A stretch of DNA of 53,422 nucleotides, counting the filler, from Stegostoma tigrinum (taxonomy: Eukaryota): assembly GCF_030684315.1 (NCBI RefSeq). It is 3 parts of 3 records of this genome, joined end to end, with 100 filler letters (N's around TTAATTAATTAA, not from the genome) between each part and the next. Parts side by side here need not be neighbours in the genome. Positions count along the whole stretch, not along the records: positions 24,424 to 53,422 come from NC_081396.1; 2 more parts are not named here. One strand, given 5' to 3'. Positions within the stretch are counted from its first letter, which is position 1. Every line of letters starts with the position of its first letter. Position numbers and translations under genes: made by a program. The notes under the pieces were generated by a model. It worked only from the letters and a program-made list of their open reading frames with translations, ran no database searches and had not been told where the DNA came from. Positions 1-53,422 of this stretch are shown here, one piece after another.

Positions 1-10996: not shown

Positions 10997-11269
10997 GTAA
11001 GTGATGGTTATTTTCCCACTGGACAATCTGATATCACCACATGGAAGTTTACTGGTCTGTAAACCAAGCTGTAAAATCCACCCCACTCTGAGTTACCTGC
11101 TAGAAAGGAGACTCCCTGACAGTTTGAGTGTAAGTTGTCAAAAGGATACCCCAAGGGTAAGTGGGAGCTACCTGATGGACTTTTTAAGCAAATTTGTGCC
11201 TGGACCTAGGTGGGTTGCATTGATTCCAGGGTCATTGGTTTGGCCATGGGCATTGCAAGTGCAAGTTTG

Positions 11270-12470
11270 GTAACACTTTGCCTCAGCTAGCTTATTGAGA
11301 CTCATGGACAAGGACTCTCCAATCTCACTGTTAGCTTTCTGCAATGTTTCTCCTTTCAAATAATGATCGGTTCTTCTTTCTGCCATAATGTATAACCTCG
11401 CATTTCCCACATCATATTCGATCTACCAAGATTTTGCCACTCAACCTAAACTTATCCCTCTAGACTCTTTGTGCCTTCTTCCCCACTCGCCTTCCCTCCT
11501 ATTTTTGTTGCTTCTGCAATTTGACTATAGTAAATTCACTTTCCTAATCCAAACCATGAATTTATTTTGTAAACAATTGTGACTCTTGCACTGATCCTTG
11601 TAGCACTACGCTAATCCCGAAAATGTGCTCCTTATTCCAACTCTTTGTCTTCTATTCGTTAGCAAATCCTAATATACTACCTGCAACACCATGGGCTTCA
11701 ACCTTCTTAAATAGCCTAATTTGTGGTACATTATCGGTGCCTTCTGAATATCCACATACATTCGCTGCTTCCCATTCCTCTATCCTGCTTGTTAACTCCT
11801 GGAAGAATTCTAGTAACAGCGTCAGGCATGATCTTCCCTTCACAAAGTCATGATGATTCTGCTTGATTGTATAGCAGAGCATGTCAAAATGCATAATTAC
11901 TTCCTTCATAACAGACTCTAATATTTTCCCACTAACAGGTGTTAATCTTCTGGTCTGATTATTGTCTCTTCCTACTTTTAAATAAGTGTTACGTTGGCAG
12001 TTTTGTAATCTTCTAGGACCTGTGCAGAATCTAGGATTCCTGCAAAGTTATTAGCAGTACATCCATTATCTCTATAGCTACTTCCTTTAATATCCTAGGT
12101 TGCAACCCATCAAGCCCAGGGAACTTATCGGTCTTTAGTCCCATTAATTTCCCTAGCACTTCTCAGTAGTGAGAGTTATTGTAATTATTTCCTGTCCTTT
12201 TACACCCTGAATATTTAGGATTTTGCAATGCAATTAGTGCTTTGTCCTACGAAGTATTTACTAGACTCTACTGCCATTTCCTTGGTCTCTATTATTATTT
12301 CCCCAGTTTCATTGTCTATGGGGGTGTTCATTTTGGCTGTTGTTTTCCTTTTTATATATTTAAAGAAATTCTTGCTATCTATCTTGATATTATTTGCAAG
12401 TTTGCATGCAATGTTTATTTTCTCCCCTTTTGTTCTTTTTGGTCATCTTTTATTGGTTTTGAAGGAAGGA
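11270..12470 (-). mobile_element. Decayed CR1 LINE fragment (RT region)
   Basis: ORF 11652..11909(-) QNHHDFVKGRSCLTLLLEFFQELTSRI...DNVPQIRL corresponds to the CR1 RT motif QHGFVRGRSCLTNLIEFFEDVT...DKVPHGRL. Confidence 0.85.
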
Positions 12471-13000
12471 CAATAACATTTGGATTATTATTCAAAGATG
12501 CTTGGATTGCAAGAATAAAAATGTCTTCCTGCAGTTACAAAGGAATACCATGTGCAATTATGATTTGTATACATAAGAATGACCATAACCCCGAGGTACG
12601 TTCACCACGTGGCCAGTGAATCAAAAGAATAAAGCTAGTTTTGTCTCCTTTTTAATTTGCATGATTCACATTAGTTGACCAGTTGTCCAGGTTTGTTTAT
12701 TTAAACATGATAAAGGCTAATTTATTCATTGCCATTACCAAAGTTAGCGCGTGATAAAGCTATTAACAAAATTGCAGATGCTAAGATTAAGACAAGTACA
12801 CATAGTACAACAGCGAGAAAGTCATGGTTCGACTTGATGTCAGGCCCACTATCTGTGATGGCTTCTGTAGTTGGACAGTTTGTGTTTCTTGCAGAAGTGG
12901 ACCAGCAAGACGGTAGATTTTGGGAAGGAGAGAAGATTCCTTTTTCTCTGGTTTCAGCGCTTTCACACTGACTTTCCTTCAAGAGAAAATCATTCAATTC

Positions 13001-13343
13001 ATCATAGAATCCCTACCATGTGGAAGCAGGCCATTCGGTCCATCGAGTCCACACCGATGCTCTGAACACCATCCCACCCAGACGTGTCCCCCTACCAACC
13101 CTGTTTCCCATGACTAATTCACCTAGCCTGCACACCCCTGGACACTATTGGTAATTTAATGTGGCTGATCCACCTAACCTGCATGCCTTTTGGACTGTAG
13201 GAAGAAACCAGAGCACACGGAGAAAGCTCGTGCAGACACAGGGAGAATCTGCAAACTCTGCACAGACAGTCATCCGTGGGCAGAATTGAGCCCGGGACCC
13301 TGGCGCTGTGAGGCAGCAGTGCTAACCACTGAGCCACCGTGCC
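13001..13343 (-). mobile_element. HE1-type tRNA-derived SINE
   Basis: The reverse strand starts GGCACGGTGGCTCAGTGGTTAGCACTGCTGCCTCACAGCGCCAGGG...GGGCTCAATTC (A/B boxes) and ends in a CR1-like tail with ATTCTATG. Confidence 0.92.
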
Positions 13344-14416
13344 ATTCTCTGTCAGCCTTTTCTCTTTGTGTTCTCTTGATCAAATCTCCCTCTCTGAAGG
13401 TAAATCTCAAGCTGCCTTTGGTCTTAACCTTTTATTTTTACACTTCAAAAACTCAACATGGCAGTAATTTTGAGGAATCAAGTGTTCCAAAAAGCGAAGA
13501 GGTAAATTACACTGAACTGCTTTTTAAAGTTCTTTCTCTTGCCTGTTGATATATTTCCAAGGATTCTGAGGTGAACTTGTAGATGCTGTTCCCATATGTC
13601 TGCTGTCCTTGTCTTTCCTGATTGCAGTGGTCATGGGTTTGGAAACTGCTGTCTGGTTTGCCAGGTGAAATGTGGCAGCATCTAAGAAACTAACACTTTC
13701 CTCGTGTGTTGTGGCTTCAAGCTTAATTGAAGGTTGATTTATTTTTGAGGATATTGATGAGTTCTTCTAATTCTGCTGTTGTGCAAGTCCAAGTATGTGA
13801 GTGAGATATAGAAGGAAATGTTACAATTTGACTACATCATTGCATAAATTAGTTGGTGAGAATGATAAAAAAGTCCGTGAAAATCAAAAAGTAGCTCTCA
13901 AGAAAACCTCAGTCTTCAGGGTGACGGTGTATATTGTGTGCCCTGCTGCAAGCCTCTCATGATTTTAAAGAGCTCCGTTAAACCTCTTCTCAACTTGCTT
14001 GAAGTGAGGTAATGTACTTTTTTGGTCTTCTGAGCTGATCCTGCTAATTGCCAACCACTCCTAAGTTAAAGATAAATTTTTATAATGCCTCGCTCCAAGC
14101 ATCAGTTTGTGTTCACTCTGTGACCTGATTACCCGAAGATTCTTCTCTTTTTAAGATGCATGGTCAATGAGGTGTAAAAGGTCTGACTTTATTGGGAGTT
14201 TAGAATTTTTTCTTAAGTTAAGATTTCTGCACAAAGAGAAAAATAACTTGTATAAATGCTAATTGATTTGATTAGTGAATATAAAGTAATTATAGTAACA
14301 ATTAGAAATGTGCTCAGGATACTAGTTCAAAAGAGAGGCAAGTTAAAAAGAAATAATCTCATTATTCGAGCATTAAATTAGTTTACAGCAAAAATGTGAG
14401 CATCTGAAACAAAGAG

Positions 14417-16480
14417 GTGATGTATCATTAGTCTAATAATCCAGAGAGCCAGATAATGTTCTGAGGAGCTGGGCTTGAATTCCACTGTTGAGGATGATGA
14501 ATTTGAACTCAAATTTTAAAAAAAATAGAGTCTAATAATGAGCGTGAAATCAATCACAGTTAGTGGGAAAAATCCATCTGGTTTCACTTTCTTCGGAAGA
14601 AAACCTACAATACTTGCCTGGCCTATGTGTGACTCCAGATGCACAGCAGACTCTTAACACGCCTGTGTATTTGCCCTCAGTTGTATTAACCACTAGAAAG
14701 GAAAACAGAAATGAAACTGACAGACCGCTCAGTATCGACCTAGACACCGGAAGCATCAACGGCAAGAACTATCAACCATGTGGATCTTGTCAAGTCTTAC
14801 TTATTCATGTCTTACTGACTGCCTGATGTGGAATCAGACCTTGCGGACAATGTCGCGGACACCACCTTCACTATCCCTGGATATATTCCATCTCACCAGA
14901 AGGGCAGGCCAAGTCGAGGTGGCAGCATAGTAGTGTTCAAATGGGAGGGAGTTGCCCTGGGTGTGCTCAGCATTGACTGTGGGCACCATGATGTCATATG
15001 GCATCAGGTCAGACATGGACAAGGAATGTTTTTAAATGTTGTTCAGCGTGGAGGATGCATTGAACATGCAAAGGTGTAAGCTCTACTCTGGGTGGAAGAT
15101 TTTAATGCCCACCACCAAGACTGGCTTGGCAGCAGCATAACTGATTGAGCTGTTCTGATCCTAAAGGACATGGCTGTTAGTGTGGTTCTGCAACAGGTGG
15201 TGAGGGAGCCAACATAAGGGAAAAATAGCCTTGACCTCATCACCTCTTCCTCACCAATCTGCCTGCCACACCAATACTGTCAGAGACACATCTAAGAGTG
15301 ACTACCGCACAGCCTTTGTGGAGACGAAATCCTGTCTTCACGTTGAGAATACCCTCCGTAGTATTGTGTGGGACAGACTTTGAACAGATTTTACAACTCT
15401 GGGCATCCCTGAGGCACTGTGGGTCATCAGTAGCAGTAGAATTGTACACATGTGACCGATTGTGGTATCAAGGACCCCAAGCAAAACGAATATGAATCGG
15501 GGAAAACTCTGCTGGTTGGAGTCAAACCTGACCCATACAAAGATGGTTGTGATTGTTGGAGATCAGTCATCTCAGCTCCAGGACATCTCTGCAGGAGTTC
15601 CTCAGGGTAGTGTTGTTGGCCTAAGTACCTTCAGCTGCTTCATCAGTGACCTTCCCTCCATCTTATGTTGGCCGATGATTGTACAATGTTCAGCACCATT
15701 CGTGATTCTTCAGTAACTGAAGCAGCCCATGTCTAAATTCAGCAAAACTGGGACAATATTGAGCTTCTGGTGGCAAGTAAAATTGCCACAAAAATGCCAT
15801 GCAATGACTACTTTTATTAATAGGCAATCTAGCCATTGCCCTTTGACATTCAATGGTGTTACCATCACTGAATCCTCCAGTACCAACATTCTGAAGGTGA
15901 TTATTGACCAGAAACTGAACTGATTCACCCATATAGATACAGCAATTGCAAGAGCAGATCCAAGGCTAAGAATACTGCTGCGACTAATTCACCAGCTGAC
16001 TCCCCAAAGCCTGTTCACCACTTGGAAGGAATGGGATGTATTCTGTCCCAATTGTCTGGACGAGTGCCACTGCAACACAACTCAGAAACGTGACACCATC
16101 CAGAACAAAGCAGCCTGCTTGATTGGCATGCAATCCATAAACATCCACTCCTTTCTCCACTGATGCTCAGTAGCAGCAGTGTCTACTATGGACAAAGTGG
16201 ACTGCAGATATTGACTAAAGATCTTTATGCAGCGCATTCCAAACCATGATCAGTTCCGTCTTGAAGAACAAGGGGCGCAGCTACATCTTGACTTGGAAAT
16301 CACCATTCCTTCCATGTTACAGGATCAAATTCTGGAATTCTTGTCCTTAAGGCATTGTGGATTATCTACAGTTCATGGAACTTCAAAAGTTCAAGAAGGT
16401 AGCTCATTGCCACCTTTTCGAGGACGACTAGGGATGACAGTAAATGCTGGCCTAGCCTGTGTCACTCATGTCCCTTAAAT
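14417..16480 (+). mobile_element. Decayed CR1/L2-group LINE (internally deleted) carrying a tRNA-SINE-type 5' head
   Basis: SINE-like head 14417-14660, then APE remnants (ORF 14828: TIPGYIPSH...RGGSIVV...WHQVRHGQG) and RT remnants (ORF 15462: AGVPQGSVVGLSTFSCFISDLP). The 3' tail 'tagggatgacagtaaatgctggcctagcc' is shared with the SINEs. Confidence 0.8.
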
Positions 16481-16524
16481 TAATATATGGTATATGTATG
16501 TGATATATGTGGATAATCTTTACA

Positions 16525-16844
16525 GGGCGGCTCAGTGGTTAGCACTGCTGCCTCACAGTGCGAGGGACCAGGATTCGATTCTAGTCTCAGGTGACTGTGC
16601 AAACCCCACCGAGACTTTCTCCCCATGTCTGCGTGGGTTTCCTCCGGGTGCTGTGGTTTCCTCCCATAGTCCAAAGATGTGCAGGCTGGGTGGATTGGCC
16701 ATGCTAAATTGCCCATAGTGCCCAGGGATGTTTGGGTTGGACAAGGGAAATGCAGGGGATTGGGTCTGAGTGGGATGTTCTTCAGAGGAGCGGTGTGGAC
16801 TTGTTGGGCCAAATGGCCTGTTTCCACACTGAAGGAATTCTATG
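16525..16844 (+). mobile_element. HE1-type SINE
   Basis: GGCTCAGTGGTTAGCACTGCTGCCTCACAGTG...GGATTCGATTC head; 3' tail gggccaaatggcctgtttccacact...attctatg. Confidence 0.92.
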
Positions 16845-18179
16845 GTTTTTACAGTTTAGGTGAATATTAGGCTGTGTCAGAAGTAGTTAGACAAATAGTG
16901 GTGAAGTGACGTATACTTTCTTAACTGCTGCATTGAACATTATAGAAATAGATTGGAGAAGTAAAAACATTTTCTGTTAATTTACCTAGCCAGAGTCTGG
17001 AATGCTTCACAGTTCAGCTGCAAAGTCATTGGTAAGTAAAGGATTTCCTTATAGTCGAGTTTGTAAGATTTAATCATTTAAAGGAGACAGCCCACAAGAC
17101 ACGCAGGCCAACCTGGATTTGGAGCTCTCGTCTCTAACTGCAATCTCTTTAGACTTGATATTGAACTCGGCGTCTAAGATCCCTGGAGAGTTCTTTCTCA
17201 ATTCCTGGCTGGTAGTAACTTATTTAACGAATATCACTAAAACAAATTGTGTTCTGTATGTAAATTGGCTGCTACACTACATTACTGCAACTGTTCATGC
17301 TTGAAAGTCCTTCAAACAATTGCTTCGTAGTACAGATCATAATTCTTACTTTTGCAACGTACTGACTTGGGTTGCTCTATTGTAGGGTACAAATTTCAAA
17401 AGGAGCAGCTTTTTGTACTGCATGAGGAAAGGATACTGATGGGTTGGCAAGTGGTCTCTAGTTGAAATCTTCTCATGAAGAATGCACTAGTGATGTTTTT
17501 GTGTGATGCAAATTGGCACAATGCTTGGAAATATTCTTTTAGGTTTACAGATGACTGGGACCTGCTTATGCATGTACGAAGCAAGTCTGTGTGAGCCATG
17601 TTGCAAGCATGGCTGATGGTTTTACATTGGTTGTTGGCAGAATTCTTATCACCCCAGAATTGTTCAGTAAGTGGTGTTGAATGTAGAACTTGACATATTG
17701 CCTCTAAAGTTAGATGTGATTCTGCGGTTAGATTGTTCAGCAAGTTCTATCTGGAGTATGCAAAGAATCATCAGCAAACAATTTCACTTACAAAATGTGG
17801 CTCATTAGCATCTGCTAGAGGCTACATTTATTCCTACTCAGGTACCAGTCCTCCTCAAACCAAATGGTTATGTTCAGACATTGTGCAATTTTCAAATCAA
17901 GACAATTATGAGGATTTCTATTTCCTGATGCATTCTCCATGGCAGTACTCCAACCAATCAACACCTTGTACTATGTGGTATAAATTGCTGTTTCCTTTGA
18001 AAGTTGGTATTTCTGCGTCTATCGTGATGAATGGAAGAAGAAAAGCTTTAACTAAGAATAAATAAGTAATGGTGCTTGAATGGAAGAATGAAAATTAATT
18101 GGATATAACTAGTTGACACGGAGTGGTGAAGTTTGGAATGGACTGCTAATGAAACGAGTTGAATCAGTAATTTGAGAGA

Positions 18180-18320
18180 AAAGAAAACCGGAAGAATTGT
18201 GGATGCTGGACATCAGGAACAAAAACAGAAATTGCCAGAAAAGCTCAGCAGGTCTGGCAGCATCTGTGGAGAGAAATCAGAGTTAACGTTTTGGAGCCGA
18301 AGGCCTTCCTCAGAACTGGA
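18180..18320 (-). mobile_element. Penelope-like terminal fragment
   Basis: Same family as 25540-25730 (gctcagcaggtctggcagcatctgtggagag...). The minus strand reads CTGAGGA-AGGCC-TTC-GGCT-CCAAAAC, a degenerate hammerhead-like core. Confidence 0.6.
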
Positions 18321-18944
18321 GTAATTTAAGAGATTTGCGCACACATTTGGCAAAAATATGCAGTGTAGGAGATCTGTCCTGGTGCACTGTGAGACTGCTT
18401 ATTGGTCCAAAATGGATCTTAGGCTCCAGTTAACTTTCAGTGTTCTTCTGGGCTGTTCTGCACCACATGGAATAATTTTGGAGCACTTAGCCTGTTACAG
18501 GAGCTGTTTAAATACTATTCCCTGAGGCAAGGGTTTTTGCAAGGTCCAAAATGGCTTAAAAGTTGATTACAGATAAATTCAATTTAAATTGTTACCCCTT
18601 TCTCATAACTACTTATTTGTCTTATATGGACAATACTGACACCCATCAGCACGATCACTGTGCTTGTGCTGTAAAATTTTTCAAAGATTTTGTCATGGAA
18701 GTTGTGAATATTTATTCCATAGTCAAAATTCTGTGTAACTTCTCTTGAGATGTTACTGAACTGAGAGCACCAGACTTTAATATATGGTGTTCCCACAGTT
18801 GCAATAAAGCCTTTGCCAGCTGAAAGTTTCCACAATATGTTGGTTGAGAAAACTTGGCATGAGAACCTTTTTAATGTGTCCCTGATTGAATAATAGCTTG
18901 CTAAAACAAACCAGTGTTTCTGTTCAAGTCTCTTGACATTTGTT

Positions 18945-19320
18945 TCATTTATTCATGGGATGACAGTGTTGCTTGGCCAAAATTTATTGCCCATCTCTAA
19001 TTGCCCAGAAGGCAGTTAAGGAGGAACACATTGCTGTCGGTCAAAGGTCGCATGTAGACCAGACCAGACCAGGGTAGGACAGCAGATCCCTTTTCCTAAA
19101 GAGTACTTAGAGAACCAGGTGGGGATTTTATGACAATCAGCTATGGTTATGTGGTTGTGTTAAACTAGCTTTTATTGTAAAATCTGAGATTTTTAAAATG
19201 GAATTTAAGTTTCACCATCAAATTTCACCATTTGCAGTGGTGAGACTCGAGCCCATCACGTCTCCATAATGTTGGAGGTTCTGTATTGTTAGTCTTGGCT
19301 GACGCTGCTGTTACATCATA
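18945..19320 (-). mobile_element. tRNA-derived SINE (second family, LINE-derived 3' tail)
   Basis: tttattgcccatctctaattgccc...accagacc...gatccc.tt.cctaaa...gaacca body, as at 6960-7290 and 20465-20800. Confidence 0.75.
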
Positions 19321-20464
19321 CCTTTCTGAAATTTAAGAAACATTCCTGAAAACACAACTGATAACAGCTGCTTCCTGATCCCAATCAACCTTTCCCAATG
19401 CCAACCTACTCTCTTAAAGAATCAAAGCTCAGGAGCAAGTAGCAGTTTTAGGTGTTCCAACTTCGTAGCTCTTTGCCCAAATGGCCAAAAGACTTGACTA
19501 CAGTTATAGGAAAGTTTTTTTGACTGGAAATGTATCACATCTGAGTTTAGACTTCTGCCCACTGCAGCTAGACACTGCATCTCTGCCTGCCTGTTTCTTC
19601 GGTCGCTTTCATTTTCTCCCTATTTTACGTAAAGAAGAAACAGAGGCACATGACACTGGCATCAGGATGGTTCAGACGTTAGTGGCTATATCCTCAGCCC
19701 CAGAGCTCCTTTGACCAACTCTGGTATAGCTGCTAAGGTCAGTTTGCTCCCAGTGAAAGCTGAGGATTGAAATTGGGCCTTGATGATCAGCATGACCCAA
19801 TATTGTATCAGACAATGCCTCTATCTTGCACAATCCTGCTGTGTTCAGTATTGGGCCAGGTTGAGGCTGTCTGCCAGCTGGTCAGCACTCATTCGTTGGA
19901 CATGCAGGCTGCCCTTTTGTTCATCTCTCATGACCTTTATACGCATTGAGATGAGTGAGAAAGAACAGTGACTGCTTTCAAAACAACAGAAAGAGAATCC
20001 TTTCGTACGAGTTTGCTAAGGAAGCCATTTGACCCATTGCCGTGGTCCCAAGTGAAGTTAAATAACACAGGTTGGAATTTTGGACTTTGTTACTTGTATA
20101 AGAAACCTTCACCCTAGTCTTAATTTGAGTGATGTAGCCAATTCTTCACCAGAAATGAGAACCACTGGTGTTTTCATTGAAATTTTTGCTTCAAACTTAA
20201 AATAGGTGGTTCAATTAATTTACTGAAACATGATGACTAATGGGCGGCAGGTTTACAGGCCTCATCTGTCTCCGAGGTGGCTGTGCTATTAAAACAGGGT
20301 TAAGAAATGAGAGACTGTGAACTGTAGGGAAGCATGAAAGCTCAATCGGCACTTGTTTGTTCTGTAGCAACACTTTGAACAATATGTTGTGTTTGTGTAG
20401 TGCCTTTGGCGCAATAAGAGATTCAAGGCGCTTGATGGGAAATGCAACAAAGCAGCATTTTACC

Positions 20465-20800
20465 CTTTATTCACTCAGCATGTGTGCGCATGCGGCTAAA
20501 CCATTGTTTATTGCCTATCTCTAATTCGAGTCAACCACATTACTGTGGGTCTGAAATCATGTAGGCCAGACCAAGTAAGGATGACGGATTTCCTTCGTTA
20601 AAGTACATTAGTGAACCAGATGGGTTTGTTTTGACAATTGACAATGAATTCATGATCACCATTAGACCTTTAATTCCAGAGTTTTGTTTTTATTGAATTC
20701 AAATTCCACCATCTGCCAAGGCAGGATTTGAACTCATATTCCCAGAACATGAGCTGAGTTTGTGGATTAATAAGTAGCGATAATACCGTTAGGCCATTGC
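20465..20800 (-). mobile_element. tRNA-derived SINE (second family)
   Basis: The minus strand has an A box TGGCCTAACGGT and a B box GAGTTCAAATCC, then the conserved body and a ggcaataaa tail. Confidence 0.85.
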
Positions 20801-21624
20801 TGTACATTTCACATTACGTATGGAGATGTTGGGGTCGATGACCAAAGGCTAGGTATGTTTTAAAGAGCATGTTAAAGGAGGAAAGAGAAATGGTGAGGCA
20901 GAAAGGTGTGCGGAGGGAGATACAGAGAGCCTGAGCCTGAGGCTCAGGCAGCTGAAGGCATGGCTGCCAAGAGGTGAGATGATTAAAATCAACAAAGCCA
21001 ACAAAGCTAACAAAGGCATAAATATGTCTTTTCAGCAGCAGAGATGTGGTTAGGCAGAGGCATAATCAGATTTTCCACTGGATAGTGATCCTGTCCTTTA
21101 ATAACACTCTCCCAGCCTGAGGAGAGAGTGAGACCATGCTACCAAATCTTGCAGCTGACTTGACTGTCCACAGTGAAGAGATCAAACAGGAACCTTTGTT
21201 CTGTTTGTGCAATAGTAAGGAAGTCAAGTGAACTCTACATTAAGATAATGAGCCACATAGTTCGAATCACCCAAGAAATACATGGAGCCATCACCAACAT
21301 GAAGTATGGTATGCACTGGAAGAACTACTTTGAATTGCTGTCTAAGTGGAGTTCAAATGTGCCAGCTGGTGGAACGCTATCACCATTGGACATAACTCTG
21401 AAGTAGCTCAGGTTGTATTCTTCAGAAAAGTGATTCTTCAGAAAAAACAAGTACAGTTTTGTTTCATTGACTGTTTAAATATCCTTGACATTGTGTTGCT
21501 TTAAATGAGGAATGCAGCTTTGGATTACAGTTTGTGAAAGAGCTGAACGTCACATTTATGCTTTTATTTTTTGGCCTTCATTTGAATTCTGAATTCATTA
21601 GTTGTACACAATTTGTTTTTTCAG

Positions 21625-21712
21625 ATGATGGGAGTAATCCTGGGGGCTGGAGTGGCAGTCGTCCTGATTGCCACCACCATCCTCATTGTACACCGACGAC
21701 TGCAAGAGAGAA
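21625..21712 (+). CDS. PNPLA6: PNPLA6 (neuropathy target esterase) N-terminal transmembrane exon
   Basis: Acceptor tttgttttttcag| and donor A|gtaagt. The 88-nt exon encodes MMGVILGAGVAVVLIATTILIVHRRLQER+A, aligning without gaps to human PNPLA6 [29 protein letters not shown] (recalled). It is closer to PNPLA6 than to PNPLA7 (LTGIAVGALLALAL). The next exon (...YRFRKRDKV...) is not seen before the scaffold end. Confidence 0.85.
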
Positions 21713-21934
21713 GTAAGTGAAACTATACTGAAAAACTGTTGCAGCTTGTGGGCATTCCACAACTATTGGTCAGTGTGTTCTCAGCCCTATACTCTATATC
21801 TAGCATTGTGAGTAAATGTTCCTGTTGCCGCCCCACCTCCCTACTCTTTGCTTTTGTTGAGTTTAAATAAAATCCTCAGCTCAATAATCAGGGTATTTTG
21901 ATGACAAATCCTTCATTTACATGCAGAATGCACA

Positions 21935-22267
21935 GGGTGGCATGGTGGCTCAGTGGTTAACACTGCTGCCTCACAGCACCAGGAACCTGGGTTCGTTTTC
22001 ACCCTTGGGTGACTCTCTGCATGGAGTTTGTGCATTCTCCCCGTGTCTGCATGGGTTTCTTCCAGGTACTCCAGTTTCCTCCCGTAGCCCAAAGATGTGC
22101 AGGCTGGGTGGACTGGGCATGCTAAATTGCCCAAAGTGTTCAAGGATGAGTAGATTAGGTGGGTTATAGGGGATGGCTCTTGGTGGGATGCTGTGAGGGT
22201 CAGTGTGGACTTGTTGGGCTGAAGGGCCTGTTTCCATGCTGTTGGGGTTAAATGATCTATTCTGTGA
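21935..22267 (+). mobile_element. HE1-type SINE
   Basis: GGTGGCTCAGTGGTTAACACTGCTGCCTCACAGCACCAGG...GGGTTCG head; tail gggctgaagggcctgtttcc, shared with the CR1 3' end at 35541-35557. Confidence 0.92.
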
Positions 22268-23534
22268 TTGTATGATGATGATGTACCACTGGAGGAGCTG
22301 GTGATTCTTAGGCTGCCATCATATGCATTGCTAGCAGTTCCGAGTGAAGTTAAAACTGCTTGGCTAGTCTTAAGTATCCAAAAAGATTTGTATTCCTTTG
22401 AAAAAATGAATGCTGTGTGCACAATATCTCTTTGTCAGCCTTGGCTCAGGGAGAGCACTGATTCAGTGGGCTATGAATTCTTGCTTCCCTCCAGAGTCTT
22501 TCAGTATATCATGTGGACAGCAGCCCTTCTGACTCAGACAAGAGGGCTACAGTTGAGCCAAGATTGACCACAGAAAGCAGAAGTATTTAATGAACCTCTT
22601 ATGGACTGGAAAATTTCACAACTTTAATTCATTATTCAAAAGATGTTAAAGATCTAAGTTTAAAACTGTGAAATGACAATGGTTTCCAAATGATTGGGAG
22701 GAAATGGCTTACATTGATATCTCTGCTGTTAATAAAGTGGAGTAGCAATTGGGGGAAAATGAGGCAGAAATTGGAAATGCCTACCAGAGGCGGCTTTTAC
22801 AGGAGTTACTTGTTAATCTTGGCTTTCAAATTCTAAGCAATTGGAACATGAGTAATGTTCCCTGTTACACCAGCCTTGCAACTGGACAAGTCACAAGCTA
22901 CTACCCTGTTCATTGCATTCTATCCGAACAACATTTTTTCATTCACCACCTTCATTTTAAAATTTACTCATACAATTCAGTTGGAATTTAAGTCTACCAC
23001 GTTGACCCCCTACTTTTTTCACGTTCCCTTTCAATCTCTCTGCGTCTTCCATTATTTTGGAGGCAGATTTAATACGGTAAATGAACTATGCTAATAAGAT
23101 AAGTGAGAGAAGCTAGCACGTTATCTCAATGTCATGCCCCTTAGGAAGAAGAACAGCATTTTAAAACTGATCTGCAATTATTCTGAATCTATACTACTTC
23201 TGGTAGGAAAAAAGTTGTTTTGTCACAGTAAATGCGGGAGACCAACTCCTTTGGGTAATCCAAAATGCAGCTAGTTGAATCAAAGTAGTATTGAGATGAA
23301 CTGCAAGAACCTGTTGACCATTTCTTCTAATCTTCCTCCTTGTCTGGTCTGATTCTGATTTTTTTTTAACTTTTTTAAAATGTTTTGGTTATATTTTCCA
23401 CCTTCAGACATTTGTCTCATACCAGCATCTAAGGCTGTCAAACCATGGGGTGGTTACATCAGCACATTATGTCCATACTCTTCTCAAGGGTCAATTAGCA
23501 AGTCCCACTCTCATGCACTTTCTCTGTAGCTCTT

Positions 23535-24323
23535 AGTCATAGAATCGTACAGCATGGAAATAGATCCTTCAGTCCAATTCGTCCATACTAACCAGATATC
23601 CTAAACAAATCTAGTCCCATGCCAGCATTTGGCCCATATCCATCTCAACCCTTCCAATTCATATACCCATCCCAGTGCCTTTTAAATGTTGTAATTGTAT
23701 TAGCTTTCACCACTTCCTCTGGCAGCTTGTGCCATACACACAGCACTCTCTGCGTGAAAAGCTTGTCCTATAGGTCCCTTTTAAATCTTTCCCCTCTCAC
23801 CTTAAACCAAGTCCTCTGGTTTTGAACTCCCCTACCCTGGGAAAAAGACCTTGTCTATTCACCCAATCCATGCCCCTCATGATTTTATAAACCTTTATAA
23901 GGTCACCCCTCAACCTCGAGTGCTCCAGAGAACACAGCCCCAGCCCCAAACCTTCCAGCCCCAGCAGCATCCTTGTTAATCTTTTCTGCACTCTCAAATT
24001 TAAAACATCTTTCCAAAGTAGTGAGTCCAAAAATGAACACTGTATTCCAAAAGTCGCCTAACCCATGTCCTGTATAGCCACAACATAATCTCCCAACTCC
24101 TATACTCAATGCACTGACCAATAAAAGCTAGGGTACCAAATGCTTTCTTTGCTACCCTGTCTACTTATGCCTCCACCTTCAAGAACCATGAGCCTACGTC
24201 CAAAAGTGTCTTTGTTCAGAAACACTCTTCAGGACCCTACTATTAAGAGTCTAAGTTATACCCTGATTGGCCTCCGCAAAATGTAACACCCTCCATTTAT
24301 CTAAATTAAACTCCATCTGCTGC
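23535..24323 (-). mobile_element. CR1 LINE 3' fragment running into scaffold end
   Basis: ORF 23797..24030(-) RVQKRLTRML...RLRGDLIKVYKIMRGMD; 3' UTR at ~23535-23660. Confidence 0.9.
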
Positions 24324-24423
24324 NNNNNNNNNNNNNNNNNNNNNNNNNNNNNNNNNNNNNNNNNNNNTTAATTAATTAANNNNNNNNNNNNNNNNNNNNN
24401 NNNNNNNNNNNNNNNNNNNNNNN
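24324..24423. other. Artificial scaffold-joining linker (44N-TTAATTAATTAA-44N)
   Basis: Identical to 10229-10328; the 12-mer is at 24368-24379. Confidence 0.95.
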
Positions 24424-24493
24424 CCTCCTGGCTCTCCTCAGACCATTTTTGAGCTCCTTCCTCGCCTGCCTGTAATCCGCTAGAGCTGAGCTG
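24424..24493 (-). mobile_element. 5'-truncation end of a young CR1 copy (same family as 31655-35591)
   Basis: The reverse complement ...gattacaggcaggcgaggaaggagctcaaaaatggtctgaggagagccagg nearly matches ~33696-33746. Confidence 0.85.
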
Positions 24494-25539
24494 AGCTGAT
24501 ACGTTAGTCGTTTGTTGAATTCATGCTATGGAGGAAGTCAAACTCTGATGGTAGACAGACGAAACATGTCATCACATGATATTTTTCAAAAATATCAGCG
24601 TGAAAACCAGAGGGGAAGAAAGAAATAGAGTAAAAAAACAGACAGAGACAGAACCATTGGCTTTGCCAACATATCTTGCAAGTCAAAGTGCATATATTTG
24701 CTAACATGAAAATAGTTATCGCTCTGATTGTGCACTCAGAAAAAAAAGGTTTTAATACGCATTCACAAGAATTAGTGCTCGAAACGTGTGCTGTTTGTGG
24801 GAAAAGATACACTGTTTTTTTCCCTTAAGTCATCTATTCTGAGAGTTCAATTTCTGTTTATTTACATAAACGCTTCATTGGTTTCAAAGACGAATTGATG
24901 TGAAACACAGATGGTCGAGGCTAGTATTTATTAGTTTTAAATCAAAACAACTTTATTTTAAGAATGTTCGCAGTTATCAGAGATAAACACAAATTTTCGA
25001 CATTAATTGAAACAGACGTTATTTACTTCCAAAAGATAATTTTAAAAGCCCAATTTAGGTTAAGAATTCAGTAATGAAAATCTTCAACCACTGCCAGTGA
25101 AACGTTTCTGTATAACTGGATTTACTTCAACATCCTGTTCATTGTCCTTTAATACGTTTTGACCACGACGTATCCAAGAACTCATCATCGCGCAAAGTTT
25201 CTTTCAGAATTTTTATTTGAGAAAAGTTGAAATGACATTATGAGCTGGCACAGTAAATTAAATTAACTGTTATTGTTTACTGAGTTTTAGTCATGCTTAT
25301 GTTTTATATTATTATTTTATAGAATGTTGATGTTGGTGCCTCGGCAACGTTTGGTCATTATCACAAGCCACCCATTCAGCAGGTTGGCACTGCGGCTCCA
25401 GAAGGCCGTCAATTAAATTGCTCTGTGCCTGGAGACAATGAAGGCCAGATCAAGTACAGCCTGCAGATTTCATTTCCAGTGGACATGAGCAAGACATCTG
25501 TTTTTGAATTTTCGATTGACTTGGAATTACACCTCTGAC

Positions 25540-25730
25540 AAATAAAACCAGAAGAACTGAAAATGCTGTAAATCAGGAAGACAAGTAAAGTTGCTAGAAA
25601 AGCCCACAGGTCAGGCAGCATCTGTGAAGGGGGAAAGAAAGAAAAAAAAACAGTGCTCACGTTTCGGGTCCGGTGGCCCTTCTTCAGTTCTGAAGCATTC
25701 TGAAGAGGTGAAGTCTTTTCCAGCAATTTT
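25540..25730 (-). mobile_element. Penelope-like terminal fragment with intact hammerhead-like core
   Basis: Minus strand 25687->25661 reads CTGAAGA-A-GGG-CCACCGGA-CCC-GAAAC, then GTGA. Present in duplication copy A only. Confidence 0.6.
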
Positions 25731-26044
25731 GCTCATTCGAAATCCAACACCTGTCCCCTAACCATTAAACTGGAGTATTGAAGCAGTGGCTCAGTGGTAT
25801 TTCCACTGACAAACTGAAGCTGCCAATGTAGCCAGCACGTACAGACAGCTGTCACAAGTAGAAGTGCATTAAAAGTGACACTCTAAGTCAGGAATAAATT
25901 TTGGAATCGATGACTGATGAAAATTCTCTTGCTGTTTGCAGAAATATCACAGGAGACTTTTCATACAATTACCAGTCTGAATTCGATATCTGATTCTCTC
26001 TCTGCAGAAACTCACTCATCTAGTCATGTTTCCAGTTTTTATCA

Positions 26045-26312
26045 TATAATAACAGAATCCCCAGAGTCTGGAAACAGGCCGTTCTGTCCAGCAAGCCCAT
26101 CCCGAACCATAGGGCATCCCTCCCAGACCAATCAGCGATAACCCACCCTTTCTCCTCATGCCAGAACACTACGGGCAAATTATCATGACCAATTCACGAA
26201 GCCTGCTTATCTTTGGACTGTGGGAGGAATGCACATCACCCTGGGAAGACCCACGCAGTCGCGGTGAGGGTGGAATCAAACTGAGCAAGCACTGCTCATC
26301 ACTGAGTCACCA
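26045..26312 (-). mobile_element. Degenerate HE1-type SINE
   Basis: gaatccc...gaaacaggcc tail, atctttggactgtgggagg body and cactgagtcacc head remnant. Absent from duplication copy B. Confidence 0.75.
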
Positions 26313-26879
26313 TCAATTCTGGTTTTGTCTTACATTTCATTTCTCCACTACACTTCTCACTTTTAGAATACTTGGTTAAAATTTGAAAAAAAAATACATT
26401 CGCTCCATATCCAAAAATGTGGTCACCACTGACCGTTTTGGAATGCTGCTGACTTGCATAACTAATTATGATTTATCTTTCTAAAGAAGCATTAATACAA
26501 ATGATGGGCTTCTCAGTCAAGTTCCGTACGTTAAATCAACTGGCGGCTTATTGTGGAACTGGTTTGGCATGCCAGGTATAAAGGACAGACCTCCTCCTCT
26601 GAAGGAAAAGACTGAATCATGTGGGTGCTTCAAATCTTCAGAAAGCCTTTGATTATTGGTAATTAGGATCGCATTCCATTTTGGATTATTTAAGTAATTG
26701 AAGCTACAATGGCATAATATGATTCTGGGACTTTACTTGAAACTTTTGGATTCCTAACCAAGTATTCATTCTGCTTCCTTCTACACAGTGTGGAATGTTT
26801 TCATAGATTAAAGGAACTGTAATGAGGTTGACTTCTAGAACACGGGTGTCGTTATTTCCTCTGTCTCGTTGGACTTAAA

Positions 26880-29450
26880 AAGATGGCATTGAGCTGTCTT
26901 TCTGAAATGTGGGATCCAAACTGTCTGCGAAAGAGACTTCCAGAATTTTGATCCAGTTACTGTGATGAATAACTTATACTTTTCCAAGTGACAATGGCAA
27001 GTGGCTTGAACAGAAGCTTGAAAATTTTGCTAATCCAATATATCTGCTGCTGCTGTCCTGCAGGATGGATGTGTGGGACATTAGTAACATTCTGTCTATG
27101 GGTATTAATGAATTAAGAATATATATCTGATATAGAGTATACACTGCAGCTACCCAGAGTTATATTTGGACGTACTTTTTACTTGTGGATGTACTGTCAA
27201 CAAAGAGTGCTGCTTTGCCCTGCATGATGTCAATCTTCTTCAGGGTAATTGACACTACATCCATTCAAACAGGTTTGGATGCATGATATTACACCCTTGG
27301 CCTCTGCCTTCTGGACGACGGATGTTTACGGGGTGCCACAGGGGTGAGTTCGTCGCCGCTGCGTCCCGAGCTGTTCGCCTGGTTTTTCCACCACTGTGTT
27401 AATTTCAGGATTCGTTTCTCGTAAATCATATATCCCAGCATGCTGACAGTGAAAAATTCAGTGATGTTAACAACAGTGAATGGAAAGGGGCCAGTCGTGC
27501 GATGCTCTTTAATAGTTGATATTAATTGTCGAGCAACTTTCTGGTGTCAATGCAAATTGAACATTCGTCTCAAGTCTGGATATCATACATAACTTGTTGC
27601 ACGTTCATATGGACTGCCTTCATCTATGAGGAGTTTTGATTAATACTGAGTATTGTGCCATCATCGGTAACCGTTTCACGTCCGATCGTACAATAGAGAC
27701 CGAATGAAATTCGAGCAATAATAATGATTACATGGGCTCCCAACCAGCCACTCAGTTAACCAAGCACGTCCAGTGCATCTAAAGTTTTGATATTTAACCA
27801 ACATTAACTGATGAAGCACTGATGACGGTTGAACCTGTAACACTACCTACACGAACCTGGATAGACATGTCCCGGAACTGAGTTGACTGACCTCCAACAA
27901 CCACACCATTTTCGTGTGTTTGTAAGCTTTGTCTTCAGGCTGCGGACAGTTTGTCACCTGATACTCAATAATTCCCATTTTGGCTCACTCGATGCGACAC
28001 TCTGCCAAATGCTATCTTGACGTCAAGGGCTGACATTCTCCCCTCACTTGTTGAACTCAATTCTTTGTTCATGTTTCAACCAAAACTGTTATTTGGTCAG
28101 GAGCTAATTTGGCCTTGAATAACGCAAAGCATGTTTCACTGAGCAGGTTATTGATGAACTAGTACTGCTTGAATGCACTGCTGATGGCGCCTTCCAACAC
28201 TTGCCTGATGCTTGAGAATAGACTGATTGGGCAGTAATTCGCCAGTTTGGACTATCCTACTTTCTGGTCCATTTTCAACGCTGTTGGTTAAATATCAAAA
28301 CTTTGGATGCACTGAACGTGCTTAGCTAACAGAGTGGCTGGTTGGGAGCACATGTAATCATTATTATTGCTCGAATTTCATCAGGTCTCAGACATTTTGC
28401 AGTATCTGGTGTCCCCAAACATTTGTTCATATCACGTGGACAGAATCGAATTAACTGAAAAAGTGATATCTGTAATGTGATCACTAGAGGAGGCCAAGAT
28501 GGATCAATAACTTGACACTTGTATCTCATTATTGCTGTCAATTATTTTGCCTTGACGTTTGCACAGAGGTGCTGGGTTCATCTATCTTTGAAGATGGGAG
28601 TATCCTGTGGAGCTTCCTCCTCCGGTGAGTTGTTCAGTTACCCCCTCCATTCATGACTTGATGTGGCAGCACTGCAGAGTTTAGATCTGATCTGTTTTTC
28701 AGTAAATTCACTGAGATCTGCCCATCACGTGCTTCCTATGCTGTTTGACATCATAACAGTTCCTCAGTGGTAGCTTCACCAGGTTAAAATCTCTTCTCTC
28801 CTGCTGTTCCAGGGATAGCATCCTGCACTTTTCACTAAACCAGGAATGATCCCCTCTTTTGGCCATAATTTACGAGTGGGGAATGTGCAGAACAATACCA
28901 ATGTTCATTGCGTTGAATAATAATTCTGATTGTGTTGACGGTCAAAGCAATTGATTTCTGCCAGGTGTTAAATGACTTTAAATATCCCATTTAGAATGCC
29001 TATAGTGCGAAACAACGCAATGGAGAGTATTCTCAATTTGAAGTGACACTTCGTCCCCACAATGATCTTATGATGATCATTTTTGTTTAATCTTGCCATG
29101 GACAGATGCATCTGCAGCCGGCCAATTCGGAATGAAGAGCTCAAATTTGCATTTTCTCTCTTGTTGTTTCCCCCACCAGCTCCCGCAGACTCATTCTGAC
29201 AGCAATGTCCAACAGGACGCAAGCAGCTCGATGAGCAGAGTTGCCATGCCTTCTGGTCAGCATTGCAGGCACCCTCCCTGAATACATTCTGCATCCTTGC
29301 CACCTTCAGTACGGACCCCAAACGTTGTTCAACGTGGTGGAGTTCTTATTCGTCAACTGAGGGAAGATGACGCTTGGCCTTCATAAAGTGCTTTCTTTGT
29401 CTATGTTTAAACTGAAGTCATGAATCTTCATGTTTCCAGAATCAACGTTG
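26880..29450 (-). mobile_element. Highly decayed CR1/L2-group LINE (family of 14417-16480)
   Basis: Reverse-complement similarity to ~15000-16400 and to 39620-42630; shared motifs such as acagatgcatctg and ggaggagccaagatggatca. Confidence 0.7.
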
Positions 29451-29619
29451 AGGGGTGGCTGCACTTAAACATAACTAAATCATCTGGCTGTACCTTGAAT
29501 AATATGTGAGAATGTTACAGAAATTATATTATCAGGTTGGAGTGTGCACAGGCAAGATTTATTAACAAGTGTGGTTTTCCTCATCAGGAGAGACTGAATA
29601 GAGTCAGAAAGACTAACAT

Positions 29620-31430
29620 AGAAACAAATTGTTCCAATTAATTCGTCTGTGTCGACCAGAAGTTCGAAATTAATCTGATCTCATTTGCCAGCATTTGGTC
29701 CACATCCCTGCAAATCCTTCTAATTCGCATCAGCTTCCTGGTGCTTTTTGTGTATTTTAATTGCAACAGCCACGATCACTTCCTCTGGAAGTTCGTTCCA
29801 TGCAATCAAAATCCTCCCTGCGAAATATTTGCCCCTTATGTCTCTTCCAAATACTTTGGCTGCCAAATTAAACCGATGCCCACTTCCTTTTCTCTCCCTG
29901 ACACCGGAAAAAATATACTTCGCATTTTCACCTTATCCATGGTCGTCACGATTTAATATGTTTCTACAAGGTCACAACTCAGCCTCCAACACTCCAGGGA
30001 AAATAGTGCCAGTCTGTTCGACATCTCACGATCGCTCTGACTCTCGAAACTTGGCAACAAACTTAGAAATACTCTCCAAAAAAAAAATCAATTCAATGAC
30101 ATCTTTCCTCAGGCATGGAGACAGAAATGAATGCATTTTCCAAAAGTGGCTGAAACAATCTCTGGTACAACTACACAACTGTGACATGACATCCCATTTC
30201 CCAGCCTCAGTGCACTGACCAGTAAAGGTAAGCACACTAAAAACCTTCCTCACTGTTCTGTCTTACAAGTTATTCCACTTTTGCCAAAGTACGAATCTGC
30301 ACTCCAGGTCTGTTTGTTCAGCAACACACCCTCGGATCTTTCGTAGATGAATTCCACCCAAGAATGACCTATCAAAACGCAGCACCGCACATATATCGAA
30401 ATTTGCTCAATCTGTCACTTGTTGGCCTTTTTGTCTCATTTGAACATGATTTGGTCTTTCTCTGGGGAAACGTTTTGGCTGTCCATTTCATGATGAATTT
30501 TGGTGTCTCCAGATACTTACTGAAATTATACCAGCTGTATTCACGTTAAAATCCTTTATGTAAATGACGAAAAAGTCAATAGATCCAGCACCAATCCCCG
30601 TGGCACACCACTGATTAGAAGCCTCCATTCTGAAAAGCAACACTCCATTACCATCCACACACTCCTATCTTCCAGCCACTTCCAGTTAGTTTACCCTCTG
30701 TTCCGTGAGCTCTAAATTAGTTAACTAATCTACCATGCAAAACCTTGTCAAAAGCCTTACTACCATGGTTTGGTTTGTTCAATACTCTTCCGCACATCTT
30801 CAAAACTTTCAATCAATTTAATGAGAAACGAACTCCCATTTACTAAGCTGCATTTACAATTCAAGTCAATTCCTGCATTTCGAAAACCATGTAAATCATT
30901 TCATTCAGAATGCCCTCCGAAACCTTGCACACTTCTGATTTCAATCTCACCGGCCTATGGAACTTTCACTTTTCCAGGCCATTTTTCTTAAATAGTGTCA
31001 TCACGGTAGCCAACCTCCAGTCTTCTGCCTCCTTGGCTGCAGTTATTGATGATGTAACTATCTCCACAAGGGGCCCAGCAATCACTTCGCCAGCTAACAA
31101 TAATTTCGAGGCCAAACCCGATGGACTCCAGGAGGCGAATCCAAATTAAAGTTTCTTAAGAAGTGCATCACCTCCTCTGTTGCATGGACATTGTTCAAGC
31201 TATGACTATTAATTTCCGAAAGATCCTGAGCTGATATAACCTTCTCCAATGTATGCACTGAAGCAAAATCCTCGTTTAGTGTTTGATCCATCACCTGCTG
31301 TGTCACGTGTAGATGGTCTTGCTGACCTTTATGGGGACGTCTTCTCTCTCTTGTTACTCTTTTGACTTTAGTACATTTGTAAAATAACATTGTCTTATCC
31401 GTAATTGCATTTGCCAAAGTTGTTTCATGT
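29620..31430 (-). mobile_element. Highly decayed CR1 LINE
   Basis: ORF 31094..31417(-) contains KVKRVTRERRRPHK...LNEDFASVHT...DSPPG (compare KRMVKERVGP...NEFFASVF...DKSPGPD). 3' UTR at ~29620-29720. Confidence 0.8.
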
Positions 31431-31678
31431 TCTGGGAGTGGAGGGTTTATGGAATGGGCTGAATAGACTGATGTTTCTTAGACATTGATCAGAGACGTTT
31501 GAGAAATGATCTGATGGAAGCTTTGTTTTTAAATCATGACAGATATAGATAAAGTGAATAGCAGGAATTTTTCCCTGTGGTAAGGGTGTTTCATAACAAG
31601 TGGTATAGTTTTAATGTGAGAGGAGACAGACTTAGGAATGGCAGGAATGATTTTATTATATCTAGATTGAAGTGGGGT

Positions 31679-32613
31679 ATGGATGCTAGGGCAGTTGCTT
31701 GCTCCTCCTGCAGAATGTGGCAGTTGGGAGATGTGGCACACGTCTCCGCTGGCTACATCTGCGGGAAGTGCACCCAGCTACAGCTCCTTGAAAACCGTGT
31801 TAGGGAAATGGAGCTGGAGCTGGATGAACTACGGATCATTCGGGAGGCAGAGGGGGTAATTGAGAGGAGTTATCGGGAGTTGGTCACTCCTAAGGCTCAG
31901 GACGATTATAGATGGGTTACAGTTAGGGGGAGGAAAGGGGGCAGACAGACAGTGCAGAGATCCCCTGTGGGCATTCCCCTCAGCAATAAGTATAACGTAT
32001 TGGATACTGCTGGGGGGATGACCTACCAGAAGAAAGCCATAGTAGTCAGTTCTCTGGCACTGAGCCTGACACTGTGGCAAAGAAGGGAAGGGGGCAGAAT
32101 AGAAAAGTACTCGTGGTAGGGGACTCGATAGTTAGGGGAATCGACAGGAGATTTTGTGGGCAAGATCGGGATTCCTGGAAGGTATGTTGCCTCCCTGGCG
32201 CCAGGGTCCGGGACGTCTCCGATCGGGTGTATAAAGTTCTAAAAGGGGAGGGCGAACAGCCAGAAATCGTGTTACATATTGGCACAAATGATATAGCCAG
32301 AAATAGGTTTGAGGATATAAAAAGTGATTTCAGGGAGATAGGATGGAAGCTGCAGAGCAGGACGAACAGAGTAGTGTTCTCTGGCTTACTACCGGTGCCA
32401 CGAGATAGCGAGGTGAGGAACAGGGAGCGGGCGAGGCTGAACACGTGGCTACGCAGCTGGTGGAGGAGGGAGGGCTTCAGATATGTTGATAATTGGGATG
32501 CCTTCTGGGGAAGGTGGGACCTGTACAAGATGGACGGGTTGCATCTGAACTGGAAGGGGACCAATGTCCTGGGTGGAAGGTTTGCTCGAGTAGTTCGAGA
32601 GGGTTTAAACTAG
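31679..32613 (+). pseudogene. CR1 ORF1: zinc finger + leucine zipper + SGNH/GDSL esterase, one frameshift
   Basis: ATG at 31679. CSSC...CGKC, then a LENRVREMELELDEL zipper, then VVGDS...PGA...HIGTND...DGLH (SGNH blocks). One G is missing in the G6 run at 32012-32017; adding it restores an open DTAGGDDLPEESHSSQFSGTEPDTVAKK join. Stop TAG at 32611-32613. Confidence 0.9.
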
Positions 32614-35501
32614 TATGGCAGGGGGGTGGGAACCTGAGCTGTATACCAGAGGTGAGCGTTGATGCAGGTGAGGCAGTAGCAAGAGGTAGACCAGCTAGTG
32701 GGAAGGATTTTCCTGGGAAGGAACCAAGGGATCGGTTAAAGTGTGTTTGCTTTAATGCAAGGAGTATCAGGAATAAAAGTGATGAACTTAGAGCATGGAT
32801 CAGTACCTGGTGCCATGATGTTGTGGCCATAACAGAGACATGGGTTTCTCATGGGCAGGAATGGTTGCTGGATGTTCCAGGGTTTAGAACATTTAAAAAG
32901 AATAGGGAGGGGGGTAAAAGAGGAGGGGGTGTAGCGCTACTAATCAGAGAGGGTATCACAGCTACAGAAGCTTCCATTGTCGAGGAAGATCCGCCTACTG
33001 AGTCAGTATGGGTGGAAATTAGGAACAGCAAGGGAGTAGTCACCTCGTTAGGGGTTTACTACAGGCCCCCCAATAGCAGCAGGGAGATTGAAGAAAGCAT
33101 AGGTCGACAGATTTTGGAAAAGTGTGCACGCAGTAGGGTTGTTGTAATGGGTGACTTTAACTTTCCTAATATTGATTGGAACCTCCTTCGAGCAGAAGAT
33201 TTGAATGGAGCTGTTTTTGGAAGGTGTGTTCAGGAGGTTTTCCTAACGCAGTACGTTGACAGGCCGACGAGTGGAGAGGCCATTCTAGGCTTGGTGCTCG
33301 GAAACAAGCCGGGGCAGGTATCAGATCTTGTGGTGGGAGAGCATTTTGGTGATAGTGACCATAACTGCCTCACATTCTACATAGCTATGGAGAAGGAGAG
33401 GATTAGGCAGAATGGGAGGATATTTAATTGGGGAAGAGGAAACTATGATGCGATTAGACATGAGTTAGGAAGCATGGACTGGGAGCAGTTGTTCCATGGT
33501 AAGGGAACTATGGACATGTGGGGACTGTTTAAGGAACAGTTGTTGGGAGTGATGAGTAAATATGTCCCTCTGAGACAGGCAAGAAGGGATAAGATTAAGG
33601 AACCTTGGATGACGAGAGCGGTGGAGCTTCTAGTGAAAAGGAAGAAGGTAGCTTACATAAGGTGGAGGAAGCTTGGGTCAAGTTCAGCTAGAGAGGATTA
33701 CATGCAGGCAAGGAAGGAGCTCAAAAATGGTCTGAGGAGAGCCAGGAAGGGGCACGAGAAAGGCTTGGCAGAAGGAATCCGGGAAAACACAAAGGCATTT
33801 TACACTTACGTGAGGAATAAGAGAATGGTCAAAGAAAGAGTAGGGCCGATCAGGGATGGCATAGGGAACTTGTGTATGGAGCCTGAGGAGGTAGGGGAAG
33901 CCCCAAATGAGTTTTTTGCTTCTGTCTTTAAGAAAGAAACCAACTTTGTAGTGAATGAAACCTTTGAAGAGCAGGTGTGCATGCTGGAATGGATAGAGAT
34001 AGACGAAGCTGATGTGATGAAAATTTTGTCAAACATTAAGATTGACAAGTCGCCAGGCCCGGATCAGATTTGTCCTCGGCTGCTTTGGGAAGCGAGAAAT
34101 GCAATTGCTTCGCCACTTGCGAAGATCTTTGCATCCTCGCTCTCCACTGGAGTCGTACCTGAGGACTGGAGAGAGGCAAATGTAATTCCTCTCTTCAAGA
34201 AAGGAAATAGGGAAATCCCCGGCAATTATAGACCGGTGAGTCTCACGTCTGTCGTCTGCAAGGTGTTAGAAAGGATTCTGAGGGATAAGATTTATGACCA
34301 TCTGGAAGAGCATGGCTTGATCAAATACAGTCAACACGGCTTTGTGAGGGGTAGGTCATGCCTGACAAACCTTATCGAGTTTTTTGAGGATGTGACTAGA
34401 AACGTTGATGAAGGTCGAGCTGTGGATGTGGTGTATATGGACTTCAGTAAGGCATTTGATAAGGTTCCCCATGGTAGGCTCATTCAGAAGGTCAGGAGGA
34501 ATGGGATACAGGGGAACTTAGCTGCTTGGATACAGAATTGGCTGGCCAACAGAAGACAGCGAGTGGTAGTAGAAGGAAAATATTCTGCCTGGAAGTCAGT
34601 GGTGAGTGGAGTTCCACAGGGCTCTGTCCTTGGGCCTCTAGTGTTTGTAATTTTTATCAATGACTTGGACGAGGGAATTGAAGGATGGGTCAGCAAGTTT
34701 GCAGACGACACAAAGGTCGGAGGTGTCGTTGACAGTGTAGAGGGCTGTTGTAGGCTGCAGCGGGACATTGACAGGATGCAGAGATGGGCTGAGAGGTGGC
34801 AGATGGAGTTCAACCTGGATAAATGCGAGGTGATGCATTTTGGAAGGTCGAATTTGAAAGCTGAGTACAGGATTAAGGATAGGATTCTTGGCAGCATGGA
34901 GGAACAGAGGGATCTTGGTGTGCAGATACATAGATCCCTTAAAATGGCCACCCAAGTGGACAGGGTTGTTAAGAAAGCATATGGTGTTTTGGCTTTCATT
35001 AACAGGGGGATTTAGTTTAAGAGTCGTGAGATCTTGTTGCAGCTCTATAAAACTTTGGTTAGACCGCACTTGGAATACTGCGTCCAGTTCTGGGCGCCCT
35101 ATTATAGGAAAGATGTGGATGCTTTGGAGAGGGTTCACAGGAGGTTCACCAGGATGCTGCCTGGACTGGAGGGCTTATCTTATGAAGAGAGGTTGACTGA
35201 GCTCGGTCTCTTTTCATTGGAGAAAAGGAGGAGGAGAGGGGACCTAATTGAGGTATACAAGATAATGAGAGGCATAGATAGAGTTGATAGCCAGAGACTA
35301 TTTCCCAGGGCAGAAATGGCTAGCACGAGGGGTCATAGTTTTAAGCTGGTTGGTGGAAAGTATAGAGGGGATGTCAGAGGCAGGTTCTTTACGCAGAGAG
35401 TTGAGAGAGCATGGAATGCGTTGCCAGCAGCAGTTGTGGAAGCAAGGTCATTGGGATCATTTAAGAGACTGCTGGACATGTATATGGTCACAGAAATTTG
35501 A
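32604..35501 (+). pseudogene. CR1 ORF2: AP endonuclease + reverse transcriptase, one nonsense codon
   Basis: APE motifs NARS, ITETW, YRPP, GDFN, SDHN. RT motifs YRPVSLTS, QHGF, DFSKAFD, GVPQGSVLGP, FADD. TAG at 35013-35015 (likely GAG>TAG), after which the same frame continues to TGA at 35501. Confidence 0.95.
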
Positions 35502-35809
35502 GGGTGCTTACATGAGGATCAATGGTCGGCACAACATTGTGGGCTGAAGGGCCTGTTCTGTGCTGTACTGTTCTATGTTCTATGTTCTATGATTCATTTT
35601 TTGAATGAAGTTCCAGAAGAAGTTGTCGACATGAGCACATTTACTGCATTCAGAAATAGCACTTGGATTAACGGGAGTAATAATGGTTTGGAGGGATAAG
35701 GCTCAAATACAGGCACGGGTGACTGGTTCAGTTTGCGATTATGGTCGGCATCGATTCGTTTCTCTCCTTGCTGTATGACAATGGAATTCTGTCAGTGTCG
35801 GTTGGGGTT

Positions 35810-36350
35810 AAATTTATAAAATGTGAACTGATGCATTTTAGTCAGACACAGAAGGTTAGCGTTCATATATATAATGGAAGAGCCCTCATGAGTGTTGCGA
35901 AACAAAGAGACCTGGAGTGCAGGCGCACAGTTCCTTTAAAGTCATTGGAATCATTGGAATACAGTATATTGAATAGTGATATTTTGAAGCAGGCGTTGTT
36001 TTTCGGGTATTTGATAGTTTAAATGCTGAAGAGATTTCACATGGGGCAGATACCACGAGCAAAGTTAATATTCTGTGAACTGAAGATCAACATTTTAAGG
36101 CAGAAGAGAAATTCTTCTCACAGAATGCAGTGAACATGTCGAATTCTTTGCCACATAAAATTTTCGAGATTGGTTCCTGAAGTATTTTCATGGGTGCAGT
36201 GGAGAGATTTTGTTTTTATTTAGAAAGAATCAATGCTCCTGAGAATAAGATTGACAAATGGAATTGAGGGTTATCAATTCGACTATTATGTCATTGAATG
36301 GAAGAAGGATTTCAATCGGCAGAGTGCTCCCTTCAATTTCCTGATCTTTT
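35810..36350 (+). mobile_element. Decayed CR1 fragments
   Basis: ORF 35741 contains KCELMHFSQ...YNGRALMSVAKQRDL (compare KCEVMHFGR...RILGSMEEQRDL), followed by 3' UTR remnants. Confidence 0.7.
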
Positions 36351-36842
36351 TGACATTAATGTTGACGTCTGCTTTAAATTACTTACTTCATAATTATTGC
36401 AAGCCACGTTAACGCTTCCCCTCAATTGCATGTTTTCCAAGAACAGCACAGGCACTTCAATTTCTCCTCCTCGTTAACAAAAAAGGCAAGTCATCACACC
36501 ATTATTCATAGATCTCCCCTTCAAAACAGATTAAAACGACATTTCACCCACTGTACCAAACACACCATTGTCATGGTAACTGTGGAATTTGCACGCGTAA
36601 CCCTTATCACATATTTTCTACCTCTACACACACAACATAAATCTGGATCTCAACATTTCAATGCAGGAATTCGTTCCCATTTTATTCTGGAATTAGTATC
36701 TTCTTAATTACAAAAGTAATAGTGGGAGATAAAGACCCCTTGCACGATTGAATCGGACAGTTAGAGACGTTTCAAAGCTCACACTATTTTCAGAATAAAA
36801 CTCCCACGACATTATTCTAACCAAAACAATATTGTCAAATGC

Positions 36843-37068
36843 AGAGATAGTTGGAAGTACAGATGCTGGAGTGCCTAAGATAACAAAATGTAGAGCTGGA
36901 TCAACATCGCATGCCAAGCAACATCAAAGGAGCAGGAAAGCACACATTTCGTCCGTAGACCCTTCCTCAGAAAATTTATAAGGGTCTAGGCCAGAATCAT
37001 TAGCGTTGCTTTTCCTGCGATGCTCCTTGGCCTGCTGTGTTTATCCAGCTCGACACCTCGTCATGTCA
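36843..37068. mobile_element. Decayed Penelope-like palindromic element (family of 3930-4128)
   Basis: cagatgctggag...gataacaaaatgtagagctgga...tagacccttc / aagggtctagg...ttggcctgctgtgtttatccagctc inverted arms. Confidence 0.75.
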
Positions 37069-37744
37069 AATACAGCAGGTTGAAGATGCTGAAGTGGTCT
37101 GCATTCAAGTTTCCCTGAAAATGTTCGCACTTTCAGCACATGTACAATGTCGAAGCAGAGAAAATCTCCCTCGTCACTTTCATCCACAAGACTCCATTAG
37201 CTGTGCATTAAAGATTAATCATACACTGAATGTGCATTGCACGGTGCAATCAAACTTTTTCAGCCATGAGCACTACTGGTAACATACAATGAATATCCCA
37301 TTGAAAACAATAGCAGTAAATCCTCACAGCGATGATACAAGACAATGTTCATGCTGTTTCAAGATTCTTCCATCAGTTCCCATCAAGCACTTCTCGATCA
37401 CTGAATACTTAAAAATAAATTTTCAAGAAAACTTTACTCTCCGGGTTCAAGTGCCTCTAGAAAGAAACACATTCGTTGGACAAAAGGCGATGTTATTCAG
37501 ACGTTGGCCTCAAGTGATGGAGGAAAAGTTTTTCCGCTGGACGGANNNNNNNNNNNNNNNNNNNNNNNNNNNNNNNNNNNNNNNNNNNNNNNNNNNNNNN
37601 NNNNNNNNNNNNNNNNNNNNNNNNNNNNNNNNNNNNNNNNNNNNNNNNNNNNNNNNNNNNNNNNNNNNNNNNNNNNNNNNNNNNNNNNNNNNNNNNNNNN
37701 NNNNNNNNNNNNNNNNNNNNNNNNNNNNNNNNNNNNNNNGAATG

Positions 37745-40700
37745 ATAAAGAGACAGAAAAAGAAATCTTGGCTGTGTCAATGTACCTCGCAAGTATGTTT
37801 TCTATTCATAATAACTGAAATCACTCTGGTTCTGTAAATTTAAATCTTCACATTTGAAAAGGCCTCACATCAATGACAATTGGAATCCATTCAGTCATTT
37901 ATATTTTTGGCGCTATATTTCTGCTGTGTCTGTGGGCGAAAATAAATTGCATTTTTGCTGTTCTATAATCTATTCTGAGAGATCTATTTCTGTGCTTATT
38001 TGCATAAATGCTCAGTTGGTTTCAAAGGAGAGTTGATGGTGACAAAGCCAGATGGCCGAAGTTATTTATTGATTCGTTTCAAATCAAAACAAGTTTATTT
38101 TAAGAATGTTAACAGTTCGCAGAAATGAATACCAATGTTCTGAAAATCACATGCAACAGAGGTTACTTATTTCCAAAATATACTTAAAAATTTAATGTTT
38201 AATTTTGGTTATGAATTAGTTCATGGAAATTCTGCAGTCACTGTAAATGACACATTTCTCTACAACTAGATTTAGTCAAAACGTCTAATTGGTTTATATG
38301 TTAACCCATTTTGACAAGAACATATCTAAGAGCTCAACACAGCTCAAAATGCATTTTTGCATTTTCAAAAAAAAACTTGAAACGGACATCAGGAACTGCC
38401 ACAGCAATTTAAGTTCATTGTTATAGTTTCGTGAGTTTTAGTTACACTTATATCTTATTTTGTTCATTCATGGAATGTCGATGTTACTGGCTCGGGCAGC
38501 AATGAGTCACTGTCCCAAGTCGCCCATTCAGTAGGTAGCCAGTGCTACTCCAGAAGGCAGTCAATTACAATACATTGCGTAGGGAGTCACATGAAGTTCA
38601 GAAAAAGGAGAGCACACAGATTTCCTTTCCGAATGGACATGAACAAACCCTTGCTTTTGGATTTTCGATTGATTCTCGTCACACTGTCATTATGAGGCTT
38701 GCTTTTACCATTCCAGGTTTTCTTTGAATTAAGATTTCAATCACAACAAAAAGTGGGATTCAATATCCAGTCAATTAAGCATCACGCTGGATTTTAGAAT
38801 TATTGGGTCAGTGAAGTTACCACAGCGCTCTTGATGGCAAAAATGTCGTTGACATGCACAGAAAGCTGCCACAAACATAAGAGAAATAAATCTGACATTT
38901 TAAGTCTGAAGTAAATAATGGAATGGAACACATCATAAAATTCTTTCGTGTTTACACGATCACAGCTTATGTTGCATTCAATAATCGACCTAAAATCTAT
39001 TTATGATTCTCTCTCTGCAGAACCTGAATTACCAACAGCGTGTTTCCAACATTCCTATTCTGAATTTATTTCAAATTTCTATTCTCCAACAAACTTCGCA
39101 CTTTATGAATTCTTGCCTTAAATATGAACATGTTAATCACATATCACAAGAATGTGGTCATCGCTGACCGTTTTGCGATGCTGCTGTCTGGCAAGGCTAA
39201 TTTTGACAGATCGTTCTGCAGAAGTTTTAATACAAATGATTGTCTTGATGTTCAGGTTCAAAATTCTAAAGGAACAGTCACGGTATTGTGGAACAAGTAG
39301 GCCAGGCCAGATAGAAAGGACGGAATATCTCTTCTGAAGGCGAGTGCAGAACCATAATGGCTTTCCCAAATCTTTGGTAAGTTTGTGATTATCGCAGATT
39401 CAGCGAATATTTTTGTTTCAATTCCATGAACGAATTGAAGCTACCATGGCAGAAATTGAAATCCCACCTCTGGGAATTAAAATAAGCTTTTGAATGCCAA
39501 TCAAATGCTCACAATGCCTCCTTAACCACGTTATCATTCTGTCAAGTTCGCTTCAAGGATCTTTAATGAAGTTGACTGGTTGAATGCAGGGTTCATGATT
39601 TCCTGTCACTCGTTTCACTAAAACAGATGTTGCAGTGCTGCCTGTCCGAAATACAGGTCCAAAATGTCCCTCAGGAAGGGAAATTCAGGTCTTTTTATTC
39701 AGTCACTGTGATGAATCAGTGGTGTACTTCCAAGCCAGGATGGTGAGTGACATGGAGGGTGGCTTTCAGTTTTTGCTTTGCTGGGTATCTGGTGCTCTTA
39801 TCCTTCGAGAAGGAAGTGATAGTGGGTTAGGAAGATGCTGTCTCAGGATATTGATAAATATCTTGTATCAGCTGCTTACTCAAGCTGCTCAGTGCCAGCT
39901 TTGGAGAAACTGGATGCTCGTGGATGTACTGCCATTCAAATGAGCTGCTTTGTTCTGGTTGATGGCAAGCTTCTTGATTGCAATTGACGCAACACCCATT
40001 CAGGCACTTGGGAAGGCATGCCATTCCACTCACGGGTTTTGCCTTTTCGATGATGGATGGCTATGGGAAGTTACAAAGGTGGGCTACTGATCACAGTAAC
40101 CCTGAGTACTTGTCTGTTCTTGTCACCACTACGTTTGTACGTTGTTTCCATTTCAGTTTCAATTGGATAAGAATCTCCAGAGTGTTGAGTTTGGAAAATT
40201 CAGTGACAGTACCACCATTCAATGTCATGTGGCTGTGGTTAGATTGTCTCTAATTGTCAATATTCATTGTCTACCAGTTTTGAGGTCTCAATGCTCCTTG
40301 TCAATTGTCAGTCCACGTCTGAATATTGTACAGATCTTGTATTACAATGGAGATTTTCACTATACCTGCAGAGTTGTGAAAGATGGTGAGTATTCTGCCA
40401 TCATCAATGGTGCCCATTTCACATCTCATCTAATGGTAGAGGGGAGATTATTAATGAAGCAGCTGAAGATAATTGGACAGTGAAGCTACTGGAGAAAATT
40501 GGGCCAAGGACACTGCCTTCACAACCTCTGATGGAGGTGTGCTGGAGCTGAGACGAATTACCTCCAGCAACCGTATCAGTCTCCCTTTGTGCAAGTTGTG
40601 TCTCAAGGTAGCAGACAGTTTATCACCTGCCATGCATATATTTCAGAGTTCCCAAAGAACAATCGATGCCACACTCATTTGAATGGAACTTTGATGAGAA

Positions 40701-42110
40701 TTGATATCACTCTCCCCTCTATTGTGAAGTTCAGTTTTTGGCCATCGTTGAACTAAGGCTGGTATTCAGTCAGGAGTTGACTGGCCCTTGAATAACCCAC
40801 ACATTGCGTCACTGAGCCAGAACTGCTTTCTCGCAATATCAATGGCAATTCAAACATCTTACTGATGGCTAAGAGTAACATGATGGGCATTAATCAGCTG
40901 AGCTGGATTATTTTACTGTCTGGCCAATTTTCCACATTATCCGGTCAGCACAAGTGTTGTAGGTTAATTGGAAGTGCTTGGCGAGTAAAGTGGCAGATCT
41001 GAGCTCATGTTATCAGTATTGGTGACAGAATTTTGTCATGTCCTATAACGTTTGCATAATCCAACGCCTCCAATCGAATGTTAAAATCCTTGGAGAGAAT
41101 CTAGTTGGCTGAAGCTTGGTATCTAAAATGTTGCTAACCACCGGAGGAAGCCAAGATGGATCATCCATTTGGCACCTCCAGCTGATAATTGCTGTTATTT
41201 CTTCAACTTTGACGTTTTCACAGTTATATTCGGCTCTTGCATCTTGAAGATGGGAATATCTGCGGAGATTACTCCCCAAATGACATATTTATAGTCCTTC
41301 TCAAGCCATGACTTGATGTGACACTGCAGAACTGGTCATGTCTGATTTGTTCACTATCAGTTCGCTTAGCTCTGTCTATCGCGTGCCATTTATGCTGTTT
41401 GGCATGACAATAGTCTCTTTGTGGCAGATTCACCACGTTGAATCCTCTTGTTCTGTGCTGTTCCTGGGTTGGCATCCTGCACTTTCCATTAATCCAGCAG
41501 TGGTCCCTTCTCATGGTTGTAATGTTTGGAGAGAGAATATGCAGAACCATGAGCTTGGGACATTGAGCAGGAAAATATTTCTGACTATTTTGGTTGCAAA
41601 TCACCTGATTAATGGCAGATTTTGAGTTACTTTATCTCAGCCATTAAGCGTACTCTCAGTGTCAAACAACACAATGGATAGTGTTCTTAATGTGAAGCTG
41701 AGGCTTCGTCACCGCAACATTGGACGGGAGGTCACTGTCATTGATGTTGTCATTTACAGATGCATCTGTCGCCGGACTATTGGTTAGGATGAATTCAACT
41801 GCACAATATTCCATCTTGTTGCTTCCCGCAGCAGGCACTATAGACCCACCCTCACAGCTATGTCCTTCAGGACCCGACCAACTCGATCAGTAGTGTTGCT
41901 ATGCCCAGTGGTAGACATAGAAATCCCCTCCAGAAGTACGTTTTTATCCTTTCCACCTTCAGTGCTTACTTCAAATTTTGTTCAGCATTGACCTGTACTT
42001 AATCACCAGCCGAGGAAAGGTGGTACATAATAATCAAAAGGTGTTTTCCTTTCCCGTGTTTTACGTGAATCCATCAGACTTCATGGGTCCAGAAGGAATA
42101 TTGGCGGCTA
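37745..42110 (+). repeat. Old segmental duplication, copy B (paralog of ~24630-29450)
   Basis: See copy A; same order and orientation, offset ~13 kb. Confidence 0.8.
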
Positions 42111-42630
42111 TGAACGTAAGTTCCTGCCCTCTGTCTATCACAGTGTTGCCACCTATGGAGGATAAGCCCTGCTGAAGGAACATGGTGTATTCACGTGCAG
42201 TGATGTTTGCGTTATTTTCGTTTAACCATGAATATATGACCAGGCTGTTGCTTGACCAATCTCTGAGAATGCTTTCCTAAGTTTGGCACTAGCTGCTCGA
42301 TATTTTTAAACGGTTTTTTGCAAGCTTGACCAATCATGTTGTGCCAAGATCTCCTCCGGAACCTTGGTCAATGTCAGATTGCCCATCTACTTTCACTGTA
42401 TTTTTGCTATTTTTCAGCAATTGGAAAAACTGAGTGGCCTTCGAAGCCGTTTGAGAGTCAACCACTTTGCTTTGTGGCTGGAGTGACATTTGCCTCAGAC
42501 GACATGAGTCTGGCCATCTTCCTTCCCTAAATGATATTTTGGATGTTTGTTTTTCTGACAATTGATAATGATGCCATTGTCTTCAGTAGACTCTTAGCTC
42601 CAAATATGTTTTCAAATTTAAATTCCACCA
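39620..42630 (-). mobile_element. Decayed CR1/L2-group LINE with SINE-type body at its 5' end
   Basis: LINE sequence (caggctgttgcttgacc...gtttggcactagc at ~42240) is contiguous with SINE-body sequence (gagagtcaaccac...ccttccctaaa...gacaattgataat...aaattccaccat, ~42450-42630). Confidence 0.75.
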
Positions 42631-43778
42631 TTATTTTTGACCTCAGAACAAATACAAAATTCAAGAGGAGTTAGCTGCTACCTGAGGTTATTACTAAATG
42701 CAATTTTGTGGCATGGCATCAGATCCAAGAACTCTTTGCTCTCTCTGTCAGAAATTTACCTGTTACATTTAATCAAATAGACAATGTCTTTTTGCAACTC
42801 AAATACAACAATATCTTACTTCTGCTTGAAATCATGTGCGAATAGAAAAAAATTATTACCAGAGAAAATCAACGGCAAAAAGACCTGATCGCGAATGCAA
42901 CCTCACCTTAGTTCTTACCAGACACAGCACCAAACTTTAAATTTTATATTTTTAAAACGAAGTTTTTGTCCGAAACATACTACCATTTAGCACCTGTTAA
43001 CAGTGATAACGCTCAGCTTTTTTTTTCACTCACGGTCCACATTGTGTGGTTTAAGTGATGGAATTTGTTTAATCTTGTACTCTTAAAAAAGGGAATAATA
43101 TTGCATAAAATGTTGAAACCAACAGCAATCTGCACGTTTGTTCCAAAGGCTGACAGTGTACATTGTCCCGCAAAGGCAGGACGTTTGTTTGCGCTGACAA
43201 CATGAAAATAACTCCTATTGTATAATTCTCATCTGACTCACAACTTCCTCTTTCTCTGCGCAAGTGGCATGCCACACATGTCACATTTGAACAGAAAATA
43301 AAGCTAAACAACAATCTGGAGGAAACACCTGCCAAGGCAACAGACATCCGGACAGAGAGTGGGCAGTCATCGATCACCCTGAAGTGGCAAACACAAATCG
43401 ACATTTTGTGTTCTGTTCAACGTTCGATTCCAGAATGTCGTTGGATGAGTCTCAGGACCATGTCCTGAAAGTATTCAATTCTCTATATTTTGAGACACAT
43501 ATTTTGCACTTTTAAAGTTTTGATCATCGTATTTTTTTAACTTTTTTTTATAATTTAATATTCATTTCATCAGTTTTAGATTGGTATCCATCTTGTACCC
43601 ATCCAGACACATTCTGTTTGATATAATTCTGCGATTTTAATGAACTAGAAAAATGCAAAGAATACATTATTTTGCACAAACGGTTGTGGCCGTGCATCAG
43701 ATCACAGAATTAATACACATAGAGTGCCCCTTTTCAGTACCTAATTTGAGCATCATTGTGTTCAAACAAAAGCCACTG

Positions 43779-44085
43779 GGGAGGGACAGTGACTCAGTGA
43801 CTAACACTGCCAGCAGTGCCAGGGCCCAACATTCAATTCCATCTTCAGGCGACTGAGAGTGTAGAGTCTGCACGTTTTTGCCATTTCGACAGGTGCTCCA
43901 GTTTGATCTCGCAATTCAAAGACATGCAAGTTAGGTGGATCAGCCATTTAAACTTGCCCAGAGTGTCCAGGGATGTGTGGATTATCGTGTCAGCCATGGG
44001 AATATTCAGAGCGGCGCGCCGTTTGGACAGTTGTTGTGATCTCTGAGTGCCAAATATCCTGGTTCCATGCTGTAAGGGTACTCCT
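43779..44085 (+). mobile_element. Degenerate HE1-type SINE
   Basis: gtgactcagtgactaacactgcc head; caaagacatgcaagttaggtggatcagccat body. Confidence 0.75.
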
Positions 44086-44389
44086 GTAATCGAATTTCAT
44101 AATTTGGAAATCCTCTCTCTTTGAGCGAGTTTGTTCCGAAGGTTGATTATTGTCCGAATTCTTTCAGAAACCATAGCTACTTAAAAACCCCTACTTTGTA
44201 CAAAGATTCAAATGTTATTCAAGTTTGTGGTAATGACATTTCCTTTGGTGAAATTCTTGTGTTTTTTCTTTGGTCAACATTGCTTCTAGCCGAAGATTAA
44301 AACACTGATATCTCCGAGTTACCTGTTGTGGCCCTTGCGTGTCTATAAAAATTGCAAGCTGTTCGTAAGAACCAGAATGAACAGATTGT

Positions 44390-45950
44390 TTTTGATTCAT
44401 GTGTCACTGGTTTTTTTTTGAAATGGACATCTCTCTTTGGCCAGCAATACTGCCCAACCTTAGTTGACTTTGAGAGAGAGATGGTGAGCTGCTCTTTTAA
44501 ATCACTGCTGTCAAAAATGCCACTACCAAGGGTATTCTAGGGTACTGACCCACTGGGATCAAACTAACGGTGATATATTTACAAGTCATGATGGTGAGTG
44601 GCTTGGTGGGGAAATTGGAGGTTGTGGTGTTCCTGCCCATGTCTTTCTTGATGGAAATTGTTGAGGGTTTGGAAGGTGGTGTCTGAATGTTTTGTTCCTC
44701 TTGCAGATAGCATACACTGATGCGACCGAGCCTCAAAGGCGGTGGGAATGAAAGTTTGTGAATACAATATCAATCAAGAGTGTTGTTTTAGCCCTGGATT
44801 GTGTAAAACTTGTTGTTGAGGCTGCAGGCATTCAGGCAAATGGAGAGCATTCCGAAACACTTCTCAATTCAGCATTATTAATGTTGGAAAGGCTTTGAGA
44901 AGTAGGGAAGTGAGTTACTCGCTACTGCATTCACATCTTCTCACTTGTCTTGGTATCACTGTGTTTCTATGGTCAGTTCAGATGTAACTCCTGGTCAATG
45001 ATGAGGCCCAGGATTTTGATTTGAGGTATTTAATGATGGTGACACCACTGAATGCCAGGTACCAGTAGATAGATCGTGTTTTATTCGTGATAATCACAAA
45101 TTAATATTTGTGTGGCGCAAATGTTAATTGCAACTTATCTCCACACACCTGTATACTTTCAAATCTTGTTGCATTTGAACATGCCCTGCCTCAGTGCGTG
45201 AAGATTCCAGTTTGGAACTGAACATGTGCATTAATCTTTGAACATCCCCACTTCTGACTTTATGATGGAGGGAAGGTCATTGATGAAGCTGATGAAGATG
45301 TTTGGCTCAGGATAATATCCTGAGGAACACATGCATAGATGCCATGGAACTGAGATGACTGATCTTCAAAAACCATGATTATCTTCGAAAATGTCAGGTG
45401 AGCATCCAACTTCCGGAAATTTACCCAACTCATCTGCTTTCGTTTCAGTATTGCCAGGGCTCTTTGCTGCCAAATCCTGTCGAAAGCAGCCTTGACGTTA
45501 AAGGTGGTCTCTTTCAGCTCACTTCTGGAATCTTTCTTTTGCCCACATTTGGACCAATGCTGCAATGAGGTCAGGAGCAGAATTGTCTTGGCAGAACCCA
45601 AACTGGGCAAAACTAACAAGTTTAGTACCGAGCAGGTGCTGCTTGATAGCATTGTCGATGCCACCTTACATCAATTTGCTGATGATCGACTGCAGACTGA
45701 TGGGATGGTGATCGGCCAGACAGGTCTGTTTCTGTGCATGACGTACTTGTTCAATTTTCCTCATTGCCTGAAAGCACAAATCTTTAGTTCTATTGCCCAA
45801 ATGTTATCACGTGGAGCTGAGGATCAGGTGAGGATGGCAGATTTCCCTCCCAGCAGGGCATTAGTGAAACACAATGTTTTTTTTTCGACAATCAACAATT
45901 AATTCTGTTCTCAGTCGATTATCATTCCAGATTGTTTCAAATTCAATTCC
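44390..45950 (-). mobile_element. Decayed CR1/L2-group LINE fragment plus SINE remnant
   Basis: ORF 45260..45664(-) NVKAAFDRIWQQRAL...GIYACVPQD is an RT remnant; SINE body at ~45820-45950. Confidence 0.8.
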
Positions 45951-48289
45951 ATTTCTACCATATTTCGGGTCGGGAGATATTCTTAGATATCATAAACTCC
46001 AAGCCTCTGATTCATGTTGCATCAATTGTAACAACATCAATTATGAGTCTCTCACTTAGTTTGGGCCATTTCATTTGACCTCTGATACTTCCCACAAAAC
46101 TGTGCTCGGCTTTAAACTGTCAAATCGTTCTTGCTCTTTAATTTCCTTCTAAATTCGAATGTATGTGATGTTCACTGCTTACTGTATGTAACATCAGTGA
46201 TGATTATTGACATTCCAGGTGCATTTGCACACTTTCTCAGGAAGTGCAGAGTTCTTCCACATCTCCACCAAGAGAAATAATGTCTTCTTAAGGAATTAGA
46301 TGGTATTTTCAATTCTTTATTACACATAGGAAACCATACCTTTTTTGTCTGGACATGCTGCGAAGAGAAGACCTGTCTTTCCTTCCGATTCTCTTTTCTC
46401 ACTGTGAAAGAAAATGCAAAACAAATCAATTCAAAAGTGATTATATTATACCTTTCCACTGTGAAAGTTTACCCGTTCAAAGTACAATCACCAAATTAAT
46501 AAGCCTGCAGCATGACGATGGATCCAAATTCTCAAATACGCTCTGGCTGTTTCCACTTTTCATAGCCTTGTGAAAGGGCGACCTCACACACCTGCTGGAA
46601 AAAGTGAAATGTCAGAAACATATTTTTCCGTTCAGTGACGCCAATTTTGATCAAGTGACAGTGCTATGTTTCATTCAATGGTGTTACCTGAACTGCAGGT
46701 TTAATTACAGTACTTTGTCTTTTCTACTTTCCGTTACAAGGGGCCTTAGCATGTTATTGAAAATTAAACTTCAATTCATTAATGTTGAAACAGCATTTGA
46801 TTCTATTAAACGGAGCTTGGAAATATGATATTACTGGCCTTCACTCTCACACATAAATGTATCAGGCTGACACTTGACTTGATTGCACTAAATACTGACT
46901 TTGTCATCATCTCACTATATTCTGTGATATGTCAAGTAATGCATTTAGGATTCTCTCTGTGATAGTTCAGAAGCAAATATTAAGTTTATTCCAATCAACG
47001 TCACTGTCACATGTGCACACTCTTCTTGTGTCAGAATCTAGCACTGCATTGGCAAGGATAAAGTCATAACTTCCATTCAAATGTGGCAAAAAATATGATG
47101 ACTGTAATGTTTGTCCTTGTCAGATTGTAACAAGCAAGATAAAGACAAAGATAAAATATAAAATTTGACACTGCTTACTTTGCTCCTCCCATTTGCTCCT
47201 CCCCAAGACATGTTTCCGTTGCAATTTTACACAACATGTCTTCAATTAAAATTGCATAATGACTTGTTGTTTCCAAATATATATCTGACTCTTGCTCAAT
47301 TATTTCTGGTGGGAGCTGCATCTTTTATTTAACCATTTTCCGCAGCGGTAATTTCATGACATTGCAGAACCAGTAAATGTTTGTGGCTAATCAGCACCAG
47401 ATCCTGCCGTAGCTCTTATTGTAGGAGTCAGCATGACTAGTTATAATAATCGAGATTCATTCCGGTTCAATACAGAATTCGCCCGTGTCTTCCTTGATAT
47501 CAGACCACATTCTATTGTTTTATGAACATATTAGCAAACCTTTCTGTTCATATTGCACTGGAGCCAGACCTGTTTAACCATCCATTGCGCAGAACAGACA
47601 ACAACAGTTAAGTCAATCATTAACACAAATGTGGAATACTTCTCGTTGATATTCTGAATACTTTGGTCATAGTAACATAAATGGTACAGTGTAATGTAAA
47701 TCTGCCAAAAACAACCAATAAGAGAAATAATGGAATTAAAATCTGTTGTAACAGAGCGTGATGGATATGACATACAAAAGGCAGAGGGTGATTCAGGTTA
47801 CATTTCGGAACTTCATTGTGTAATATTAGCCACGACTGATTCAGCACAGTCTGACAAAAGGATGGTAAATCAAATACAAAGAGGATTTTGGTTCAACGCT
47901 GTATGAACTGAGACTGAACTTCTAACAGAAACAATTGAGAAATGACCTGTTATCAACTGACCAAAGTCAAGGCCTGGAGGAATGCATTGTTTTTCTCAAA
48001 GCTGTTAAAACCACCCATGTCAGTTATATCATGTGGCATTTGCGTGGCATGAATGGAATTACAGTGTGCTTGAAAAACATTATGAGACGTCCTGCCCTTT
48101 TTGTCTTCTTTAATCTTCTGTAAAGTCAATCGCTTTCATTTTTATTGAGATAATGAGCAAATTCCTTCTTGATATGTAAAGTTCCTGCTGCCCGAGCTAT
48201 ATTTTCGATCAGTAATTCCAGAGCAGAGCTGCATACTGTCTTATGAAGTTTAACTTCCTCATATTCACATTAGCTCTTTTAACAATTAC

Positions 48290-48950
48290 TTTATTTTGGT
48301 GCATTGTACATGCAAGGTTGACACAAAGGGGAGCGGTTCCCATTTATCTCTTCAATAAAGCCCCTCATTATATTGAACATATCTATCAATCGCATCTCAT
48401 ACATTTCTCCCCCAAGTAAAACTGCTCCAACGTCTACAGCACGCCACTTAATGAATGCTCCTTGAGTTGATGCGCAGCCTTAAATCGTGAAAGCATGCTC
48501 TATACTTTGACTTGTATTTAGGCCCAAATATGAACCGTTGTTTCAAGTGAGGTCTAATCCATGTGTAAGATAGGTTTTAAATATCTTCCTTGCTTTTACG
48601 TGATATTGCATATATATTTGTGTACATTGTTATGTATTGTGTCTCCAAGCTCTTCCTCCATAAATTAATGAGGGGATAAACCTCTGTGCCTAATTTCATT
48701 TGTCGCCCGTCGTCACAATCCACAAAGCTCAATAGATCCTTGTAAAACTACGAACTGTCTTCCTTCAGTTCAAAATTGTTGCAAGATTCTTGTTGCAGCA
48801 AATTGTGAAGTAATGCACTTTACGCAACATCTTAGTCAAAAACATAAATGAAGACATTCACACGTCAAAGCATTGACATCTGCATAAGAGCGCTTTGGAC
48901 CTCGCTTGAATACAAAACACACATAACTGTACCGTTTGATCCATGATTTC
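48290..48950 (-). mobile_element. Very old CR1 fragment
   Basis: Degenerate reverse-complement ORF2 C-terminal motifs (caagtgaggtctaatcc...gttttaa...cttccttgctttt). Confidence 0.5.
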
Positions 48951-49346
48951 TTCAATTCACTCGTATGTTTTCAAATAAGTTTTGAAATAAACATGGAAAA
49001 GAATAATCAGATTAGGACAACAACTAGCGTGTCAATCCACAAGAAGAAGCAAACAAATTTGTTCACATGAGTCGTGCTGAGAAATCCATAAACGACAATT
49101 TAAACAAAATATTTTCCAATGATTTGAGGGCTCATCCATTTTCTGTGCAGTGTTTTGAACCTTAGGTTACACTTAACTCCCGATGAACCAAGCTTGCTTG
49201 TGACAAAATAAGTGGAATACTATTAACTTTGCGAATTCTTTTGGCTCTTCGTCGCTGAATACAGCGATGTTGCCCTGGGCATCCCCTGGGGAACATTAGA
49301 TTCCCTGAACGGTCAGAGTGTAATTTTTTTGAAATATTATATGATT

Positions 49347-49378
49347 GAAACGAAAGGGAGGGACATTTCCGATATAAA
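49347..49378 (+). promoter_or_regulatory. Candidate IRF-E / NF-kB / TATA cluster
   Basis: GAAACGAAAG (49347-49356), GGGACATTTCC (49360-49370) and TATAAA (49373-49378) in series. No intact downstream gene found. Confidence 0.3.

Positions 49379-53422: not shown

What the first reader, a model, noticed from the sequence alone, without database searches (positions are those of the whole stretch)
32601..32650. Candidate programmed -1 ribosomal frameshift fusing CR1 ORF1 (esterase) to ORF2 (APE-RT)
Seen: ORF1 ends GAG GGT TTA AAC TAG. In the ORF1 frame, 32604-32610 is T_TTA_AAC, an exact X_XXY_YYZ heptamer, overlapped by a second one (G_GGT_TTA, 32601-32607) and followed immediately by the stop. 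A -1 shift gives TTT AAA CTA GTA TGG, which is the ORF2 frame (FKLVWQGGG...). ORF2 has no in-frame ATG until 33147, inside the endonuclease (VVVMGDFN); the track's 'M' at 32493 is TTG. The only nearby ATG (32615) opens a short ORF in the third frame. Eight nt downstream lies a G-rich segment able to pair CAGG(32619-22)/CCTG(32633-36), with possible loop GGTG:TACC(32644-47) pairing, or alternatively GTATGGCAG/CTGTATAC. Known: U_UUA_AAC plus a 3' structure 5-9 nt away is the coronavirus-type -1 PRF signal, and gag-pol frameshifting is standard in LTR elements. The well-studied non-LTR cases (L1, SART1) instead use reinitiation or translational coupling. Inference: this CR1 family may make a gag-pol-like ORF1-ORF2 fusion protein. 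I recall bird and turtle CR1 ORF1s also ending TTTAAACTAG, but this needs checking, and I do not know whether this has been published.
Basis: partly seen in the sequence, partly recalled or inferred. Interest (0 to 1): 0.82.

Follow-up and report, generated by a model that had tools for sequence, protein, structure and literature searches.

The report
Conserved frameshift signal in CR1 LINEs
A shark CR1 retrotransposon ends its first gene with the classic ribosome slip sequence UUUAAAC plus a stop codon, and the same letters sit at the same place in bird CR1 elements, so these elements probably make their reverse transcriptase by a programmed -1 frameshift, which a simple reporter assay could test.

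Summary
ORF1 (zinc-finger-like N-terminus plus SGNH esterase) ends GAG GGT TTA AAC TAG. T_TTA_AAC (32604-32610) is in phase. ORF2 (endonuclease and reverse transcriptase) is open in the -1 frame, and its first ATG is at 33147, inside the endonuclease.

The signal is not chance. An avian-type CR1 family, only 29-37% identical in ORF1 protein, carries the same TTTAAAC-TAG, then 6 variable bases, then a G-rich tract. In most of those copies the ORF2 frame is closed 3-6 nt upstream of the heptamer, so any shift must happen there. ORF2-frame homology between shark and bird starts at the heptamer.

At the protein level, 84 of 138 ORF1 tails end in Leu-Asn-stop. They come from sharks, rays, sturgeon, eel, turtles, a snake and birds. 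These two residues are about as conserved as the catalytic motif, and they follow ten variable residues.

Folds are no more stable than shuffled sequence, and there is almost no covariation. Some lineages have an in-frame AUG two codons after the heptamer, so reinitiation remains a rival there.

Best reading is a -1 frameshift giving an ORF1-ORF2 fusion (about 0.68). No experiment exists, and I found no mention in the papers I could search.

The parts
31680..32613 (+). CR1 ORF1. The N-terminus is Cys-rich (CxxC...CxxC) and followed by a coiled-coil-like stretch; the C-terminus is an SGNH/GDSL esterase. It is broken in this copy by a 1-nt indel.
   Evidence: ORF list, Pfam (PF13472, E 1e-12), sequence. 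It is 96% identical to a Stegostoma tigrinum protein.
32012..32017 (+). G6 run where the ORF1 reading frame changes. This is an inactivating 1-nt indel of this copy.
   Evidence: Frames read. Upstream of the run the frame is 2 mod 3 (..NVLDTAGG). Downstream it is 1 mod 3 (GDDLPEES..KKGRGQNRKVLVVGDS).
32601..32607 (+). Second in-phase heptamer G_GGT_TTA overlapping the first. It is not conserved in the avian-type family, which has G_GCT_TTA.
32604..32610 (+). Slippery heptamer T_TTA_AAC in the ORF1 phase; the proposed -1 shift site.
   Evidence: It is identical in 46 of 55 avian-type copies and its majority-letter share is 0.974. Shark-versus-bird identity is 0.98 here against 0.2-0.45 in the flanks.
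32611..32613 (+). ORF1 stop codon TAG, directly after the heptamer.
   Evidence: All Leu-Asn-ending ORF1 homologues stop here.
32614..32619 (+). Six-base spacer TATGGC. It varies between subfamilies and holds an ATG (32615-32617) in the third frame.
   Evidence: Majority-letter share among bird copies is 0.79.
32620..32631 (+). Conserved G-rich tract AGGGGGGTGGGA (birds have AGGGGGAAGGGG). It starts 10 nt after the heptamer and is a candidate stimulator of unknown mode.
   Evidence: share 0.945. Diverged shark subfamily contigs match only from 32599 to 32631/32634.
32648..32657 (+). Motif AGAGGTGAGC. Birds have AGAGATGAGC or AGAGGTGAGC one base out of register, so in a different ORF2 codon phase.
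   Evidence: Alignment A6. This could be a chance match and was not tested further.
32604..35015 (+). ORF2 in the -1 frame. After the heptamer comes FKLVWQGGGN and an unconserved linker. The AP endonuclease is about 32751-33308 and the reverse transcriptase about 34197-34925.
35034..35501 (+). C-terminal part of ORF2 in another frame, because this copy has a second frame break near 35015-35034.
35569..35591 (+). 3' end microsatellite (TGTTCTA) x3.3, the CR1-type tail in place of poly(A).

Best explanation
This is a full-length but dead copy of a shark CR1 LINE. Its ORF1/ORF2 junction is a programmed -1 ribosomal frameshift site that has been kept in CR1 elements of jawed vertebrates.

Proposed mechanism (inferred, not shown):
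- Ribosomes translating ORF1 place UUA in the P site and AAC in the A site.
- In a minority of passes both tRNAs slip back one base onto UUU and AAA.
- The next codon is then CUA instead of the UAG stop, and translation continues into the endonuclease and reverse transcriptase. The product is an ORF1p-ORF2p fusion with junction ..E-G-L-N-L-V-W-Q-G-G-G-N...
- Ribosomes that do not slip stop at UAG and make ORF1p alone. This sets a high ORF1p to ORF2p ratio and ties ORF2p to the RNA and to the ORF1p multimer, much as Gag-Pol does.

Shown here: the sequence, its phase, the frames, and deep conservation at nucleotide and protein level.

Inferred: that slippage occurs, that the adjacent stop codon is part of the signal, and that the conserved G-rich tract 10 nt downstream raises its rate.
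For: 1. The exact canonical heptamer is in phase and directly followed by the stop, with ORF2 in the -1 frame and no ATG for 543 nt.
2. An avian-type CR1 family, 29-37% identical in ORF1 protein to the shark and 55-67% to a swallow ORF1, has GCT TTA AAC TAG, then 6 variable nt, then AGGGGGAAGGGG. The pattern TTTAAACTAG-N6-RGGGGG is exact in 39 of 80 loci.
3. In most of those copies the -1 frame is closed by TGA or TAG only 3-6 nt upstream of the heptamer. The overlap in which a shift could join the two ORFs is therefore about 16 nt and contains the heptamer.
4. tblastn homology between the shark and bird ORF2 frames starts at the codon before FKL, which is at the heptamer, in 15 or more loci.
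5. Ungapped shark-versus-bird nucleotide identity is 0.98 over heptamer plus stop and 0.68-0.75 over the G tract, against 0.2-0.45 elsewhere. Among 50 bird copies anchored independently of the heptamer, these are the least variable columns.
6. Diverged shark subfamily contigs start to match at 32599 and stop at 32631/32634.
7. 84 of 138 ORF1 tails end in LN-stop, and 64 of them have the same tail length. L and N have entropy about 0.6 bit, like the catalytic DGLHL motif, after ten residues at 1.6-3.0 bit. The residue before Leu can take an NNU codon in 65 of 67 unique tails (P = 0.0014). Hosts named are sharks, rays, sturgeon, eel, turtles, a snake and a swallow.
8. In the AlphaFold model the last four residues lie beyond the last helix, so no structural reason for LN is apparent.
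Against: - No stable or covarying 3' structure was found. z-scores of downstream folds run from -1.3 to +1.1. RNAalifold gives -1.7 kcal/mol and one compensatory pair. A G-quadruplex is predicted in 2 of 10 sequences.
- Three minor bird subfamilies and a stingray gene model have an in-frame AUG two codons after the heptamer (UAGnnAUG), which fits termination-reinitiation there.
- DNA from only two deep lineages could be read. The rest is protein-level inference.
- One Leu-Asn-ending ORF1 (P0048..EELN) cannot have the first U of the heptamer.
- There is no measurement of frameshifting, no trans-frame peptide and no ribosome profiling.
- The studied LINEs (L1, SART1) use other routes, according to PMC5009743 and PMC3708506.
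Confidence: 0.68

Rival explanations
1. Termination-reinitiation. Ribosomes finish ORF1 at UAG and some restart nearby in the -1 frame, either at an AUG or at a non-AUG codon, as described for SART1 (UAAUG) and human L1. On this reading the conserved junction letters and G tract would be a reinitiation signal rather than a slip site.
For: An in-frame AUG sits 2 nt after the stop in L005, L023 and L033, and a Hypanus sabinus ORF2 model starts MGGGG. No stable 3' stimulatory structure was found. Precedents in LINEs are summarised in PMC3708506, PMC3894237 and PMC5009743.
Against: In the shark family the only nearby AUG (32615) is in the wrong frame, and no common indel restores it. The main bird subfamilies have no AUG before +66, and that one is missing in about half of the copies. 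Reinitiation does not explain an exact, in-phase X_XXY_YYZ heptamer, the use of the TTA Leu codon, or the NNU codon before it. The calicivirus-type UGGGA motif is not upstream of the stop.
Confidence: 0.17
2. ORF2 is translated independently from a downstream AUG, by leaky scanning or internal entry. The Leu-Asn end of ORF1 is conserved because the ORF1 protein needs it. The heptamer is then a by-product.
For: Many database gene models start ORF2 at an AUG in the linker. About half of the main bird copies have an AUG at +66.
Against: The first AUG in the shark ORF2 frame is at +543. That is inside the endonuclease and past its conserved N-terminal block LKCVCFNARS..ITETW. Linker AUGs are not conserved in position. 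A protein need for Leu-Asn does not fix the codon TTA, the preceding third base or the immediately adjacent stop. The tail lies outside the last helix of the model, and the ten residues before it vary freely.
Confidence: 0.08
3. Chance or hitch-hiking. The heptamer has no function and is shared only by common descent of the copies.
For: Copies within one genome share it trivially by descent. TTTAAACTAG alone reaches one match in 6 of 100 shuffles of the window.
Against: It is the best-conserved stretch between lineages whose ORF1 proteins are about 32% identical and whose flanking nucleotides are at random-level identity. Leu-Asn-stop recurs in at least seven vertebrate groups.
Confidence: 0.02

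Closest known systems
Retroviral, LTR-retrotransposon and coronavirus -1 frameshift signals (X_XXY_YYZ, including U_UUA_AAC)
   Same: The heptamer and phase are the same. The downstream ORF is in the -1 frame, encodes the polymerase and lacks its own start. The expected product is a minor fusion protein that sets the structural-to-enzymatic protein ratio. From memory, not checked here: coronaviruses use U_UUA_AAC, and deltaretrovirus pro-pol junctions use it with the stop codon close by.
   Different: No pseudoknot or stable hairpin could be shown 5-9 nt downstream. Instead there is a conserved G-rich tract at +10. The stop codon is always directly adjacent. The element is a non-LTR LINE without a protease, so the fusion would stay uncleaved.
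SART1 UAAUG translational coupling (Kojima et al. 2005, as summarised in PMC3708506 and PMC3894237)
   Same: It is a bicistronic LINE RNA in which ORF2 expression depends on ribosomes reaching the end of ORF1, and a short junction carries the signal.
   Different: SART1 has an overlapping stop-start and a downstream structure. The shark CR1 has no in-frame AUG, and its junction is a slip heptamer. Only some CR1 lineages have an AUG near the stop.
Human LINE-1 unconventional, AUG-independent termination-reinitiation (Alisch et al. 2006, as cited in PMC5009743 and PMC3708506)
   Same: ORF2 is made rarely from the same RNA without a dedicated promoter or splice.
   Different: L1 has an inter-ORF spacer and no required sequence. 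CR1 has overlapping frames and a deeply conserved sequence.
Frameshift sites with stimulators further downstream that work with trans-acting factors (arterivirus and cardiovirus type; PMC5009743, passage)
   Same: A conserved element begins 10 or more nt after the shift site and shows no convincing intramolecular structure.
   Different: The known cases use a C-rich motif with viral and host proteins, or a hairpin bound by the viral 2A protein. Here the element is G-rich and no factor is known. This is an analogy only.
Drosophila HeT-A gag frameshift (PMC5009743)
   Same: It is a non-LTR element for which frameshifting in expression has been reported.
   Different: That frameshift lies within gag of a telomeric element that has no reverse transcriptase. 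It is not an ORF1-ORF2 junction.

Membership tests
Canonical eukaryotic -1 programmed ribosomal frameshift signal | Slippery heptamer X_XXY_YYZ in the phase of the upstream ORF | tested here: met
   T_TTA_AAC at 32604-32610 is in the ORF1 phase. The same is true in avian-type copies.
Canonical eukaryotic -1 programmed ribosomal frameshift signal | Downstream ORF in the -1 frame, open across the site, overlapping the upstream ORF | tested here: met
   The ORF2 frame is -1 in the shark and in the bird loci. The overlap is 120 nt in the shark and about 16 nt in most bird copies.
Canonical eukaryotic -1 programmed ribosomal frameshift signal | Stable stem-loop or pseudoknot starting 5-9 nt after the heptamer | tested here: not met
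   Fold z-scores range from -1.3 to +1.1. RNAalifold gives -1.7 kcal/mol with one compensatory pair, and the stem starts 10 nt downstream. Pseudoknots could not be searched with the tools at hand.
Canonical eukaryotic -1 programmed ribosomal frameshift signal | Conservation of the heptamer among homologues beyond what the proteins need | tested here: met
Canonical eukaryotic -1 programmed ribosomal frameshift signal | Measured trans-frame product | not testable with these tools
   This needs a reporter assay, mass spectrometry or ribosome profiling.
Termination-reinitiation (SART1 or calicivirus type) | Start codon of the downstream ORF overlapping or within a few nt of the upstream stop, in the downstream frame | tested here: not met
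   In the shark, ATG 32615 is in the third frame. The feature is met only in L005, L023 and L033, and is implied for a stingray model.
Termination-reinitiation (SART1 or calicivirus type) | Upstream motif complementary to 18S rRNA (UGGGA type) or a required nearby structure | tested here: inconclusive
   There is no UGGGA in the 60 nt before the stop. One lies downstream at 32627-32631. No stable structure was found.
CR1-type LINE | ORF1 with an SGNH esterase, and ORF2 with AP endonuclease and reverse transcriptase | tested here: met
   Pfam hits. ORF1 profile hits include bird, turtle and snake proteins.
CR1-type LINE | 3' end with a short microsatellite instead of poly(A) | tested here: met
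   (TGTTCTA) x3.3 at 35569-35591, 68 nt after the ORF2 stop.
CR1-type LINE | Reverse transcriptase groups with the CR1 clade in a tree | not tested
   No tree was built. The assignment rests on domain order, the ORF1 type and the tail.

The most novel reading that the evidence does not exclude
CR1-group LINEs of jawed vertebrates make ORF2p only as an uncleaved ORF1p-ORF2p trans-frame fusion. The signal would be of an unusual build: U_UUA_AAC with the stop codon directly adjacent, plus a linear G-rich element 10 nt downstream that acts without a pseudoknot. That element might work through a bound protein such as ORF1p itself or a host G-tract binder, which would give feedback control. Related lineages whose ORF1 ends in ..QGN or ..SKN would use G_GGA_AAC and A_AAA_AAC at the same place.
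Probability: 0.22. Interest if true: 0.85.

Novelty: new variant of a known kind. Interest (0 to 1): 0.72.

Why it matters
How LINEs translate their second ORF from a bicistronic RNA is a long-standing open question. Reviews of non-LTR protein synthesis call the mechanism unclear outside SART1 and L1 (PMC3708506, PMC3894237, PMC5009743).

CR1-group elements are the dominant retrotransposons of most non-mammalian vertebrates (PMC13343379). A canonical slip site kept from sharks to birds would have several consequences:
- It would give the first well-founded case of gag-pol-like frameshifting in a LINE.
- It predicts that the CR1 reverse transcriptase carries the esterase ORF1p at its N-terminus.
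- It affects how intact CR1 copies are recognised. ORF2 does not need an AUG, and pipelines that demand one will misjudge activity.
- It offers a short natural cassette, with an odd adjacent stop and a G-rich downstream element, for studying how frameshifting is stimulated in vertebrate cells.

Tried and rejected
DNA around the protein hits could therefore not be fetched, and earlier notes were not seen.
- The broad ORF1 alignment A2 was too diverse for the search for related loci.
- Scans of viral contigs with A1, A3 and A4 found no CR1 relatives. Scans of genome contigs with A5 and A1 also found none.
- The junction pattern matched 8 viral contigs, but none encodes CR1 proteins, so these are chance matches.
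- Because of this, no DNA could be read for the ..QGN, ..SKN, ..xKN+tail or ..FFH/FFR classes of ORF1 ends. Their possible heptamers remain a lead only.
- Rfam gave no hit in the piece.
None is stable beyond shuffles or conserved between shark and bird.
- A few apparent compensatory changes between bird subfamilies were seen by eye, for example AGGUG/CACCU versus AUGUG/CAUAU. They are too few and too inconsistent in register to count.
- Copy-level variation from read laying is only indicative, because 60 of 100 variant rows were not shown.
- Literature: eight full-text searches and reads of the obvious reviews found no statement that CR1 uses frameshifting. Kapitonov and Jurka 2003 was looked up and is not held. 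Haas 1997, Kajikawa 1997 and Poulter 1999 did not turn up in any search and were not read. An earlier mention cannot be excluded.
- No element-wide consensus or repaired ORF was built. Only short junction stretches were aligned.
Full report
WHAT IS THERE

The finding sits in a 3.9-kb CR1-type LINE at about 31680-35591 on the + strand.
- ORF1 has a Cys-rich N-terminus and an SGNH/GDSL esterase (Pfam PF13472, E 1e-12).
- ORF2 has an AP endonuclease and a reverse transcriptase (PF03372 and PF00078).
- The element ends in a (TGTTCTA) x3.3 microsatellite 68 nt after the ORF2 stop.
- The nearest database protein is from the zebra shark Stegostoma tigrinum, at 96% identity in ORF1. The host is therefore an orectolobiform-like shark.
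- The copy is dead. A 1-nt indel in a G6 run (32012-32017) breaks ORF1, and ORF2 changes frame near 35015-35034.

THE OBSERVATION

Read directly, the ORF1 frame ends GAG GGT TTA AAC TAG (32599-32613).
- T_TTA_AAC (32604-32610) is an exact X_XXY_YYZ heptamer in phase, and the stop follows at once.
- The ORF2 frame is the -1 frame. It is open from 32493, which is a TTG, not an ATG.
- After the heptamer, the first ATG in that frame is 543 nt on, at 33147 inside the endonuclease.
- The ATG at 32615 is in the third frame.
- TTTAAACTAG occurs once in the window, against 0.06 expected.

THE SAME JUNCTION IN SHARK SUBFAMILIES

I laid contigs of four public runs from four organisms on 32400-32850 at 80% likeness.
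- No common insertion or deletion was listed.
- Among the variants shown there was none between 32599 and 32640. Only 40 of 100 variant rows were printed, and a second variant-free gap exists further on.
- More telling, many contigs of diverged subfamilies begin to match exactly at 32599 (83 in one run and 99 in another) and stop matching at 32631 or 32634.
The stretch GAGGGTTTAAACTAG plus spacer plus G tract is thus an island shared between subfamilies whose flanks no longer align.

DNA FROM A DISTANT LINEAGE

A scan of metagenome contigs with an alignment of elasmobranch ORF1s returned 80 loci, nearly all from one sample.
- Their ORF1 is only 29-37% identical to the shark protein, but 55-67% identical to an ORF1 from the barn swallow. 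This is therefore an avian-type CR1.
- 46 of the 55 copies whose match reaches the ORF1 end read ..GCT TTA AAC TAG. The rest carry single decayed bases.
- After the stop come six bases that differ between subfamilies, and then AGGGGGAAGGGG. The shark has TATGGC and then AGGGGGGTGGGA.
- The pattern TTTAAACTAG-N6-RGGGGG is exact in 39 of the 80 loci.
- With no gaps and anchored on the heptamer, shark-versus-bird identity is 0.98 over heptamer and stop and 0.68-0.75 over the G tract. It is 0.2-0.45 elsewhere, including the ORF1 coding sequence just upstream.
- Among 50 bird copies anchored by the protein match, and so independently of the heptamer's state, the majority-letter share is 0.974 for the heptamer, 0.98 for the stop and 0.945 for the G tract. 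It is 0.887 for the last 12 ORF1 codons, 0.79 for the spacer and 0.76 for the next 24 nt.

FRAMES IN THE BIRD FAMILY

- tblastn of the shark ORF2-frame translation places the bird ORF2 in the -1 frame as well. In 15 or more loci the alignment starts at the codon before Phe-Lys-Leu, which is at the heptamer.
- In most bird copies a TGA or TAG closes the -1 frame only 3-6 nt upstream of the heptamer. The window in which a ribosome could pass from ORF1 into ORF2 is about 16 nt, and the heptamer fills it. This is the classical argument that pins a shift site.
- The ORF2-frame peptide reads FKL-x-x-(K/Q/R)-G-(E/G)-G. A linker of variable length and sequence follows, and then the endonuclease start LKCxYTNARS.

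PROTEIN-LEVEL BREADTH

A profile of 20 ORF1s, searched against 1.84 billion representatives, gave 7566 hits. I examined the 150 listed hits together with the earlier ones.
- 84 of 138 ORF1 tails end in Leu-Asn, and 64 of these have the same 26-residue distance from the catalytic DGLHL motif.
- In 65 unique tails of that length, Leu and Asn have entropies of 0.62 and 0.65 bit. The catalytic motif has 0.27-0.81 bit, and the ten residues before Leu-Asn have 1.6-3.0 bit.
- The residue before Leu is one that can be written with an NNU codon in 65 of 67 unique tails. Glu, Lys, Gln, Met and Trp make up 15% of the tails, which gives P = 0.0014. This is what the first U of the heptamer demands.
- Hosts named by the sources are Stegostoma, Mustelus, Hemitrygon, Leucoraja, Mobula and Narcine. 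Others are a snake, four turtles and a swallow, and an eel and a sturgeon.
- In an AlphaFold model (mean pLDDT 82) the last helix ends at residue 175, and E-G-L-N is a tail beyond it.
A protein reason for the invariance is therefore not apparent.

Other tail classes exist..QGN (10 tails)..SKN or ..GKN (4), and some with xKN followed by about a dozen residues. They are what G_GGA_AAC and A_AAA_AAC would encode. I could not obtain their DNA, and their hosts are unnamed. This is a lead, not a result.

THE DOWNSTREAM ELEMENT

- The 90-nt shark fold has z = +0.30.
- Nine 55-nt folds from the shark and eight bird subfamilies have z between -1.3 and +1.1.
- RNAalifold on 27 sequences gives -1.7 kcal/mol. 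It is a weak hairpin of the G tract with a pyrimidine-rich stretch, starting 10 nt after the heptamer, with one compensatory pair. It is not shared by the shark.
- A G-quadruplex is predicted in 2 of 10 sequences.
- Pseudoknots could not be searched.
So the conserved feature is the G-rich tract itself, and its mode of action is unexplained. The large review of recoding notes that a minority of stimulators begin 12-15 nt from the shift site and work with trans-acting factors (PMC5009743). That is an analogy worth testing. A further motif, AGAGRUGAGC about 40 nt downstream, is shared by shark and birds one base out of register, so in different codon phases. It may be chance.

START CODONS

The picture is mixed.
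- The shark family has none.
- The main bird subfamilies have one at +66 in about half of the copies and Val or Leu there in the others. Their first conserved AUG is inside the endonuclease.
- Three minor bird subfamilies have AUG at +12, that is UAGnnAUG. A stingray gene model begins MGGGG, which implies the same.
In those lineages reinitiation after ORF1 termination is a fair rival, or the two routes may coexist. It cannot be the shared mechanism, because the shark AUG is out of frame while the heptamer is kept everywhere.

MOST LIKELY MECHANISM

Tandem -1 slippage of the Leu and Asn tRNAs on U_UUA_AAC gives ..EGLN-LVWQGGGN.. and an ORF1p-ORF2p fusion. Most ribosomes terminate at the adjacent UAG. 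I put this at about 0.68. Sequence, phase, frames and conservation are shown here. Slippage, its rate, and the roles of the stop and the G tract are inferred. Rivals are termination-reinitiation (0.17), independent initiation with Leu-Asn kept for the protein (0.08) and chance (0.02).

WHAT IS KNOWN

Minus-one frameshifting on this heptamer is textbook for retroviruses, LTR elements and coronaviruses (established knowledge).
- For LINEs, the reviews I could read describe SART1 coupling and L1 reinitiation, and call the general mechanism unclear (PMC3708506, PMC3894237, PMC5009743).
- The recoding review mentions only HeT-A, TART and L1 among non-LTR elements.
- Recent CR1 surveys do not mention frameshifting or ORF overlap (PMC13343379, PMC8665684, PMC4316615, PMC4120745).
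- Kapitonov and Jurka 2003 was looked up and is not held. Haas 1997 and Kajikawa 1997 were not found in any search and were not read. An earlier remark cannot be ruled out.
I rate the finding as a new variant of a known kind.

LIMITS

- Only two deep lineages were read as DNA.
- The bird loci are decayed copies from one sample.
- No experiment exists.

Noticed in passing
P0099-P0112, P0135, P0143, P0162, P0191, P0192 (proteins): Other CR1-like ORF1 families end in ..QGN..SKN or ..GKN at the same distance from the catalytic motif. This is what G_GGA_AAC or A_AAA_AAC plus a stop would encode. A further group has xKN followed by about 12 more residues. Their hosts are unnamed (ENA, Logan and JGI contigs) and no DNA could be fetched.
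   Followed up: partly
window 32648-32657; A6 columns 47-56: The motif AGAGGTGAGC about 40 nt after the heptamer is shared with bird subfamilies (AGAGATGAGC or AGAGGTGAGC) but shifted by one base, so it lies in a different ORF2 codon phase. In birds it forms the 3' arm of a hairpin GGCUCA-N7-UGAGCC.
   Followed up: partly
window 29744-31127 (-), 24424-24492 (-), 52629-52931 (+): Older fragments of other CR1/L2-like reverse transcriptases, 25-40% identical to this ORF2 (83% for the short edge fragment). One lies directly upstream of the full-length element on the opposite strand.
   Followed up: partly
P0003, P0037, P0205: Shark-type CR1 ORF1 and ORF2 proteins are filed in public databases under Pseudomonas aeruginosa, Proteus mirabilis and Carnobacterium maltaromaticum. 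These look like fish DNA contaminating bacterial assemblies. P0037 is a copy read through from ORF1 into the ORF2 frame (..GVFKLIWQGDGIR).
   Followed up: no
P0041, P0042, P0085, P0109: Host gene models carry CR1 ORF1 esterase pieces at one end. Examples are 'transmembrane protein 204' isoforms of Mobula birostris and long models ending ..RRALN or ..KTLN. These are probably annotation artefacts or exonised element fragments.
   Followed up: no
L001-L080: One metagenome sample (contig names Ga0065711_...) supplies nearly all loci, and these carry bird-like CR1 on contigs up to 79 kb. The sample evidently holds much host (avian-type) DNA.
   Followed up: no
window about 37540-37740: A run of N, as shown by the X stretches in the ORFs.
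   Followed up: no
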